Positions 1 to 64,000 are shown, counted from the first letter of the stretch. The stretch: DNA of 64,000 nucleotides from Chloroflexota bacterium (GCA_028873965.1 JAPPMU010000024.1:16503-80502), one strand, 5' to 3'. Numbers and translations: made by a program. The notes: a model not told the origin generated them from the sequence alone.

Positions 1-60
1 GGCCAGGGCGATCCGGCGTTGTATAATTGGGTACGGACAGTCAATTTCAGGAGGTCTTAC

Positions 61-279
61 ATGAACCGCACTCAACGTGATCTGATACTGCTGGCTGCTG
101 GCATCGGCATCGGGGTTGGCCTCGGTATGCTGCTGGCGCCGCGCAGCGGCCGGGAAACCCGCCAGGCATTGACGCAGGGCGCCAACCAGGCCGTCGAACG
201 GGGCCGCGACTACTGGCAGCGCATCCGTAGCCGAATCGCCGCCGGCGACAGCGACGCGGAGCTCGACTCCGAGGATTAG
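61..279 (+). CDS. YtxH-like small membrane/stress protein
   Basis: ATG at 61 lies 6 nt after AGGAGG. N-terminal TM helix LILLAAGIGIGVGLGMLLAP is followed by SGRETRQ and a charged helical tail, the YtxH pattern. The track ORF starts at an upstream TTG (19). Confidence 0.6.
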   Translation: MNRTQRDLILLAAGIGIGVGLGMLLAPRSGRETRQALTQGANQAVERGRDYWQRIRSRIAAGDSDAELDSED

Positions 280-360
280 CCCGAGACGTTTCGCCGGGGC
301 GACGGTCTATCCGGCCGTCGTCCCGGCATTTTTACGCCGCTACGCGAAGGACAGCCGCTT

Positions 361-654
361 ATGTCGCCCGACGTCGTGTCGATTATCCGAGATATTGCAA
401 TCATCGTTATGGCGGTGATGGTGACCGTGGCGGCGCTGGCTCTTACCGTCGTGACGCTGAAGATCTATCCCAAAATCAAGCGGGCAGCAACCAATTTCGA
501 GGCGTCGTCTTGTCTTATGCTCGACGCCGCCGCACGTATCTCCAGCCTGGTGACTGCCGGCAGCGAGATCGGCGCGTTCGTCTGGGACCTGGTCACGCGG
601 ATCCGCGGTGGCCGTGACGAAAAGCCGGAAGACGAGAACAAACCAGCCAAGTGA
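361..654 (+). CDS. small membrane protein (DUF948-like, common neighbour of YtxH genes)
   Basis: 97 aa ORF with one N-terminal TM helix (IAIIVMAVMVTVAALALTVV) and a helical charged tail. It sits directly after the YtxH-like gene. Confidence 0.45.
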   Translation: MSPDVVSIIRDIAIIVMAVMVTVAALALTVVTLKIYPKIKRAATNFEASSCLMLDAAARISSLVTAGSEIGAFVWDLVTRIRGGRDEKPEDENKPAK

Positions 655-689
655 ACCGCTCACGCATACCTGATTTGCGGCTGGAGAAC

Positions 690-798
690 GTCAGAAGCAG
701 GATTTGCCGGATTTTAGGATTTGCTGGATTGGGCGCACTTTTCCAGGTGACGGTTCCAATCCTGATAATCCTCAAATCTTGAAAATCCTGCTTCTGAC
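690..798. repeat. MITE-like element, family 1 (TIR GTCAGAAGCAGGATT)
   Basis: GTCAGAAGCAGGATT at 690-704 and its reverse complement AATCCTGCTTCTGAC at 784-798. A second copy with the same termini and a similar interior lies at 55301-55411. Confidence 0.8.
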
Positions 799-831
799 AA
801 CTCCGCGACGCAAACTGGGTGCGTAAGAAGA

Positions 832-977
832 CAGGGCCTTTTCAAAGTCACTGCGGCAACCTTCGCGCCACCCAATCGTCATTCCTGCGAAAGCAGGAAT
901 CCAGGGTCCGCCGTCAATAGGGAGGTTCTGGGTTCCCGCTTTCGCGGGAACGACGGGTGGACTTTGAAAAGGCCCTG
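832..977. mobile_element. 146 bp MITE carrying two REP-type hairpins, with 18 bp perfect TIRs and a 9 bp target-site duplication
   Basis: CAGGGCCTTTTCAAAGTC at 832-849 is the exact reverse complement of 960-977. GTAAGAAGA flanks both ends (823-831 and 978-986). The interior holds hairpins GTCATTCCTGCGAAAGCAGGAAT (878-900) and GGTTCCCGCTTTCGCGGGAACGAC (931-954). Confidence 0.85.
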
Positions 978-1055
978 GTAAGAAGAATATTCGCCTTGTA
1001 CACGTTCCAATGCCTAAGTTATAATTCCGAGTTAGTTTCGTTATTGCGGTGTGTG

Positions 1056-2135
1056 ATGGCAGATATATTCGACAAGCTGCAGCCTATCGTGGATCGCTAC
1101 CGGTCCATTGAAGATGAAATGGCACGACCGGAAGTGGCTGCTGACTATGCCAGGTTGCGCGAGTTGAACCGCGAACGGTCCGGCCTTGAAGAGCTGGTGG
1201 GCATCGACAGCCAGCACCGCAAGCTGTTCGAAGAGCAGGCCGACCTGAAAGCGCTGGTCGGCGAGGGCGGTGATCCCGAGCTGGTGGAGATGGCCCAACT
1301 GGAGCTGGACGAGGTCGAACAGCGCATTTCCCAGTTGGCGCAGCGGTTGCGGATCGCCCTGCTGCCGAAGGACCCCAACGACGAGCGGGACGTCATCGTG
1401 GAGATCCATGCCGCCGCCGGGGGCGAGGAGGCATCGTTGTTCGCCGGCGACCTGTATCGCATGTACCAGCGCTTCTCCCAGGAGCAGGGCTGGACGGTGG
1501 ATATACTGGACTCCAACGCGTCGGATCTGGGCGGCTTCAGCCGCATCGCTTTTTCCGTCGATGGGGACAACGCCTTCAGCCGGCTCAAATTCGAAGCCGG
1601 CGTCCACCGGGTGCAGCGTGTCCCCGAAACCGAGACCCAGGGCCGCATCCATACCTCCACGGTCACGGTGGCGGTGCTGCCGCAGGCTGACGAGGTCGAG
1701 GTGGACATCAAGGAGGACGACCTGCGCATCGACATCTTCCACGCCGGCGGCCACGGCGGGCAGAATGTCAACAAAGTCGCCACGGCGGTCCGGATCGTCC
1801 ACGAACCCACCGGCGTGGTGGTGGTCTGCCAGGACGAACGGTCGCAGTACAAGAACAAGTCCAAGGCCATGACCATATTGCGCAGCCGGCTGTACGCGGC
1901 GGAACAGGAGCGGCACCAGGCTGCCATCTCCAACAGCCGCAAAGCGCAGATCGGCAGCGGCGACCGCTCCGAGAAAATCCGCACCTACAACTACCCCCAG
2001 GATCGGATCACGGACCACCGTATCGGGCTGTCGGTCCACGGCGTGCAGCGCCTGATGGACGGGGGTCTGGGCGACATCATCGACAAGCTCATTGCCGACG
2101 ACCAGGAGCGCGGTCTGGCCAGCGTGTCAGCCTGA
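1056..2135 (+). CDS. prfA: peptide chain release factor 1
   Basis: Full-length RF1-like sequence with the GGQ motif (HAGGHGGQNVNKV) and an RF1-type tripeptide context (RVPETETQGRIHTS). The in-frame ATG at 1056 (MADIFDKLQ) is the likely start. The track ORF is extended upstream into the MITE. Confidence 0.95.
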   Translation: MADIFDKLQPIVDRYRSIEDEMARPEVAADYARLRELNRERSGLEELVGIDSQHRKLFEEQADLKALVGEGGDPELVEMAQLELDEVEQRISQLAQRLRIALLPKDPNDERDVIVEIHAAAGGEEASLFAGDLYRMYQRFSQEQGWTVDILDSNASDLGGFSRIAFSVDGDNAFSRLKFEAGVHRVQRVPETETQGRIHTSTVTVAVLPQADEVEVDIKEDDLRIDIFHAGGHGGQNVNKVATAVRIVHEPTGVVVVCQDERSQYKNKSKAMTILRSRLYAAEQERHQAAISNSRKAQIGSGDRSEKIRTYNYPQDRITDHRIGLSVHGVQRLMDGGLGDIIDKLIADDQERGLASVSA

Positions 2136-2199
2136 TCCCAGTATTGACGACCTGCATGATCAGGGGCGGCCGCAGGGTCGCCCTTGCCGATTGAGCCAT

Positions 2200-3084
2200 A
2201 TGCCCAACCTTCGCACCGTCATCCAGGAAACCCACCGCACCCTGGAGTCCGCCGGCATTCCGGACGCCCGCCTGGAAGCCGAGGTGATGGTGATGGACGT
2301 GATGCGGATGCTACGACAGGCAATCTTCGCGGAGCAGGAGACCCAGGTCTCCTCCCAACAGGAGGAGCAGCTGGCGGCCATCGTGACGCGTCGGCTCACG
2401 CGGGAGCCGCTGGCCTACATCCTGAACTATCGCGAGTTCTACGGCGTCAACCTGCTGGTGAACCGGGACGTCCTGATCCCGCGTCCCGAGACCGAAACCA
2501 TGGTGGAGCACGCGCTGTTCATGGCGCTCATGGGCATGGAAAGCCGCGAACTCGTCATCGCCGACGTGGGCACCGGCACCGGCGCCATCGCCGTGAACCT
2601 GGCCATCCACCTGCCGGCGGCGCGCATCTACGCCAGCGACGCATTCGACGCTACCCTGGACGTTGCTGCGTACAACGTGCGTATGCACAACGTCGCCGAC
2701 CGCGTAACCCTGCTGAAGGGCGACCTGCTCGAACCGTTACCCGAACCCGTGGACGTCATCGTAGCGAACCTCCCCTACCTGCCCACGGATCGCATTCCCA
2801 CGCTGCAACCGGAAATCCAGTGGGAGCCGGTGGCCGCATTGGACGGCGGAGCCGACGGCCTGGACCACATCCGGCGCCTGCTGTCCCAGGCCGCGGCAAC
2901 CCACGGCGGCGAAGGCAGCCGGCTAAAGCCCCACGGCGTGATCCTGTTGGAGATGGACCCCGAGCAGATTCCCGAGGCTCGCTCCCTGGCGTCCGCGGCC
3001 TTTCCCGAGGCGGAAATCACCGTCGAGCCGGACCTGGCCGGTCTGGACCGGGTGCTTTCGGTCAGCCTGGCCGGCGATTACTGA
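2200..3084 (+). CDS. prmC: release-factor glutamine N5-methyltransferase (HemK/PrmC)
   Basis: Follows prfA. SAM motif DVGTGTGAIA and catalytic tetrapeptide context IVANLPYLP (NLPY in place of the usual NPPY). In-frame ATG at 2200. Confidence 0.85.
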   Translation: MPNLRTVIQETHRTLESAGIPDARLEAEVMVMDVMRMLRQAIFAEQETQVSSQQEEQLAAIVTRRLTREPLAYILNYREFYGVNLLVNRDVLIPRPETETMVEHALFMALMGMESRELVIADVGTGTGAIAVNLAIHLPAARIYASDAFDATLDVAAYNVRMHNVADRVTLLKGDLLEPLPEPVDVIVANLPYLPTDRIPTLQPEIQWEPVAALDGGADGLDHIRRLLSQAAATHGGEGSRLKPHGVILLEMDPEQIPEARSLASAAFPEAEITVEPDLAGLDRVLSVSLAGDY

Positions 3085-3152
3085 GGCGCGAGCGCGTGAT
3101 GTCTGCATTGTCCACCGGTTTGCAAACGTCCACGATCTATCGGTGAGCGCCG

Positions 3153-3899
3153 ATGCGTGCCCTGATCCTCTCGGACATACACTCCAACCTGCAGGCTTTT
3201 GACGCCGTCCTGGCGGATGCGGACGACGCCGGCGGATACGATATGGTTTGGTTTCTCGGTGATCTGGTGGGCTATGGCTCGGATCCGAGCGTGTGCATCG
3301 ATCGGCTGCGGAGGCTGCCCCACGTCGCGATCGCCGGGAATCACGACCACGCTGTGACCGGCAAGCTGAACCCGGACCTGTTCAACGGCGCGGCGCGGGC
3401 CGCCGCGTTATGGACGGCCCAGCAGCTATCCGACGACGAAATAGCCTACCTGGCCGCGCTGCCCGAGGTCCGGCAGACGGAGAAGTTCACCCACGTGCAC
3501 GGCAGTTTGCGAGATCCCGTTATGGAATATCTCATCAGCGAGCCGGCAGCCCTGGCGACCTTCGCCCTGATGGAGACGCCCTTCTGCCTGGTGGGACACT
3601 CCCACTATCCGTTGGTCTGGACTGAGGAGGACGGTCGGGCCGGCGTCGAACTGCTTGACCCGGCCACGCCGCTTTTGTTGGAATCCGGTCGCAGAATGAT
3701 CGTGAATCCCGGCAGCGTGGGCCAGCCGAGGGACGGCGACTGGCGCGCTTCCTACCTGCTCTATGAAAGCGAGGCGGGTGGCAAGGCCGGCATGCTGCAC
3801 CATCGTCGGGTAGAGTACGACCTGGCCGGAGCCCAGAACGGGATACTATCGGCAGGTCTCCCGGAGTCCCTGGCAATCCGCCTGGGCAACGGGCACTAG
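3153..3899 (+). CDS. metallophosphoesterase family protein (YfcE/MJ0936-like)
   Basis: Motifs LILSDIHSN, GDLVGYG and GNHD in the canonical order. Confidence 0.8.
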   Translation: MRALILSDIHSNLQAFDAVLADADDAGGYDMVWFLGDLVGYGSDPSVCIDRLRRLPHVAIAGNHDHAVTGKLNPDLFNGAARAAALWTAQQLSDDEIAYLAALPEVRQTEKFTHVHGSLRDPVMEYLISEPAALATFALMETPFCLVGHSHYPLVWTEEDGRAGVELLDPATPLLLESGRRMIVNPGSVGQPRDGDWRASYLLYESEAGGKAGMLHHRRVEYDLAGAQNGILSAGLPESLAIRLGNGH

Positions 3900-3936
3900 C
3901 AAACTTGACGGTATTCGGCCCTGACGATTAAACTTT

Positions 3937-5676
3937 TTGCGACATCCGCTCGCCCGAAGAGCAAGTCGAGGTAACATCATCGCTATTCAACAGGTCAATG
4001 GCAACGCCGCATTCAGTGAAGACGTAGCATTATTCATAGATTGGGAGAACTTCAAAATCAGCCTGGCGGTGCGGGGCCGGACCCCCAACGTGTCCGCGCT
4101 GAAGGAAGAGGTCTCCAACCACGGCCGCGTTGTCGTCGGCAAAGCCTATGCCGACTGGGTATCCCGCGCCCCCGAGTTGAAAGGGGCCAGCCAGTTTATA
4201 CATGACCCGCCGTCGCTGTACGCGGCCGGCATCGAGCCGGTGTACGTGCCCACCCGGTTGCCCCTGCGCGGATCCTACCAGTCGAATCGTACCGTCAGCG
4301 TCAAGAACAGCGTTGACGTGAAGATGACCGCCGACTGCATCGACACCGCACACAACTTCCCCAACATCAACACTTTCGTCCTCGTATCCGGGGACTCCGA
4401 TTTCATCCACGTCATCAACTCCCTGCGGGCGGTCGGAAAGCGCGTCCTGGTGGTTGGCGTCTCCTGGGCCACCTCCCGGCGAATGGCCGACCACGTGGAC
4501 GGCCTGATCTTCTACGACGCGGACGTGGATCCCATTGAACCCGAAGAACCCGCGCCTTCATTCCACCGCGGTCCTGCCCAGCGCGGCCGTCCGCAACAGC
4601 CTGCTGCCCTGGCCAATCCCGGCCGGCACCAACTGCCCGAGGTCATTCGCGCCATCGAGGACGTGATCCGAACCGAGCGCGCCGCCGGCCACACGCTTCT
4701 CCTCACGTCGCTCAAACAGCGGCTGGTGCGCCGCATCGCCGGTTTCGACGAGCGCAAGCTGGGCTTCTCGGGCTTCAAGAAGCTGATGTTGCGCGTGGCC
4801 GAAGAGGGCAACATCAAGATACGCAGCGTTGACCTGGTGGATTGGATCCTGATGGCTGACGAGCCCGACCCCGAACCGGTGGCCAGGGACGATGACGACG
4901 CCGAGCTGGAGACCGCAGACTCCTACGATGATGTGGACGACGCGGCCGAGGATGCCGATGACCGGGTCGCCGGAGTGGGCGACCGCTCGGACGAACTCGA
5001 GGACAGTGATGACGATGACGAGGTGGAGGATGACCGGTCGGGCGACCGGATGACCGCGGCGGCGCGGACCAATGAGCCGGACCGGGTCGCGCCAGCCCCC
5101 GCTGACCCTGACCAGGCAAAGATCGAGCGGTCTCTGGCCGAAGCCATCGCCGCCATGGAATTGCCCGAATCCGGCGACCCGGAGGGCGACGCAGCGCGTA
5201 TCGCCGACCTGGTGGCCATGAGTCACTTCCTCGAAAATCGGGACGGCGCCGACGCGGTGATGTTCCAGGCGCTATGCAACGAGATCAGCGAAAACCTCAC
5301 CGCCGGCATCGAAGCCGAGGATGCCACCATCCGTGAGCACTGGGGAGACTCGACCGACCTGGTGGCGCGCAACCTGATCACGCGCTACGTTCGGACCCTG
5401 ATGGCCGTCGGCCTGTTCCAGTACCGCAACATCAATTTCAGGGATCCGGAGACCAACCGGGCGCGGAGACGACGGGTCTTCGGCCTGAACCGCGAGCATC
5501 CTGTCGTGGGATTCGCGCTGGCCGCCCGGCTGGGCCTGCCCTACGAGCCCCCCGAAGACGACCACGCTCCTCCCACCAACGACGCCATCGCCGCGCCGCC
5601 GGTGGATCATCACGGCTCAGCCGAGGCAGATAGCGCCGAAACGGCCGAGGACGCGGAAGTAGTCGCCTTCAGCTGA
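3937..5676 (+). CDS. NYN (LabA-like) domain protein with OST-HTH/LOTUS-like region and an acidic low-complexity linker
   Basis: N-terminal VALFIDWENF ... VLVSGDSDFIHVINSLRAVGKRVLVVG is the NYN/PIN-like pattern. A LOTUS-like segment follows (LTSLKQRLVRRIAGFDERKLGFSGFKKLMLRV), then a D/E-rich stretch. The start is uncertain (TTG at 3937 in the track). Confidence 0.7.
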   Translation: MRHPLARRASRGNIIAIQQVNGNAAFSEDVALFIDWENFKISLAVRGRTPNVSALKEEVSNHGRVVVGKAYADWVSRAPELKGASQFIHDPPSLYAAGIEPVYVPTRLPLRGSYQSNRTVSVKNSVDVKMTADCIDTAHNFPNINTFVLVSGDSDFIHVINSLRAVGKRVLVVGVSWATSRRMADHVDGLIFYDADVDPIEPEEPAPSFHRGPAQRGRPQQPAALANPGRHQLPEVIRAIEDVIRTERAAGHTLLLTSLKQRLVRRIAGFDERKLGFSGFKKLMLRVAEEGNIKIRSVDLVDWILMADEPDPEPVARDDDDAELETADSYDDVDDAAEDADDRVAGVGDRSDELEDSDDDDEVEDDRSGDRMTAAARTNEPDRVAPAPADPDQAKIERSLAEAIAAMELPESGDPEGDAARIADLVAMSHFLENRDGADAVMFQALCNEISENLTAGIEAEDATIREHWGDSTDLVARNLITRYVRTLMAVGLFQYRNINFRDPETNRARRRRVFGLNREHPVVGFALAARLGLPYEPPEDDHAPPTNDAIAAPPVDHHGSAEADSAETAEDAEVVAFS

Positions 5677-5729
5677 AGGCTCTCACAAGCCGGCGCACGA
5701 GCGGGTCCCCCAGGCAGGGCGCGGCCCGC

Positions 5730-6227
5730 TTATGCTGTGGGGGCAACGTCCGGTGCGTTCCGCGCCCAACGGGCCAACGCCTTGCCGGATGCCGTAATTT
5801 CCGCAACCGAGGTGTAGTAGTAGTCCTGCCATCCGCGTTCGGGCAAGCCGGCGAACAGCATCAGGTTCAGAGGGTACTCCTCGCTGTCGGTGACCCGGCG
5901 GAAGTCGTCGCGGAACAGGAAAGTCGGCTTGCCCAGGGCGATGGCGATGCCAAGTTCGACCATCACCCCCTCATCGGGCGGCGTTCCGTTCACGACGGCG
6001 AAGATCGCGTCGGCGTCGCGCACGTCTTGGCAATCGGCCAGGGCGATCCGGTGAGCCCAGCCCGGTTGTGACAGGTCCACCTGGTTGTTGCGCTGGAACG
6101 GCTCCCACACCTCCAGGCCGAGGCTCTCCAGCGCGCCGATAAGTTCCGGGAGCAATCGCGTCTTCTGCTGCTCCGAGAACCCGTAAGGGTTGGCGAGGTA
6201 AACCGTTTTACGACCGGACGCGCTCAT
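5730..6227 (-). CDS. nucleoside 2-deoxyribosyltransferase-like protein
   Basis: VYLANPYGFS near the N-terminus and PDEGVMVELGIAIALGKP match the family pattern. Confidence 0.7.
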   Translation of the reverse strand: MSASGRKTVYLANPYGFSEQQKTRLLPELIGALESLGLEVWEPFQRNNQVDLSQPGWAHRIALADCQDVRDADAIFAVVNGTPPDEGVMVELGIAIALGKPTFLFRDDFRRVTDSEEYPLNLMLFAGLPERGWQDYYYTSVAEITASGKALARWARNAPDVAPTA

Positions 6228-6236
6228 GCTCTTTGG

Positions 6237-6659
6237 TCACGCTCGGGAAGATTCGCGCCAGAGCCGACAACCGGTGACACCCAGGGCGGTGGGAGCCATC
6301 GTGTCCACAATGATCCAAATGATGTCGTTGGTGACATCGCCTTCGCTGCCGTTGAGAAAGCGGAACCAGTTGTACAGGAAGACGAGCGACACGCCCAACG
6401 TGAGATAGAACGTGGCGTTGGCTTCCAGGTAGGCGCGGGTCACCGCCTGGTTACCATCGGGCACGCTGACGTGTACCTTGTGGTGAATGTTGAAGGCCAG
6501 GGCGGTGGCCAGGCCGATGAGCATCAGCACGTCAAGCACGTGCCACACGACCAGCGCGCTGACCACGTTACCCAGAAACGTGCTGACGATGAAAAACACC
6601 GCCACCGCCACCGCGGTGCCCAGCATATAGACGCAAACCAGTTTCTTCAGCGGGCTCAT
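6237..6659 (-). CDS. hypothetical integral membrane protein (4 TM)
   Basis: Hydrophobic helices throughout. The in-frame ATG at 6659 avoids overlap with the purL 3' end. The track start at 6722 overlaps purL. Confidence 0.5.
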   Translation of the reverse strand: MSPLKKLVCVYMLGTAVAVAVFFIVSTFLGNVVSALVVWHVLDVLMLIGLATALAFNIHHKVHVSVPDGNQAVTRAYLEANATFYLTLGVSLVFLYNWFRFLNGSEGDVTNDIIWIIVDTMAPTALGVTGCRLWRESSRA

Positions 6660-6688
6660 AACGCCTTCCGGGTTCTTCTTCAGCGCCG

Positions 6689-8932
<2,244 letters not shown>

Positions 8933-8938
8933 TGCGGA

Positions 8939-9215
8939 CTACCTTCCAAAAACATCGTCATGAGTGCCGGTACGCTCAAGGTAGATGGTATCGGCGTCTT
9001 CCGTCCACAACAAAATCCAGTCGCCGGGCGATATGGCACTCCCAATATCCGGCGAAATCGCCCATGAGCCGGTGCCGCCGGGCACGTTCGGGAAGCGGCA
9101 AATCGTTGATCAGCAAATTGACGATGTCCCAAACCAAGTTGACATTCAAGCCTCGGCGTCTGCACCTCCTGATGTCACGACGGAATGAGGCGCTGGTATC
9201 TTGCCTCTTAGGCAT
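8939..9215 (-). pseudogene. YafQ/RelE-family toxin gene interrupted by a 1 nt frameshift
   Basis: Frame A reads MPKRQDTSASFRRDIRRCRRRG...LPLPERARRHRLMGDFAGYWECHI. A frame shifted by one base then reads PGDWILLWTEDADTIYLERTGTHDDVFGR-stop (TAG at 8941-8939). Together these match E. coli YafQ (..GYRDAHVEPDWILIYK..ERTGTHAALFG). The junction is near 9026-9032 (CATATCG|CCCGGCGACTGG). Confidence 0.75.
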
Positions 9216-9537
9216 CCTCCTCGTCGTCCTCATCAATCACTTTGTCGAAGTACGCTATCATCTCATCCAGGCTGTCAAAACGCATACGCCCGGCGCGATC
9301 TGTCTCCTCAAAGGCCGCTATAGTTTCGGCATTGGGCGTCTTGCCCCAGCACATGCAGAAACTGACCCGCGGCACTTCCAGCCAGGCATCGCCTTTCTCC
9401 TGGTATCGGCCCAGTACATCCCGGTAAAACTCCTCAATGGCCTCGCCGGGGGTCAATCCCAGCTGGGCCAAAACCTTTTCCGCATCCCGCTTCAATTCCG
9501 GGGAAATTTGAACGTTCACGATCCCTGTTTCAGTCAT
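9208..9537 (-). CDS. RelB/DinJ-family antitoxin
   Basis: MTETGIVNVQISPELKRDAEKVLAQLGLTPGEAIEEF is the DinJ ribbon-helix-helix pattern, and the C-terminus has a PNAETIAAFEE segment. The stop overlaps the toxin ATG (ATGCCTAA). Confidence 0.75.
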   Translation of the reverse strand: MTETGIVNVQISPELKRDAEKVLAQLGLTPGEAIEEFYRDVLGRYQEKGDAWLEVPRVSFCMCWGKTPNAETIAAFEETDRAGRMRFDSLDEMIAYFDKVIDEDDEEDA

Positions 9538-9583
9538 AGCGCACCTCGACAGCGACATACTGCGCACCCGATTATACGTCAAG

Positions 9584-10501
9584 CTAACCAATGATCCCCC
9601 CAACCACCACCATACCCACGCCGCACACGGCCATCAGCGTGCCGACGACCAATCCCGTCGTGATCGTTTCCGCCTGCCTCAGGAACAGGCGAACCAATAC
9701 CATGGTCACCAGCGGGTTGCAGGATACTATGGGAGCGAGAACCAGGATGTTAGAGCCCTCCCGCGTAACGGCGAAGTAGAGCGACATTACTGCGCACGCC
9801 GCGGCTAATCCAGCCAGAAAGACCCATAGCGGCGCCCATCCCGTGGAACTTGCCTTCTGCGCCGCTTCACGGCCGAACACCGGCGACAGCAGCATCGTGG
9901 CGAAGAACATGCTGCCGGCCGCCATGATCAGCGGGGAACCGAACAACTCGCTCAGGACCCGCCCGCTGAGCGTCGATGCACCGTAGCATGCAGCGGCCAG
10001 CAGGGCCAACAGGTAACCCAGCACCGATTTCCAGTCGCGTCCCCAGCTTTGGCGCAGGAAGTTGCCGCTGGTCAGTCCCAATCCGATGACCACCACCACT
10101 GTGCCAATGCCCAGCAGCACGGTCAAATGCTCGTTGAAACCGGGGACGCCCATGCGGGTGAGGGTGATGGAGAACAGGGCGGAAAACAGCGCGGCGCTGC
10201 CCACGATGGGCGTGACCCGGGCCGCTCCGATCAGGCTGATTGCGATGTACTGCTGTGACCGCCCGCCCATGTAGCTGAGGATGCCGTTGCCCAGCAGCCA
10301 CACCATGGCGACGGCCGGCAGGGCGATCACAGCGTCGAACTCGAAGACCAGGGCCAGGGTGCCGGCCAGCAGGGTTGACGCTACCAGTGAGATCAGCGAC
10401 GACGGCATGGGGCGTATCGCCTGCATCCCGAGGCGCGCCAGCACCGCCGAACTGCCAAACCCCAGCACCGCGATGCACGCCAGACCGATGGAGAGCAGCA
10501 T
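9584..10501 (-). CDS. EamA/DMT-family transporter
   Basis: 305 aa with about 10 TM helices in two similar halves. Confidence 0.7.
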   Translation of the reverse strand: MLLSIGLACIAVLGFGSSAVLARLGMQAIRPMPSSLISLVASTLLAGTLALVFEFDAVIALPAVAMVWLLGNGILSYMGGRSQQYIAISLIGAARVTPIVGSAALFSALFSITLTRMGVPGFNEHLTVLLGIGTVVVVIGLGLTSGNFLRQSWGRDWKSVLGYLLALLAAACYGASTLSGRVLSELFGSPLIMAAGSMFFATMLLSPVFGREAAQKASSTGWAPLWVFLAGLAAACAVMSLYFAVTREGSNILVLAPIVSCNPLVTMVLVRLFLRQAETITTGLVVGTLMAVCGVGMVVVGGIIG

Positions 10502-10503
10502 TG

Positions 10504-11199
10504 CTAGTGGGCCGACACCGCGTCGATCATCGAGCCGAAAATCAGGTTGCCATCGTCAGAGCCCAGCAACACCTCGCAACTCCTTTCGGGGTGAGGCATC
10601 ATGCCCAGCACGTTACGGCCCTCGTTGATTATCCCCGCAATGTTGTCCACGGATCCGTTGGGGTTGGCGCCGGGCGTAACCGATCCATCGGGCTCGCAGT
10701 AGCGGAACAGGATCCTGCCCTGCTCTTCCATCTGCGCGATGGTGGACGCATCCGCGTAGTAGTTGCCCTCTCCGTGGGACACGGGTACCGCCAGCGGCTG
10801 TCCGACGGCGCACCGGCCCGTGAATGGCGTGTCCACCCTTTCCGTGCGCAGGTGCGTCCACTGGCAACGGTATTCCAGGTGTCCGTTGCGGCGCAGTGCA
10901 CCCGGCAGCAGGCCGGCTTCGCACAGGATTTGGAAGCCGTTGCAGATGCCGATGACCAATCCGCCTCCGGCGGCGAAGTCGCGCACCGCGCCCATCACCG
11001 GAGAGAAGCGGGCAATGGCTCCGGCGCGCAAGTAGTCGCCATAGGAGAACCCGCCGGGCACGATGATGGCGTCGTACCCGGCGACGCTGTCTTCCTTGTG
11101 CCAGATGTAGTCGGCTTCCTGCCCCAGCACCCCATTGACGGCGTGGTGGCAGTCGGTGTCGCTCCAGGTTCCCGGGAAGACCAGGATGCCGAAACGCAT
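10504..11199 (-). CDS. purQ: phosphoribosylformylglycinamidine synthase glutaminase subunit PurQ
   Basis: [11 protein letters not shown], catalytic GICNGFQIL, and HGEGNYY / MMPHPER at the C-terminus. Confidence 0.95.
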
Positions 11200-11207
11200 A
11201 CGTCGGG

Positions 11208-11663
11208 TCAGCCTGCCGATTCCAGGAGTCGGGATACGATGGCGTTGACCTGGCTGCCATCCGCTTTGCCGCGCACCTGCGGCATGATGCGGCCCATGAC
11301 CTTGCCGCGGTCGCCCGGGCCGGCGGCTCCGGCATCGGCGATGGCTTGTCGGGCAATGGCCTCGATTTCGCCCTCGCCCAGTTGCTCCGGCATGTATTCC
11401 AGGAGGATGGCCAGAGACGCCTCCTCCTTGGCAACGAGGTCGGCGCGGCCGCCCTGGCCGAACATCTCGATGCTCTCCCGGCGGTCCTTGACCTGCTTGG
11501 CTACAACGTCGGTGACGCCGCTCTCGTCCAGCTCTTTGAGATTGTTCTTCTCGGTCAACTGGATTTGGCTCTTGAGGAATCGCAGAGTCTCCAGGCGCTC
11601 GCGGTTTCGGGCGCGCATGGTGTTGCGGATGTCCTCTTCCAGTTGTTCTTTGATGGTAGCCAT
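11208..11663 (-). CDS. GatB/YqeY domain protein
   Basis: [35 protein letters not shown] is the YqeY pattern. 151 aa. Confidence 0.8.
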
Positions 11664-11792
11664 AGCGTTGCCGCCTTTTGCATCTCGCGCGTCCGGTGGG
11701 CTTCCAGAGCCACGATCCGGGCGACGAGCAAGTCGTTAAATGCTACAACGCCACCGGGCTGAGACGCAACCGTGCTATACTGAAATTGCCCG

Positions 11793-11879
11793 GCCGAAGT
11801 GGCGGAATGGTAGACGCGCCGGTCTCAAAAACCGGTGGGAGAATATCCCGTGTCGGTTCGAGTCCGACCTTCGGCACCA
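11793..11879 (+). tRNA. tRNA-Leu (anticodon CAA), CCA encoded
   Basis: Acceptor GCCGAAG pairs with CTTCGGC. The anticodon stem CCGGT/ACCGG carries the loop CTCAAAA. There is a long variable arm, T arm GTCGG-TTCGAGT-CCGAC, discriminator A and a CCA tail. Confidence 0.95.
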
Positions 11880-11892
11880 GTTTCTCAATAGC

Positions 11893-11947
11893 GGGGCGGC
11901 TCGCGCTTGTTTCCAGCATCAACAAGCGGCGAGCCGCCCCCTTTTTC
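11893..11947 (+). terminator. intrinsic terminator after tRNA-Leu
   Basis: 12 bp GC-rich stem GGGGCGGCTCGC (11893-11904) pairs with GCGAGCCGCCCC (11929-11940) and is followed by CTTTTTC. Confidence 0.75.
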
Positions 11948-12030
11948 GGCTCAGACGTGGGACAATTGCGGGGCAAACTCACAGGACCACCTCTGATCTG
12001 GCCTCGCGCGTACCCAGTTTCGCCCGTGTT

Positions 12031-12122
12031 GTCATTGCGGGCGAAGCGCGGCAATCTCGTCGAGGCAACGGCCGTCGCTATGGCAACGAGATCGCCACGT
12101 CGCTGCGCTCCTCGCGATGATA
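12031..12122. repeat. REP-type hairpin pair, second sequence class
   Basis: GTCATTGCGGGCGAAGCGCGGCAATC and GAGATCGCCACGTCGCTGCGCTCCTCGCGATGA are palindromic units. They translate to the SLRAKRGNL / EIATSLRSSR artefact peptides seen in the track ORFs. Confidence 0.6.
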
Positions 12123-12183
12123 AACTGGGTGCGCGCGAGCCCTTCGTCACGCCGCAAACGTCATCTCTTCGGTGGATCGTGGC

Positions 12184-13296
12184 TTAGCGGAAGTTGGGCA
12201 TCACCTTTTCCGCGAAAAGTTGCAGCGAGCTGGACACCTGGTCGTAGGACAGGCCCCCGGCGTCGAGGTAGCTGATGAAGTGGGTGACGTGGTTCTGTTC
12301 CAGTTCCTTGATGGCTGCCGTGACCTTCTCGGGGCTACCGATGGCTGCCATGCCTTCCTTGCCGCGCTCGGCCACCAGATCCGGCTCGATAAAGGGGTCC
12401 TGGACGTAGTGCTCATAGCCACGCACCCCTGAGTCTCGCACAACGTCGGAGAGCGGGCGGCGCAGGAAGTCCCCCATGTCGCCAGCCCATTGCAGGCGTG
12501 GCACCAGCAGTTCGGTGGCTTCCTCGTCGGTGGGAGCCACATAGACATTGCGGACGGCGGCGACCTCGATGTCATCGGGCGCCGCCCCCTCTTCCAGCAT
12601 CCGCCGGCGGTAGAGGTTAATCAGGTTCTGGTCAGCGTCCGGCGAAGCGGGGAAGAAACTGCTGCCCACGGTGAACAACCCCCAACGGTTGCGGACGGCA
12701 ATCTCTACCGATTCCGGGCTGTGCGTGACCGCCATGAATATGGGCGGATGCGGCTGTTGCACCGGCTTGGGAATAACCCGCACTTCCGGGAAGCTGAAAT
12801 AGTCGCCGTCGTAGGAGAAGGTGTCCTCCGTCCACGACCTGACGGCGATGTCCATGCCCTCGATGAAACGGTCGCGGGCTTCGGCGATGTCCAGGCCATA
12901 GATGTCGAACTCCCGCTTCTGGTAGCCGCGGCCGGCCCCGACGATCAGGCGTCCCCGGCTGATAATGTCCAGTGTGGCCAGGTCCTGCGCCAGCCGCAGG
13001 GGAGCGTGCCACGGCACTATGGTGCAGGCCACGCCCACCTTGACCCGCCTGGTCCTGGCGGAGATGGCGGCCAGCAGGCTGTGAGGCGAGCTGATGATGC
13101 TGTGTTCGCTGAAAGCGTGCTCGGCAATCCACACCGAGTCGAAGCCCAGTTCCTCCGCCAGTTCCGCGCCGCGCAGAATGTCCTCGTAGACCTCGACGTC
13201 GGTGCGGCTGACCGGGTTGGGATTGATTTTGCTCTCGTCGGCGTATTGCTCGTGCAGCAGGGGGCGCTGGCCCACGAAGAAGGCTCCGAATTGCAT
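12184..13296 (-). CDS. LLM-class (luciferase-like) flavin/F420-dependent oxidoreductase
   Basis: MQFGAFF..., ELGFDSVWIAEHAFSEH, and a TIM-barrel LLM pattern over 370 aa. Confidence 0.85.
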   Translation of the reverse strand: MQFGAFFVGQRPLLHEQYADESKINPNPVSRTDVEVYEDILRGAELAEELGFDSVWIAEHAFSEHSIISSPHSLLAAISARTRRVKVGVACTIVPWHAPLRLAQDLATLDIISRGRLIVGAGRGYQKREFDIYGLDIAEARDRFIEGMDIAVRSWTEDTFSYDGDYFSFPEVRVIPKPVQQPHPPIFMAVTHSPESVEIAVRNRWGLFTVGSSFFPASPDADQNLINLYRRRMLEEGAAPDDIEVAAVRNVYVAPTDEEATELLVPRLQWAGDMGDFLRRPLSDVVRDSGVRGYEHYVQDPFIEPDLVAERGKEGMAAIGSPEKVTAAIKELEQNHVTHFISYLDAGGLSYDQVSSSLQLFAEKVMPNFR

Positions 13297-13300
13297 CCGG

Positions 13301-13759
13301 TCAGTCCTCCCGCTCGATCTCGGCGTACACCGCCCGCATGGAGGCGCCGGAGTCGTCCTCCACCTCGGTGAACCACTTGATCAGAGAGCGCGTCAGCTGG
13401 TCGACCGACTCATCAACTGCGGCGGCCTCATAGCGCTGGCGCACATTGGGCAGGGTTACACGAGATTGGGCTTCGCGCATCCAGACGATCTTTTCCTTGT
13501 CGGTCATGTCCGAACCGGCCACGCGCAGCCGCTCGGTAAACAAGGCGTCGTCCTTGTCCTCGGGGGCGCCGCCCAACTCGCGAATGCGCCGGTCGAAGAT
13601 GTCCCCGTGGCTGGTCTCGCGCTCGGCTACCAGGGAAAGGCAGGCCTTCAGCCCCGGATGCTCGGTCTTGTCGGCCCACGCCTTGAGGTACACACCGGCC
13701 CGGTGCTCCTGCAGGCGAATGTCGTTGAGCAGGTCTATGTATTCTGGCTGATCCGGCAT
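13301..13759 (-). CDS. hypothetical helical protein (possibly ferritin-like)
   Basis: 152 aa, 4 nt upstream of the LLM gene. Helical, with ERETSH and QEH motifs. No firm family call. Confidence 0.4.
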   Translation of the reverse strand: MPDQPEYIDLLNDIRLQEHRAGVYLKAWADKTEHPGLKACLSLVAERETSHGDIFDRRIRELGGAPEDKDDALFTERLRVAGSDMTDKEKIVWMREAQSRVTLPNVRQRYEAAAVDESVDQLTRSLIKWFTEVEDDSGASMRAVYAEIERED

Positions 13760-13960
13760 TGCGATACCTCACTATATTGAGCGTTGGGAAGGCGAAAACG
13801 GGCGCGGCTGCCGTCACTTCTCAATAAAGCACTCGCCGATGATTGTCAGGCAGCGCGGTTACGGGCGAGTCTAGTGTGCCGCCCCTGGGGTGTCAAACTT
13901 GGCTGTGACCGGCGCGTGCTAAAATGCCGCCACGAAATCAGGCCGGTTTCAGGAGCGGTT

Positions 13961-15139
13961 TTGCCTCAATTGACTGAAGCGCAGCGCGGCATGGTCGCGA
14001 CAATCAGAGAGTTTGTCCGCCGGGAAGTCCAACCGGTCGCGCAGAAAATGGAGCACGCCGACGAGTACCCCTTCGAGCTGGTGGAGCGGATGAAGGAGCT
14101 GGGTCTCTTCGGCGCGGTGATCCCCGAAGAGTACGGGGGGCTTGAGCTGGACGTGACGTCCTACGCCCTGGTCATCGAGGAAATCTGCCGGGGGTGGATG
14201 AGCCTGAGCGGGATACTGAATTCCCACCTCATCATGGCCTACATGGTCACGACCCACGGTACACCGGAGCAGAAGGAGCGGTTCCTGCCCCTGATGGCGA
14301 CCGGCGAGAAGCGAGGCGGCATCTGCATCACCGAGCCCAACGCGGGCAGCGACGTCCAGGCCATCGAGACTCGCGCCGTCCGCGAAGGCGACGAATACGT
14401 GGTAAACGGGACCAAGAGCCTCATAACCAACGGGCGCCACGGGAACACCTTCGCCCTGGTCACCAAGACCGACCCGGACGCCGACCCGCCCCGGCGCGGC
14501 ATCAGCATCTTCATCGCCGAGAAGGGGCCGGGTTTCAACGTGGTGCGGGACATACCGAAGCTGGGCTACAAGGGCGTGGATACCTGCGAGCTGTCCTTCG
14601 AGGACTACCGCGTATCCGGTGGGAATCTGGTCAGCGGCGAGGAGGGCAGGGGGTTCTACCAGATAATGAGCGGGCTGGAGCTGGGCCGCATCAACGTTGC
14701 CGCCCGCTGCCTCGGCGTGGCGCGGGCCGCGCTGGAAGAAGCCACGCGATACGCCAGGCAGCGCGAAACCTTCGGCAAGCCCATCGGAGAGCACCAGAGC
14801 GTGCAGATAATGCTGGCCAACATGGCGACCCAGATCCAGGCGGCCCACCTGTTGGTGCTCCACGCCGCCGAGAAGAAGGACCGGGGCGAGCGCGCCGACA
14901 TGGAAGCCGGCATGGCCAAGCTGTTCGCCAGCGAGATGTGCATGCAGGTCGCCATCGACGCCATGCGCATCCACGGCGGCTACGGCTACACCCAGGACCT
15001 GGCGGTGGAGCGCCACTTCCGCGACGCCCCGCTGATGATGATCGGCGAGGGAACCAACGAGATCCAGCGCCTGGTCATCGCCCGCCATCTGCTCAACAAC
15101 TACCCCACCGGCGACTTCCTGTACGAGTCGGGGTTGTAA
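13961..15139 (+). CDS. acyl-CoA dehydrogenase
   Basis: The typical N-terminus LTEAQRGMVATIREFVRREV is present, and the C-terminus reads GGYGYTQDLAVERHFRDAPLMMIGEGTNEIQRLVIA. The likely start is TTG at 13961, 5 nt after AGGAG. The track ORF starts further upstream at 13784. Confidence 0.9.
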   Translation: MPQLTEAQRGMVATIREFVRREVQPVAQKMEHADEYPFELVERMKELGLFGAVIPEEYGGLELDVTSYALVIEEICRGWMSLSGILNSHLIMAYMVTTHGTPEQKERFLPLMATGEKRGGICITEPNAGSDVQAIETRAVREGDEYVVNGTKSLITNGRHGNTFALVTKTDPDADPPRRGISIFIAEKGPGFNVVRDIPKLGYKGVDTCELSFEDYRVSGGNLVSGEEGRGFYQIMSGLELGRINVAARCLGVARAALEEATRYARQRETFGKPIGEHQSVQIMLANMATQIQAAHLLVLHAAEKKDRGERADMEAGMAKLFASEMCMQVAIDAMRIHGGYGYTQDLAVERHFRDAPLMMIGEGTNEIQRLVIARHLLNNYPTGDFLYESGL

Positions 15140-15179
15140 TGATGGTAATCGCCAAGCCACCAGCACGGGAGGCGCCATC

Positions 15180-15581
15180 ATGCCGGATATCCACGTCAAA
15201 GGCAGCATTGCCGGCACGTCGGAAACGCGGGATTTTGACTTCCGAGTTGCCAAACGGTCGGCGCAACTTGGGTTGCCACAATCGGCCATCGACGCCCTGG
15301 GGCTGGCCGAGGTTCCCGGTTTGTTGTATGGCCCGATGGCTGACGATGCCGCAAAGCGTGGGCCAATCTACCTTTCCTGCGTGGATTTTGAGGGGCGCAC
15401 CATTCACCAGTACGTAGCTCCAACAAGCAGACCTACCGTTGGCGCCGATGTCCTGCGCGCGCTGGGGTATGAGGTCGACTTGGAGCGAGGCTGCATCGCC
15501 AAGCCGTCTAAACCGCTAAAAATCCAGCGGGGCCTGATGCCGACCATGCTGGATGTATCGGATTTGCGGTCTGACGATTGA
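15180..15581 (+). CDS. hypothetical protein (weak resemblance to retropepsin-like fold, no D-T/S-G motif)
   Basis: GGGAGG lies 7 nt upstream of the ATG. The tail VGADVLRALGYEVDLERGCI resembles the C-terminal strand of clan AA protease-like proteins. This is the first gene of a lower-GC stretch. Confidence 0.4.
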   Translation: MPDIHVKGSIAGTSETRDFDFRVAKRSAQLGLPQSAIDALGLAEVPGLLYGPMADDAAKRGPIYLSCVDFEGRTIHQYVAPTSRPTVGADVLRALGYEVDLERGCIAKPSKPLKIQRGLMPTMLDVSDLRSDD

Positions 15582-15678
15582 TGCTACGGGCTGGGGGCCG
15601 AGTCTGTCGCCAGCGCGGTCCGACGGCGAGAATAGGCTGCCGCTTTTGCTGAAACTTACCCACAAAGGAGGACCTGAC

Positions 15679-16449
15679 ATGACGTTGCCTGTAGAACCAT
15701 TCGACGACAGCAAGTTGCGCGAATCGATTTTGAGTACAGAGAAAGCCGAAAAATCGGACGAACCAACCAAAAAACGTGGCCTGCTAAACCTGAGACAGTA
15801 CGATTACACGATCGCGTATGATGACTACGCAATCGGATACAAGGAAGCGGCAGACCAACTCGTAGCTGGAATGGGAACAGGGCAGTCCACCGATGCGTAT
15901 CTGGCCTACCCTGTAATGTTCTTGTACCGGCACTACCTGGAACTCCGACTGAAAGAAATCGTCATCGGATTGAAGGAATTAGGGGCTTTGTCTGTCGACT
16001 TCGGCCGCTTCAATTTGCGGCCCCAACTTCCTGACCCTGAAGAGAGAGGACATCGCCTGGCGTACTTTTGGAACGACATGCTGTCCTATTGGTTTGGGGC
16101 AATAGAAGAAGACCTCGTTGCCGGCATTGTGCTTGAAGAACTGGAACCCACGTATGATATCGTCGGAGAACGCATCAGCGAACTTGACGAAATAGACAGA
16201 TCATCAGAGGTTTTCAGATACCCGGTCGACAACAAGGGGAAACCGCATCGGATCATTACACTCAGTTTACGCGAATTGAGCCATGTGAAGGACGTTATGA
16301 ATGCGATTGCCTATCATTTGGATACAATCAGCGGGTCAGTGTACGAATCCAAAGAAGAATTGAAAGAGTTGTATGAAGACGCGGTACATTCATACTGGTA
16401 TGATCGGCACATTGATTACCTAGTTGGTGAATGGAAAGACGCTCGCTAA
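15679..16449 (+). CDS. hypothetical helical protein
   Basis: ATG at 15679 is preceded by AAGGAGGA. 256 aa in a low-GC region. No family recognised. Confidence 0.5.
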   Translation: MTLPVEPFDDSKLRESILSTEKAEKSDEPTKKRGLLNLRQYDYTIAYDDYAIGYKEAADQLVAGMGTGQSTDAYLAYPVMFLYRHYLELRLKEIVIGLKELGALSVDFGRFNLRPQLPDPEERGHRLAYFWNDMLSYWFGAIEEDLVAGIVLEELEPTYDIVGERISELDEIDRSSEVFRYPVDNKGKPHRIITLSLRELSHVKDVMNAIAYHLDTISGSVYESKEELKELYEDAVHSYWYDRHIDYLVGEWKDAR

Positions 16450-16487
16450 CCTACGTTTCAGATTTTGGAACGAGCAACATTTTGACC

Positions 16488-17267
16488 ATGTTTGAGAAAG
16501 CAACGCTACAATTGAATGCGGCGGTGCTGCTGCCATCACTAGCAGCAGTGCTAGTCCTTGCTGGCTGCAGCTCAGAACCGCAACCGGCACCTACAGCCAC
16601 GCCGGACATCGCAGTAATGGTAAGCACGGCAGTAGAAGAGGCCATGTGCGCCCGTGCCGCCACGCCGGCCGATGTTCGTTCCGGCTACTGTGGTCGTTTA
16701 TGCCGTGGCGATGACTATTGGAAAACAGCAGACATAGCTGACGTAAAGGCTGCAATTCATTGTGGCGTGGATGTCAACGCTACCGATGAGCAGGGCTGGG
16801 CTCCCCTTCATTACGCAACGATGTATCGGCACACGGACATCGTTCAGTTGCTGCTGGAAAATGGCGCAAATGTGGATGCGCTTTCCCCAGCAGGCAATTG
16901 GTCTGCCTTGTTCTTAGCAATACAGGATTCTTATCCAGATGGCGCCGTTGTGCTTCTGAATAATGGAGCCGATGTCGCTGCAAAAGACTCTATTGGGTTT
17001 ATGCCATTGCATTACGCTGTCTCATATTTGGAACCATACATGATTGAATTGATGTTGGACAATGGTGCTGATGTTAATGCACAGAACAAATCCGGCGTGG
17101 CGCCACTACATATTGCGGCGTGGGAAGATAAACCCTCGGTAGTGCGGTTGCTATTGAGCAGAGGAGCGAATATTGGTCTGCGGACCACTGCAGGGAGAAC
17201 AGCCTGCCACAATGCAGTTGAAGGAAACCAGTCAATTGAAGTTCTAAATTTGCTGTGTTCAAGATAA
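16488..17267 (+). CDS. ankyrin-repeat lipoprotein
   Basis: Signal peptide with lipobox (AAVLVLAGCSS). At least four ANK repeats are present (GWAPLHYATMYRHTDIVQLLLENGANVDA; FMPLHYAV...MLDNGADVNAQNKSGVAPLHIAAWEDKPSVVRLLLSRGANIG). Confidence 0.8.
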   Translation: MFEKATLQLNAAVLLPSLAAVLVLAGCSSEPQPAPTATPDIAVMVSTAVEEAMCARAATPADVRSGYCGRLCRGDDYWKTADIADVKAAIHCGVDVNATDEQGWAPLHYATMYRHTDIVQLLLENGANVDALSPAGNWSALFLAIQDSYPDGAVVLLNNGADVAAKDSIGFMPLHYAVSYLEPYMIELMLDNGADVNAQNKSGVAPLHIAAWEDKPSVVRLLLSRGANIGLRTTAGRTACHNAVEGNQSIEVLNLLCSR

Positions 17268-17300
17268 TATTGCAACAGCCTAAAGTCACCTCAACCAATT

Positions 17301-17468
17301 CCCGTCTATCCTGTACATCCATGCAAGCGCGATAACATGCCCCTCACCGCCCTCCCCAACCTCCGCGTGCTGGAGGTCGCCTCTCTGATGCCCGGTCCGT
17401 GCTGCGGCAAGCTCCGCGCGCCCTACGCAACCGCCATCAAAGCCAACCTGCCCGTCCTGCCCGGGTGA
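17301..17468 (+). pseudogene. remnant of a CoA-transferase 5' end (copy A)
   Basis: Encodes MPLTALPNLRVLEVASLMPGPCCGKL... and then stops after 43 codons. It begins with the 27 bp CCCGTCTATCCTGTACATCCATGCAAG, which is repeated exactly at 18156-18182. Confidence 0.65.
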
Positions 17469-17492
17469 TAGGATAGGTACGCAGAGGCAAGC

Positions 17493-17804
17493 ATGGAAGC
17501 ATTTCAATGCCCGTTCTTGGGCGGCCTTGTGGAACTCAACGATGAACGAGAGCGGCACATCGCAGAAAAGCATTCCCAACTGCTCCCGAATCGGCCTGAT
17601 CATATAGCCACGACTCTGGCTGACCCGGATTTAATCCTGCGCAAAGACCCTGAGGATGAAACCATCCTGTTCTACCGCTGGTTTTACGACTTGGACAAAT
17701 ACGTACTCGTAGCGGTGGTCAATCACCCCGGACGTGACTGGATAATCACCGCTTTCGTCACCCGGAGGTTGCAGAGAGGAGAAATAATATGGCAGCGACG
17801 CTGA
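17493..17804 (+). CDS. small toxin-like protein (putative partner of the DUF2283-like gene)
   Basis: 103 aa. The pattern ERERHIAEKH...ADPDLI...KYVLVAVVN...WIITAFVTRRLQRGEIIW is seen in small TA-type proteins. It overlaps the next ORF by 16 nt. Confidence 0.45.
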   Translation: MEAFQCPFLGGLVELNDERERHIAEKHSQLLPNRPDHIATTLADPDLILRKDPEDETILFYRWFYDLDKYVLVAVVNHPGRDWIITAFVTRRLQRGEIIWQRR

Positions 17805-18154
17805 GGTTCGAGCACGACGTGGTCGGCAACATCATGTACATTGAGAAATGCCCGCCTTATCCGGGGCAGGACGAGGACGACATTGAGGACGGTGTAATCG
17901 CCCGGCGTCATCCTGATACCGACGAAGTAGAAAGCATGATGATACTGTTCTACTCGTCTCGGATCGTGAGCCGTGAACCGCTCCGGTTGGACATCCCAGT
18001 GACGAAAGGCGCGATCAACGACCAGACGGCGGCAGCAGAGTTCGACTGCTTGGTCCATCCTGATTCGGAGTGGCTGACCTTCCCGGCGGACGCCGAAATC
18101 GTCGAGCTGTACATTCCCGGCTGGACTGAGACGACGGAACCGTCGCTAACTTGA
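17789..18154 (+). CDS. DUF2283-like small protein
   Basis: RFEHDVVGNIMYIEK...GVIARRHPDTDEVESMMILFYSSRI matches the DUF2283 pattern (xYDxExDxLYI ... GxxxGIEIL). Confidence 0.5.
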   Translation: MAATLRFEHDVVGNIMYIEKCPPYPGQDEDDIEDGVIARRHPDTDEVESMMILFYSSRIVSREPLRLDIPVTKGAINDQTAAAEFDCLVHPDSEWLTFPADAEIVELYIPGWTETTEPSLT

Positions 18155-18155
18155 T

Positions 18156-18394
18156 CCCGTCTATCCTGTACATCCATGCAAGGTCCATCCCAATCTCCCA
18201 CCGCCCTCCCCAACCTCCGCGTACTCGAGGTTGCCTCCCTTATCCCCGGCCCGTACTGCGGTAAGCTGCTGGCGTCGCTGGGAGCCGAGGTCATCAAGGC
18301 GGAGCCGCCCGGCGTGGGCGGTCCGTCCCGTCGTCGCAGCCCTCCTGTCCGTGGAATAGGCCACCAGGCAGCGAAGATGGGCAAGCGAATATGA
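18156..18394 (+). pseudogene. remnant of a CoA-transferase 5' end (copy B)
   Basis: MQGPSQSPTALPNLRVLEVASLIPGPYCGKLLASLGAEVIKAEPPGVGG is a family III CoA-transferase N-terminus, truncated at 72 codons. Its stop overlaps the ATG of the intact paralog (ATATGA). Confidence 0.7.
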
Positions 18395-19593
18395 CTCCTC
18401 CGATGCAGGGTGTCCGCATCCTCGAAATGTCGCAGGCTATTGCCGGGCCGATGGCGGCGCGGACGCTGGGCGACCTGGGCGCCGAGATAATCAAGATCGA
18501 GCAGCCCGGCGTGGGGGATATGTCGCGGCGCATCGGCCCCCACTTCCTGGGCGGCGAGAGCGCCTATTACCTGAACTTCAACCGCAACAAGAAGAGCGTA
18601 ACCATAGACCTGCGCACGCCGGAGGGCCGGGAAGTCTGCCGCCGGCTCGTGGCCGTGTCCGACGTGGTGTTGGAGGCATTCCGGCCCTCGGTGCTGGAGC
18701 GCCTGGGACTGGGCTACGAATCGTTGCAGGCAATCAACCCGTCCATCATCGCCTGCTCGTTGTCGGCCTTCGGGCAGGAGGGGCCGTACCGTGAGCGGCC
18801 CGGCTTCGACGGCATCGTGCAGGCCATGGGCGGCGGGATGAGCGTCACCGGCAACCCCGGCCAGCCGCCGGTGTTCATGGGCTTTCCGGTGGGCGACATG
18901 GTCGGCGGCTACGTGGCGGCCATCGGCATCGCCTCCGCGTTGTACGGGCGGCGGGTCACCGGCGAGGGGCGCCGCCTGGACATCTCCCTGCTGGACGTTC
19001 AGATTGCCCTGCAAGCCCACCTGGGGCAGTTCTACCTGGTGTCTGGCGAGGTGCCGCAGCCCATCGGCTCCAGCCATCCGTCCAACCTGCCGGTGGGAGC
19101 CTACCAATGCTCCGACGGCAGATACTTGCAGGTCCACTGCGCCAGCCAGGAATTCGCCATGAAGACCCTGCGCATGATGGCCGGCGAAATCGAAGCGCTG
19201 CGGGGCATGGATGAAGACCTGCGTTTCACCACCGCTCCCTCCCGCATCGAGAACCGCGATGCGCTCGAAGCAGCCCTAACCGCAGGCTTTATGACCAAGC
19301 CGCGCTCCGAGTGGGAGCAACTGCTGCTGAAGTACGACGTGCCCGGCGGACCGGTCAACAACATTGGCGAGGCCCTGGCCGACCCGCAGGTGCAGCTGCG
19401 CGACATGGTGGTGGAAATCGACCATCCGGTCGCCGGCGCCTACCGCACCGCCGGCAACCCCATCAAGACCGGCAGCCCCGATAACTTCGCGCCGCCGCCA
19501 ACCCTGGGCCAGGATACCGAAGCCGTCCTGACCGGGCTGCTGGGATATAGCGGCGCGGAAGTGGCGGCGCTGCGCGAAGCGGGAGCGGTTTAA
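18391..19593 (+). CDS. CaiB/BaiF family (class III) CoA-transferase
   Basis: GVRILEMSQAIAGPMAARTLGDLGAEIIKIEQPGVGDMSRR and NRNKKSVTIDL are present. 400 aa. Confidence 0.9.
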   Translation: MTPPMQGVRILEMSQAIAGPMAARTLGDLGAEIIKIEQPGVGDMSRRIGPHFLGGESAYYLNFNRNKKSVTIDLRTPEGREVCRRLVAVSDVVLEAFRPSVLERLGLGYESLQAINPSIIACSLSAFGQEGPYRERPGFDGIVQAMGGGMSVTGNPGQPPVFMGFPVGDMVGGYVAAIGIASALYGRRVTGEGRRLDISLLDVQIALQAHLGQFYLVSGEVPQPIGSSHPSNLPVGAYQCSDGRYLQVHCASQEFAMKTLRMMAGEIEALRGMDEDLRFTTAPSRIENRDALEAALTAGFMTKPRSEWEQLLLKYDVPGGPVNNIGEALADPQVQLRDMVVEIDHPVAGAYRTAGNPIKTGSPDNFAPPPTLGQDTEAVLTGLLGYSGAEVAALREAGAV

Positions 19594-19613
19594 GTAATAG
19601 ACACAACCCCTCG

Positions 19614-19727
19614 AAGAGGATCAAAATAATTGCCGGTCCCAATGGGGTCGGCAAAACCAGCATCGCTATGGAACTTCCGCTCGACGAGGCGGAATGCCCC
19701 GCCTTCCGCTATGCCAAGTGGCGTTAG
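19614..19727 (+). pseudogene. N-terminal fragment of a zeta-toxin-like P-loop ATPase
   Basis: Reads KRIKIIAGPNGVGKTSIAMELPLDEAECPAFRYAKWR-stop. The Walker A motif is intact, there is no start codon, and only about 37 codons remain. Confidence 0.5.
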
Positions 19728-20203
19728 GCAGGAATGCTGCCTGTAGTTACCGGCGCATGGTGGGGTAATGGGTAATGGACTCCTGGTGAACGCCTGATGA
19801 CGACAGCGGACGGTTCAGGGGTACGCTTCAGGAAAGGATGGTCGTAGGCGATCCGGTACTGGATCGAATCGGCAACGGAGGGAACCTTCACGCCTGTGAA
19901 CCAAACAACTTGAACGTTGGCGAACATATTTGCGAAGAGGGGTGATTGCGATCTCCGAGCGTCGCCTGCTAAGTTGTCATGGTCGTAAACTGGTATTGCT
20001 TCGAATGAAATGGGATTGCCCTCTCCGCCATGGATTGAATCAAGCACGTCCATGGCTTCACTGGAAAGGATTTGTTCGCCACACTGAACGCATTCAGATA
20101 CGGGAAAATTTTCCACGAAAAGAGAGCGCTCTCGGGAGGACGAAAAGTACCTCGTCTTGACCTGCTGGTAAGTGTCGACTCCTTGGCAGTAATGGCAGTT
20201 CAT
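19724..20203 (-). CDS. YgiT-type zinc-finger (MqsA-like) antitoxin-like protein with an unusual C-terminal extension
   Basis: MNCHYCQGV...VSECVQCGEQILSSEAMDVLDSI is the YgiT zinc-finger pattern. The start overlaps the upstream DUF4258 stop (TGATG). Confidence 0.6.
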   Translation of the reverse strand: MNCHYCQGVDTYQQVKTRYFSSSRERSLFVENFPVSECVQCGEQILSSEAMDVLDSIHGGEGNPISFEAIPVYDHDNLAGDARRSQSPLFANMFANVQVVWFTGVKVPSVADSIQYRIAYDHPFLKRTPEPSAVVIRRSPGVHYPLPHHAPVTTGSIPA

Positions 20204-20502
20204 CAGTCGCTGTCCTTTCTCGTAATATAGTCGTCGTCCCACTTTTCGGGGTTGGTATCTTTTGGGAAGTAAGCTGTAACGACGACGTTGCTGAAGTCAT
20301 CACGGCACACTAGGTGTCCGATACACCCATCAGCTCTTTGGGCCCAAATTAGGCATGTCGGCCCTTCATGGTGGTCGGGGTTTCCCTCAATGATCATTGG
20401 GGAGTCGTCGCACAACATGAACCTAATGTCAGGTTTGGATGGTGTTGGCCGGTTGCGGACCCGTCGTTCGTAGTGAGTCGTGTAGGAAAGGTTTCCCTTC
20501 AT
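20203..20502 (-). CDS. DUF4258-family toxin-like protein
   Basis: THYERRVRNRPTPSKPDIRFML...IIEGNPDHHEGPTCLIWAQ...VVVTAYFPKDTNPEKWDDDY matches the DUF4258 pattern. ATG at 20502. Confidence 0.6.
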   Translation of the reverse strand: MKGNLSYTTHYERRVRNRPTPSKPDIRFMLCDDSPMIIEGNPDHHEGPTCLIWAQRADGCIGHLVCRDDFSNVVVTAYFPKDTNPEKWDDDYITRKDSD

Positions 20503-20547
20503 CGCTGCGCAGGCTAATGCACTCAGTAGCACAGGTTCCTCCAACGC

Positions 20548-20856
20548 CTACCACTCATCCTGAGTTGGACGAACTTGCTCTATGAACCCACTGGGCAGAG
20601 GGATGGTTCCGTCCTGATCCTCCAACTCTTTCAGGGCACGTTTGAGCATGATAGCAAATATCTTTGCTTGTGTCGGACTGAGCCGGACTATCCCTTTGAG
20701 CTCAGGGTGAACGTCTTCATCTTCACTGCCTTGTTCATCGGCTTGCATCGCATGCGGAAATGATAAGGCCCGTAGGCCGAGGATGATGCCAAACTCGGTG
20801 GACACTATTTGAACCAGGTCGGCATGAATGTCGGGGATGGCAGGCTCGTTGGGCAT
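20548..20856 (-). CDS. DUF3467-like small protein
   Basis: ADLVQIVSTEFGIILGL ... VRLSPTQAKIFAIMLKRALKELEDQDGTI fits the DUF3467 pattern. Confidence 0.45.
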   Translation of the reverse strand: MPNEPAIPDIHADLVQIVSTEFGIILGLRALSFPHAMQADEQGSEDEDVHPELKGIVRLSPTQAKIFAIMLKRALKELEDQDGTIPLPSGFIEQVRPTQDEW

Positions 20857-21093
20857 TTCTTCTACTTCACCTTGTCAGACGACCGTTTTGCGCCGTGTGA
20901 TGCTGGCAGTATAGCACCACCGGATATTGCGTGGTTACGCGGGAAACTTGGAGTTCTGACTGCGGTGCGACACGGCTCTGACTTTGGTCAACACAGCCGG
21001 CGCCAGCGTAGACGCTGTGGCGACAATATCCGCAAGCCGTGGTTCGAAGCTCAACCTGTTGGCGTGAGCCACTGCAAACTCCCTTTGAACGCC

Positions 21094-21906
21094 TCACAAA
21101 CACCGCTCCGCCTCGGAGCGGATGTAGTCCCGGAACTCCTGGGGCAGCCCGGCGGCATCGGCAGCCTGGGCGTTTTCCCGGATGCGCTCTGGACGGGAGG
21201 TGGTGGGTATGGCCGAACTCACGCGGCGGTCAGAAATGACCCAGGCCAGCAGCGCCTGGGCCCAGGTGTTGATGCCGTAGTCCCGCAGCGGCGTGAGGTC
21301 CGGCTGCTGCTGCAGGTCCAGGACGTAGCGGCCCTTCTGCAATGGCTCCATCACCAGGACGCCGGTGCCCAGTTCCTCGGCCAGGGGCAGCAGTTCGTCT
21401 TCAACGCTCCGGTTGAGCACGTTGTAGGGGATCTGGACGGTGTCCACTCGACCCTGCCGCATCAGGTCCATGATGGTGGGGTAGGCATCGGGCACCATCG
21501 CAGACACGCCGACCATGCCGATCTTGCCTTCTGCCTTGAGTCGCTCCAGGGTGGGCAGGTGAGTCTGCCAGTCGATCATGTTATGGACCTGGAAGAGGTC
21601 GATGTAGTCGGTCTGGAGCAGTTCGAAGGAACGGGCAATTTGGGCTTCGCCGGCCTCCTTGCCCTCGGTGCGCACCTTGGTGGCGAGGTAGAACCGGTCC
21701 CGACGGTCCTCTGTGATCTCGCCCAGGACCTGCTCCGCGTGGCCGTACCAGGCGGCGGTGTCGATCAGGTTTACGTCGCTGTCCAGGCAGTTGTCCACGA
21801 TCTGTCTTCGGACGGCGATCTCATCGTCGTCGGTGACGTCGAAAGTTCGCAACGTTCCCAGGCCAATGACTGAAACGTCCAGGTTGCCAAGTTTGCGGTA
21901 TTCCAT
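21094..21906 (-). CDS. aldo/keto reductase
   Basis: MEYRKLGNLDVSVIGLGT..., DTAAWYGHAE and YIDLFQVHN. In-frame ATG at 21906. Confidence 0.85.
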   Translation of the reverse strand: MEYRKLGNLDVSVIGLGTLRTFDVTDDDEIAVRRQIVDNCLDSDVNLIDTAAWYGHAEQVLGEITEDRRDRFYLATKVRTEGKEAGEAQIARSFELLQTDYIDLFQVHNMIDWQTHLPTLERLKAEGKIGMVGVSAMVPDAYPTIMDLMRQGRVDTVQIPYNVLNRSVEDELLPLAEELGTGVLVMEPLQKGRYVLDLQQQPDLTPLRDYGINTWAQALLAWVISDRRVSSAIPTTSRPERIRENAQAADAAGLPQEFRDYIRSEAERCL

Positions 21907-22231
21907 CTTTGTTGACCTCGCCCGAGTGCCGAATGCCAGCATGTGCATGGGGGATGCGCGTGATTTGTCCCCAGCGGTTGTACCACTTACCACGCTAGTC
22001 CGACCAGTCCCGTTCAAGCTCCCGGAGCCGGACAGACCCACATATCTGATGGCGTCCCTGATACCCTGACCAGGCAGCCCAGTAAAAGCAGCGAACGGCA
22101 GTAGACCTCACACGCACCCATTTTTGCTATCGCGTGGAACGCTGTCCCGTGGCGTTCACGTTTCCTGAAACACGGCCCCCACCAGCAAAGAGATTGCGGT
22201 GCTTCGTTCACAATGACAAATGACATAGGAG

Positions 22232-22382
22232 TTACGCACTTGAAATTACAAACCCGTCATTCCTGCGCAAGCAGGAATCCATAGGCTTCACAGTGAACGA
22301 ATCTGGAACACTGTTAACGATTTCGGCCACTGGATTCCCGCTTTCGCGGGAATGACGGGTGTAAAGTCTCCCAACTGCGTAA
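22232..22382. repeat. MITE-like element built on two REP hairpins (imperfect ~33 bp TIRs)
   Basis: The left end TTACGCACTTGAAATTACAAACCCGTCATTCC resembles the reverse complement of the right end (TTACGCAGTTGGGAGACTTTACACCCGTCATTCC). The hairpin cores are GTCATTCCTGCGCAAGCAGGAATCC and GGATTCCCGCTTTCGCGGGAATGAC. Confidence 0.65.
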
Positions 22383-22530
22383 GTCCTATGACAGTTTGAC
22401 GGAAAGCGAGTAAGCGTGAGACATGACCGGCTCTGGACGGCCACGCGCCAGCGGAGTATCTTGCGGCTTGGCACCCCGTGCTGAGGTTTCAGCAACATGA
22501 CCCAGACAACCACGAGCACGACGAGGTTGA

Positions 22531-23889
22531 ATGATGCCTGAACTCCATGAGCTTTCGGTGGCGGAAGCCGCCGCGCAGATTCGCGAAGGAACCCTGTCGC
22601 CGGTGGCGCTGGCCGAGTCGCTGCTGGCGCGCATAGACGCGCTGGACGGCGACTTGCAGGCGTGGGTTACCATCGACCGCGACGCGGTGCTGTCGACGGC
22701 CAGGCAGCGGGAGGAAGAGGTGCAACGGGGCGACCCGCTGGGCTTGATCCACGGCGTCCCGGTGGGCCTGAAGGACATTTTCTACACCGAGGGCATGCTC
22801 ACCGCCTGCGGCTCGAAGGTGTACGCCGATTTCGTGCCGGAATTCGACGCAACCTCGGTGGCAAATATCAAGGCGGCCGGTGGCATCATCCTCGGCAAGG
22901 CGGTCACCACCGAGTTCGCCTCCTCCGACCCTTCGCCGACGCGCAACCCGTGGAACCTGGAGCACACCCCCGGCGGCTCCAGCAGCGGGTCGTCCGCGGC
23001 GGTGGCGGCGCGCATGGTTCCGGCGGCGCTGGGCTCGCAGACTGGCGGGTCCACCTGCCGGCCGGCGGCCTACAACGGGATCGTCGGCGTGAAGCCCACC
23101 TACGGGCGCATCTCACGTTATGGGGTGGCCCCGTTGAGCTGGTCGCTGGACCACGTGGGCATCCTGACCCGCACGGTGGCCGACGCCGCGCTGATGCTGA
23201 CCGTCCTCAGCGGCGCGGACGACAATGATCCGGGCAGCCTGCGCGAACCTGTGCCCGACTTCACGGCGCAGATGGTTGAGCATGACCGGCCCCCGCGCAT
23301 CGGGCTGGTGCGGCAGTACTACCAGGACTATGCCACGCCGGAGATGTGGGCGCACACCGAGGCAATCGCCAATCAACTGGCGGAGGCTGGTGCGGAGGTC
23401 GAGGAAATACCGTTGCCCGACAGCTTCGCCGTGGTCCACAGGTTCCAGCGCATCGTGTCCAACGTCGAGTGCGCGGCAATCCACCAGGCCAATCATCGCG
23501 TTCGTGCCGCCGACTACGGCCCGCGCATCCGCGCCGGCATGGAGATGGGCATGATCATGCCAACGTCGGCGTACCTGAAGGCCCAGCGATTGCGGCGGCA
23601 GTTCCGCGCCGACTTCAGCGAGATGGCTGCCAGGGTGGACGTCGTGATGACGCCGGCAATGCCGGCGCCGGCTCCCCGCGACCTGAATACCACCGGCGAT
23701 GCCGCGTTCCAGGTGCCGTGGTCGGCCTCCGGGTTACCCACGGTGGTGGTGTCGACGGGCCTGAGCGAACTGGGCATGCCGATGGCGGTGCAGTTCGGAG
23801 GCCCGTGGGCACAGGAGGGCAGGGTCCTGGGCGCGGCGCAGTGGTGCGAGCGGATTGCTGGGTTGAACCAGGCGCCGCCGATAGGTTGA
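22531..23889 (+). CDS. amidase (amidase-signature family, GatA-like)
   Basis: GGSSSGSSAAVAA signature within the GLKD...TTEFA...GGS context. 452 aa. Confidence 0.9.
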   Translation: MMPELHELSVAEAAAQIREGTLSPVALAESLLARIDALDGDLQAWVTIDRDAVLSTARQREEEVQRGDPLGLIHGVPVGLKDIFYTEGMLTACGSKVYADFVPEFDATSVANIKAAGGIILGKAVTTEFASSDPSPTRNPWNLEHTPGGSSSGSSAAVAARMVPAALGSQTGGSTCRPAAYNGIVGVKPTYGRISRYGVAPLSWSLDHVGILTRTVADAALMLTVLSGADDNDPGSLREPVPDFTAQMVEHDRPPRIGLVRQYYQDYATPEMWAHTEAIANQLAEAGAEVEEIPLPDSFAVVHRFQRIVSNVECAAIHQANHRVRAADYGPRIRAGMEMGMIMPTSAYLKAQRLRRQFRADFSEMAARVDVVMTPAMPAPAPRDLNTTGDAAFQVPWSASGLPTVVVSTGLSELGMPMAVQFGGPWAQEGRVLGAAQWCERIAGLNQAPPIG

Positions 23890-24577
23890 CATCGTCAATC
23901 AATGAGCAGGGCGCATGTAAACTGATCTCTCCCTGGGATTCGACCTGGGTGGCGCAGCATGAGGCATGAACTGCGTACCAAACCGTAGAGGCCATTTCGG
24001 GTGCAGCACATGGCGCCAAGTTCGTGATCATTACTTGGATCGAATCAAAACCGGACTGGCAAAGGACGTGTGGGACGCTATAGCGCAGGTCAATGCCCAT
24101 ATCAAGGCGCAGCGTTCTGAAGGCGGCTTCGTTTCCCCGGGACGAGCCCGTCGACGCTCCGTGCACCGTCCACACCGGCCTCCACTCGCTCGCGCACTGA
24201 GCAACTATTGGGCCGCATCGACGCGTGCCGCCAGGTGAGCATCACAGATTGATGACACCAAGGCGTCGCGTCCCTCACCGCGCTCCACGTCGCCGCAATG
24301 GGTTACGTGAAATCTCCTGACCAAAGCAATAACGGTCTCGTCCTGGAGCAGGCGGCGCGCTCGCTCACGACTTCGGTGAGCAACAGTAACCTACCGAGAA
24401 AACATGCTACCCACTCCGGCCTCAGTACGGACAGTGGAAACTGCGAGACGTAAGCCGCGCCGACTCCGACGTCCCGTTTATCTCCCGGCAGGCCAGTAGC
24501 AAAACTGCGCCGGTTTTGTTCATGGCGGGCGTGGTTCACGCAGATGAACAGTGCGAACGGCTAACTGGTGGCAGCGC

Positions 24578-24741
24578 TCAGGGTAGGACGCCGATGCGGG
24601 ACTTCCTGGTGTCGCACCCCACGCAGGTGGACCGGGTGGCGGGCCGGCCGTTCTTCATGGAGACGGCCTCAATGTCTTTTGAACCGGTCTTGGCCTGCAC
24701 TTGACGCAGTAGATCTCTACGGCTCCGGACGGGGTGGACAT
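24578..24741 (-). pseudogene. DUF5679-like zinc-ribbon gene with a 1 nt frameshift
   Basis: Reads MSTPSGAVEIYCVKCR, then shifts frame into KTGSKDIEAVSMKNGRPATRSTCVGCDTRKSRIGVLP-stop. The joined sequence fits the CxxC...KNGRPA...CxxC...RIG pattern. The total is 164 nt, one short of a whole number of codons. The shift is near 24690-24699. Confidence 0.6.
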
Positions 24742-24917
24742 GGGCGAAAGCTCCTGGCGGCGGGATGGCAACAGCCATTGTAACCCCCGGCGACAACCCT
24801 GCCGGTGATCATGTGACGGTCGAATGGATTTTGGTGACATCCCGCACCTTACGCCGCGGGAACGAGGCCGGTAGAATGGTCTCACCGCTGCGGGCGTGAT
24901 GGCAGACCAACCGCCAG

Positions 24918-25361
24918 GTGAACAACGGTCGGCATCCTGAGCTCTCGATCCCGCGGGTGATTGAGGTGATGGTGCCTGGAGAAATTCTCGAAGAGAAGGT
25001 GCTCAAACTGCGCTTGGTGGATACCAGGGGAATCGACACGACGGTAGAGCGAGCCGACTTGGACAGCCATCTGAGAGACCCGGCAACTGTGGTAGCACTT
25101 TGCACGAGTTTCAATGACGCGCCCGCCATCTCGGTTCAGGCGCCCTTGGAACAAGCCCAACGGAGCGGCACCGGAAACCTGGACGCTAAAGCCATAGTCC
25201 TGGCTTTGGTGTATCCCGACCAGGCGTCTGGGGTCAAGTACGATGACGGAGCCGAGGTGGAGACGGTTGAGGAAGGCTATGCGCTGAAAGCACACCAAGT
25301 TTGGATGCAGTTGGCGGTGAGAGAAGGGACCGAATCGCTGGACAACAACATATCGACACGT
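24918..25361 (+). pseudogene. internal fragment of a P-loop GTPase/NTPase-like gene
   Basis: KLRLVDTRGIDTT has a G3/Walker-B-like context with no upstream P-loop. The frame is closed by a stop at about 24895, and the 3' end runs into a repeat. Low confidence. Confidence 0.3.
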
Positions 25362-25444
25362 GGGGATTTCTGGGTTTCCGCTTGCGCGGGAACGACGTGC
25401 TATCCACAAGGAAACCCACCAACGCTGAACAGTTACCGGTGACG
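25362..25444 (+). repeat. third copy of the island-end module (REP hairpin + CTGAACAGTTAC + CGGTGACG)
   Basis: About 71/82 identical by hand alignment to 42750-42831. It ends with CTGAACAGTTAC (25425-25436) and CGGTGACG (25437-25444), which abuts the channel gene stop codon. Confidence 0.75.
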
Positions 25445-26275
25445 TCAGCGGCGGCGCTCGTCCTCGTTATCGTCTGCGTTCAACCGCTCTTCCAGGCGCT
25501 TGAGCGTCTCCTGGGTTGCCCGCAACTCGCGCATTATGTCCTGCCGCGAGACCGGTTCGAGCCCTTCTTGCAGCTGACTTCGCTTGGTGTCGTCCAGGCT
25601 GTTGATGATGATGGCGATGAACAGGTTGATCACCACGAAGGTGCCCACCACGACGAAGCTGACGAAATATACCCAAGCAAAAGAGTGCTTCTGCATCGCC
25701 GTATCCATCACGTTGGTCCAGCCGTCCAGCGTGATGATGTTGAACAGCGTGAGGAGCGAAATCGCAAGACTGCCCCAATGCTCGGGATCGTGGGCATGGA
25801 AGAGATGGAAACCCATGATGGCGTAGATGTACACCACGATGCTCATCAGCATGATCACGTGGCCCACGCTTGGGATCGAGCGCACCAGCGCCGCCACGAT
25901 GAGCCGGAGGTCGCGGATCGCCGAGATCAGGCGCACCACGCGCAGCAGACGCGCCAGCCGCGCAATCATCGCAAACTGACCTGTTGCCGGGATCAAGGCA
26001 AAGACGATCACCATGAAGTCGAAGATGTTCCAGCCGTCGCGGAAATAATCCTGCATACGGGGCCACAGCGCCACCATCTTGAGAATGGCTTCAACGATGA
26101 ATATTCCCAGGGCGATCTGGTTTCCCAGTTCCAGCCAGTGTCCGTAGTCACTGGCGATGACCGCGGAAGTTTCCAGGCCCAGCAGGACGCCGTTGGCGAT
26201 GATGACGGCGATGATGAAATATTCGAACCAGTTCGAGTTGACCAGGCCCGCCGAGATTTTGACCAGTTGATTCAT
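25445..26275 (-). CDS. voltage-gated ion channel, single-domain BacNaV/NaChBac-like
   Basis: Six TM helices. S4 has arginines at every third position (RLARLLRVVRLISAIRDLR). The pore is LFNIITLDGWTNVMD, and there is a C-terminal coiled coil. ATG at 26275. Confidence 0.85.
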   Translation of the reverse strand: MNQLVKISAGLVNSNWFEYFIIAVIIANGVLLGLETSAVIASDYGHWLELGNQIALGIFIVEAILKMVALWPRMQDYFRDGWNIFDFMVIVFALIPATGQFAMIARLARLLRVVRLISAIRDLRLIVAALVRSIPSVGHVIMLMSIVVYIYAIMGFHLFHAHDPEHWGSLAISLLTLFNIITLDGWTNVMDTAMQKHSFAWVYFVSFVVVGTFVVINLFIAIIINSLDDTKRSQLQEGLEPVSRQDIMRELRATQETLKRLEERLNADDNEDERRR

Positions 26276-26342
26276 GGGATCGCGCCGCTGCGTTGAAAAT
26301 CGCACATATTTTACGGCAGTTCACCCGCCATGCCGCGTCTGC

Positions 26343-26556
26343 CAGGGCATGTCGTCAAATCGAGTTGCCAAGCGTCAAACCGCTCCATTTCAGTCATTCC
26401 CGCGAAAGCGGGAATCCTGGAGGTCGCTGTGCCCGGAATGTTCTGGATTCCGGCTTTCGCCGGAATGACGGTTCGAGGGCCCGGAATGACGGTTCGAGGG
26501 CCCGGAATGACGGTTCGGGGTGAAGGGCCGTCATCCGGGACTTTGAAAAGGCTCTG
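26343..26556. repeat. REP hairpin cluster / degenerate MITE of the 832-977 family
   Basis: Hairpins GTCATTCCCGCGAAAGCGGGAATCC and GGATTCCGGCTTTCGCCGGAATGAC are present. The right end GACTTTGAAAAGGCTCTG (26539-26556) matches the 960-977 TIR at 17/18. A possible degenerate left TIR (CAGGGCATGTCGTCAAATC) lies at 26343. Confidence 0.6.
26460..26522. repeat. 21 bp tandem repeat x3
   Basis: CCGGAATGACGGTTCGAGGGC is repeated head to tail three times. The last copy is slightly diverged. Confidence 0.9.
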
Positions 26557-26669
26557 CCTGTCCGTGGCGAGGGATGAAGATCCGCGAAACGCTCACGCAT
26601 CGTCGCAATCGGCAGGCATTCGGGCGAGAAATCAACAGCTACGAGCCCGGCCCGAGAAGCCCCAATCGG

Positions 26670-27108
26670 TCAGCCGGAAGGCAATACGGGCTCGCCGTCC
26701 TCGATCCTCAGCACGAACCGGTAGTCGTAGCCCAGGTCCAGAATGCGCTGGCCGCCTTTTCCCCGGTCAAACACGGCGATAACCTGCCGGACCACCGAGC
26801 CCGCCGCTTCCACGGCCTGGATGCACCGGATGATCGAATCGCCCGTGTAGCAGGTGTCGTCCACGATGGCCACCCGGGATCCGAGGTTGCCTTCGATGCG
26901 GTTGAGCATACCGTAGTCTTTTGCTTCGGCCCGCACGTAGAAACCGGCGCGCGGAACGCCGGATTGATGCACCACCGCCGTCACCACGGGAATCGCTGCC
27001 GTGGCCGGCCCGCCGACGCTGCGGACATCATCTACAAGCATGTCGCCAATTATCCGGCCAGCCAGGATACTGCCCTTCGCGCTGAGCATAAATGCGCGCC
27101 CGTTGACG
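26670..27108 (-). pseudogene. phosphoribosyltransferase (PyrE-like) gene, 3' portion, separated from its 5' portion by the island
   Basis: PRPP-binding motif VAIVDDTCYTGDSII. The frame stays open upstream of the track ATG back to the island junction (..TVTVNGRAFMLSAKG), and the N-terminal ~33 residues expected for this family are missing here. Confidence 0.8.
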
Positions 27109-27120
27109 GTAACTGTTCAG
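27101..27120. repeat. left island junction: direct repeat CGTTGACG + terminal inverted repeat GTAACTGTTCAG
   Basis: CGTTGACG (27101-27108) is identical to 42824-42831. GTAACTGTTCAG (27109-27120) is the exact reverse complement of 42812-42823. Confidence 0.9.
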
Positions 27121-27203
27121 ATTTGATGTGACCAGCCCACCCCAAAACCGTCATACCGGCGAAAGCAGAAGGATCTAAAGAGCGCACTTTCGAATCTGCC
27201 TTC

Positions 27204-27803
27204 ATGATGACCATCCGTCAAACGCGCCAAAGATCCAAATCGCGAGTGCGCGTCGACGGTGCGAATGCACGGAAAACGGCAAATGGGCAAAGCCGCGGCG
27301 CAACCGCGATTCAGAATATCACGCACAAGGGAGTAACAGGCAGCACCTCTGAATCCGATTTTGACTCAACTGAGACCAGCAACACCGTCGAAAAAGCTAA
27401 GCCAAAACGACGATCCGGAAAAGCGTCCAATCCGGCCGCCGGGAACGATGCCCCGACCAAGCCGAATCACGGGCGCACCTCCACATCCAAGACCCCAAGT
27501 CTTTCACGCGAGCAACGCAAGGCAGCCGGCCTTTGCGTAAGCTGCCCAAATCGCGCAGTCCAAGGCCAGACCCGCTGTCCGCCCTGTGCCAAAAAACATC
27601 TCCAATGGTACCGGAGTAAGCAAGCGGAAAAGAACGCGGGTTCCGCTATGCCTCCCGCGCAGGCTGGACGACCCAGAAAGACTGAAGAAGCGCGTGCCGA
27701 GCAGGAACGCGAGCCCCGCATCCAAGACGGAGCCGAGCGCGATGCTATCGAGGCCCGCATCCAAGAGTTGGAAAACGAGATCCAGCGGCTCCGCGAAGGC
27801 TGA
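27204..27803 (+). CDS. hypothetical basic protein with zinc-ribbon-like Cys motif and C-terminal coiled coil
   Basis: GLCVSCPNRAVQGQTRCPPCAKKH is followed by ERDAIEARIQELENEIQRLREG. The start is uncertain. Confidence 0.4.
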   Translation: MMTIRQTRQRSKSRVRVDGANARKTANGQSRGATAIQNITHKGVTGSTSESDFDSTETSNTVEKAKPKRRSGKASNPAAGNDAPTKPNHGRTSTSKTPSLSREQRKAAGLCVSCPNRAVQGQTRCPPCAKKHLQWYRSKQAEKNAGSAMPPAQAGRPRKTEEARAEQEREPRIQDGAERDAIEARIQELENEIQRLREG

Positions 27804-27952
27804 CGGCCACATCACGCCCCACCTCGCTTCGGCCCCTGACCGCGGTCACGACATCGCTTCGCCAAGCTGCGCCGGCACCTGGCGGCAGCCGGCGCACGCC
27901 ACTGTGAAAATTGATCCCGCCCAAGAAACTGCGACGGGGTCAGCGCAGCGAG

Positions 27953-28789
27953 CTACGTGGCCGGTTCGTCCAGACCGACTATACGCTCTTCGGACGCTGA
28001 CGTAGTGGTAGTGGACGCCGCCGCCGGCAGTTGCACGGGAGCCGGAGCTGGCCGGCTACGACGCGCCAGTGCCGCTATTGCCAGCGCCAGCGCGACCAGA
28101 GCCAACAGCGCAGCGATGCCGGCCGCTCCCAGCGTGTACAGGTCGTAATCATTCTCCGGCTCCACGGAGCGGCCCCGCGGCCCTTCCTCGCCTTCCGGCC
28201 CTCGTTCTCCCTGCGGTCCTTCTGGTCCCGGTGGTCCCGGTTCCCCGGGAGACCCAGCCGGCCCCGATGCGCCTTGTGGCCCTGCCGGACCCGGCGGCCC
28301 AGCGGGTCCGCGCTCACCCGGTGGCCCCGCAACCGCAGCCGGCTCCGGGGCTTGCGTAGGAGTAGGTCGCGCCGTGGCGGTTGGCACCGGACGCGGCGTT
28401 GGAGTCGCGGTGGCGGCGGGCTGTCCTGCGGAAGGAGCCCGCAGTTCCAAGTCGGCTTGCAGGAACCCGCTGGTCCAGCTCATCTCCACATCAGCCCTCT
28501 GGCCGTTGACCAGAAAGTGGATCGGGCCGCGGCCCCGGGGTTGGCTCACCTGCAAAGGCCCGAACCGTCCGTTGGCCCGCACCGTAATCCGGCTGAGCTC
28601 CGTGTCGCCTTGCATCGCCTGGATCACAGCGCCGGCCGTCGCCGGCACACCTTCCAGCCAGGCCGTCCCCGCCAGCACCATCGGCGGCAAGTTGGGCGCC
28701 TGCGCTGACGCCGGCGAACTGGGAAGCACCGTCAGCAAAGTCATCGTGATCACGGCCGGGATTACGATCAGCCACCGAGTTTGAATCAT
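27953..28789 (-). CDS. collagen-like triple-helix repeat protein, secreted, with C-terminal TM segment
   Basis: A signal peptide (start 28789 after GGAGGAAG) is followed by an uninterrupted G-X-Y run ([52 protein letters not shown]), then the hydrophobic [25 protein letters not shown]. Confidence 0.8.
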
Positions 28790-28941
28790 TGGTTCGCTTC
28801 CTCCCAACGTCGGGTTGACGAGTTGAGCCGAAACCTCAATATCTCGCACTATCTGATGATGAAAGCATTACTGACGACAAGAGAGGCAGAACGCCGTCAG
28901 ACGGTGGAGCGCTCCCCAATCCGGCGGAACGCGAGCGGCGT

Positions 28942-30888
28942 TTACTGGTTGAAATCCCAGACCGCGGCGCCCACGACGTAGTTTCCATCCGGCACAGTGT
29001 CATGAATGTTCATGGCGTGGGAGCTGCGCATAAAGTTCGCTATGCCGTCGTAATCATCGGCTGCGTTCTGTGATGAACGTTCATTGCGGAACAGGAATTC
29101 GATGTTGACGCTTCCAGTAGCCTGGGAATTGTCTATAGATGCGATTTTCCAGCCGTATCCCAAGCAGTTTTCGAAACCGCAACTCCGATCCGCCCACACG
29201 ACAATCCCGTCGGATAACCGGCTCATTATTTTGCGCATATCGTTGTTGTCGCTGGCGCTGGCCAGAGAGCCGGCCCCGCGGTACAGGCCCTGGAGTATTC
29301 CCTCCAAGCCGCCTCCGCTGTAAGCGATGTATTGATCAAACAGGATCACCTGCCCGCGCTGCCATCGCCACATCTCATAGCCCCGGTAATTGATCGCCTC
29401 GCCGTCTTGACCTTGCAGCTTGCTCCTGACGGAGGCCAGGTCAAAATCGCCGTGCAGCACGGTCAACTGTGCATCGTTCACAAAGGCAATTTCTGAAACA
29501 TTATCCGGATTGATGTCGTAGTGGTTCTTGATGAAGTCAATAGCGTCGAAAATCTGGCGTTCCTGCCGGCTGGGCAAGAAACTGCCGGATTCGGTTTGAC
29601 CCCACCGGACCAGCAAGATCCGGTGGCTATTTTGCGGCACCAAGTCAAACGTCGATTCCGGCTCACGGAGCGGGACCGGAGTGGCGGTTGGAGTAGGCGC
29701 TGGGGTGTTCGTTGGTCGCGCTGTTGCGGCCTGCGCCTGCGGGATAGTAGCAGCCGGCTGCGCCGGTACCAGACGCGGCGTTGCCGCCACCGCCCGGGGA
29801 GATTCAGTAGCGGTCGGCGCCCGCGCGGTTCCGCTGCCGCGGCGACCTCCGCTCTCGTTGTTCTGATTTGAGGAGCGGGAACTGGCGTCGTCCGAGTCAA
29901 CGAATTCCGCGGTGCCGTCGCCGACCACAAACTCACCGTCGGCTTTCACGTCGCCGATGTCCAAGTCAAGCGCGTATCCGGCAAATAATTCTTTAACAAA
30001 CTCGTCGATTCCCACGTCGCCTTCCGCTGCCGTCGCCGCGCGTTCCGAACTGAACTTCACGGCGTAGGAAGCCGGTATCAATTCGCTATCGTCGCTTTCC
30101 CTAATGGCAAACGCCAGCCCTTCACAACGTTCAATGACGCATTTTTCGGACAGGGCTGCAAATCGCAGCCACCCGTCGCCAACCTGATCCAAGATGCTTT
30201 TTAGCTCGCTATCCTCGGCGTCGGCGAGCTTCTCAGGTGCGCGGCTCTTCAGCGTGAGCATATCTTCCAAGTCATCCTGCCGTTCAACGGCCATAACGAC
30301 ATACCCGTCCTTCTCGAACAACGCCACGGCCGGCGGCTGTTGACCGGGGCATTCCCAGAGTTCAAAACCACGGTAGTCGTCGTCTTCGCAGTCCAGCCCG
30401 TCTTCCAGTTCTTCGCGAATGACATCGAACCGGAAATCACCCTGCGCAATTTCCAGCGTAACGTCCAAGTTCTCGTCGCCTATTACCGTTGCGCCAAGCG
30501 CAACGTCGTCATCGTCAATTTCGAGGGCTTTGTAAGTTTCCGAAGAAATCCCGAGGTCGTCGGAATCTTCATCTTCCTCCTCCAGCCATTCGATGTAGTC
30601 TTCGGGAATGTCGCCGCTCAAAGCCGCCTGATTGTCCCATATCACAACTGCCACGGCATTGCCCGGAATATAGGCCAGCACGTCGCTGCCCCCGGAAGCG
30701 CCGCCTCCACCGCCACCGCCAAACACGCCGGTCACCAGCAACACGACGACCACGATGACCACCACCAGCGCGGCGGCGCCACCTCCGGCGATCCCGAGCA
30801 TCTTGCCCGACATGGTGAAGCCGCCGCCGGCAGGGCTGCCTTGGGGCTGGGGCTGTTCGTTCCTTTCTTGGTCTCCATTGGCTGCCAT
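28942..30888 (-). CDS. large membrane-anchored extracytoplasmic protein with an internally duplicated domain
   Basis: ATG at 30888 follows AGGAGGAAC. There is an N-terminal TM helix plus a poly-Gly stretch, acidic regions and a Pro/Thr/Ala linker. Two related segments are present (GDFRFDVIREEL...YRGFELWE and GDFDLASVRSKL...YRGYEMWRW). Confidence 0.6.
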   Translation of the reverse strand: MAANGDQERNEQPQPQGSPAGGGFTMSGKMLGIAGGGAAALVVVIVVVVLLVTGVFGGGGGGGASGGSDVLAYIPGNAVAVVIWDNQAALSGDIPEDYIEWLEEEDEDSDDLGISSETYKALEIDDDDVALGATVIGDENLDVTLEIAQGDFRFDVIREELEDGLDCEDDDYRGFELWECPGQQPPAVALFEKDGYVVMAVERQDDLEDMLTLKSRAPEKLADAEDSELKSILDQVGDGWLRFAALSEKCVIERCEGLAFAIRESDDSELIPASYAVKFSSERAATAAEGDVGIDEFVKELFAGYALDLDIGDVKADGEFVVGDGTAEFVDSDDASSRSSNQNNESGGRRGSGTARAPTATESPRAVAATPRLVPAQPAATIPQAQAATARPTNTPAPTPTATPVPLREPESTFDLVPQNSHRILLVRWGQTESGSFLPSRQERQIFDAIDFIKNHYDINPDNVSEIAFVNDAQLTVLHGDFDLASVRSKLQGQDGEAINYRGYEMWRWQRGQVILFDQYIAYSGGGLEGILQGLYRGAGSLASASDNNDMRKIMSRLSDGIVVWADRSCGFENCLGYGWKIASIDNSQATGSVNIEFLFRNERSSQNAADDYDGIANFMRSSHAMNIHDTVPDGNYVVGAAVWDFNQ

Positions 30889-31023
30889 CGCAGGTTCCTC
30901 CTGGGTTGGACAAGTTTGCTGTCTGAATTTGGTGATGACCGGCGCGCCAACGGCGGCCACAAAACCGTCAGCGCGCCGGCCGTATTGGGACATGTCATCA
31001 AGGTGAAGTCGCTCGCGTAGTTA

Positions 31024-31446
31024 TCAAGGGGTTCCCGACTGACTGGCTGCCATCGCTTCCTGAATCTTCTCAACGAGCTCCCAGTCGTAGGCAACGTTTC
31101 GTAGCCTTACCCCCCGGCCATCGGTTCCGCGAATGGTCACCGTCTTGGTCAGCGAACCGGAGCGGGTTACGCCTGCTATCTCCTGATGCTCAAACTCGAC
31201 CATGCGTCTGCCGCTTCCCCACCCGGACACGATTACTCGCCTGGTGGTGATGATGCACTCGGCGTCTCTGAATTTCGCATACTGGATCATGCCGACCACC
31301 AGAATGATGAGACCTGGCAACAGGAAGAAGAAAAACCCGATGATCGCCCCGCACCCGATGGACATCCAATAGCTTTGGGTGTTCGGCGCGGCGACGTAGA
31401 TTACCTGCTCGTCGGGAGCAAGAGCGGTGAACATGCGGGAGCGCAT
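31024..31446 (-). CDS. bacterial PH-domain (YdbT/DUF304-like) membrane protein
   Basis: A two-TM hairpin is followed by ECIITTRRVIVSGWGSGRRMVEFEHQEIAGV. Confidence 0.5.
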   Translation of the reverse strand: MRSRMFTALAPDEQVIYVAAPNTQSYWMSIGCGAIIGFFFFLLPGLIILVVGMIQYAKFRDAECIITTRRVIVSGWGSGRRMVEFEHQEIAGVTRSGSLTKTVTIRGTDGRGVRLRNVAYDWELVEKIQEAMAASQSGTP

Positions 31447-31488
31447 GGGCGACTACCTCTTCTAGAGTTGGGACGCAACGGGGCGTAG

Positions 31489-31827
31489 TCAGGGCGCTGG
31501 GCCGTACTCGTTGTCGTCGTCGCTGCCCAACAACGTGAAGATGAACAGGATGACGGCTCCGAACAATGGGACCAAGCTCCACAACAGCGACCATCCGCTG
31601 CGGCCAGTGTCATGGAGCCTGCGGACCCACACCGCCCACGTTGGCAAAAACGTCGCCAGCGCATACAGGAATACCAGGACCATCGGCCACCAACTGCCGC
31701 TCGACAATCCCACCAGCAACAGGCCCCAAGTGATGACCGAGTTGAGCAGCACATAAGTCCAGTACTCCAGCCGAGTTGCTCTCCCGCTGAAGTCGGCATA
31801 TTTCAGGAAAGGCCCTATAAACGGCAT
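31489..31827 (-). CDS. DUF805-family inner membrane protein
   Basis: FSGRATRLEYWTYVL ... VRRLHDTGRSGW are DUF805 hallmarks. ATG at 31827 follows GGAGG. Confidence 0.7.
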   Translation of the reverse strand: MPFIGPFLKYADFSGRATRLEYWTYVLLNSVITWGLLLVGLSSGSWWPMVLVFLYALATFLPTWAVWVRRLHDTGRSGWSLLWSLVPLFGAVILFIFTLLGSDDDNEYGPAP

Positions 31828-32756
31828 GGTACGTACCTCCCAATCCAATGGCTCGCGGGCTCTCGACGCGACGCACTCAGGGGTGGTCCGCCGGCGCATC
31901 AACGCGTTGTGAAAGCGACATTCGCCGGCGCGCCAACCCGCGGAACATTTCCCAAATGTCGGGCGCGCGCTCAGGGATCACGGCCTTTTCGTCGCATAGT
32001 GAAGCAACGACTACCGGCATATCAGCGACGGGCCGCCACACCGCTATCCGGCATGGGTTTGGATGGGGCGCGAACGTAGTTGCCGGCGCGCGGGGCAACG
32101 ACTGCGATGAACAACGCAGGAAGTCCATCCGCAACGGCGTGGCCGGTTGGCGTTCCAACGGGGGTGAAGCTACCCGCGCGTTGTGAACGACCTGCCGCAA
32201 CGAGGATAGGCGGAACGCCCGGCGCGGCGGTTGCTTGACCAAACGGCCAAGTGGTAGCATGGACATAGTTCACCCCCCACGGGTGCGCTATGGGTCGCCG
32301 AGCCACTGCCAAGAGTCCGGCGACCTTTCGCTTGTTGGGGAGGGGAACCCGCCGCTACCGCCGGCGGTGGAACCTCTCCCACGATTCAGGATAAGGCTAC
32401 GTTGCAACAGTCGCCGGCGTCCCGATTTAGCGTGAGCCTCGCAGGAGAGGCACAAGGCCAAACCTGAACAAGGACTCACACGAATAGACGGGCTTCCGCC
32501 CGCGACTGTTGCGCGGCTAATTTCCCACACCAAGGCAGAATCGTCAAGCGACGAAACAGCGAAACTTGGAACTGGAACCGGGTCACCAGAAAACGGTGTC
32601 CCCGTTTTCTGACCACCCGGCAATCGCTTCCGCTGTCCATGCGAGCAGCCCAAGTTTCAGCGATGGAACCACTTAGAGGACCGAAGGTGCCTCACTGGCG
32701 CGCAACAGCTTGCTCGCCGGGCCAGCCCTCTCACGGCGGTCAATAAAATTTCGGGG

Positions 32757-34517
32757 ATGGCCGACAATCCCCTCAATGCCGTCAACCGCGGCGTCTACAT
32801 CTCCGACAACCTGCCGTTCCTGCAACGCCTGAACGACGAGTGCGTTGACCTCGTCTGCATCGACCCGCCCTTCGCAAAGAACGAAACCTTCGGGCGCAAG
32901 AACGACAAGTCGCCGGACCCCTTGAAGCCGCCGCTCTCCGACGTGGAGCGCGCCACCGAGCTGGCGCTGCTGCGACGCTGGGACATCAATAGCCCAGCAG
33001 ACGCCACGGCCAAAGGCATCGACTGGCCGGAGACGGCCTACAAGGACTTCTGGTCGTGGGAACGCGACGTTCATGAGGAATGGCTGCGGGACATCGAGGA
33101 CGACTACCCAGCCATCGCCAAGCTGATTGACGTGACGCGGGAGATCCACAATGACGGAACGGCGGCCTACCTGTGCTACATGGCCGTGCGGCTGTTCGAG
33201 ATCCGGCGGGTGCTGAAGGACACCGGCAGCCTGTACCTGCACTGCGACCACACGGCGGGCGCCTACCTGCGCCAACTGCTGGACGCCGTGCTTGGCAACG
33301 GCGCAGACGGAGCCCCTGGATTCCGCAACGAAATCAACTGGCGCAGTACATCCGCCCACAGCGACTCCAACCGTTACGGCGCCAACACCGAGACCATCCT
33401 GTTCTACACGAAGGCCAACCAATGGTACTGGCAAACTCAATTCCAAGGTTACGACGCCAAACACCTTGCTCGCTTCCATTACAAAGACCCCGACGGACGA
33501 GCCTGGCAGGACGACAACCTGACCGCCAAGGGGCTCGCCGGTGGCGGCTACGAGTACGAGTACAAGGGCGTCTCCTCACTATGGCGAGTACCGCTCTCGA
33601 CTATGCAAGAACTTGACCGCCAAGGACGCTTGCACTTCACCAGCAAAGGCGGCATCCGCCGTAAGCGCTACCTCGACGAATCCCTCGGCAGGCCCGTCCA
33701 ACAACTCTGGGACGACATCAGCCCCTTGAATTCACAGGCCAATGAGCGTACTGGCTACCCGACGCAGAAGCCCGTCGCCCTTGCCGAACGCATCATCAAG
33801 GCGTCCTGCCCCGAGGACGGCGTGGTACTCGACTGCTTCGCCGGCTGCGCTTACGTCGCCATCGCCGCCGAGCGGCTCGGCCGCAACTGGGTCGCCTGCG
33901 ACATCAACGCCCGCGCTTGGACCGTCTTCAAGCGCCAGTTCTCGAAACCCAAATTGGCGATGCTCACCTGCGCCGAGCCAATGCACAACCTGCAACCCGC
34001 CCTGATAGCCAACTCGGTCACCGTGCACGGCCCCGAAGAGCTGCCGATCCAGACCGTAGCCAGATCAGAACAACCAGCACCAGCGTTGAAGATACGCGAC
34101 AAGCCTCGCGGGTTCAAAGTGCCAGCCAGCATCATCCCTGAGCAGGAGATGCTCGGTATGTTGCTGGAACTCTCCAGCTACACCGCCTGGTGCTGCGGTT
34201 TTGCCAATCGGAAGTCCGATGGCACCATCGTCAAGACGCGACGCAACTTCCATCTGGACCATCTGGCACCAGTGTCCAAAGACGGCACCAGCCACGACAT
34301 ACAGAACCGCGCGCCGATGTGCCCCGACCACAACATCCGCAAGAGCAACCGCCAAATCGCGCTATCCCAGTATCGGCAAGAAATTGCCGACGCCGGCGAA
34401 CTGATGGTGGACTCCGTGGAAGAACTGATCAACCTGAATGAAGCCCTCGCCAGCGCCATGGTGATGTTCGGGGAAGCCTACGCACAGAGGTGCCCCCAGC
34501 GCCGGCTACCGATCTAG
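32757..34517 (+). CDS. DNA N4/N6-methyltransferase fused to a C-terminal HNH nuclease motif
   Basis: Motif IV CIDPPFAK lies near the N-terminus. SAM motif I VLDCFAGCAYVAIAAERLGRNWVACDIN lies later, giving a beta-class order. The HNH motif HLDHLAPVSKDGTSHDIQNRAPMCPDHNIRKSN is encoded at about 34251-34349. Confidence 0.8.
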   Translation: MADNPLNAVNRGVYISDNLPFLQRLNDECVDLVCIDPPFAKNETFGRKNDKSPDPLKPPLSDVERATELALLRRWDINSPADATAKGIDWPETAYKDFWSWERDVHEEWLRDIEDDYPAIAKLIDVTREIHNDGTAAYLCYMAVRLFEIRRVLKDTGSLYLHCDHTAGAYLRQLLDAVLGNGADGAPGFRNEINWRSTSAHSDSNRYGANTETILFYTKANQWYWQTQFQGYDAKHLARFHYKDPDGRAWQDDNLTAKGLAGGGYEYEYKGVSSLWRVPLSTMQELDRQGRLHFTSKGGIRRKRYLDESLGRPVQQLWDDISPLNSQANERTGYPTQKPVALAERIIKASCPEDGVVLDCFAGCAYVAIAAERLGRNWVACDINARAWTVFKRQFSKPKLAMLTCAEPMHNLQPALIANSVTVHGPEELPIQTVARSEQPAPALKIRDKPRGFKVPASIIPEQEMLGMLLELSSYTAWCCGFANRKSDGTIVKTRRNFHLDHLAPVSKDGTSHDIQNRAPMCPDHNIRKSNRQIALSQYRQEIADAGELMVDSVEELINLNEALASAMVMFGEAYAQRCPQRRLPI

Positions 34518-34769
34518 CCGTGCCGAAGCCATTGAAGCCGTCGGGAATAAGACTAGCGGTGGGCTGATCAATTTGGGATACCCCTGCCCCCGCTATCACG
34601 GGCCACTGTCCTGCACTGAAAAAACAGCAGGCCGTTACGAAACAGCCAACGCTGCGGGCGTTTCCAGACGCCGACCTCCCGGAATCCAAGAGGCGATTTC
34701 CTTGCGCGACTTCGGAAACTCTGCTCCTGAAAATAGCTGTGACAACGACTTCGAATCAGCGAGATCGCC

Positions 34770-35099
34770 TCAATCAGTTTCGGTCGTATCGACCCCCTCA
34801 TCCTTGAGACGCTGTTCCAACCCGATCATTCCGTTATCGTCTTGGACACCGTCGTCGTAAAGTTCCAGCCATTCTTGTTGGATAGCCCCCATTGCCCCGC
34901 TGAGTGCTTCTTCACAAGTTTCATACCTGCGAATGAGCAGGTTTGAGACGTAAGGCATATTCTTGTCGTACGCCACCGCTTCCCAGGGAAGGCCAGTGCG
35001 GCGATGTCGGATAACTATCCCAAATTGGGCAGTCTCCAACGTCAGTGATCGTTCTGTTCGCTTTTTGAGCGAAAAATCCTTTAGTTGTGGCACTGGCAT
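34770..35099 (-). CDS. hypothetical protein
   Basis: ATG at 35099 lies 5 nt after GGAGGAG. 109 aa. No family recognised. Confidence 0.45.
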   Translation of the reverse strand: MPVPQLKDFSLKKRTERSLTLETAQFGIVIRHRRTGLPWEAVAYDKNMPYVSNLLIRRYETCEEALSGAMGAIQQEWLELYDDGVQDDNGMIGLEQRLKDEGVDTTETD

Positions 35100-35356
35100 C
35101 GCGTCTCCTCCATGAGGCATTTTGGAGGTCTCAAGGCCTCTGACGCATATCATACCACCCGTGTCGCAAAAATCTGTTACCTGACGAGGCAAGTGCAGAA
35201 ATCTCAAGGGCCACTGAATTGCGAAATTCGTTGAATTAGCGGTCAATCTCGTCCCCAGCCACTCTAGAATTCGGAGTGGGGAAATCGCCTTTTGCGTCAC
35301 TAGCGGTTATAATTCAGCTACTCATCACACGTCTCACAGCCATCAAGGAGAAGCCT

Positions 35357-35605
35357 ATGACCACCACACAGGAAACTCAACCATACGACCTCGCCCAGCT
35401 CGTTGCTTATCACGAGATGCGTCAAAGCCTAGAAGACGACTACTTCGGTCGCTGGGTCGTTATCCACAACTGCGAACTTGCCGGCGACTACGAAACCTAC
35501 GACGAAGCGCGTGCCAGAACTCGAAAGGAAGGTTTCAACCTCCTGGACTGCCTGATTCAGAGAGTTGGCGTCGAGCCGCCTATCATCGTGTCCTACAGCT
35601 CCTGA
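35357..35605 (+). CDS. small antitoxin-like protein (DUF5678-like pattern)
   Basis: ATG at 35357 follows AAGGAGAAG. FGRWVVIHNCELAGDYETYDEARA fits the GxWVAI..gevv pattern. The stop lies 1 nt before the next ATG. Confidence 0.4.
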   Translation: MTTTQETQPYDLAQLVAYHEMRQSLEDDYFGRWVVIHNCELAGDYETYDEARARTRKEGFNLLDCLIQRVGVEPPIIVSYSS

Positions 35606-35606
35606 C

Positions 35607-35999
35607 ATGCCGCACGCCATTGCGGAGTACCACGCTCCGTCAATCGACTTCCTGATCGAGAACGGGCCTCATATCCAAGTACTCGTTGCGGAGCGCCCCA
35701 CCGTAGCGTTGCTGGATTCCGGGTCCCGCTTGTCCTACGTCGACATCGAACTCGCGGAAGACCTCGGAGCTCCTGAAACCGGTGCACATACGGTTCGCAG
35801 CGCAACCGGGCAAGAGAACCTCCCGTCCTTTGGCCTCAGTCTGCGAATTCCCGTGCTGGACTTATCCCTCGGCCCGCCACTCCCCGGAGTGCCGCTCAGA
35901 AAACAAGGGCACTTTTGGCAAGTGATAGTCGGCCGCGACGTCCTCAGCGCATACCTTATGACCATTGACTGGCGAACCGGCCTGATCCGCCTCAGCTGA
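35607..35999 (+). CDS. retropepsin-like (clan AA) aspartic protease
   Basis: Catalytic ALLDSGS motif and C-terminal VIVGRDVLSAYLMTIDWRTGLIRL. Confidence 0.65.
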   Translation: MPHAIAEYHAPSIDFLIENGPHIQVLVAERPTVALLDSGSRLSYVDIELAEDLGAPETGAHTVRSATGQENLPSFGLSLRIPVLDLSLGPPLPGVPLRKQGHFWQVIVGRDVLSAYLMTIDWRTGLIRLS

Positions 36000-36200
36000 C
36001 GGCACACCCTGCCGCCTGCCTGCTCTTTCCGCTAATCGCCCCCGCCGTCGCACGCCGGCCCCCTCCGGAAATCATCTACGTGATGATTGTTCCCATGCCA
36101 ACCCGTGCCCATCCAGTGACACCGTCCCGCAGCGCGGAAGTGCCCGACGCCGACAAAATGTAGACATAGCCGACCATCGGCACCGCCGTCCGCCACCGGC
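35841..36200 (+). repeat. ~350 bp direct repeat, copy 1 (3' end of the protease gene plus downstream sequence)
   Basis: Aligns by eye over most of its length with 38304-38640. Shared blocks include CTCAGAAAACAAGGGCACTTT, GACGGCACACCCTGCCGCCTGCC and GCGCGGAAGTGCCCGACGC. Confidence 0.75.
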
Positions 36201-36401
36201 GAGGGGCAGAAGGTTTCACTATCGGTGATCAATGACACTTGGCACATGACCAATTTATTCACGGGCTATAGCATGGAGAAGCGATTCCGGCGATGCGTGC
36301 CAGTTCGCTTAACACAGCGTCTAATACCATACCTTCCTCGGCACCGACACCGTTTTCCTGGGCGAAACACGCTCGACCGCGAGGTTACGTAGATTGTACG
36401 C

Positions 36402-38255
36402 TCAACCAACCCACCTCTCGGTAAGCAATACAAAAAATGTCAATACAATACCGGACCCCATCAGGACCGAGATCAACACGTCAGTCCTTCGCCTTCCGCT
36501 ATCGAAAAAACGCACTGCGTGACCGTCATGTTCATCCCGAAAGGCCAGCTTTGGCTCGCCGCGTTCTCTCTGAAGATCCCAGACATTCACCGTCAGGAAA
36601 ATAACCACCGTGGATAGCAAAATTGCAAACATATCGACCAAAACCCTTTGCCATCCACCCACGTCAAGCCGCGAAAACAGCCCGAACACCACAGTAATTC
36701 CAGCGAACGCCACCAACGCGAATAACTCCCCCAGTCCGATCCCTTGCCCCTTAGACCTGACTAGCATATCCAACTCTGATCTGGCGCTCACCAGCATCTG
36801 CACGTCCGCATCGCGAAGCGGACATACCCCAGCCAAGCAATCCATAGCTAGCTCGTAAGCCACCTGGAGTTCGTCGTCATCCCGCGAGCAGTCTATTCGC
36901 ATCACATGAGTCAAGATTTCCCCGCTCAATACATTCCGCTCCACTAACTGTTGAATACTCCGGTACACCACGAACGTCTGGTTTACCTCGGAGTTGATGC
37001 GCGTGACGAGCCGCGCCACCCTGAATGCCAGAAGCAACGTGAATACCGTCGCCGACAACGTGATCGTCTCAATATACCCCGCAGATGTCCACACCCATTG
37101 ATCGACGCCCACCCTCGGGAAAATCTCTTCCCTGACGTAAACAAACGCACCGCACAGCCAAAGCGCGACTAGTAGGCCTGAAAACCCGAACCTTCTCTCT
37201 GCTTCAAAGTTGACAAGAAGGTTTACCGTGATCACCGCGGCCGTCCCTACAACCAAGTATTGCCACGATGCCACGCCCACAAAGGCAAAACACCATAGCC
37301 ACAATAGCGAAAATAGAGGAGTCGCATATCCGAGAGCATTTATCCCGAGATTTCGCGTCTCCAAGTTCGCCTTTCTCCAAAACACACTCGGTACAGAATT
37401 CAAGAACAGGCCGCCCAGCACCGCGACCCCAACCGTTCCGAGTAATACGCTAGTGTTCGCATCCTCGTTGAAGCTGAACCCAATCATCAGGTTCAACGGA
37501 ACGCAGATTGCATTGGCAATGAGATTTACTGCCACTACGCAGAACACGTCAGCTCGACCATCATCCGGGGCGAGGCCCCGGTCCACCATATCGCGCCCGA
37601 CATCCACACTCCACCTGAATGCGTACGCCGCGCAAGCTGCGGCTACCGTAGCGGCAACGGCTAAACCCAAACCCCGCCCAATGGACCATGCGCTGTTCTC
37701 GTCTAATCCCCAGAACATCCCCGTCTGGGCAAATACCACGAATCCTATGCCTGCCAATCCGACGGACATCAATAACAACGTCGTAATAGTGACCGGACGA
37801 TACCTACGTTCTCGCCGAAACAGGTAAGCAGTCAACCAAATCACCCCTATGTGGTACAACTCGTAGACCACCGCCACGATGGAAATATCGACGTACCTCG
37901 CAGACAACGAAAACAACGCCAGCTCGAAATTGTTGAACACTATTGGTATGAACATCCAGCACGCGATTCGTCTGCGCACCAGCCTGCGGACCGCTCGGTC
38001 ACGAATTAGGTGCCGATACCATAGCCACAAAAACAGCCCGTAGCCAAAAGCCAACCCCAGCCTCCACCCTGCGTTGAATAGGAACGGGGCGGTAATACCT
38101 CCCGCCACAGCAATCATCAACGGGATCGTCGAATAGATCCCAACCGCTGCCGCCATGTATCCTAACGCCGCACGGTCCCCCGTAGCGCCCAAGCGAACAA
38201 AAGTAGCGAATCCAGCTACAACAGCGGAAACGCGGCGTTCCATCAATTCAAGCAT
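36402..38255 (-). CDS. large polytopic membrane protein of unknown function
   Basis: About 617 aa from ATG 38255. About 10 N-terminal TM helices (DMT-like appearance) are followed by a soluble helical segment and then 3-4 more TM helices. GC is lower than in the flanks. The N-terminal 57 codons of the track ORF are antisense to the repeat and are not credible. Confidence 0.6.
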   Translation of the reverse strand: MLELMERRVSAVVAGFATFVRLGATGDRAALGYMAAAVGIYSTIPLMIAVAGGITAPFLFNAGWRLGLAFGYGLFLWLWYRHLIRDRAVRRLVRRRIACWMFIPIVFNNFELALFSLSARYVDISIVAVVYELYHIGVIWLTAYLFRRERRYRPVTITTLLLMSVGLAGIGFVVFAQTGMFWGLDENSAWSIGRGLGLAVAATVAAACAAYAFRWSVDVGRDMVDRGLAPDDGRADVFCVVAVNLIANAICVPLNLMIGFSFNEDANTSVLLGTVGVAVLGGLFLNSVPSVFWRKANLETRNLGINALGYATPLFSLLWLWCFAFVGVASWQYLVVGTAAVITVNLLVNFEAERRFGFSGLLVALWLCGAFVYVREEIFPRVGVDQWVWTSAGYIETITLSATVFTLLLAFRVARLVTRINSEVNQTFVVYRSIQQLVERNVLSGEILTHVMRIDCSRDDDELQVAYELAMDCLAGVCPLRDADVQMLVSARSELDMLVRSKGQGIGLGELFALVAFAGITVVFGLFSRLDVGGWQRVLVDMFAILLSTVVIFLTVNVWDLQRERGEPKLAFRDEHDGHAVRFFDSGRRRTDVLISVLMGSGIVLTFFVLLTERWVG

Positions 38256-38303
38256 GGCAGCAGGGATTCTACCATCACTTACCTCACCTACCGCTGACCT
38301 CCG

Positions 38304-38460
38304 TTTGCGAATCCCTGCCCTGGATTTATCTGTCGGGCCGCCGCTTCCCTGAGTGTCACTCAGAAAACAAGGGCACTTTCGGCAAGTGATAGTCAGCTGC
38401 GACGTCCTCGGCGCATACCGGACCACTGATCAGCGAACCAGCCTGATTCGCCTCAGTTGA
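38304..38460 (+). pseudogene. duplicated 3' fragment of the retropepsin-like gene with an in-frame stop
   Basis: Reads LRIPALDLSVGPPLP-TGA-VSLRKQGHFRQVIVSCDVLGAYRTTDQRTSLIRLS-stop, against the intact copy LRIPVLDLSLGPPLPGVPLRKQGHFWQVIVGRDVLSAYLMTIDWRTGLIRLS. Confidence 0.7.
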
Positions 38461-38640
38461 CGGCACACCCTGCCGCCTGCCGGCCAGAGCCTGAAGTCAC
38501 CTACGTGGCGGTTATCCCCACGCCAACCGTGCCTATCTGGTGCCACCGACGCGCAGCGCGGAAGTGCCCGACGCAGGCACAACGTAGACATCGCCGACCA
38601 ACGGCGCATCCGGCCGCCCCATTGGCCAGGGGCGGCCAGT
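38304..38640 (+). repeat. ~350 bp direct repeat, copy 2
   Basis: See copy 1. This copy is diverged and carries a stop within the duplicated coding part. Confidence 0.75.
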
Positions 38641-38756
38641 TTTGTTGCCGGCGCCAGACGACCCGAATTTCCGCGCCAGAGCCGCGCGCGCAACCTCTGG
38701 ATAACTTTTGGGTACAATCCCGAGCACGACGATTCAGGACACCCGAAAGAACTACG

Positions 38757-39176
38757 ATGGACGCCGCTATCCCAAGTTCCCCTGTTCCCGACCATCCCCA
38801 GGAGACACCTGTGAACCAAACCATCATCATGCCCATTGGGATCATCGAGACGCCGACGCCGGCCGGCGCGATTTTTCGATTGACCACGCAAGGGCAGAAT
38901 GCGGAACTCCGTGCCGACGCCCACGTCACCGTCTGGCGGTACCACCCCAAGCAACTCGCCATGGCCAAGTTCACCGGACGCATTATCCAAGTGGACGACG
39001 ACACCGCCACCTTCGCCATCCTGCGCGCGGAAGTTGACGAGCGGTGGCCCGCCGAAATCAACCCGCTGGGCGCCGGAGCGCCGGTTTACCTGGCAATCAG
39101 AAGCTCCTTCGAGCCCGACACCAGCCGCACGGCGGTCACCGTCTCGCTGGCTGACGCCGAGGAAGGGAAAGAATGA
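38757..39176 (+). CDS. hypothetical protein
   Basis: 139 aa from ATG 38757. The upstream part of the track ORF lies in the repeat. No family recognised. Confidence 0.4.
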   Translation: MDAAIPSSPVPDHPQETPVNQTIIMPIGIIETPTPAGAIFRLTTQGQNAELRADAHVTVWRYHPKQLAMAKFTGRIIQVDDDTATFAILRAEVDERWPAEINPLGAGAPVYLAIRSSFEPDTSRTAVTVSLADAEEGKE

Positions 39177-39282
39177 ACCACACGCCAATGAGCAACGCTG
39201 CTACCGTTACAATGTTAAGGAATCCCTCGAACTGTGCTACCCTTGCGCCGGCAACTGAGAAAAGCGTCGGGGTACAAGACGA

Positions 39283-39987
39283 ATGCAGCAACAACCGCAC
39301 AACGCGACCAGCAGCGACCTTCACGATAGCGCAGGAGGTCCAGTACCCATGACCACGGCGGAACAAACCCCCGTCACCCACCTGCTGGACGGAATGTTGT
39401 GCTGCCAGAATTGCGGCGCTGCCATGGAGTCCACCGACTCGTCCCCGGGGCAAACGCCCATGTACGCGTGCCTCCGTAGCCAAGGAGGCTGCGGCGCCAC
39501 GGCAATCCCCGCCGAACCGCTCGTCCAGTTGGTGGTCACTACGGTGATCCGAGCTGCGTTGGAAGGCGGCAACGCCCAGCAAGTGGCCGAGATAGTCCAA
39601 GAAGATACGCGGGAACGCATCATAGCGTACGACGAAGGCGGGTACACGCCGGAGACGAGGCTGTCACCAGACCTTTCCATTGCCGTCCCGGAAATGAGGG
39701 GAACGCGTCAGCCGGATGCGGCGGAGGACATCGAGCCGCTGCGCAGGCTCAACCGGTACTGGAATCTCACCGGGGATCGAGGGCAGATCGCAGAGTACGC
39801 GCTGGACCCGGACACCTACCTACGTCCCAGCAACGTTCGAACCACCAGGGACATCATCGAAACCGCAGTGGACGAGGTTAGTGTCGGTCCAAGATCAGCC
39901 ATCATCAGGTACAGGTTCGCCATGCCCCCGGGCAGCGGGGACCAAGGGAAGTTCCAAGAAGTGGTGGACTTGGCGAGCCGCCGATGA
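39283..39987 (+). CDS. stand-alone recombinase zinc-ribbon-like protein (large serine recombinase C-terminal module without catalytic domain)
   Basis: LLDGMLCCQNCGAAMESTD...MYACLRSQGGCGATAIPAEPLVQLV matches the zinc beta-ribbon of large serine recombinases. No resolvase domain is present. The start is uncertain (39283 or 39349). Confidence 0.5.
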   Translation: MQQQPHNATSSDLHDSAGGPVPMTTAEQTPVTHLLDGMLCCQNCGAAMESTDSSPGQTPMYACLRSQGGCGATAIPAEPLVQLVVTTVIRAALEGGNAQQVAEIVQEDTRERIIAYDEGGYTPETRLSPDLSIAVPEMRGTRQPDAAEDIEPLRRLNRYWNLTGDRGQIAEYALDPDTYLRPSNVRTTRDIIETAVDEVSVGPRSAIIRYRFAMPPGSGDQGKFQEVVDLASRR

Positions 39988-40019
39988 AGAACCGTCGCAG
40001 TCAGTGAGGTCTGCCCCGA

Positions 40020-40424
40020 CTACGTTTGAGGCAGAAGGGTGAACACCGGCTCCGCGACCTCGCCGCTGGAAACCCACACCACACGGCAGAGCGCCGATTC
40101 ATCTTCCAGCACCTTGGAACCGGACACCGCCAGGAACAGGTAGTCCCGCACACCAGCCGGTGTTTCAGCTGGTCGGAGGTGCCCACCAGCCAGCTGATCA
40201 ATCATTTGGTTTTCCAACCGAGATCCTTTCTCAATGGTGTCGTCGGGCAACACGTGGAGGGGCATGGTCCCCTGGGTTGTCCGGTACAGCTCCAGCGACT
40301 CGGCGGTCCAGTCCTCAACTATCGCCCCGAAAACCGCCTGGCTGATTTGGCGAAAAAGATCAGTGCCGTCACCAGCCGGAATGTCGCGCAATCTACCGGG
40401 ATGACCGGCTTCGCGTATGCTCAT
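40020..40424 (-). CDS. hypothetical protein, divergent from the XRE regulator
   Basis: 134 aa ORF. No family recognised. Confidence 0.4.
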   Translation of the reverse strand: MSIREAGHPGRLRDIPAGDGTDLFRQISQAVFGAIVEDWTAESLELYRTTQGTMPLHVLPDDTIEKGSRLENQMIDQLAGGHLRPAETPAGVRDYLFLAVSGSKVLEDESALCRVVWVSSGEVAEPVFTLLPQT

Positions 40425-40561
40425 TTCTCAATAAAATCCAAACGAGAATTCAGGCAGATACATGGCCCGCAGACGGGAAATCTGCTAACATGGATTATAG
40501 CATTTTCGGGGCGAAAACTGAACTGGGAAGCGACAGCAAAAAAGGCCAAGAGGCAACCCCT

Positions 40562-41035
40562 ATGAGCGAACTTACGGCGACGACCGCCGCTATTCCTGAC
40601 GAAACCCGAGGCGGACCAACCTCAGGCAGCGACTCGCTGCCTTTGGGCGAGATACTCAGGCGAATGCGGGGCGAAAGAAGCCTGCGGGACGTGGAGCGGG
40701 ATACCGGCGTGGCCAACTCTCATCTGTGCAACGTCGAAAGGGGCAGCCAACAGCCCGGTCTGAAGTTCCTGGGCCGCATGGCGGACTACTACCAGACCAG
40801 CGTGGCTGAGATCATCCGCCAGGCGGAACTCCTCAGGGACGCCCAGGACAACCCCCATCGGCTGATGGCGGCCGACGTGGAGCGCTCGTACCGGTTCGTG
40901 GCCGAGGACCCCAGGCTTCAACCCTGGGAAGAGCCGGAGGAAGCACTATCCATTGATGCCAAGAGGCAGGTCGTGAGGACGTACGAACTCCTGACGGGAA
41001 GGACGCTGCTGGGGTCTGCGGCAAGCGTCCCATGA
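40562..41035 (+). CDS. XRE-family helix-turn-helix regulator
   Basis: LGEILRRMRGERSLRDVERDTGVANSHLCNVERGSQQP is an HTH_3 pattern. It lies directly upstream of the recombinase. Confidence 0.75.
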   Translation: MSELTATTAAIPDETRGGPTSGSDSLPLGEILRRMRGERSLRDVERDTGVANSHLCNVERGSQQPGLKFLGRMADYYQTSVAEIIRQAELLRDAQDNPHRLMAADVERSYRFVAEDPRLQPWEEPEEALSIDAKRQVVRTYELLTGRTLLGSAASVP

Positions 41036-41092
41036 GGTGATCAATCGCCGCGCCGGCACTCGGCGAAACCTGCGGAACGAAGGAGGACAGCC

Positions 41093-42718
41093 ATGCCCAT
41101 GAAAAAGAGGAAACCGGAAGGCGAACCCATCAGGTACGCCTTGTACGTCAGGTTTTCAAGCTGGCAGCAAGACGGTGAAAACTCCAAAGAGGGACAGCTC
41201 AACGCCCTGCGCGCGTACGTTGAGTCCAAAGGCGGCGTGATCGTAAAGATCTACATCGACGAGGGCGTGAGCGGCAAGCGCGACGACCGCAAAGAGCTCA
41301 ACGAGTTGATGCGGGACGCCGGAAACCGCATACGCCCCTTTGACGAAGTCCTGGTCTGGAAATTCGACAGGTTCGGGCGCCGGGCCAGCACCATGGACCG
41401 CCGCATCACCGAGCTGGAAGAGCGCGGCATCGGCATCACCGCCATCCAACAACCCATACAGGGGAAACCCTCCGTAGTAAGGTTGTTCAGGACCATGCTG
41501 GGCGGCTTCGCCGAGTACGTCAGCGACAACATGGGCGAGGACATTTCCCGCGGCAGAAAAACTTCCGCCGCACACGGCGTCTGGACCAGTTCGTCCGTGC
41601 CGTTCGGATACAAAAAGGACTACCGGATGGACCGGAACAAAATGCGTCCGTTTCTGGTGCCGGACCCCGACACGGCGCCAATAGTCCAGCGGGTGTTCAG
41701 CCTGTACCTTGACGGCTCCAGCACGTCAAAGATCGCCAGCGTCTTCCGGGAAGAGGACGTGCCTGGCCCCACCGAAAAGCCGTGGACCCCGAAACGGGTC
41801 TCGCAAATGCTGAAAAACATCGAATACGCCGGCTTCATCCAATTCGGTCAACGCTCCAAGTACGAGGATGAAGTGGCGCTCACAACCGCGCCCGCGATGG
41901 AAATTGTGAGCTTGGAAGACTACAACCTGGCGCAGGACATAATGGTGTCCCGCAATCCGACGAACAGGCACCCCCGGGAAATCGCCAGCGTCCATCTGCT
42001 GAGCGGACTGACCCACTGCGGTAGGGGCAGCCACAAGATGAGCCCCACGGGCGGGGAGCGCAGCTACTACAACTGCAACGGAAGGCGCAACGGGATATGC
42101 CCGGACTGCGACACGCCCAACGTCAGGGCGGAACGGCTGGATGCCTTGGTCCTCCAGCACGTACTGGACAGGATCATCATCAAGGAGAACACGGAACGGA
42201 TTCTCGCCATCGTAGCCAGCAGCCAGACGGAAGCCACGATGGAAGTGGAAGAGGAACTGAAGAACGTCAATTTGGAAATTGAGGGCCAGAAGCAAGCGAG
42301 AAAGAACCTGCTCAAGCTGGTGGAGGAAGAATACGCGGTGTCGGCGGACATCTCCGAAAGGCTGAGTGAAATCAGGGAGAGCCTGACGCGGCTCGAATCA
42401 AGGGCGCTTGAGGCAAGGGCCAAGGTGTCTAACGAAAAAGCCCTCATCTCAAATCCGGACAAGGTTCTTGCCTACGCGAAGAAACTCGAGACCTATCTCC
42501 GCGGCACCAACCTGGACCTCACCAAGGCAATCCTGAATGATCTGATAGTGCAGGTCAAAGTCTATCCCGGAGAGCAGAAGGACACCGCAAACGTGGTCAT
42601 CACATACCGGTTGCCTACGCCGCCCACGGGCTGGACCGAGAAGACCGACATGGAAGTGATCGCCCTGCGGAAAAATGTGCGCTCTTTAGAGACACCCGCC
42701 AAAGCCGGTATCCAGTAA
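41093..42718 (+). CDS. large serine recombinase
   Basis: The resolvase catalytic domain is present (YALYVRFSSWQQ..., IYIDEGVSGKRDDRKEL, VLVWKFDRFGRR). It is followed by the recombinase domain, a zinc ribbon (CGRGSHKM...YYNCNGRRNGICPDC) and a long coiled coil. The 3' end runs into a REP unit (..PAKAGIQ). Confidence 0.9.
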   Translation: MPMKKRKPEGEPIRYALYVRFSSWQQDGENSKEGQLNALRAYVESKGGVIVKIYIDEGVSGKRDDRKELNELMRDAGNRIRPFDEVLVWKFDRFGRRASTMDRRITELEERGIGITAIQQPIQGKPSVVRLFRTMLGGFAEYVSDNMGEDISRGRKTSAAHGVWTSSSVPFGYKKDYRMDRNKMRPFLVPDPDTAPIVQRVFSLYLDGSSTSKIASVFREEDVPGPTEKPWTPKRVSQMLKNIEYAGFIQFGQRSKYEDEVALTTAPAMEIVSLEDYNLAQDIMVSRNPTNRHPREIASVHLLSGLTHCGRGSHKMSPTGGERSYYNCNGRRNGICPDCDTPNVRAERLDALVLQHVLDRIIIKENTERILAIVASSQTEATMEVEEELKNVNLEIEGQKQARKNLLKLVEEEYAVSADISERLSEIRESLTRLESRALEARAKVSNEKALISNPDKVLAYAKKLETYLRGTNLDLTKAILNDLIVQVKVYPGEQKDTANVVITYRLPTPPTGWTEKTDMEVIALRKNVRSLETPAKAGIQ

Positions 42719-42811
42719 ATCCTTGCTGTGCTCACGTTTGCCAGTGGCAGGGATTTCTGGGTTCCTGCTTTCGCAGGAACGACGTGTAATCCACCAGAAA
42801 ACCCATCAACA

Positions 42812-42831
42812 CTGAACAGTTACCGTTGACG
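42812..42831. repeat. right island junction: terminal inverted repeat CTGAACAGTTAC + direct repeat CGTTGACG
   Basis: Exact counterparts of 27109-27120 (inverted) and 27101-27108 (direct). Confidence 0.9.
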
Positions 42832-42923
42832 TACCAGTCGATGGTCTGGCCATCCTCCAGGGCAAAGCGCCCTCGGTGAATATGCGGCCGCACCAGTTCG
42901 GCGATGGCTTGCAGGTTGCTCAT
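42824..42923 (-). pseudogene. phosphoribosyltransferase gene, 5' portion
   Basis: MSNLQAIAELVRPHIHRGRFALEDGQTIDWYVNG is the expected PRT N-terminus (G-F-x-L-x-x-G ... Y-v-d). The reading then runs into the island terminus. The GTC AAC GG codon phase is identical at both junctions. Confidence 0.8.
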
Positions 42924-42949
42924 GGTTGAGCCTACTGGTTGGGGTTGCC

Positions 42950-43270
42950 TCACCCTCTGTCTTGTTCCTCTTCCGGAACGGGCATACCGGGCCGCCAGCC
43001 CCGTGGCGCGGGGTGTCCCCGCCGATTGTGTCGGCCTAGCGCCCAGAGAAAGGCGGAGACGTCAATGCCGGCGCGTTCTACCTCTTTGCCCAGAGTAGGC
43101 CCGCGCATCGGCCGGTTGCCCCAATCCGTGAGCGTGATGCTGATTTGCCCGTTAGACAATATGACGTGGCTGCCCTTGCCCCGGCGACGACGGCTGATTA
43201 TCTCGAATCCAAATCTCCGAAAGGCCGATACGGCCTCGCCAAATGGCACATTGCTAATTGATACCGGCAT
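42950..43270 (-). CDS. hicA: HicA-family toxin-like protein
   Basis: AVSAFRRFGFEIISRRRRGKGSHVIL is the HicA pattern. It overlaps the hicB 3' end by 17 nt. At 106 aa it is longer than typical. Confidence 0.6.
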   Translation of the reverse strand: MPVSISNVPFGEAVSAFRRFGFEIISRRRRGKGSHVILSNGQISITLTDWGNRPMRGPTLGKEVERAGIDVSAFLWALGRHNRRGHPAPRGWRPGMPVPEEEQDRG

Positions 43271-43538
43271 TCAGATTGACCAACACGCTGGCCGTTTGCA
43301 CCGTGTAGCCCTGGGTCGTCCAGTCCTTTTTCATTTGCTCGGCGTCTTCGGTTTCCTCCATAGCCGGACGCCCGACTTCCTCCAGAAATAGTTCGATGGC
43401 GCCCTGGACCATGTACAGGGCTTCATCCCGGTCTTCGCCTTCGGAGGCGCAGCCGGGGAGGGCGGGCACAAAAACCGAGTAACCGGCGTCATCGCCTCCG
43501 GATACCAGCACCACTTCAAACTCCTCGGTTTGAGGCAT
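43254..43538 (-). CDS. hicB: HicB-family antitoxin
   Basis: EVVLVSGGDDAGYSVFVPALPGCASEGEDRDEALYMVQGAIELFLEE is the HicB/UPF0150 pattern. ATG at 43538. Confidence 0.7.
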   Translation of the reverse strand: MPQTEEFEVVLVSGGDDAGYSVFVPALPGCASEGEDRDEALYMVQGAIELFLEEVGRPAMEETEDAEQMKKDWTTQGYTVQTASVLVNLNAGIN

Positions 43539-43655
43539 GGCGCCGCCTGGTTCAAGTCCCGATTGATCTGTCCTCGTAACCATACTCACAGGTCTCTACG
43601 ACTCGCACCGTTGGGGGCGAAGGATCCTTCGCCCCGGTACGGGCGCGCATCCCGG

Positions 43656-45407
43656 CTACCGCCCCATGGCGTAGCCGTCTCGCCGCAGGTCGGCGCCTCC
43701 AAACAGGCTTCCGCGCTCGCGATCGATCTCGATGGCGCACAGGGAGCCCATGCGCGGTGTCCACTCGTTCCACACGTCAACGTCGTGACCGCGCTTGCGG
43801 AGGTCGTCCACCACGGACGGCTCGATGCGAGACTCGACACCGACCAGGCCGGGACGGTATGCGTGCGGCCAGAAGGAGTTGGGGAAACTCCAGGTGGAAG
43901 CGCGGGGAGCCTCGATGGCCTGCTGCACGTCCATGCCAAATTCGGCGACGTTAAGGAAGAGCTGCACCATGGACTGGGGCTGCACGTCGCCGCCCGGCGT
44001 TCCGAAGGGCATCCAGGGCTTGCCATCCTTGAACGCCATCGCCGGATTCGGCGTGAGCCGCGGCCGCTTTCCTGGCGCAAGGCTGGCGGGGTGGTCCTCG
44101 TCCAGCCAGTTCTGCGCTCCCCGAGCCGACACCATGAAACCCAGGCCGGACGCAATGGGCGCGCCGCCGAACCCGTCGCTGGGAGTGGCCGAGAAGGCGT
44201 TGCCCCAGCGGTCCACCGCGCAGATATAAGACGTATCCGCGGACAGCGGGCCGGCCACTGGCTCCGGCTTGCGGGCGGCGTGGCCGGTTCCAGCCTGGAA
44301 CGCCCAGGGATCTCCGGCATCGGGCATTTCCGGATGCGCGCGGCGGGGATCGATCTCTCGGCGCCGGATGTCCGCGTACTCCCGGGAGAGCAGGCCGTCC
44401 ATGGGCACGTCCACGAAATCCGGATCGCCGTAGTAGGCGTGGCGATCGGCAAAGGCCAGCTTCAGCGCCTCCAGCACGGTGTGGATGTACTCCGCGGAAT
44501 TGTGGCCCATTCCCTGAAGGTCACAGCCTTCCAGAATGCGCAGGGCGTGGAGGTTCATCGGCCCCTGGCACCAGGGGCCGCAGGCGTACACGTCGATTCC
44601 CTTGTAATCGATCACCGGCGGAGTGTCCACGCCCACGGAGAAGGCAGCCAGGTCGTTCATGGATAGCCAGCCGCCCTGGCTCCGTATGAACGCTACCATC
44701 TCCTCGGCGATGTCACCCTTGTAAAACAGGTCTCGCGCGGCCTGTATGGCAGCCTCACGACCCTGACCCGCAACGGCACGCTCCGCGTCGATCATGCGCC
44801 GGAAGGTCCGTGCCAGATCGGACTGCACCAGCAGATCGCCGACGCCCAGGGCCTTGCCGTTGGGGTAGAAGATATCCATGGTGCTGGCCCACTGGCTGGT
44901 GTCCCCTTCGTCGAGGATGATGTTATCGCCGCTGCTGACCAGAGCGCGGTGCAGCGTGGCGGGGATGGGGAAGCCGTGGGCCGCCAGTTCCAGCGCCGGA
45001 GTGACGACCTGCTCGAAGGTCATGGTGCCGTAACGGCTGAGGGAGGTGAGCCAGGCGTCCGGCGCCGCCGGCGTCACGGTGCGCATCACCCCGTGGGGCA
45101 TGTCGCCGCCGTGTTCGCGCCGGAAATAGTCGATGGACGCCTCAGCTGGCCAGCGACCCAAGCCACTGATCTCCCGGGTGTCCCCAGACTCGGCGTGGTG
45201 GATGATGATCGGAGCCACGCCGCCGAAGCTGGTGTACTGGGGAAGCGTCACGTTGATGACGATGCCGGCGGCCACCCCCGCGTCAATGGCGTTGCCGCCC
45301 TGTTCAAGTATCCGGTAGCCGGCCGCCGTAGCCAGGTAGTGACCGGTGCTGACCATGTGCGTAACGCCGCCCACCAGCGGGCGGTAGCTTCTCAATCCCA
45401 ATGCCAT
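43656..45407 (-). CDS. ggt: gamma-glutamyltransferase family protein
   Basis: 583 aa. MVSTGHYLATAAGYRILEQGGNAIDAG at the N-terminus, and the autoprocessing/nucleophile context ADTSYICAVD. Confidence 0.9.
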   Translation of the reverse strand: MALGLRSYRPLVGGVTHMVSTGHYLATAAGYRILEQGGNAIDAGVAAGIVINVTLPQYTSFGGVAPIIIHHAESGDTREISGLGRWPAEASIDYFRREHGGDMPHGVMRTVTPAAPDAWLTSLSRYGTMTFEQVVTPALELAAHGFPIPATLHRALVSSGDNIILDEGDTSQWASTMDIFYPNGKALGVGDLLVQSDLARTFRRMIDAERAVAGQGREAAIQAARDLFYKGDIAEEMVAFIRSQGGWLSMNDLAAFSVGVDTPPVIDYKGIDVYACGPWCQGPMNLHALRILEGCDLQGMGHNSAEYIHTVLEALKLAFADRHAYYGDPDFVDVPMDGLLSREYADIRRREIDPRRAHPEMPDAGDPWAFQAGTGHAARKPEPVAGPLSADTSYICAVDRWGNAFSATPSDGFGGAPIASGLGFMVSARGAQNWLDEDHPASLAPGKRPRLTPNPAMAFKDGKPWMPFGTPGGDVQPQSMVQLFLNVAEFGMDVQQAIEAPRASTWSFPNSFWPHAYRPGLVGVESRIEPSVVDDLRKRGHDVDVWNEWTPRMGSLCAIEIDRERGSLFGGADLRRDGYAMGR

Positions 45408-45576
45408 AGTGACCTCCGCAGCAGGGCTGCGCTTGTTATGGGTTTGCTGTTGGTTGAACGGGAGTATAGGGCATTGGGGAGAGGGCCGCCAGATTGGTGA
45501 CCCTTTCCTCTTGCGCCCATCGCGACCGTCAATTTATCATCGCCGCGAGATCACAACTCCGCAAATCCGTCCTACC

Positions 45577-46527
45577 ATGACCGAACCGAAAACGATAAAC
45601 GCTGCACAAACCGGCGTCTTTGAGGGGGATTGCCTGGAGTTAATCCCAAATCTCCCCGATGCCAGTATCGACGTTGTTGTCACCAGTCCGCCCTACTGGG
45701 GCCAACGCTCCCCCGGTGGGGGTGTGGGCAACGGCGCTGAGGAAGACCCCAGGGAGTACCTTGCCTTTTTGGAGGCGGTATTCACTGCTTTGCTGCCCAA
45801 GCTGAAGCGGCACGGGATTGCGTGGCTCAACTTGGGCGATGCCTACAACACGCCGGTAAATTGGGGAGCGAAGGATTACAAATACAGTTCGTTAGGGGCT
45901 GATAAAAATGGTTTCTCGCCCGAAAACGCGGCCTATACCAAGCCGCGTTTCAAGCGTAAGGCGTTTGTTGACAAAACGACCGGATGGCTACAGTACGGCA
46001 ACTTGCTGATGCTGCCGCAGCGTCTGCTGATAGCGCTCACTGAATCGGGGTATCTGTACCGCGGCGAAGTTATCTGGACCAAGAAGAACCCGATGCCGGA
46101 AGGACGTTGCCGCCGGCCGCACCGCAAGCATGAACCCATATACCTGTTGGCCAAAGATGAGCAGCATTCGTTCCGCGCCGCGCCGCCGGTGCCCAGCGTG
46201 TGGGAGTTTGCCAATGAACACATCCCCGGCTTGCAGCACCGATCACGGTTTCCCATAGAACTGCCCAAACGCTGCATTGAAGCTTACGGGCGGAGCGGAC
46301 GCGAGGTAGTGGTGCTGGACCCATTCTCCGGTTCCGGGTCAGCCGGCATAGCAGCGCTGCGATTAGGCTGTACTTACATCGGGTTCGAGATTGACCCGGA
46401 GCAGGTTGCGGAATCAAGGAAGAGGTTGGCGCAGATCAACGAACAGCAAAATTTCAACTTTGACGAGGCGAACGGCGTCATAAAGTCGAAATCAGAAATC
46501 TCGAAAAATGGTCGTCTGGATTCGTAA
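45577..46527 (+). CDS. DNA methyltransferase (N4-C/N6-A, beta class, SPPY motif)
   Basis: DVVVTSPPYWGQ is motif IV. VVVLDPFSGSGSAGIAALRLGCTYIGFEID is motif I. ATG at 45577. The region is lower in GC. Confidence 0.85.
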   Translation: MTEPKTINAAQTGVFEGDCLELIPNLPDASIDVVVTSPPYWGQRSPGGGVGNGAEEDPREYLAFLEAVFTALLPKLKRHGIAWLNLGDAYNTPVNWGAKDYKYSSLGADKNGFSPENAAYTKPRFKRKAFVDKTTGWLQYGNLLMLPQRLLIALTESGYLYRGEVIWTKKNPMPEGRCRRPHRKHEPIYLLAKDEQHSFRAAPPVPSVWEFANEHIPGLQHRSRFPIELPKRCIEAYGRSGREVVVLDPFSGSGSAGIAALRLGCTYIGFEIDPEQVAESRKRLAQINEQQNFNFDEANGVIKSKSEISKNGRLDS

Positions 46528-47575
46528 AATCACATACGAATATCCGGGCTTCTGCATCGCTATCTTCGGGTGTGGGCGTCGTATTGCGGTTGTAGGAAAA
46601 GCACGCTGAGAAGTGGCCATGCTCCTCGAAGTCGCGCCGTTTGTCGCTCGGTTGGCCGTCATCAGTGTCTCCAAACTCGCCGCGATTGACTGGCCGCGCT
46701 GCGGGGAAACTCTTGACATCCATTGTCCAAAACACGGAAAGGTAACCGGCGGAGATCAATGCTTGGCTCATTGGCACGTCATCGGTGCGCCTTTCCGCAA
46801 GGCTGGATTTCACGTGAACCACGCCTAGCAGCTGATCTACGCTATCAACATCATATAACACTAATATGTCGGCTTTATCAGGAATAATGCGTCGATCATC
46901 AACAATACCCAGCAGCGCGGCTTTTTCGGCTTTATTACCTATACGAATGTCCACGCCGTGACGCGCCAGGAACCGCCGGTAGTGCCTTACCATAACGCGC
47001 TCTAAAGCCCACCCGCTGGTCCGTTTCCAACTCTGTTCCAAATTCAGCCGGGCGTTGGCTATCGGGTGATTCGAACGGTCGCAATAGGCACGATTTACCA
47101 AAAACGTCCACAAATCGGATGGATTCGCATTCGGCCACACTTGTACCGCAGCTAAAAACATATCCGCGACAGCGTCAGCTCGCCTGTTGCCAGACGCTAA
47201 TCCTTCTTTGAGTATGCTCACTACCCGGTCAAATTCCTGCTGCGTTGCTCCTTGGATCTGATATTCCGCGTCGTACCGGTCATACCTGAACCGGATCAGC
47301 ACCCCATTGCCGGTTGCGACCGCGGTAAGACCGTCCGTGCGGTTTGAAGTTTCGGCATCGCCGATACCGTCGAAAAGGCGCCCTGGCGCAATCCCAAACG
47401 CCGATGCCAGTTGCAAGATGGCGGTTAAGGCTGGGTTGCGCTCCCCGCGTTCAATGCCGCCGATGTATGACCGATCCAGCCCCGCGACCTCGGCTAGGCT
47501 CTCCTGCGTCATGCCCAGAGATTCGCGCAGCCGACGAACGTTGCTGCCGAATTTCAGTTTGCCAGCATCGCCCAT
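46478..47575 (-). CDS. XRE-HTH fused to a putative PD-(D/E)xK-type restriction endonuclease domain
   Basis: N-terminal HTH (FGSNVRRLRESLGMTQESLAEVAGLDRSYIGGIERGERNP). The C-terminal region contains IIPDKADILVLYD...GVVHVKSSLAERR, a nuclease-like motif. The gene is convergent with the methyltransferase and overlaps it by 50 nt. Confidence 0.55.
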   Translation of the reverse strand: MGDAGKLKFGSNVRRLRESLGMTQESLAEVAGLDRSYIGGIERGERNPALTAILQLASAFGIAPGRLFDGIGDAETSNRTDGLTAVATGNGVLIRFRYDRYDAEYQIQGATQQEFDRVVSILKEGLASGNRRADAVADMFLAAVQVWPNANPSDLWTFLVNRAYCDRSNHPIANARLNLEQSWKRTSGWALERVMVRHYRRFLARHGVDIRIGNKAEKAALLGIVDDRRIIPDKADILVLYDVDSVDQLLGVVHVKSSLAERRTDDVPMSQALISAGYLSVFWTMDVKSFPAARPVNRGEFGDTDDGQPSDKRRDFEEHGHFSACFSYNRNTTPTPEDSDAEARIFVCDFTNPDDHFSRFLISTL

Positions 47576-47644
47576 GGTGGGGTATTCTGTGGACGGTTGC
47601 CGGCAGCGTCTAGCGACTAATCGTACCATTTGGAGGCATCACCC

Positions 47645-48820
47645 ATGTACGACCTGCTCATCAAAGGCGGCACGGTAATCGACCCCACGCAGAACCGGAA
47701 CGGCGCATTTGATGTCGCCATAACCGACGGCAAGATCGCCGCGGTGGCTGCCGACATCTCCTCCGACGAAGCCTCGCGCGTCGTGGAGGTGCGGGGCAAA
47801 TACGTAACCCCCGGCCTGATCGACCTGCACACCCATGTCTATGAGGGCGTCAACGGCAACGGCGTCAACGCCGACGTGGGCGGCGTCCGCGCCGGCGTCA
47901 CCACGATGGTCGATGCCGGCAGCAGCGGCTGCGACACCTACGGCGGGTTCCCGGCGCACATCATTCCCAACAACGCCACCGAGGTGATCCCCTTCCTGCA
48001 CATCTGCCGCACCGGTCTGGCCACCACGCCGGACATCTTCTCGCCCAGCAGCATCGACCTGGAGCGGACGATCCAGGTGGTTGAGGAGAGCAACGGCACG
48101 ATCCGCGGCATCAAGGCCCGCATGGTCTCGCCGGCCCTGGAGATCATGGGCATGGAAATGCCCCGCATGGCCAAGCGCGCGGCCCGCGAGGCCGGCGTGC
48201 GCCTCATGGTTCACATCGGCGATACCGAAAAGCGCTACCCGGCCGAGGTGATCCGCGACCTGCTTCCCCTCATGGAGCCGGGCGACATCGTCACCCACTT
48301 CTTCACCGCCAACCCGGGCGGAGTGCTGGACAGCGACGGCAACCTGGTGCCCGAGGCCAGGGAGGCCCACGAGCGCGGCGTGTGGTTGGACACCGCCCAC
48401 GGGCGCGCCAATTTCAGCTTCGACATTGGTGAGCGGGTGCTGGATCAAGGAGTGGAGCCCCACTGCATCAGCACCGACCTGACCGTGCCCGGTCGCATTC
48501 GCACGGTCCACAGCATGACCGAAATGATGACCCGTTTTCTGGCCATGGGGTTCACCCTGGACCGGGTGGTGGAGATGTGCACCATCAACCCCGCGCGGGC
48601 CATCGGCGAGGAGGAGCGCCTGGGCAGCCTGGAAGTCGGCAAGCAGGCCGATGTTTCGGTGCTGGACATCCAGGACGGCGACTGGATCGTTTACGACGTG
48701 CTGGGCAACGGACGGCAATCGGAACGCGCCGTGACCCCGGTGCTGTCGGTCAAGCGGGGCGAGGTTTTCGAAGCCGGCTGGGGCCCTCGACCCTGGGGTT
48801 GGGAGCCGGACAACGCCTAG
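47645..48820 (+). CDS. amidohydrolase-family metallohydrolase (dihydroorotase/deacetylase-like)
   Basis: MYDLLIKGGTVIDP..., VTPGLIDLHTHVY metal-binding motif. GGAGG lies 8 nt upstream of ATG 47645. Confidence 0.85.
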   Translation: MYDLLIKGGTVIDPTQNRNGAFDVAITDGKIAAVAADISSDEASRVVEVRGKYVTPGLIDLHTHVYEGVNGNGVNADVGGVRAGVTTMVDAGSSGCDTYGGFPAHIIPNNATEVIPFLHICRTGLATTPDIFSPSSIDLERTIQVVEESNGTIRGIKARMVSPALEIMGMEMPRMAKRAAREAGVRLMVHIGDTEKRYPAEVIRDLLPLMEPGDIVTHFFTANPGGVLDSDGNLVPEAREAHERGVWLDTAHGRANFSFDIGERVLDQGVEPHCISTDLTVPGRIRTVHSMTEMMTRFLAMGFTLDRVVEMCTINPARAIGEEERLGSLEVGKQADVSVLDIQDGDWIVYDVLGNGRQSERAVTPVLSVKRGEVFEAGWGPRPWGWEPDNA

Positions 48821-48925
48821 GAACCATATCCACGGAACACGAGCGAGATAAGCAGGACTTACTGAATGAGCATTCAAGGGATCATGGGACGCAGGGGCCA
48901 GGGTGCGCTGCGAGAGGATTACAAG

Positions 48926-49846
48926 ATGGTTGAAGTGATATTGAGTTCCCCCAGGGGGTTCTGCGCCGGCGTGGTGCGGGCCATCGACGTCGTGGAGGAA
49001 TGCCTGGAGCGGTTCGGCCCTCCCGTTTACGTCAAACATCAGATCGTGCACAACCCTTACGTGGTGGCTGAGTTGGAGCAGAAGGGCGCCATCACGGTGG
49101 AGGAGGTTGACGAGGTTCCCGACGGCTCCCTGGTGGTGTTCTCGGCCCACGGCTCGCCGCCGGAGGATTTCGAGAAAGCAGCCGAACGCAACCTCCGGGT
49201 GATCGACGCGGTGTGCCCGCTGGTCACCCGCGTGCACAACGAGGCCAAGAAGTACCACCGGGAGGGAAAGCGGGTCCTCCTGGTGGGGCACCAGGGCCAC
49301 CAAGAAGTCCGCGGAACCATGGGCCAGGCTCCGATGACGCTGATCAACGACTCCGCGCCCCTGGCCGAGCAGGAAGTCAGCGCCGACATCGACTGGCCGG
49401 CCGACAGCGAGGTGGCCGTCATAACTCAGACGACGCTTTCCGTGGGCGACACGGCCAACGCCATCGGCGCCATCCAGGAGCGATTTCCCGGCGCGGTGGT
49501 GCGGAACGATATCTGCTACGCTACCACCAACCGCCAGGACGCGGTCACGCAGATGGCCGGACTGGTCGACGTGGTGCTGGTGATCGGCGCGCAGAACTCG
49601 TCGAACTGCAACCGGCTGCGAGAGGTCGCCGAGGCCAACGGAACTCCGGCCTACCTGATCAACGGCCCGGACGAAATCGACCCGGATTGGCTGGTGGGAT
49701 GCCAGCGGGCGGGAATAACGTCGGGAGCCTCCACCCCCGAAGTCCTGGTGGAAGCGGTGATTGAAGCGCTGGACCCGGCCAAGGTCACGTTGCTGGAAGG
49801 CGCGGAGGAAGACATCACCTTCACGCTGCCCCGGGAGTTGCGGTGA
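48926..49846 (+). CDS. ispH: 4-hydroxy-3-methylbut-2-enyl diphosphate reductase
   Basis: SPRGFCAGVVRAIDVV, HQIVHNPYVV, ICYATTNRQ and NSSNCNRL are IspH/LytB hallmarks. ATG at 48926. Confidence 0.95.
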   Translation: MVEVILSSPRGFCAGVVRAIDVVEECLERFGPPVYVKHQIVHNPYVVAELEQKGAITVEEVDEVPDGSLVVFSAHGSPPEDFEKAAERNLRVIDAVCPLVTRVHNEAKKYHREGKRVLLVGHQGHQEVRGTMGQAPMTLINDSAPLAEQEVSADIDWPADSEVAVITQTTLSVGDTANAIGAIQERFPGAVVRNDICYATTNRQDAVTQMAGLVDVVLVIGAQNSSNCNRLREVAEANGTPAYLINGPDEIDPDWLVGCQRAGITSGASTPEVLVEAVIEALDPAKVTLLEGAEEDITFTLPRELR

Positions 49847-49923
49847 TCAGACGCGAGCGGACGCTGATACTGCATCCGCCAGCAGACGAAAATGTGGATA
49901 CTCCGATCAACGTCCCAGACAAG

Positions 49924-50733
49924 CTACAACCCGCAATGCCCTTCGCATTCGTTGATGAATCCGTTCACTTCATGCTCATGGTTGTCAAGCACAAGTGCAT
50001 CCTCCAGCGGGATGCGGCGATGATGCAAGTAAGCCCGCTTGCGAAACATTCGGCCGGCATTGTGCGTGCTGGACCGGAGCATGGCGTCAATTTCCACAGC
50101 CTCCTGGTATAGCTCCGGTTCGCTCTGCTTGATGTCAAGCCAACTGGACGAGCTGCGGAACGGGCAACCGATGCAAGCGCTGCGGGAAAGGCTGCGATTG
50201 GGATAATGTTCTGCGAACCAATACAAGCATTGTTCCCGCGTCATCGGCAAGTCGTCAATTAGTGGATAACGATGCTTAATCCACCAGTTGCGACTTGGCC
50301 TGACCCGCAGTGCCTCATCGGTAGTTATACCCAACCACATCTCAACGTTAGTTTCCGATGAAAGACTTTGCCGAGGTCTGACCCCCAACAACCGCTGAAC
50401 CTCTTTTCTGATGGGGTCTAGTTTGTAGTTTTTGGTGCATTGCCGCCAGTTGATTCCGGCGGGTTGACCATCCCGGTCGGCTAGATACGCCGGCAAAGTC
50501 AGCCAAGCTTGCCCTTGGGCGTTGACGCCGTTGACGACGTCATCCCGTAGGCTACGCCCGTTGTCAGTTGTGATAATCGGGAACGACACCTTGGATTGTA
50601 GCCATTCGATGTTGTCATAGACAGATCGGGGTTCCCACTGGGTATCGGCGAATATGGCACAATCGGGTTTGACGCCAAAAGTTTCATCGTTGGCAAGCAG
50701 GCACATCACAGTGCTTTGCACACCGCCACCCAA
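49924..50733 (-). CDS. PAPS-reductase-like (PP-loop ATP pyrophosphatase superfamily) protein; operon gene 4
   Basis: LGGGVQSTVM (partial PP-loop), RQCTKNYKLDPIRK, GITTDEALR, HRYPLIDDLPMTREQC and SACIGCPFRS. The only start in the track is a TTG inside the PP-loop, with no SD. The frame stays open upstream into gene 3. Confidence 0.75.
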   Translation of the reverse strand: MGGGVQSTVMCLLANDETFGVKPDCAIFADTQWEPRSVYDNIEWLQSKVSFPIITTDNGRSLRDDVVNGVNAQGQAWLTLPAYLADRDGQPAGINWRQCTKNYKLDPIRKEVQRLLGVRPRQSLSSETNVEMWLGITTDEALRVRPSRNWWIKHRYPLIDDLPMTREQCLYWFAEHYPNRSLSRSACIGCPFRSSSSWLDIKQSEPELYQEAVEIDAMLRSSTHNAGRMFRKRAYLHHRRIPLEDALVLDNHEHEVNGFINECEGHCGL

Positions 50734-50777
50734 ACTCAGGACGCGGAGTGCCGGCGGCGTGGAGTTTGGCCGGTAGC

Positions 50778-51548
50778 CTACGGTTCTTTTTTTGGCTTGG
50801 CCTCCTCCACAACAGCGCGGAGCTCGTCGTAATCCAGAAAATCGAAAGACAGAGTGGCGGCGCGCAGGTTCAATGCTGTCATCAACTCATTGGCATCTTT
50901 CGTTGTCCGCAGGTGCTCGTTGCCGTCGAGAAAAACGTCCCAGACCGCCGCCAATAGTCGGGGATTAGACGACAAAAATGTCCGGTCAATGGTTTGGTGG
51001 TACAGGTTCACGTTTCGAGCCATTTCTGCAAGCAAGTCGTCTTGGCTATGCTTTGAATGTTCGGCAGCCCGGGTCGCCATTTCACCAAGCCACCACAGCC
51101 GTGCCGCGGCGTTCCACTTGCGCCCGTCAGAGCCAGAGTATTGCAGATAACGCCGGTGCACGAAATTATACGTGGCTTGGTTGAGATTGCTGGATTGCCA
51201 CCGGACAGGAACGTACTTAGGCAATTCAAAGCAGTTGATGGTTGCCCAGAGCAAACTATCCGCTGCTTGCACGACAGAGGTACCTATCGCACTGCGCATT
51301 ATGGGCGCGTACATGGCATCAGTATTTGGTCCGCCTTTCTGCAAGCGATTCAAATCCGCTAAAGGCACAGACATATTCAGCCGCGCGCCGTATAACTCGG
51401 CGTCCGGGCCATGCTCCTCACGGCCAGCCTGCTCCATGCGCTGGCGTAGTTCGTCTGGATCGCCCTGGATAAACAACCGTGGCTCGGACTCGGCAAGCGT
51501 CAACAGGGCGTTATAACCGGCATCGTTCAATAACTGTATTTCTGGCAT
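50778..51548 (-). CDS. hypothetical protein; operon gene 3
   Basis: 256 aa, helical, W/R-rich core (AARLWWLGEMATRAAEHS). No family recognised. The gene ends with CCA AAA AAA GAA CCG TAG. Confidence 0.6.
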   Translation of the reverse strand: MPEIQLLNDAGYNALLTLAESEPRLFIQGDPDELRQRMEQAGREEHGPDAELYGARLNMSVPLADLNRLQKGGPNTDAMYAPIMRSAIGTSVVQAADSLLWATINCFELPKYVPVRWQSSNLNQATYNFVHRRYLQYSGSDGRKWNAAARLWWLGEMATRAAEHSKHSQDDLLAEMARNVNLYHQTIDRTFLSSNPRLLAAVWDVFLDGNEHLRTTKDANELMTALNLRAATLSFDFLDYDELRAVVEEAKPKKEP

Positions 51549-51561
51549 GGTCAGTTAGCCT

Positions 51562-52443
51562 CTATTCATCAGTATCGTCAGCGTCAGCATAGTCAGCCAA
51601 CAAGATGGCAAACGGCGCACTCAATAGACGTTGGGTCGCCAGAAACAAGGAATGCGAACCATCGTATCCTGGGCCCCCAATGTCTAGATTGTGAGCAAGC
51701 AATTGGGTCTTTACGCAACTGAACCAGGCGCAATTTTCGTAGTCTCCGTCATCCCACAGATCTTTCACGACGGTTAACACAGAAAGGACTGCGCTGGTGA
51801 AAACCGATGGCATTGGCAATCTGCTGGCTTTGCGCACTTCGTTGAATGTATCCAGCGTAGCGCGGTTGGCGAATATCTCCACATAGTCGTTTCCGATGTC
51901 CACGCTGACGTCGAACTCACCGTCGTTCAACCGCCCGCTTTCGTCTTCTTTCAAGCGGAAAATGCTCCTCACTGGTCTCACATCGGAATTAATGATGAAA
52001 GACCAATGCAGGTCGGTGGCCAACGGCGCCAGTTCGTTAATTATCACCGGTTGCTTGCCGTATTCTGCATGGGCAGTTTCGGTGGAAAGAACAAAACTGC
52101 GGGTTGCGAGTATGACCGGATGCACCTGCACCTCGTTTTTGAGCCGGCCCACCGGAATACGCCCACGCGCCACGAACGGCTCGCCGGGCATAGCTTCCAG
52201 CCGGTCACGGTACAGGGTGGAGCCACAGTACACCATTGCCGCGCATTTGGCGTCGCCGGACTCCACAGCACCGACGAGCGCCGGCTCGTTCAAATTGAAC
52301 CGCACCGATATAGACAGAATCCCGCTGTCCTGGTCGTATTGCGGTGGGTCACAGGATGTCTCCAGCGTGGAATCCAAGCCGTAGTCGTCAGCATCAGGGC
52401 GCAGCACCGGGTACAGGTACTGGCGATTAGAACGGTAACGCAT
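51562..52443 (-). CDS. hypothetical protein; operon gene 2
   Basis: 293 aa. The start overlaps the stop of the ATPase gene (TAATG). Acidic C-terminus. No family recognised. Confidence 0.6.
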   Translation of the reverse strand: MRYRSNRQYLYPVLRPDADDYGLDSTLETSCDPPQYDQDSGILSISVRFNLNEPALVGAVESGDAKCAAMVYCGSTLYRDRLEAMPGEPFVARGRIPVGRLKNEVQVHPVILATRSFVLSTETAHAEYGKQPVIINELAPLATDLHWSFIINSDVRPVRSIFRLKEDESGRLNDGEFDVSVDIGNDYVEIFANRATLDTFNEVRKASRLPMPSVFTSAVLSVLTVVKDLWDDGDYENCAWFSCVKTQLLAHNLDIGGPGYDGSHSLFLATQRLLSAPFAILLADYADADDTDE

Positions 52444-54338
52444 TATCCGCTCCCGCCCGGCGTTTGCGGGCTGGTCTGGCCTCTGCCCACCAACCGGAAC
52501 GTCTTGCCTTGCACCGGCTCATTAGTTTTTATCTCCAGCTGGTAACGATCTTGTCCGTTGCCCGGCAGCTTGCGGATTGCCCCTTCTGCTACGTCAACCA
52601 CAGTGTCGCCAGATTTTGCCTCCTGGATCCTCAGTGAATGTTCGGCGCCGTCCTCCCCTACCGCTACGAGTCGCACTTCGAACAATTCTTGTCCAGGATT
52701 GTCAAAAGCGGCGATGACCCAATGAGTTTCGTTTCTGACCAGTTGTACCCTGATGCTGTTCACCCGAGCCACCGGCGGACGGCGATTAGCGCCAGTCTGT
52801 CCGCGTCCACCGCCACGACCCCCCGACCCTCCGCTGCCGCCGCCGTTCCGTGTTCGCCGCCGTTCGCCCCCACGGCCCCCGTGCTCTCCGGCGAGCAAAC
52901 CCGCGCCGCCTCCGGTATTAGGTGATTGCCAAGGGACAGTCACAGAAACGGTTGCAGGTTTTTCAGTGTCGCCAGGTTCGCCGCCGTCATCGTATGTCGA
53001 CAGCCCATAGGGTACTAGTTCGGGGATGTATTCGCCGGATTCCGGAGACTGAGGCCCGGCTGCCAACCCAATGCGCTCTCGCACCCACTGGCCGATTTCC
53101 GTCAGCGCATTGTTGGCATCCCTGCGGCGGTCGGAGTCTTCTATGTAGCCCACTGATAGTCTGTCGTGCTTGGGAGATTCCGAATCTCTGATATAAGACG
53201 ATTCGCCGGGTTCAGATATGCACTCGATGACTGCTGTGAATCCACGCCAGTGCGGATCTATCCGGCCCAAGCCCAACGCCATGTCCCGCCGGTCGGAGGT
53301 AATCATCATTCCCGAATCGCGGACCAGAGCAATCTCGCGGACTTTCGGATTTGAGTCCTCGTGAACTTGGATACGCAACGAAACATTGCCTACGCCGGCG
53401 AAGTATTCCGTTGCAGCTGGTTTCATTTTTGACACCCTGATAAAGTTCGCGGTGCGGGACAACTGTCCGTGGTATTGCCTACCGATATTATCGGCGTTCA
53501 CCTCATCATCGCCAACTTTGACGGTAAGATGCCCTTTTACAATGGCGTGAAAGTAATTATCGATGGCAATTGCAATGCAATCTCGTTGCCAGCCGGGTTG
53601 GCCTCTATCCGGACCAATCTTGTAGCCGGGAATGTATATGGCCGTGCCGGGTTGCCTCAGCCCAAATATGCGCGGCACGTCGTTGTCCGTCAGCGGGGCG
53701 TAAGACCCTGCGCTCAGGTAGCCGGTGCGGCGCTTTGGTGCGCCACTGCCGTCGGTATGTGATACCAAAATGGTCTTGCCGATGAACCGCAGGTTCATGC
53801 GGTCATTGTCCCGCCAGGCGGTGGAATAGAGGACAGTACGCAGGTCGGTCACCGCAAAAGCGGAGTGCTTGCCCAAGCCAAAGGAACCAGCGGCGTCCTT
53901 TTGCTCTTTCACCGGCGAGCCGGAGCCCTTGGTAAGAGCTGCCCATTTGCTGGGAGCGCCGCCGGGCCGAGGCACGTCTTGCGCACCGGTGGTATTGCTG
54001 TCTCTGATGCAAAGGGTGCGCAGTTGGCGGTTATCGTTCAGCAGCCATTTGCCGTTAGTGAACTGCTCTTTTCCCTTGTCATCGTTATGAGGTGAGTTTA
54101 TCGCCCAGTCGAGGATATCGCGCAGTTGGTTGCCTTCAAAGTCGCTGATAGCGAGGTCCTGCAAGCTAAACTCCACTCTGACTGGCTCACCGCCAGCCTT
54201 GGCGTCAAGCGAGTTCTGGATGGATTCCCGAATCAAGTTGGTATCCCGCTGGTCCGTGAAATGCGAGATGCCGGGATCGTTAGGTCCCTCAATTTCACCG
54301 GCGTCATTGGGCGGGAACTGCCATGTCATTTTTGGCAT
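52443..54338 (-). CDS. GHKL-superfamily ATPase with Gly/Arg-rich linker and C-terminal beta-rich domain; operon gene 1
   Basis: Bergerat-fold N box IRESIQNSLDA, a G1-like box CIRDSNTTGA and a G2 box AGSFGLGKHSAF. The low-complexity stretch GGRGGERRRTRNGGGSGGSGGRGGGRGQ spans aa 475-520. GGGGAG lies 8 nt upstream of the ATG. Confidence 0.75.
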   Translation of the reverse strand: MPKMTWQFPPNDAGEIEGPNDPGISHFTDQRDTNLIRESIQNSLDAKAGGEPVRVEFSLQDLAISDFEGNQLRDILDWAINSPHNDDKGKEQFTNGKWLLNDNRQLRTLCIRDSNTTGAQDVPRPGGAPSKWAALTKGSGSPVKEQKDAAGSFGLGKHSAFAVTDLRTVLYSTAWRDNDRMNLRFIGKTILVSHTDGSGAPKRRTGYLSAGSYAPLTDNDVPRIFGLRQPGTAIYIPGYKIGPDRGQPGWQRDCIAIAIDNYFHAIVKGHLTVKVGDDEVNADNIGRQYHGQLSRTANFIRVSKMKPAATEYFAGVGNVSLRIQVHEDSNPKVREIALVRDSGMMITSDRRDMALGLGRIDPHWRGFTAVIECISEPGESSYIRDSESPKHDRLSVGYIEDSDRRRDANNALTEIGQWVRERIGLAAGPQSPESGEYIPELVPYGLSTYDDGGEPGDTEKPATVSVTVPWQSPNTGGGAGLLAGEHGGRGGERRRTRNGGGSGGSGGRGGGRGQTGANRRPPVARVNSIRVQLVRNETHWVIAAFDNPGQELFEVRLVAVGEDGAEHSLRIQEAKSGDTVVDVAEGAIRKLPGNGQDRYQLEIKTNEPVQGKTFRLVGRGQTSPQTPGGSG

Positions 54339-54368
54339 TTTGTATCTCCCCTACAAGCTGCGTAGGGT

Positions 54369-54397
54369 ATCTTATTGACCGTTCGCTATGTCGTCAA
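54369..54397 (-). promoter_or_regulatory. sigma70-like promoter candidate for the four-gene operon
   Basis: On the minus strand: TTGACG (54397-54392), a 17 nt spacer, then TAAGAT (54374-54369), 30 nt upstream of the ATG. Confidence 0.4.
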
Positions 54398-54403
54398 TCC
54401 GGC

Positions 54404-55279
54404 TCACCGGCGCGACAGGGCCGGCGGCCAGTGTGATTGACGCCGCTGTATGTCGCTGCGCACCCAGCAGGTGCTGAGCTCAACCTGGCCGGCGGTCTCA
54501 CGCGCCTGCTGATAGGCCTCCATGAAGTTGGAGGTCAGGATGCCGGCGGGCAGCGCGAACAGCCCGATGCCCAGGAGGGCGATGAATCCCGCCAGCGCCC
54601 GGCCGGCCAGGGTTCCCGGCACCACCTCCAGAGACGGCAGCGTGGTCAGGATCACCACTGAGGCCCACAACGCATCACCGATGGACCCGAACTGCTCGTG
54701 GTTGCCGCCGGGAAGCTTCGTTTCCGCGGCGTGCAGCATGTAGCCGGCGGCCAGCCAGAACACCCCCAGGGCAACCAGCATGCTGACCAACTGCGACGCG
54801 GAGCGCAGCATCACGCGGCCCATGAGCCGCATGGCCGGGAAACGGCGGCCGGTCATGATCAGGCGGGAGACCAGGCGGAAGATGGGCAGCACTTCCACCT
54901 CGCCGAACACGATCATCACCACCAGCGTGGGCCAGATGGCAATAAAGTCGATGATCGCCGCCGCGTTGGTGGTGGCGTAGCGCAGGCGGCTGCGCCAGCC
55001 TCCCCGCCGGTAGTTCCGGTGCCAAACGATGCACCACAAGCGAACCACGTACTCGGCGGCGAACACGCTGACGAAGAAGAACTCGAGCTCCGTCTTGCCG
55101 ATGGCCAGGTTAACCGCGCTGAACAGCACCAACCCGAAGATGGTGAAGTCCACCACCCGCGCCGCGCCCCCGCTGTCCGCCTCCAGCACGTGAAACACGG
55201 CGTGCTGGAGACGCACGTAGGGATGGGCGTCAGGCAGCCGGCACTGCAGCAGGGAGAACCTGCCGGAAAATATCCCCAT
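54404..55279 (-). CDS. ion-transport (Kv-like 6TM) family protein with a degenerate selectivity filter
   Basis: 6TM architecture. The pore helix FGSIGDALWASVVILTTLPSLEVVPGT aligns with the K+ channel pattern ..WWAVVTMTTVGYGD..P, but has TTLPSLE in place of TTVGYGD. Confidence 0.7.
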   Translation of the reverse strand: MGIFSGRFSLLQCRLPDAHPYVRLQHAVFHVLEADSGGAARVVDFTIFGLVLFSAVNLAIGKTELEFFFVSVFAAEYVVRLWCIVWHRNYRRGGWRSRLRYATTNAAAIIDFIAIWPTLVVMIVFGEVEVLPIFRLVSRLIMTGRRFPAMRLMGRVMLRSASQLVSMLVALGVFWLAAGYMLHAAETKLPGGNHEQFGSIGDALWASVVILTTLPSLEVVPGTLAGRALAGFIALLGIGLFALPAGILTSNFMEAYQQARETAGQVELSTCWVRSDIQRRQSHWPPALSRR

Positions 55280-55300
55280 GGATTACGGTGCGACGGTATG

Positions 55301-55411
55301 GTCAGAAGCAGGATTTGCCGGATTTTGGCGATTGGCAGGATCGGAGCCGTCCAACAGTAGAGAACCCCTAATCCTGTCAATCCATCGTATCCGGTGAATC
55401 CTGCTTCTGAC
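55301..55411. repeat. MITE-like element, family 1, second copy
   Basis: GTCAGAAGCAGGATTTGCCGGATTTT... ...GAATCCTGCTTCTGAC has the same termini as 690-798. Confidence 0.8.
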
Positions 55412-55419
55412 AGATGGCG

Positions 55420-56166
55420 CTACATCGCCGTCCGCCCGCCGTCGATCACCAGCTCGCTGCCGGTCATGAAGGACGCCTCGTCGGACGCCAGGAACAGCAC
55501 GCCGTAGGCAATGTCCTCCGCCTGGCCCAAACGGCCCAGCGGGGTCCGGTTCAGCCGGTCCTCCCGGCCGCCGGCGGCCAGCAGGTCGGCGGTCATGTCG
55601 GTCTCGATGGTGCCGGGATGCACGCTGTTGCAGCGGATGCCGTCGCCGGCGTGCTGGATAGCCGTGGACTTGGTGAACAGCCGCACCGCGCCCTTGGAGG
55701 CGGTATAGGCGGAGGAGATGTGGTTGCCCACCAGGCCGGCCACGCTGGAGATGTTCACGATGGACCCGCCGCCGTTGCTGCGCATTTCGGGGATGGCGGC
55801 CTTGGTGCCCAGGAACACGCCCTTGGCGTTCACGCTCATGGTGACATCCCAGTTCTCCATGGTCGTGTTCTCGACCCGCTCCGGCATGTACACGCCGGCG
55901 TTGTTCACCAGGATGTCCAGCTTGCCGAACCGCTCCACCGTGGCCGCGATGGCGTCCTTCCAGGACTGCTCGTCGGTCACGTCCAGGTGGACGTACAGGC
56001 ACTCGCCGCCCAGCTCGTTGATCTCGGCCTCAACCTGTCGCCCCAACTCGTCGCGCAGGTCGCCGATTACCACCTTGCAGCCCTCGCGGGAGAACATTCT
56101 CGCCTCGGTGGCGCCCATTCCCCGGGCGCCGCCGCTGATGAAAGCCACCTTGTTTTCCAGTCGCAT
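55420..56166 (-). CDS. SDR-family oxidoreductase
   Basis: KVAFISGGARGMG (TGxxxGxG-type), NNAG, and YTASKGAV (YxxxK). Confidence 0.9.
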   Translation of the reverse strand: MRLENKVAFISGGARGMGATEARMFSREGCKVVIGDLRDELGRQVEAEINELGGECLYVHLDVTDEQSWKDAIAATVERFGKLDILVNNAGVYMPERVENTTMENWDVTMSVNAKGVFLGTKAAIPEMRSNGGGSIVNISSVAGLVGNHISSAYTASKGAVRLFTKSTAIQHAGDGIRCNSVHPGTIETDMTADLLAAGGREDRLNRTPLGRLGQAEDIAYGVLFLASDEASFMTGSELVIDGGRTAM

Positions 56167-56181
56167 TTCAGTACCTCGTTG

Positions 56182-56928
56182 TTATGTTTGTTGTCGCAGA
56201 TGCGCCAGTTGCTCACGGAGCCGGGCGACTTCGGCTTCGGCCGCTTGCCTGCCTGCTTCGCTGGCCTGTAATGCCGCTTCGCTGTCTTGGAGGGCGAATT
56301 CGCTTTCCTGGTGGGTCCGGAGCCATTCGCCCGTCGCCGGGTCGTATAGCCGGAGAGTCAAGTCAGGCGCTACGGCTAGATCCAATCCCAGCATTACGCT
56401 GTGGGCGCGCAGATTGCCATCGTCGCCGGTGGTCAGGGGCTGCTCCCGGTATTCCGCACCGTCCAGCCTCTCCAGCACCAGAGCCGGCGTGAAGTAGTTT
56501 CCGGTCGGATCGAAGCGCACGTATTCCGTAACGCCCATGTCGGCGTAGATGCGACGCTTTTCGGTAGCGTCCCGCCGCCAGGTTCGGGAAGAGGCGATCT
56601 CCATGATGAAGTCCGGCGCCCGGCCCTCGCGCCAGACCAGCCAGGAGTCCCGCGGGTGACGGCTGGTGACGCCAAAGACGACGAAGACATCGGGCGCGAC
56701 CCTGACGTCGTTCCGGTTCATCCGGTAGTAGATCAACATGTCGCCGCCGACGTAAACGTCCTCGTGCTCGTGGTATCGAACGCGCAGCGTGGAAACGGTT
56801 TCAGTCAGGGGCGTGTATTGCGCTTCGGATTCGGCCATGGGTTCACCGTCGGAGGATGGGTATTCGATGGTGGGGTCATCGATCTCATCCTCGTCAGGAA
56901 CCTGGGGCCTTGCGGTTTTGCTGACCAT
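56182..56928 (-). CDS. Uma2-family (DUF820) endonuclease-like protein with C-terminal coiled coil
   Basis: YPSSDGEPMAESEAQ..., APDVFVVFG, PDFIMEIASS and EKRRIYADMGVTEYVRFDP. ATG at 56928. Confidence 0.75.
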   Translation of the reverse strand: MVSKTARPQVPDEDEIDDPTIEYPSSDGEPMAESEAQYTPLTETVSTLRVRYHEHEDVYVGGDMLIYYRMNRNDVRVAPDVFVVFGVTSRHPRDSWLVWREGRAPDFIMEIASSRTWRRDATEKRRIYADMGVTEYVRFDPTGNYFTPALVLERLDGAEYREQPLTTGDDGNLRAHSVMLGLDLAVAPDLTLRLYDPATGEWLRTHQESEFALQDSEAALQASEAGRQAAEAEVARLREQLAHLRQQT

Positions 56929-56999
56929 GGATTTCGCTCCGAACGTCTGCGGTGGCGCTGGGAAGCGGCCTGTCGAAAACGGCCGCTTCCCACCGAACA

Positions 57000-57590
57000 T
57001 TATAGGCGAGGCCGGCGACGGATGCCCAAGGCGGCGACGCCGGCCAGCAGGGCCAGCGCGGCAACATCCATGGGCTTGTCGTCCGCGTCTGCGGCGGCCG
57101 CGCAGGCGCCCCCGCCGCCCGTGTCAGCCGCGGGAGTGAGCTCAGGCGGCTGTCCCGGACCCAGCGCCACGAAATCAGCAAAGGCCATCCACGCCGGGGC
57201 GGTACGGGTGCACATGCCGGTTTTGCCTTCCCGGGCATAGACGATGTATCTCCGCTCCTTTTTGAACTGGTAACCGCAGGAAATACCGCTGGCCTCCGTT
57301 TCGATGGTGATGGTTTCCCGGCGTGGTCCTTTCCACACTCGGCTGACCCGGAACTCCACCGCCACCGGGTCGGCGGACGACAGCCGGTACGGGGGATGGC
57401 CCAGGGCTCTGATGGCTACGACTTCGCCGGCGAACACGGCGTCAGCCTCAGCCAGCGCCTCGGTTGGAGAACCGGAAGGCGCGCAAAGACAGGCGTGGGC
57501 TGGCCTGGGCAACACGAACAGTGCCATCAAGCCCAGGGCGAAAACTACGGCCACGGTGGCGGCCACGAGATTGCCACGCTGCGCTCGCAC
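57000..57590 (-). CDS. secreted protein with N-terminal C-x-C after the signal peptide and a C-terminal hydrophobic anchor plus basic tail
   Basis: The signal peptide ends ..PAHA/CLCAPS (TIMP/netrin-like N-terminal pattern). The C-terminus is GGGGACAAAADADDKPMDVAALALLAGVAALGIRRRPRL. Confidence 0.55.
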   Translation of the reverse strand: MRAQRGNLVAATVAVVFALGLMALFVLPRPAHACLCAPSGSPTEALAEADAVFAGEVVAIRALGHPPYRLSSADPVAVEFRVSRVWKGPRRETITIETEASGISCGYQFKKERRYIVYAREGKTGMCTRTAPAWMAFADFVALGPGQPPELTPAADTGGGGACAAAADADDKPMDVAALALLAGVAALGIRRRPRL

Positions 57591-57828
57591 TGGACTTTGT
57601 ACATTTGCCTGGTGCAGGCGAGCGTACTGCTGAGTTGAGCGTAAATTGGGGCTGGAATTTTCCAGATGTTGGGGTCAAAACCCAACAGTGGAATAATTGG
57701 CTCAATAATCCCAGCACGAAGTGTTCCGGTTCAGCCACGAATCCAAAGTTTGTACAAAGTCCAGTCGCAATGACAAGACGGTAAGAAACCTCTCGCGGGA
57801 ACACCCCCGTGGCCGCATCACACCGATA

Positions 57829-58581
57829 CTATTGCGCGAACAGCCCGCCGTCGATCACCAGCTCGCTGCCGGTCATAAACGATGACTCGTCCGACGCCAG
57901 GAACAGCACGCCCCAGGCCACGTCTTCGGCCTGACCTACCCGGCCGATGGGCGTCCGGTCCAGCGACGCCTGCCGAGCCGCGTCGTCACGCAGCAGCGTG
58001 GGTGTGGTCATCGGCGTCTCGATGATGCCCGGGTGCACCGAGTTGCAGCGAATGCCCTCGGCCGCGTACTGGATGGCCGTGGACTTGGTGAAAAGCCGCA
58101 CCGCGCCCTTGGTGGCCCCGTAGGCCGGCGCCCGCCAGCTGCCGATCAGGCCGGCCACGCTGGAGATGTTGATGATGGAACCGCCGCCGGCCTTGCGCAT
58201 CTCAGGGATCGCCGCCTTGGTGCCCAGGAACACTCCCTTGGCGTTGATGTCGAAGATGTTGTCCCACAGCTCTTCGCTGGTGTCCTCGATGCCAACCTGG
58301 CGGTAGATGCCGGCGTTGTTCACCAGGATGTCCAGCTTGCCGAACCGCGCCACGGCGGTGTTGACGGCAGCGTTCCATTCGTCTTCGCTGGTAACGTCCA
58401 GCTTCACGAAGACGCACTCGCCGCCGGTCTCGTTGATCTCGGCTTCCAGTTGCCGGCCCTCATCCTCCAGCACGTCCGCGATGACCACCTTGCACCCCTC
58501 GCCGGCGAAGAGCCTGGCCTCGGCGGCTCCTTGGCCCCGGGACCCGCCGCTGATCAGAGCAACCTTGTTTTCCAAACGCAT
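57829..58581 (-). CDS. SDR-family oxidoreductase (paralog of 55420-56166)
   Basis: MRLENKVALISGGSRGQG, NNAG and YGATKGAV. ATG at 58581 lies 7 nt after GAGGTG. Confidence 0.9.
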   Translation of the reverse strand: MRLENKVALISGGSRGQGAAEARLFAGEGCKVVIADVLEDEGRQLEAEINETGGECVFVKLDVTSEDEWNAAVNTAVARFGKLDILVNNAGIYRQVGIEDTSEELWDNIFDINAKGVFLGTKAAIPEMRKAGGGSIINISSVAGLIGSWRAPAYGATKGAVRLFTKSTAIQYAAEGIRCNSVHPGIIETPMTTPTLLRDDAARQASLDRTPIGRVGQAEDVAWGVLFLASDESSFMTGSELVIDGGLFAQ

Positions 58582-58908
58582 TGCAAACACCTCGACCCGT
58601 ATTAGCTGCCTTTACTTCGCAACGATTCTAACGTCAGCGGAAAGGCCGTCAAGCGCAGATGACAGGGCGCTGCTTCCGGCGTGAGTTGGGTGAACAAGAA
58701 CGGGACCGCTTTTCGGGGGCGGCGTTCGGGTTGGGCTATACTAACGTGGCGACATTATCAAGAAAACATCGTTGCACGCGCACCGCTCGCCCTGGTCTGC
58801 CCATACTCTCCGGCTGCGGCAGGCTGCAACCCCACCGAAAAAGGACACGCCAACATCGCAACGCCCACCGCAGCGACAGGCCGCAGAGAGGTAAACAAAG
58901 CATGGTTC

Positions 58909-60069
58909 ATGGCCGTGCTGGCGCTTACCGTCTATGCCACCATCAGCGCCATCCTCATCGTTCCGCCGCTCCTGGTGGAGATTGCCACTGACCTGGACAT
59001 TTCGGTGGCCGTCGCCGGCCAGTTGGCCACCGCGACCTTCGCGGGGTGGGCGGTCATGGGAATCTCCGGCGGTCCGCTGTCGGACTCCTTCGGCCGGCGT
59101 CCGGTGGCCCTGGCGTGCCTGGCGGTCCTCTCGATATCAGTCCTGGCATCCGCATTCGCGCCCAACCTGGAAATCCTGCTGGCCTTGAGGGTTCTAACCG
59201 GCTTGGGAGGCGGGGCGCTCCCACCCAACATCGTGGGTTCGGTATCGGACGTGATCTCACCGGCCCGCCGGGCGCGAGCCGTGGGGGCGCTGCTGGCGAT
59301 TCAAGGGCTGGCGTCGGCCATCACCGTGCCCTTTGTCGCGGTGCTGGCGGATCTGGGCGGGTGGCAGCTGGCGTTTATCGTCTACGGTCTGACGCTGGCG
59401 GTGGGGCTGCTGGCCAACTGGCTCTGGCTTCCCGAGGCCCGGAGCGCGCGAGTTCGCAACTGGGAATTTTTCTCCAGGTACCGGTCGCTGGTGTCACTGC
59501 GGTTTTTCCGCGTCGCGGTAGCGGTTAATATTGCCCAGCGCGTCGCTTTCTGGGGCATGATCAGCTATTTCGCTGCCTACCTGATTCACACTTACGGATT
59601 GAGCATCGGCTTTGTAGCGCTGCCGTTGGCGATCTCCGCTGTGGGGCAGATGGTCGGAAGCTACTCCGCTTCGTTCGTTGCCAACCGGAGGAGCCGGGCA
59701 GTTTCCATCGCTGCGTGCACGGTATTGGGGGGAATGTGCGGCTTCCTGTTGTTCGCCTTCGACCTCGGACTCTGGGCATCGGTGGCCGCCGCCGCGGTTG
59801 GAACAGGGCTGTTGAGCATAACGTTCCCGGTCCTGGTGGCCGCCAGCACCGAGTATTCGGGAGAGTCCAAGGCCACGGGCGTGGGCCTCATGGGGTTCAG
59901 CAACCAGGCCGGAGGGTTCCTGGGCGCCGGCATTGCCGGCGCGCTGCTGGCAAGCACCGGGTACGCGGGAGTGGGATACCTGTGTTTCGCGGTGTGCATC
60001 GTCAGCGCCCTGTTGACAACCCTCTTCGGACGCCAGTTCGGCGAGACCGCGGGCCAGAGCAAGGCGTAA
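58909..60069 (+). CDS. MFS transporter
   Basis: 12 TM pattern with DSFGRRPV (MFS loop 2-3 motif). The start is uncertain (ATG 58909; the track ORF begins at 58681). Confidence 0.8.
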   Translation: MAVLALTVYATISAILIVPPLLVEIATDLDISVAVAGQLATATFAGWAVMGISGGPLSDSFGRRPVALACLAVLSISVLASAFAPNLEILLALRVLTGLGGGALPPNIVGSVSDVISPARRARAVGALLAIQGLASAITVPFVAVLADLGGWQLAFIVYGLTLAVGLLANWLWLPEARSARVRNWEFFSRYRSLVSLRFFRVAVAVNIAQRVAFWGMISYFAAYLIHTYGLSIGFVALPLAISAVGQMVGSYSASFVANRRSRAVSIAACTVLGGMCGFLLFAFDLGLWASVAAAAVGTGLLSITFPVLVAASTEYSGESKATGVGLMGFSNQAGGFLGAGIAGALLASTGYAGVGYLCFAVCIVSALLTTLFGRQFGETAGQSKA

Positions 60070-60175
60070 TCGGACACCCATGGTCTGGCTGCGCCCGCAC
60101 GGTGCCTATCCACACCACGACGCGCGACGCCCAATTGATCGGCCCCGCCATCCGTGGGACGCACTCCGGTAAAAT

Positions 60176-60721
60176 ATGGACATGTTCATTTTGCCGCGCG
60201 CGGTCGGTCTGCCGTTCCGATCGCTTTCATTTTTGCGTTTCCATCCCATCCGGGTGACGGCACTGCTCGCGGTGTCGATCTCATTGGTCGCCTGCTCCGC
60301 CGGACAGCCCGCCGCCGACTTCACCCTCACCACCTTCAAAGGCGAAGAGTTTCGCCTGTCCGAGCAGCGCGGCAACGCCGTGGTCATCAACTTCTGGTAC
60401 CCGTCATGTCCGCCCTGCCGTGACGAGATGCCCGCCTTCCAGGAGGTCTGGGAGGAGTACCAGGGGCGCAACGTGCGGTTCATCGGACTGTTTGTGCCCC
60501 AGGGGTTCGACACGGAGGTTGAAGCGCGGCAGTTTGTCGATGAGTTCGGCCTGACCTTCGACTTCGCCACCGACGTGCGCGCCCGGGTGGCCCAGGAGTA
60601 CGCGGTGCAGTTTTTTCCGACTACCTATTTCATCGACCAGGCCGGACGGGTGCACCTCATGGAAATCAGCCGGATGGACGTGGACCGCTTGACGGACATC
60701 CTGGAAGAGTTGGTGGGTTGA
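60176..60721 (+). CDS. TlpA/ResA-like thiol-disulfide oxidoreductase lipoprotein
   Basis: Lipobox SLVACSAG and thioredoxin motif FWYPSCPPCRDEMP. Confidence 0.85.
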   Translation: MDMFILPRAVGLPFRSLSFLRFHPIRVTALLAVSISLVACSAGQPAADFTLTTFKGEEFRLSEQRGNAVVINFWYPSCPPCRDEMPAFQEVWEEYQGRNVRFIGLFVPQGFDTEVEARQFVDEFGLTFDFATDVRARVAQEYAVQFFPTTYFIDQAGRVHLMEISRMDVDRLTDILEELVG

Positions 60722-61179
60722 TGGACGTCCTGGGCATCATCCTCCTGGTGATCCGGTGGGCGCATGCGCTGGCCGCGGTGGTTTGGATCGGCGGCAGCCT
60801 GTTCATGCTGCTGGCCGGCCGGCCGGCGCTGCGCACCGCCGACCCGGGCGGACTGGTGGGCCGCGCACTGGCGGCCGAGTTCCGGCCCATCGTAGTCACT
60901 GCCATCGCCGTACTCATCGTGTCCGGCGTGATCCTGACGGTGGACCGGCTGACCTCGGACGCCGCCGGCATAGCCTACACCATCGTGCTGGTCGCTAAAA
61001 TCCTGCTGGCGGTGTACGCTTTCCTTGTCGCCTGGTTGCTGCCTCGACGTCGGGATCGACCCTCCGGCGGCATCGCTGGCGCAATGACCGGGCCAGTAGC
61101 GTTGACCATCGCCGGCGTCCTGGTGATCGGCCTGGCCGACGTGCTCACCTGGTTATTCGAGAAAGGATTGGCGGGCTGA
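60718..61179 (+). CDS. hypothetical 4-TM membrane protein
   Basis: Overlaps the redoxin stop (ATGA). Four hydrophobic helices. No firm family call. Confidence 0.55.
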   Translation: MMDVLGIILLVIRWAHALAAVVWIGGSLFMLLAGRPALRTADPGGLVGRALAAEFRPIVVTAIAVLIVSGVILTVDRLTSDAAGIAYTIVLVAKILLAVYAFLVAWLLPRRRDRPSGGIAGAMTGPVALTIAGVLVIGLADVLTWLFEKGLAG

Positions 61180-61190
61180 ATCTAGCCGAG

Positions 61191-61421
61191 GTGAACGAAT
61201 TGAGAACCGACCTGCTGGACATACTGGCCTGCCCGGTCTGCCGGGGCGCGTTGACACTCGACGGGGAGACCATCGCGCCGGATGACGCACCCGACGCGGG
61301 CGAGGTTCTCACCGGAACGCTGACGTGTCCGGCGTGCCCCGAGGCTTATCCTATAAACGAGGGCATCCCTAACCTGCTGCCGCCCGACCTGCGGGACGCG
61401 GAGGCCGCGGCGGGACGGTAG
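61191..61421 (+). CDS. Trm112-family zinc-ribbon protein
   Basis: LLDILACPVCRGAL ... LTCPACPEAYPINEGIPNLLP. GTG start. Confidence 0.75.
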   Translation: MNELRTDLLDILACPVCRGALTLDGETIAPDDAPDAGEVLTGTLTCPACPEAYPINEGIPNLLPPDLRDAEAAAGR

Positions 61422-61437
61422 GTGAAGGACAGACACT

Positions 61438-61821
61438 ATGGAATACAAGGGCCGAAAGTACCGAAAACTTTACGCTCACCTGCGCAGCCTGTCTTCTCAG
61501 GAATGGAAGGCGTCATTCGATGATATTGAAGCCATCATCGGTGACCGCCTGCCCGCGTCCGCGCGACGTCACCGGGCTTCATGGGCCAACGACATCACGC
61601 AAGCCCGCGCCCGCGCCTGGCTCGCCGCTGGGTGGGAGACGGCTGACGTGGATATGGACGCCGAGACGCTGCTTTTCCGGCGAAAGCGACCACTGCTCGC
61701 CAGTCGCCGCAATCTCGATGAAATTTGGCCCGCCCGCTCCTTTGGCCCTTGGCCCGAAGGACTGAGCCTGCGGCGTGAAGACTTATACCGGGAATGGGAG
61801 CGGGTCTCTGATGTTTATTGA
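61438..61821 (+). CDS. putative antitoxin of the VapC pair
   Basis: 127 aa. The C-terminus (GPWPEGLSLRREDLYREWE) resembles VapB-type tails. It overlaps vapC by 11 nt. Confidence 0.5.
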   Translation: MEYKGRKYRKLYAHLRSLSSQEWKASFDDIEAIIGDRLPASARRHRASWANDITQARARAWLAAGWETADVDMDAETLLFRRKRPLLASRRNLDEIWPARSFGPWPEGLSLRREDLYREWERVSDVY

Positions 61822-62233
61822 CACCAATGTACTCGTGTACGCACGGAACCGCGACGCCCCTAACCACCATCTCGCGAGAGATGCGCTGCAACAGGTGGCG
61901 CAAGGCCCTGAACCCCTGCGCATCAGCCGTCAGGTAATCCGAGAGTATCTGGCGGTAGTCACACGTCCGCAGGCCTGGTCGGTTCCACTTACCAGTACCG
62001 AGGCGGTCCAAGACGTGAACTCTCTGAACGGCTCCTTCAATATACTTGCGGATGGCCCGGAGGTAATGGAGGCGTTGCTCGCATTGATCCGCAGAGTTCC
62101 GGTATCAGGAAGGCAAATCCACGACGCCAACATTGTCGCAACCATGTTGGCCCACGGGGAACGCCGGCTGCTGACGTTCAACACCAGAGATTTCCGCAGA
62201 TACGGAGACCGAATCGAGCTGGTTGCCCTCTGA
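61811..62233 (+). CDS. vapC: PIN-domain toxin VapC
   Basis: MFIDTNVLVYA ... GRQIHDANIVATM ... LLTFNTRDF carries the PIN acidic residues in order. Confidence 0.8.
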   Translation: MFIDTNVLVYARNRDAPNHHLARDALQQVAQGPEPLRISRQVIREYLAVVTRPQAWSVPLTSTEAVQDVNSLNGSFNILADGPEVMEALLALIRRVPVSGRQIHDANIVATMLAHGERRLLTFNTRDFRRYGDRIELVAL

Positions 62234-62264
62234 CGAGGTTCAGAGGTTCGGATAGACCTGTATA

Positions 62265-62295
62265 TTCAAAGGGGTGGGTTTTGAAAGCCCACCCC
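62265..62295 (-). terminator. intrinsic terminator between convergent vapC and the UGSC gene
   Basis: GGGGTGGG (62271-62278) pairs with CCCACCCC (62288-62295). On the minus strand it is followed by TTTGAATAT. Confidence 0.6.
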
Positions 62296-62323
62296 TACTT
62301 GGCGCAGCCTCATCTGTGGCGGA

Positions 62324-62860
62324 TCACCCGCCGGTCAGGATCGCCACCACCTCGGTCGCCAGACCTTCGGCCCGCTCCCGCAGAGCCGGTCGGTCCAGGT
62401 TTTCGATGGGGTGCTGGGTGAAGATCGTCGGGTAGTCTTCCGCTCCCCACATCTTGGCCATGGCGTTGGCCGTGGGAATGAACCGGTCGGTGCAAATCGT
62501 CGCGGAGGGGAGGCCAGCCTTCTCAACGTGGATTCCGTCGTGCACACTGCACGCGCTGCAGCTCCCTCAATCGCCGATGGCAACCACCACCGAGTCCACG
62601 TTGGCAACCAACTCCTCCATTTCCTTCGGGTCAGCCGGCCGCGACGCGCTGGGCTTGCGGAGCCAGCGGACTTCCCGGATTTCGTAGCGGTTGCGCAAAA
62701 CCTCCGCCAGCTCCTCGAGCAGCACGTCCGCGTTGCGCTTGCTGTCGTCGATCAGACCGACCCGGGTGCCCGCCAGCGTGTGCAGGCGCGGCGCGCCGTC
62801 GAAGGGCGCAATAATGGGTTCGGTGACCGGGTTGACCAGTTGGTAGGTTTGAGTAGCCAT
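62324..62860 (-). CDS. UGSC-family selenoprotein (in-frame TGA = Sec at 62569-62567)
   Basis: The two track ORFs (62567-62860 and 62324-62545) are in the same frame and are separated only by TGA. The read-through gives ..VVAIGD-U-GSCSACSVHDGIHVEK.., that is the U-G-S-C motif. Hairpins follow the TGA. Confidence 0.7.
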
Positions 62861-62891
62861 ATTAGCCCTCCTGGGATGATTCCTGAAGCCG

Positions 62892-63956
62892 CTAAGGTGT
62901 TTGAACTTTCTTGGTTACTGCGGTCGAGCCCACTTTCGGGCCCCAGCTCGGTATCACCGACGAGGAGTTGGACTCCTCTCCGCCGGCGAATACTAACAGA
63001 ATATCGTCCGGTTCGGGAATAAGGGACACCATTGCGGCCTCGTCGCCCGGTTCCACATCGCCGCGCAGCACCAGGCCGCGTTTCAGGTCGGCTACCGAGC
63101 GTTGGATGTTCGCGTGCAGGTACTCTCGCACTTGTTGCTTCGTCCAGTCTCGCCACAGGTTGCTGTTGCCGGCGATGGTCACTGCCACCTGGCCCTGCCG
63201 GATGCCCACCGACACGTCGCCCACTGATCCCGAGGTGGACATCGACGTTCCCAAAGAGGATGCCACGTCCGCGATGGCGTACAGGATGGGCTCGGGCCGT
63301 CCGATGGACCGCACTTGTCGGGGCGCCTCGCTGGCGAACACCGTGACCGTGCTGTCGCTGGCGTCAAAGCCGCGATCCACGTGCAGGGGCGTCCAGTGTG
63401 TCTCGCCCTCCGCCTCCGCTATGCAGTAGGTGTACTTGCCCGGATGTCCGATGACGCTGCGGTCGAACAGGCCCGGAATGGCGGCGCAGGCGTTCATCAG
63501 GATGAGCCGAATGGACCGGCCGATGGTGCCGTTGGCGCGGTTGCCGGGGCCGAACAGGTTATTGCGGCTGTTCAACCCGATCTGCTCGCGGACCGGGCCA
63601 TTCACGATGCACAGGATCGCCGCGCCGCCCATGCTGGACGACGGCCCGACCAGGTTGAACACCGGATCCAGCATCGCCTCGGTGGCGGCCAGCACCACGG
63701 GAAAATATTCGGGTACGCAGCCGGCCATCACGGCGTTGGCCGCGGCTTTCTCCACGGTGATCACCCGCCGCCGTTCCGGCAACTCTCCGATAACGTCTTC
63801 GGGGTCTCGCCCGGAGTAGCCGATGAATTCGGCAACGCGGGCGGTTGTGGGTGGAACCACGGGCAACCCGTCGCTCCAGCCCAATTCGTAGCCTTTCTCG
63901 ATGGCGGAAAGGGCGTCGTCCCAGGTGGTGGTGGTTATGTCGGTGAACGTGGTCAA
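62892..63956 (-). CDS. conserved hypothetical protein upstream of the UGSC gene
   Basis: 354 aa with plausible coding statistics, 31 nt upstream of the selenoprotein gene. No family recognised. Confidence 0.6.
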   Translation of the reverse strand: MTTFTDITTTTWDDALSAIEKGYELGWSDGLPVVPPTTARVAEFIGYSGRDPEDVIGELPERRRVITVEKAAANAVMAGCVPEYFPVVLAATEAMLDPVFNLVGPSSSMGGAAILCIVNGPVREQIGLNSRNNLFGPGNRANGTIGRSIRLILMNACAAIPGLFDRSVIGHPGKYTYCIAEAEGETHWTPLHVDRGFDASDSTVTVFASEAPRQVRSIGRPEPILYAIADVASSLGTSMSTSGSVGDVSVGIRQGQVAVTIAGNSNLWRDWTKQQVREYLHANIQRSVADLKRGLVLRGDVEPGDEAAMVSLIPEPDDILLVFAGGEESNSSSVIPSWGPKVGSTAVTKKVQTP

Positions 63957-64000
63957 ATCAATTGCCTCTGACAGATCCGGGTCGGTTGCAACGTTGGGGG

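Follow-up and report, generated by a model that had tools for sequence, protein, structure and literature searches.

A predicted UGSC-family selenoprotein gene with a near-invariant coding-region SECIS candidate and a conserved partner gene in a Dehalococcoidia genome

Two ORFs of a Chloroflexota bacterium lie in one frame on the minus strand of the stretch of DNA analyzed here (64,000 nucleotides, hereafter the window) and are parted by a single TGA codon. This arrangement raises the question of whether the locus holds two genes or a single gene whose UGA is decoded as selenocysteine (Sec). The first-pass annotation of this DNA had favored a single gene and had placed the Sec residue in the U-G-S-C motif that names the UGSC family of (seleno)proteins. 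By comparing the locus with its homologs at the levels of protein, codon, and predicted mRNA structure, we arrive at a probability of about 0.9 that it is indeed a single UGSC-family selenoprotein gene with its UGA decoded as Sec. The features on which the analysis turns are collected in Table 1.

Table 1. Coordinates of the predicted selenoprotein gene, its candidate RNA element, and the neighboring partner gene in the window.
Feature	Position	Strand	Details
UGSC-family selenoprotein gene (predicted), complete	62324..62860	(-)	178 codons + stop, Sec at codon 98
In-frame UGA, predicted Sec codon	62567..62569	(-)	U of U-G-S-C; TGA/TGC column in homologs
Predicted SECIS hairpin	62536..62555	(-)	nt 15-34 from U of UGA
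Predicted SECIS upper stem CGUGCA/UGCACG	62553-62548 + 62544-62539	(-)	loop GUG 62547-62545
21-nt block GCGUGCAGUGUGCACGACGGA	62534..62554	(-)	invariant at synonymous sites, encodes A-C-S-V-H-D-G
Spacer with Shine-Dalgarno-like GGAGGG before ATG 62860	62861..62891	(-)	read from sequence
Partner gene, 354 aa	62892..63956	(-)	start TTG 63956; co-oriented, 31 nt upstream of UGSC start

From the ATG at 62860, the reading frame runs through 97 sense codons to the TGA (62569-62567) and then through 80 more sense codons to a stop at 62326-62324, with no further stop between. The earlier description of two ORFs that share this frame and are separated only by the TGA is exact to the base, and the read-through peptide that it quoted for the junction (...DSVVVAIGD-U-GSCSACSVHDGIHVEKAGLP...) matches the sequence exactly. 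The shorter of the two predicted ORFs (62324-62545) is simply the frame opened at its first GTG, seven codons past the TGA. It had also been anticipated that standard gene callers would report two fragments, and public records for the locus do list two adjacent genes, of 97 aa and 73 aa, each of which matches Pfam PF24696. The 97-aa N-terminal piece is deposited as MDE2787170.1 (OXL37_10955, 'hypothetical protein'). Close homologs in a collection of 5.8 billion proteins are mostly 97- to 98-aa pieces ending in ...IGD, which indicates that the same TGA cuts gene calls almost everywhere. The short spacer that separates the gene from its upstream neighbor is consistent with a putative two-gene operon.

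The region downstream of the gene has features of its own. About 30 nt past the UGSC stop, between convergent genes, is an 8-bp GC-rich hairpin at 62271-62295 (GGGGTGGG-9 nt-CCCACCCC, followed by TTTG) that may be a bidirectional terminator; a terminator scan missed it because of its 9-nt loop and short T run. Beyond it, at 61438-62233 (+), overlapping ORFs for a DUF7662 protein and a PIN-domain protein form a toxin-antitoxin-like pair, placed between the UGSC gene and a Trm112p / CopD-like / redoxin cluster. Because this pair is missing from the relatives L001-L008, it looks like an insertion.

Membership of the read-through protein in the UGSC family, as named by the first-pass annotation, was borne out by both curated models. 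With U written as C, the protein scores 154.3 bits against NCBIfam NF041046 ('UGSC family (seleno)protein'), over profile positions 2-147 of 147, and 187.7 bits against Pfam PF24696 ('UGSC'), where the curated cut-offs are 125 bits (NF041046, an equivalog model) and 25 bits (PF24696). Its Cys homologs bear the NCBI name 'UGSC family (seleno)protein'. The motif column reads AIGD-U-GSC here versus GVGD-C-GSC in these homologs, and residues S100, C101, S102, and A103 are invariant in the UGSC alignments.

The UGSC-containing protein was recognized by Zhang and Gladyshev as a major predicted selenoprotein family in marine metagenome surveys, the GOS survey alone yielding 255 Sec and 21 Cys sequences (PMC2398784). 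The family now has an NCBIfam accession in current reviews (PMC13188914; PMC9312934), and its functions are described as largely uncharacterized (PMC13188914). In the literature on the family, we found no experimental proof of selenium in any member. The copy in the window, which comes from a Dehalococcoidia (Chloroflexota) MAG, differs in nothing essential from the family as described. It shares scores above the cut-offs, the motif column, the alternation of Sec and Cys between lineages, a length of ~180 aa, and the linkage or fusion to a conserved domain that has no name ('Unknown_1' in PMC2398784). The copy belongs to the subgroup reading ...IGD-U-GSCSAC..., whereas ...LAD-U-GSCT[ST]C... 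is commoner in metagenomes.

We examined the Sec column in about 48 related loci drawn from metagenomes and from one-genome-per-species contigs. All 39 of the Sec-form loci, 38 from Chloroflexota and one from a Streptosporangiaceae genome (L041), have TGA at this position, and 10 Actinomycetota loci have TGC (Cys). The column is likewise TGA in 119 of 119 unique metagenome sequences. An alignment of homologs had been proposed as a check on the Sec assignment, and in it the TGA column pairs with Cys in full-length proteins. The internal TGA of Sec-form loci is never TAA or TAG, whereas their terminal stop drifts among TGA, TAA, and TAG. Moreover, the 80 codons past the TGA, whose conservation had been singled out earlier as bearing on the choice between one gene and two, are conserved in frame: their protein sequence is retained in homologs as distant as 55% identity, and their synonymous sites scatter in the ordinary way.

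The first-pass annotation had also predicted that the mRNA immediately 3' of the TGA folds into either of two hairpins, at the place where a bacterial SECIS is expected. Both CTGCA-GCGCG-TGCAG (62561-62547, or nt 9-23) and GTGCA-GTG-TGCAC (62552-62540, or nt 18-30) are present as described, and the second carries the conservation. The first was rejected as the SECIS. Its closing pair is broken in 12 of 27 sequences, its loop falls at nt 14 (only 10 nt past the UGA), its 5' arm lies in variable codons, and it competes with the invariant hairpin for the same 3' bases.

Evidence for the second hairpin comes from the codons that encode it. Among 35 unique Sec-form sequences, synonymous diversity is zero at codons +5 to +11 (GCG UGC AGU GUG CAC GAC GGA), and the codons flanking this block have two to five synonymous forms each. 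Outside the block, only about five of roughly 125 degenerate codons are invariant. The RNAalifold consensus is the same CGUGCA-GUG-UGCACG hairpin, in which the predicted lower part consists of a bulged A32 and the pairs G16-C33 and C15-G34, giving eight pairs in total, all of which are kept in 27 of 27 unique sequences. The sole stem change in this set, C15 to U15 opposite G34, preserves the pairing, and the six upper pairs are constant. Because the stem does not otherwise vary, it offers no compensatory covariation. Folding energies compared with those of shuffled sequences gave z values of 0.1 to 0.6, meaning that the hairpin is not stabler than GC-rich shuffled sequence. Thus, the case for this predicted element is one of conservation and not of stability.

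The position of the hairpin agrees with that of known elements, in that its GUG loop, which offers G and U, starts at nt 23 from the U of the UGA and hence falls within the 16-37 nt from the UGA given for the apical loop of bacterial SECIS elements (PMC10778597). When the element was expressed as a DNA pattern (TGA + 13 nt + CGTGCAGTGTGCACG), at least 120 JGI metagenome contigs were matched, and 120 of the 120 contigs returned read U-G-S-C-x-x-C-S-V-H in frame. No Rfam family was matched around the TGA site at the gathering threshold or at E ≤ 10, and Rfam appears to be without a model for the UGSC element.

The SECIS of E. coli fdhF, whose sequence we checked by an exact match inside fdhF among 5,419 E. 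coli genomes, likewise sits inside the ORF directly past the UGA. Compared by sequence, the two elements both have G23 and U24 in the apical loop, which in fdhF we take to be the bases contacted by SelB, and both have the 3' arm U26-G27-C28-A29-C30 at identical positions. They differ in that the loop is 3 nt (GUG) in the UGSC hairpin versus 4 nt (GGUC) in fdhF, and in that the UGSC hairpin has a bulged A32 on its 3' side and no 5' bulged U as in fdhF.

A hairpin embedded in coding sequence should leave a trace in the protein. Cys-form genes vary at the block codons and encode S-A-V/I-A where the Sec forms have C-S-V-H. Since the Cys forms, which need no SECIS, vary there and the pattern matches all keep C-S-V-H, the residues Cys104-Ser-Val-His are probably the coding imprint of the SECIS and not a second redox motif. 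The CxxC-like pair noted in the first-pass annotation (C101/C104) is present, but its role as a second redox motif is improbable given that the codons UGC AGU GUG CAC form the stem-loop. Several Cys-form actinobacterial genes (L038-L048) also fold strong GC-rich hairpins in the first 48 nt past the TGC, some with an fdhF-like GGUC loop (for example, GUCGGC-GGUC-GCCGAC in L042). The synonymous sites of these hairpins vary, and therefore they look like a by-product of GC-rich Ala/Ser/Val/Asp codons or a fading relic.

Variation around the Sec codon itself was also recorded. The Streptosporangiaceae MAG (L041, ~3270-3320) has a Sec-form UGSC gene, in contrast to the Cys form of the ten other Actinomycetota genomes sampled, and its hairpin has an identical stem with a GUU loop for GUG (Val to Leu) that keeps the loop G-U. 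At another locus (L049, 650-700; proteins P0001 and P0002), CGA (Arg) replaces TGA to give D-R-S-S-C, and the 21-nt SECIS block (GCGTGCAGTGTGCACGACGGA) is intact; these proteins could reflect a Sec residue recently changed to Arg, or a copy that has been inactivated. The Asp codon that precedes the UGA (62570-62572, (-)) is GAT in every one of the 33 Dehalococcoidia sequences. Across the larger set from metagenomes, GAT outnumbers GAC at this position by 77 to 39, though the genomes otherwise favor GAC, and this preference may reflect a context effect on Sec insertion.

We scanned the window for other cases of the same kind and found seven in-frame TGAs with coding-like flanks, among which the UGSC TGA alone has a coherent protein across it. 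A same-frame ORF pair at 5730-6749 (-), parted by a TGA at 6239-6237, mimics the signature of a selenoprotein; it was rejected as a second example because it consists of two abutting genes, a membrane protein gene and a nucleoside 2-deoxyribosyltransferase-like gene that starts just past the stop. The remaining five TGAs look like antisense shadows of opposite-strand genes. No second selenoprotein gene that might serve as independent proof of Sec use was found in the 64-kb window.

Searches for the decoding machinery covered the same window and beyond. ARAGORN and Rfam gave only tRNA-Leu in the 64-kb window and no tRNA-Sec, and tblastn with E. coli queries found no homolog of SelA, SelB, or SelD in the window or in the fetched flanks of close relatives. 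Across the window and 169 loci, tblastn returned only a selD fragment (L068) and an EF-Tu-sized gene (L058). The fragment is the 3' end of selD (82-384 (+), with the motif DPQTSGGLL) on one short, unrelated metagenome contig, where it lies ~300 nt from a Sec-form UGSC gene (707-1218 (-)) in convergent orientation. BSepDB, which takes in a species only when two or more genes of the Sec pathway are present, counts 46 and 49 selenoprotein genes in Dehalococcoidia MAGs, which ranks their selenoproteomes with the richest in bacteria (PMC13326102). The source organism is a probable selenocysteine user.

How else might the TGA be read? Every public pipeline has treated it as a genuine stop, which would mean either that two separate small genes, of 97 and 73 aa, lie here or that one gene has been split or is decaying. 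The GTG seven codons past the TGA is available as a start for the second gene, and the Sec machinery was not found in the window. However, the codons between the TGA and this GTG encode G-S-C-S-A-C-S, which takes in the GSC motif that defines the family and aligns position by position with the CGSCSAS of uninterrupted Cys homologs, and in the homolog model described below both halves build one five-strand α/β domain with the motif in its middle. In addition, the arrangement is kept in more than 150 independent sequences with an internal stop that never drifts to TAA or TAG, and the GTG has no Shine-Dalgarno motif, its site being occupied by the invariant hairpin. On this evidence, we regard a genuine stop as very improbable. 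An assembly or sequencing error is conceivable for any sequence taken from a MAG, but the TGA recurs in seven independent contigs with an identical protein and in dozens of genomes that were assembled independently, closed long-read chromosomes among them. These independent contigs and genomes refute an error, whose probability we consider negligible.

A third possibility is that the UGA is read through as a residue other than Sec. A near-cognate or suppressor tRNA (for Trp, Cys, or Arg) or a reassigned UGA could act here, and the CGA (Arg) in P0001 and P0002, with the hairpin kept, indicates that the position can hold another residue. Nevertheless, UGA is an ordinary stop in the window, where it ends about half of the high-GC3 ORFs, the UGSC gene included, and hence a reassigned code does not explain the read-through. 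The homologous column holds Cys, forming the classic Sec/Cys pair. Furthermore, a strict hairpin with a G-U loop at the spacing of fdhF is what SelB-dependent decoding requires, whereas leaky read-through needs none, and the class is known for very large selenoproteomes. Decoding as a residue other than Sec is therefore improbable in our estimation, and a single gene with UGA decoded as Sec is the reading that we carry forward.

To predict the fold, an AlphaFold2 model was made for a full-length Cys homolog (P0118) that is 44% identical to the protein of the window. This confident model (pLDDT 88.9, pTM 0.84) consists of five successive β-α units, with the C/U-G-S-C motif where strand 3 meets helix 3. 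Its matches in the PDB are flavodoxin- or Rossmann-like and all weak, the best being the flavodoxin domain of a flavodiiron protein (TM 0.49) and others including WrbA, the catalase C-terminal domain, and the RecJ DHH domain. No thioredoxin was present among the top 50 structure matches. A thioredoxin-like fold had been suggested for UGSC (PMC2398784). Thioredoxin-fold oxidoreductases carry their redox motif at the N-terminus of helix 1, unlike the P0118 model, and neither the β-α architecture nor the lack of thioredoxin matches supports that suggestion. Rather, the UGSC fold is predicted to be flavodoxin-like. A PDB sequence search with the UGSC protein and with its profile gave no significant match.

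Sequence profiles point to one group of possible remote relatives. The PrdB profile matches 21 of 33 UGSC family members and the GrdB profile 9 of 33; these matches are weak but recurrent and lie around the Sec site, with UGSC residues 82-160 aligned to GrdB profile positions 331-400. PrdB (TIGR04483) and GrdB (TIGR01917/TIGR01918) are the selenoprotein B subunits of D-proline, glycine, sarcosine, and betaine reductases. The scores of the UGSC protein are 21.7 bits against TIGR01917 (cut-off 602.2) and 18 bits against TIGR01918 (cut-off 65.45), such that it would be a remote relative of GrdB/PrdB at most, and not a member. PrdB is listed with a UxxC Sec motif (PMC2398784) and works with a partner subunit, as UGSC is predicted to do. 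UGSC differs in being less than half the length of GrdB and in having a partner for which no resemblance to PrdA, GrdE, or any named family could be detected, and no grd or prd genes were found near the UGSC locus. Weak matches to geranylgeranyl reductase NCBIfam models, seen for 22 of 33 members, were discounted because the VVVGVGD... strand-loop probably mimics a dinucleotide-binding motif.

The upstream gene, which encodes the 354-aa protein, adjoins the UGSC gene in 45 of 48 related loci, and it lies upstream on the same strand in 83 of 83 metagenome loci with a detected partner, 24 of the other 37 metagenome contigs (those without a partner match) being too short to show it. In Actinomycetota, the partner gene lies immediately downstream of the Cys-form UGSC gene. 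Fusion proteins of ~540-660 aa have an N-terminal PF24696 domain followed by the partner domain, and these match the UGSC/Unknown_1 fusion noted earlier (PMC2398784). The partner family comprises 4,899 clusters at 50% identity, and Cys80 in its NAxMAGC motif is invariant across phyla and in the fusions. From this distribution, the 354-aa protein is a predicted obligate, uncharacterized partner of UGSC that is syntenic in two phyla.

Attempts to assign the partner to a known family were negative, as it matched no Pfam entry at E ≤ 10, no NCBIfam model at E ≤ 0.01, and no PDB sequence at E ≤ 10. The AlphaFold2 model built for it, for which the alignment was shallow and its sequences at least 75% identical, is poor (pLDDT 64), and a Foldseek search with this model gave nothing below E = 1e-3, with TM values of 0.29 or less. 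Echoes of class I fumarate hydratase and of 'Toblerone-fold' amidohydrolases were weak and are not trusted. The partner family also includes tandem duplications of ~710-740 aa (P0388, P0394, P0395, and P0397), each with two matched stretches and no UGSC domain.

These results suggest a mechanism for the locus. A hairpin that begins 12 nt past the UGA, with an 8-bp stem, one bulged A, and a GUG loop, would recruit SelB-Sec-tRNA(Sec) as the UGA enters the A site, as does the fdhF SECIS of E. coli. Being part of the coding sequence, the hairpin would fix the peptide C-S-V-H after UGSCxx. The resulting protein would be a small α/β domain of ~180 aa with U-G-S-C where strand 3 ends and helix 3 starts, and there, at the N-terminus of the helix, Sec98 and Cys101 may alternate between a selenenylsulfide and a selenol/thiol pair. 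Its activity would involve the upstream gene product, with which it would form a complex or, in some organisms, a single fused protein. By analogy to PrdB and GrdB, UGSC and its partner would most likely constitute a thiol/selenol-dependent oxidoreductase made up of two subunits, of which the one with Sec is a distant relative of selenoprotein B.

For the annotation of this genome, the two 'hypothetical proteins' of 97 and 73 aa become one predicted selenoprotein. An almost invariant SECIS candidate whose codons dictate C-S-V-H may be useful to annotation pipelines, as may a simple search with TGA + 13 nt + CGTGCAGTGTGCACG, for which each of the 120 contigs returned held a UGSC gene. Nothing is changed in principle, since both the family and its Sec codon were described by the mid-2000s and NCBIfam has a curated model for them; the family-wide SECIS candidate and the imprint it leaves in the peptide, a model that is flavodoxin-like, and counts for the linkage to the partner are small additions. 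The tie to an unnamed partner may help with the functional assignment of the abundant, unstudied UGSC family, and the partner-UGSC module is the only part of these findings that could lead somewhere new. One tentative proposal, which we hold to be possible but doubtful, is that UGSC and its partner form a widespread two-subunit selenoenzyme, with a Sec subunit that is an offshoot of PrdB/GrdB and a partner whose Cys80 has a substrate-binding or resolving role. If true, this would place a new reductase class in aerobic soil, marine, and symbiont bacteria, and not only in amino-acid-fermenting anaerobes.
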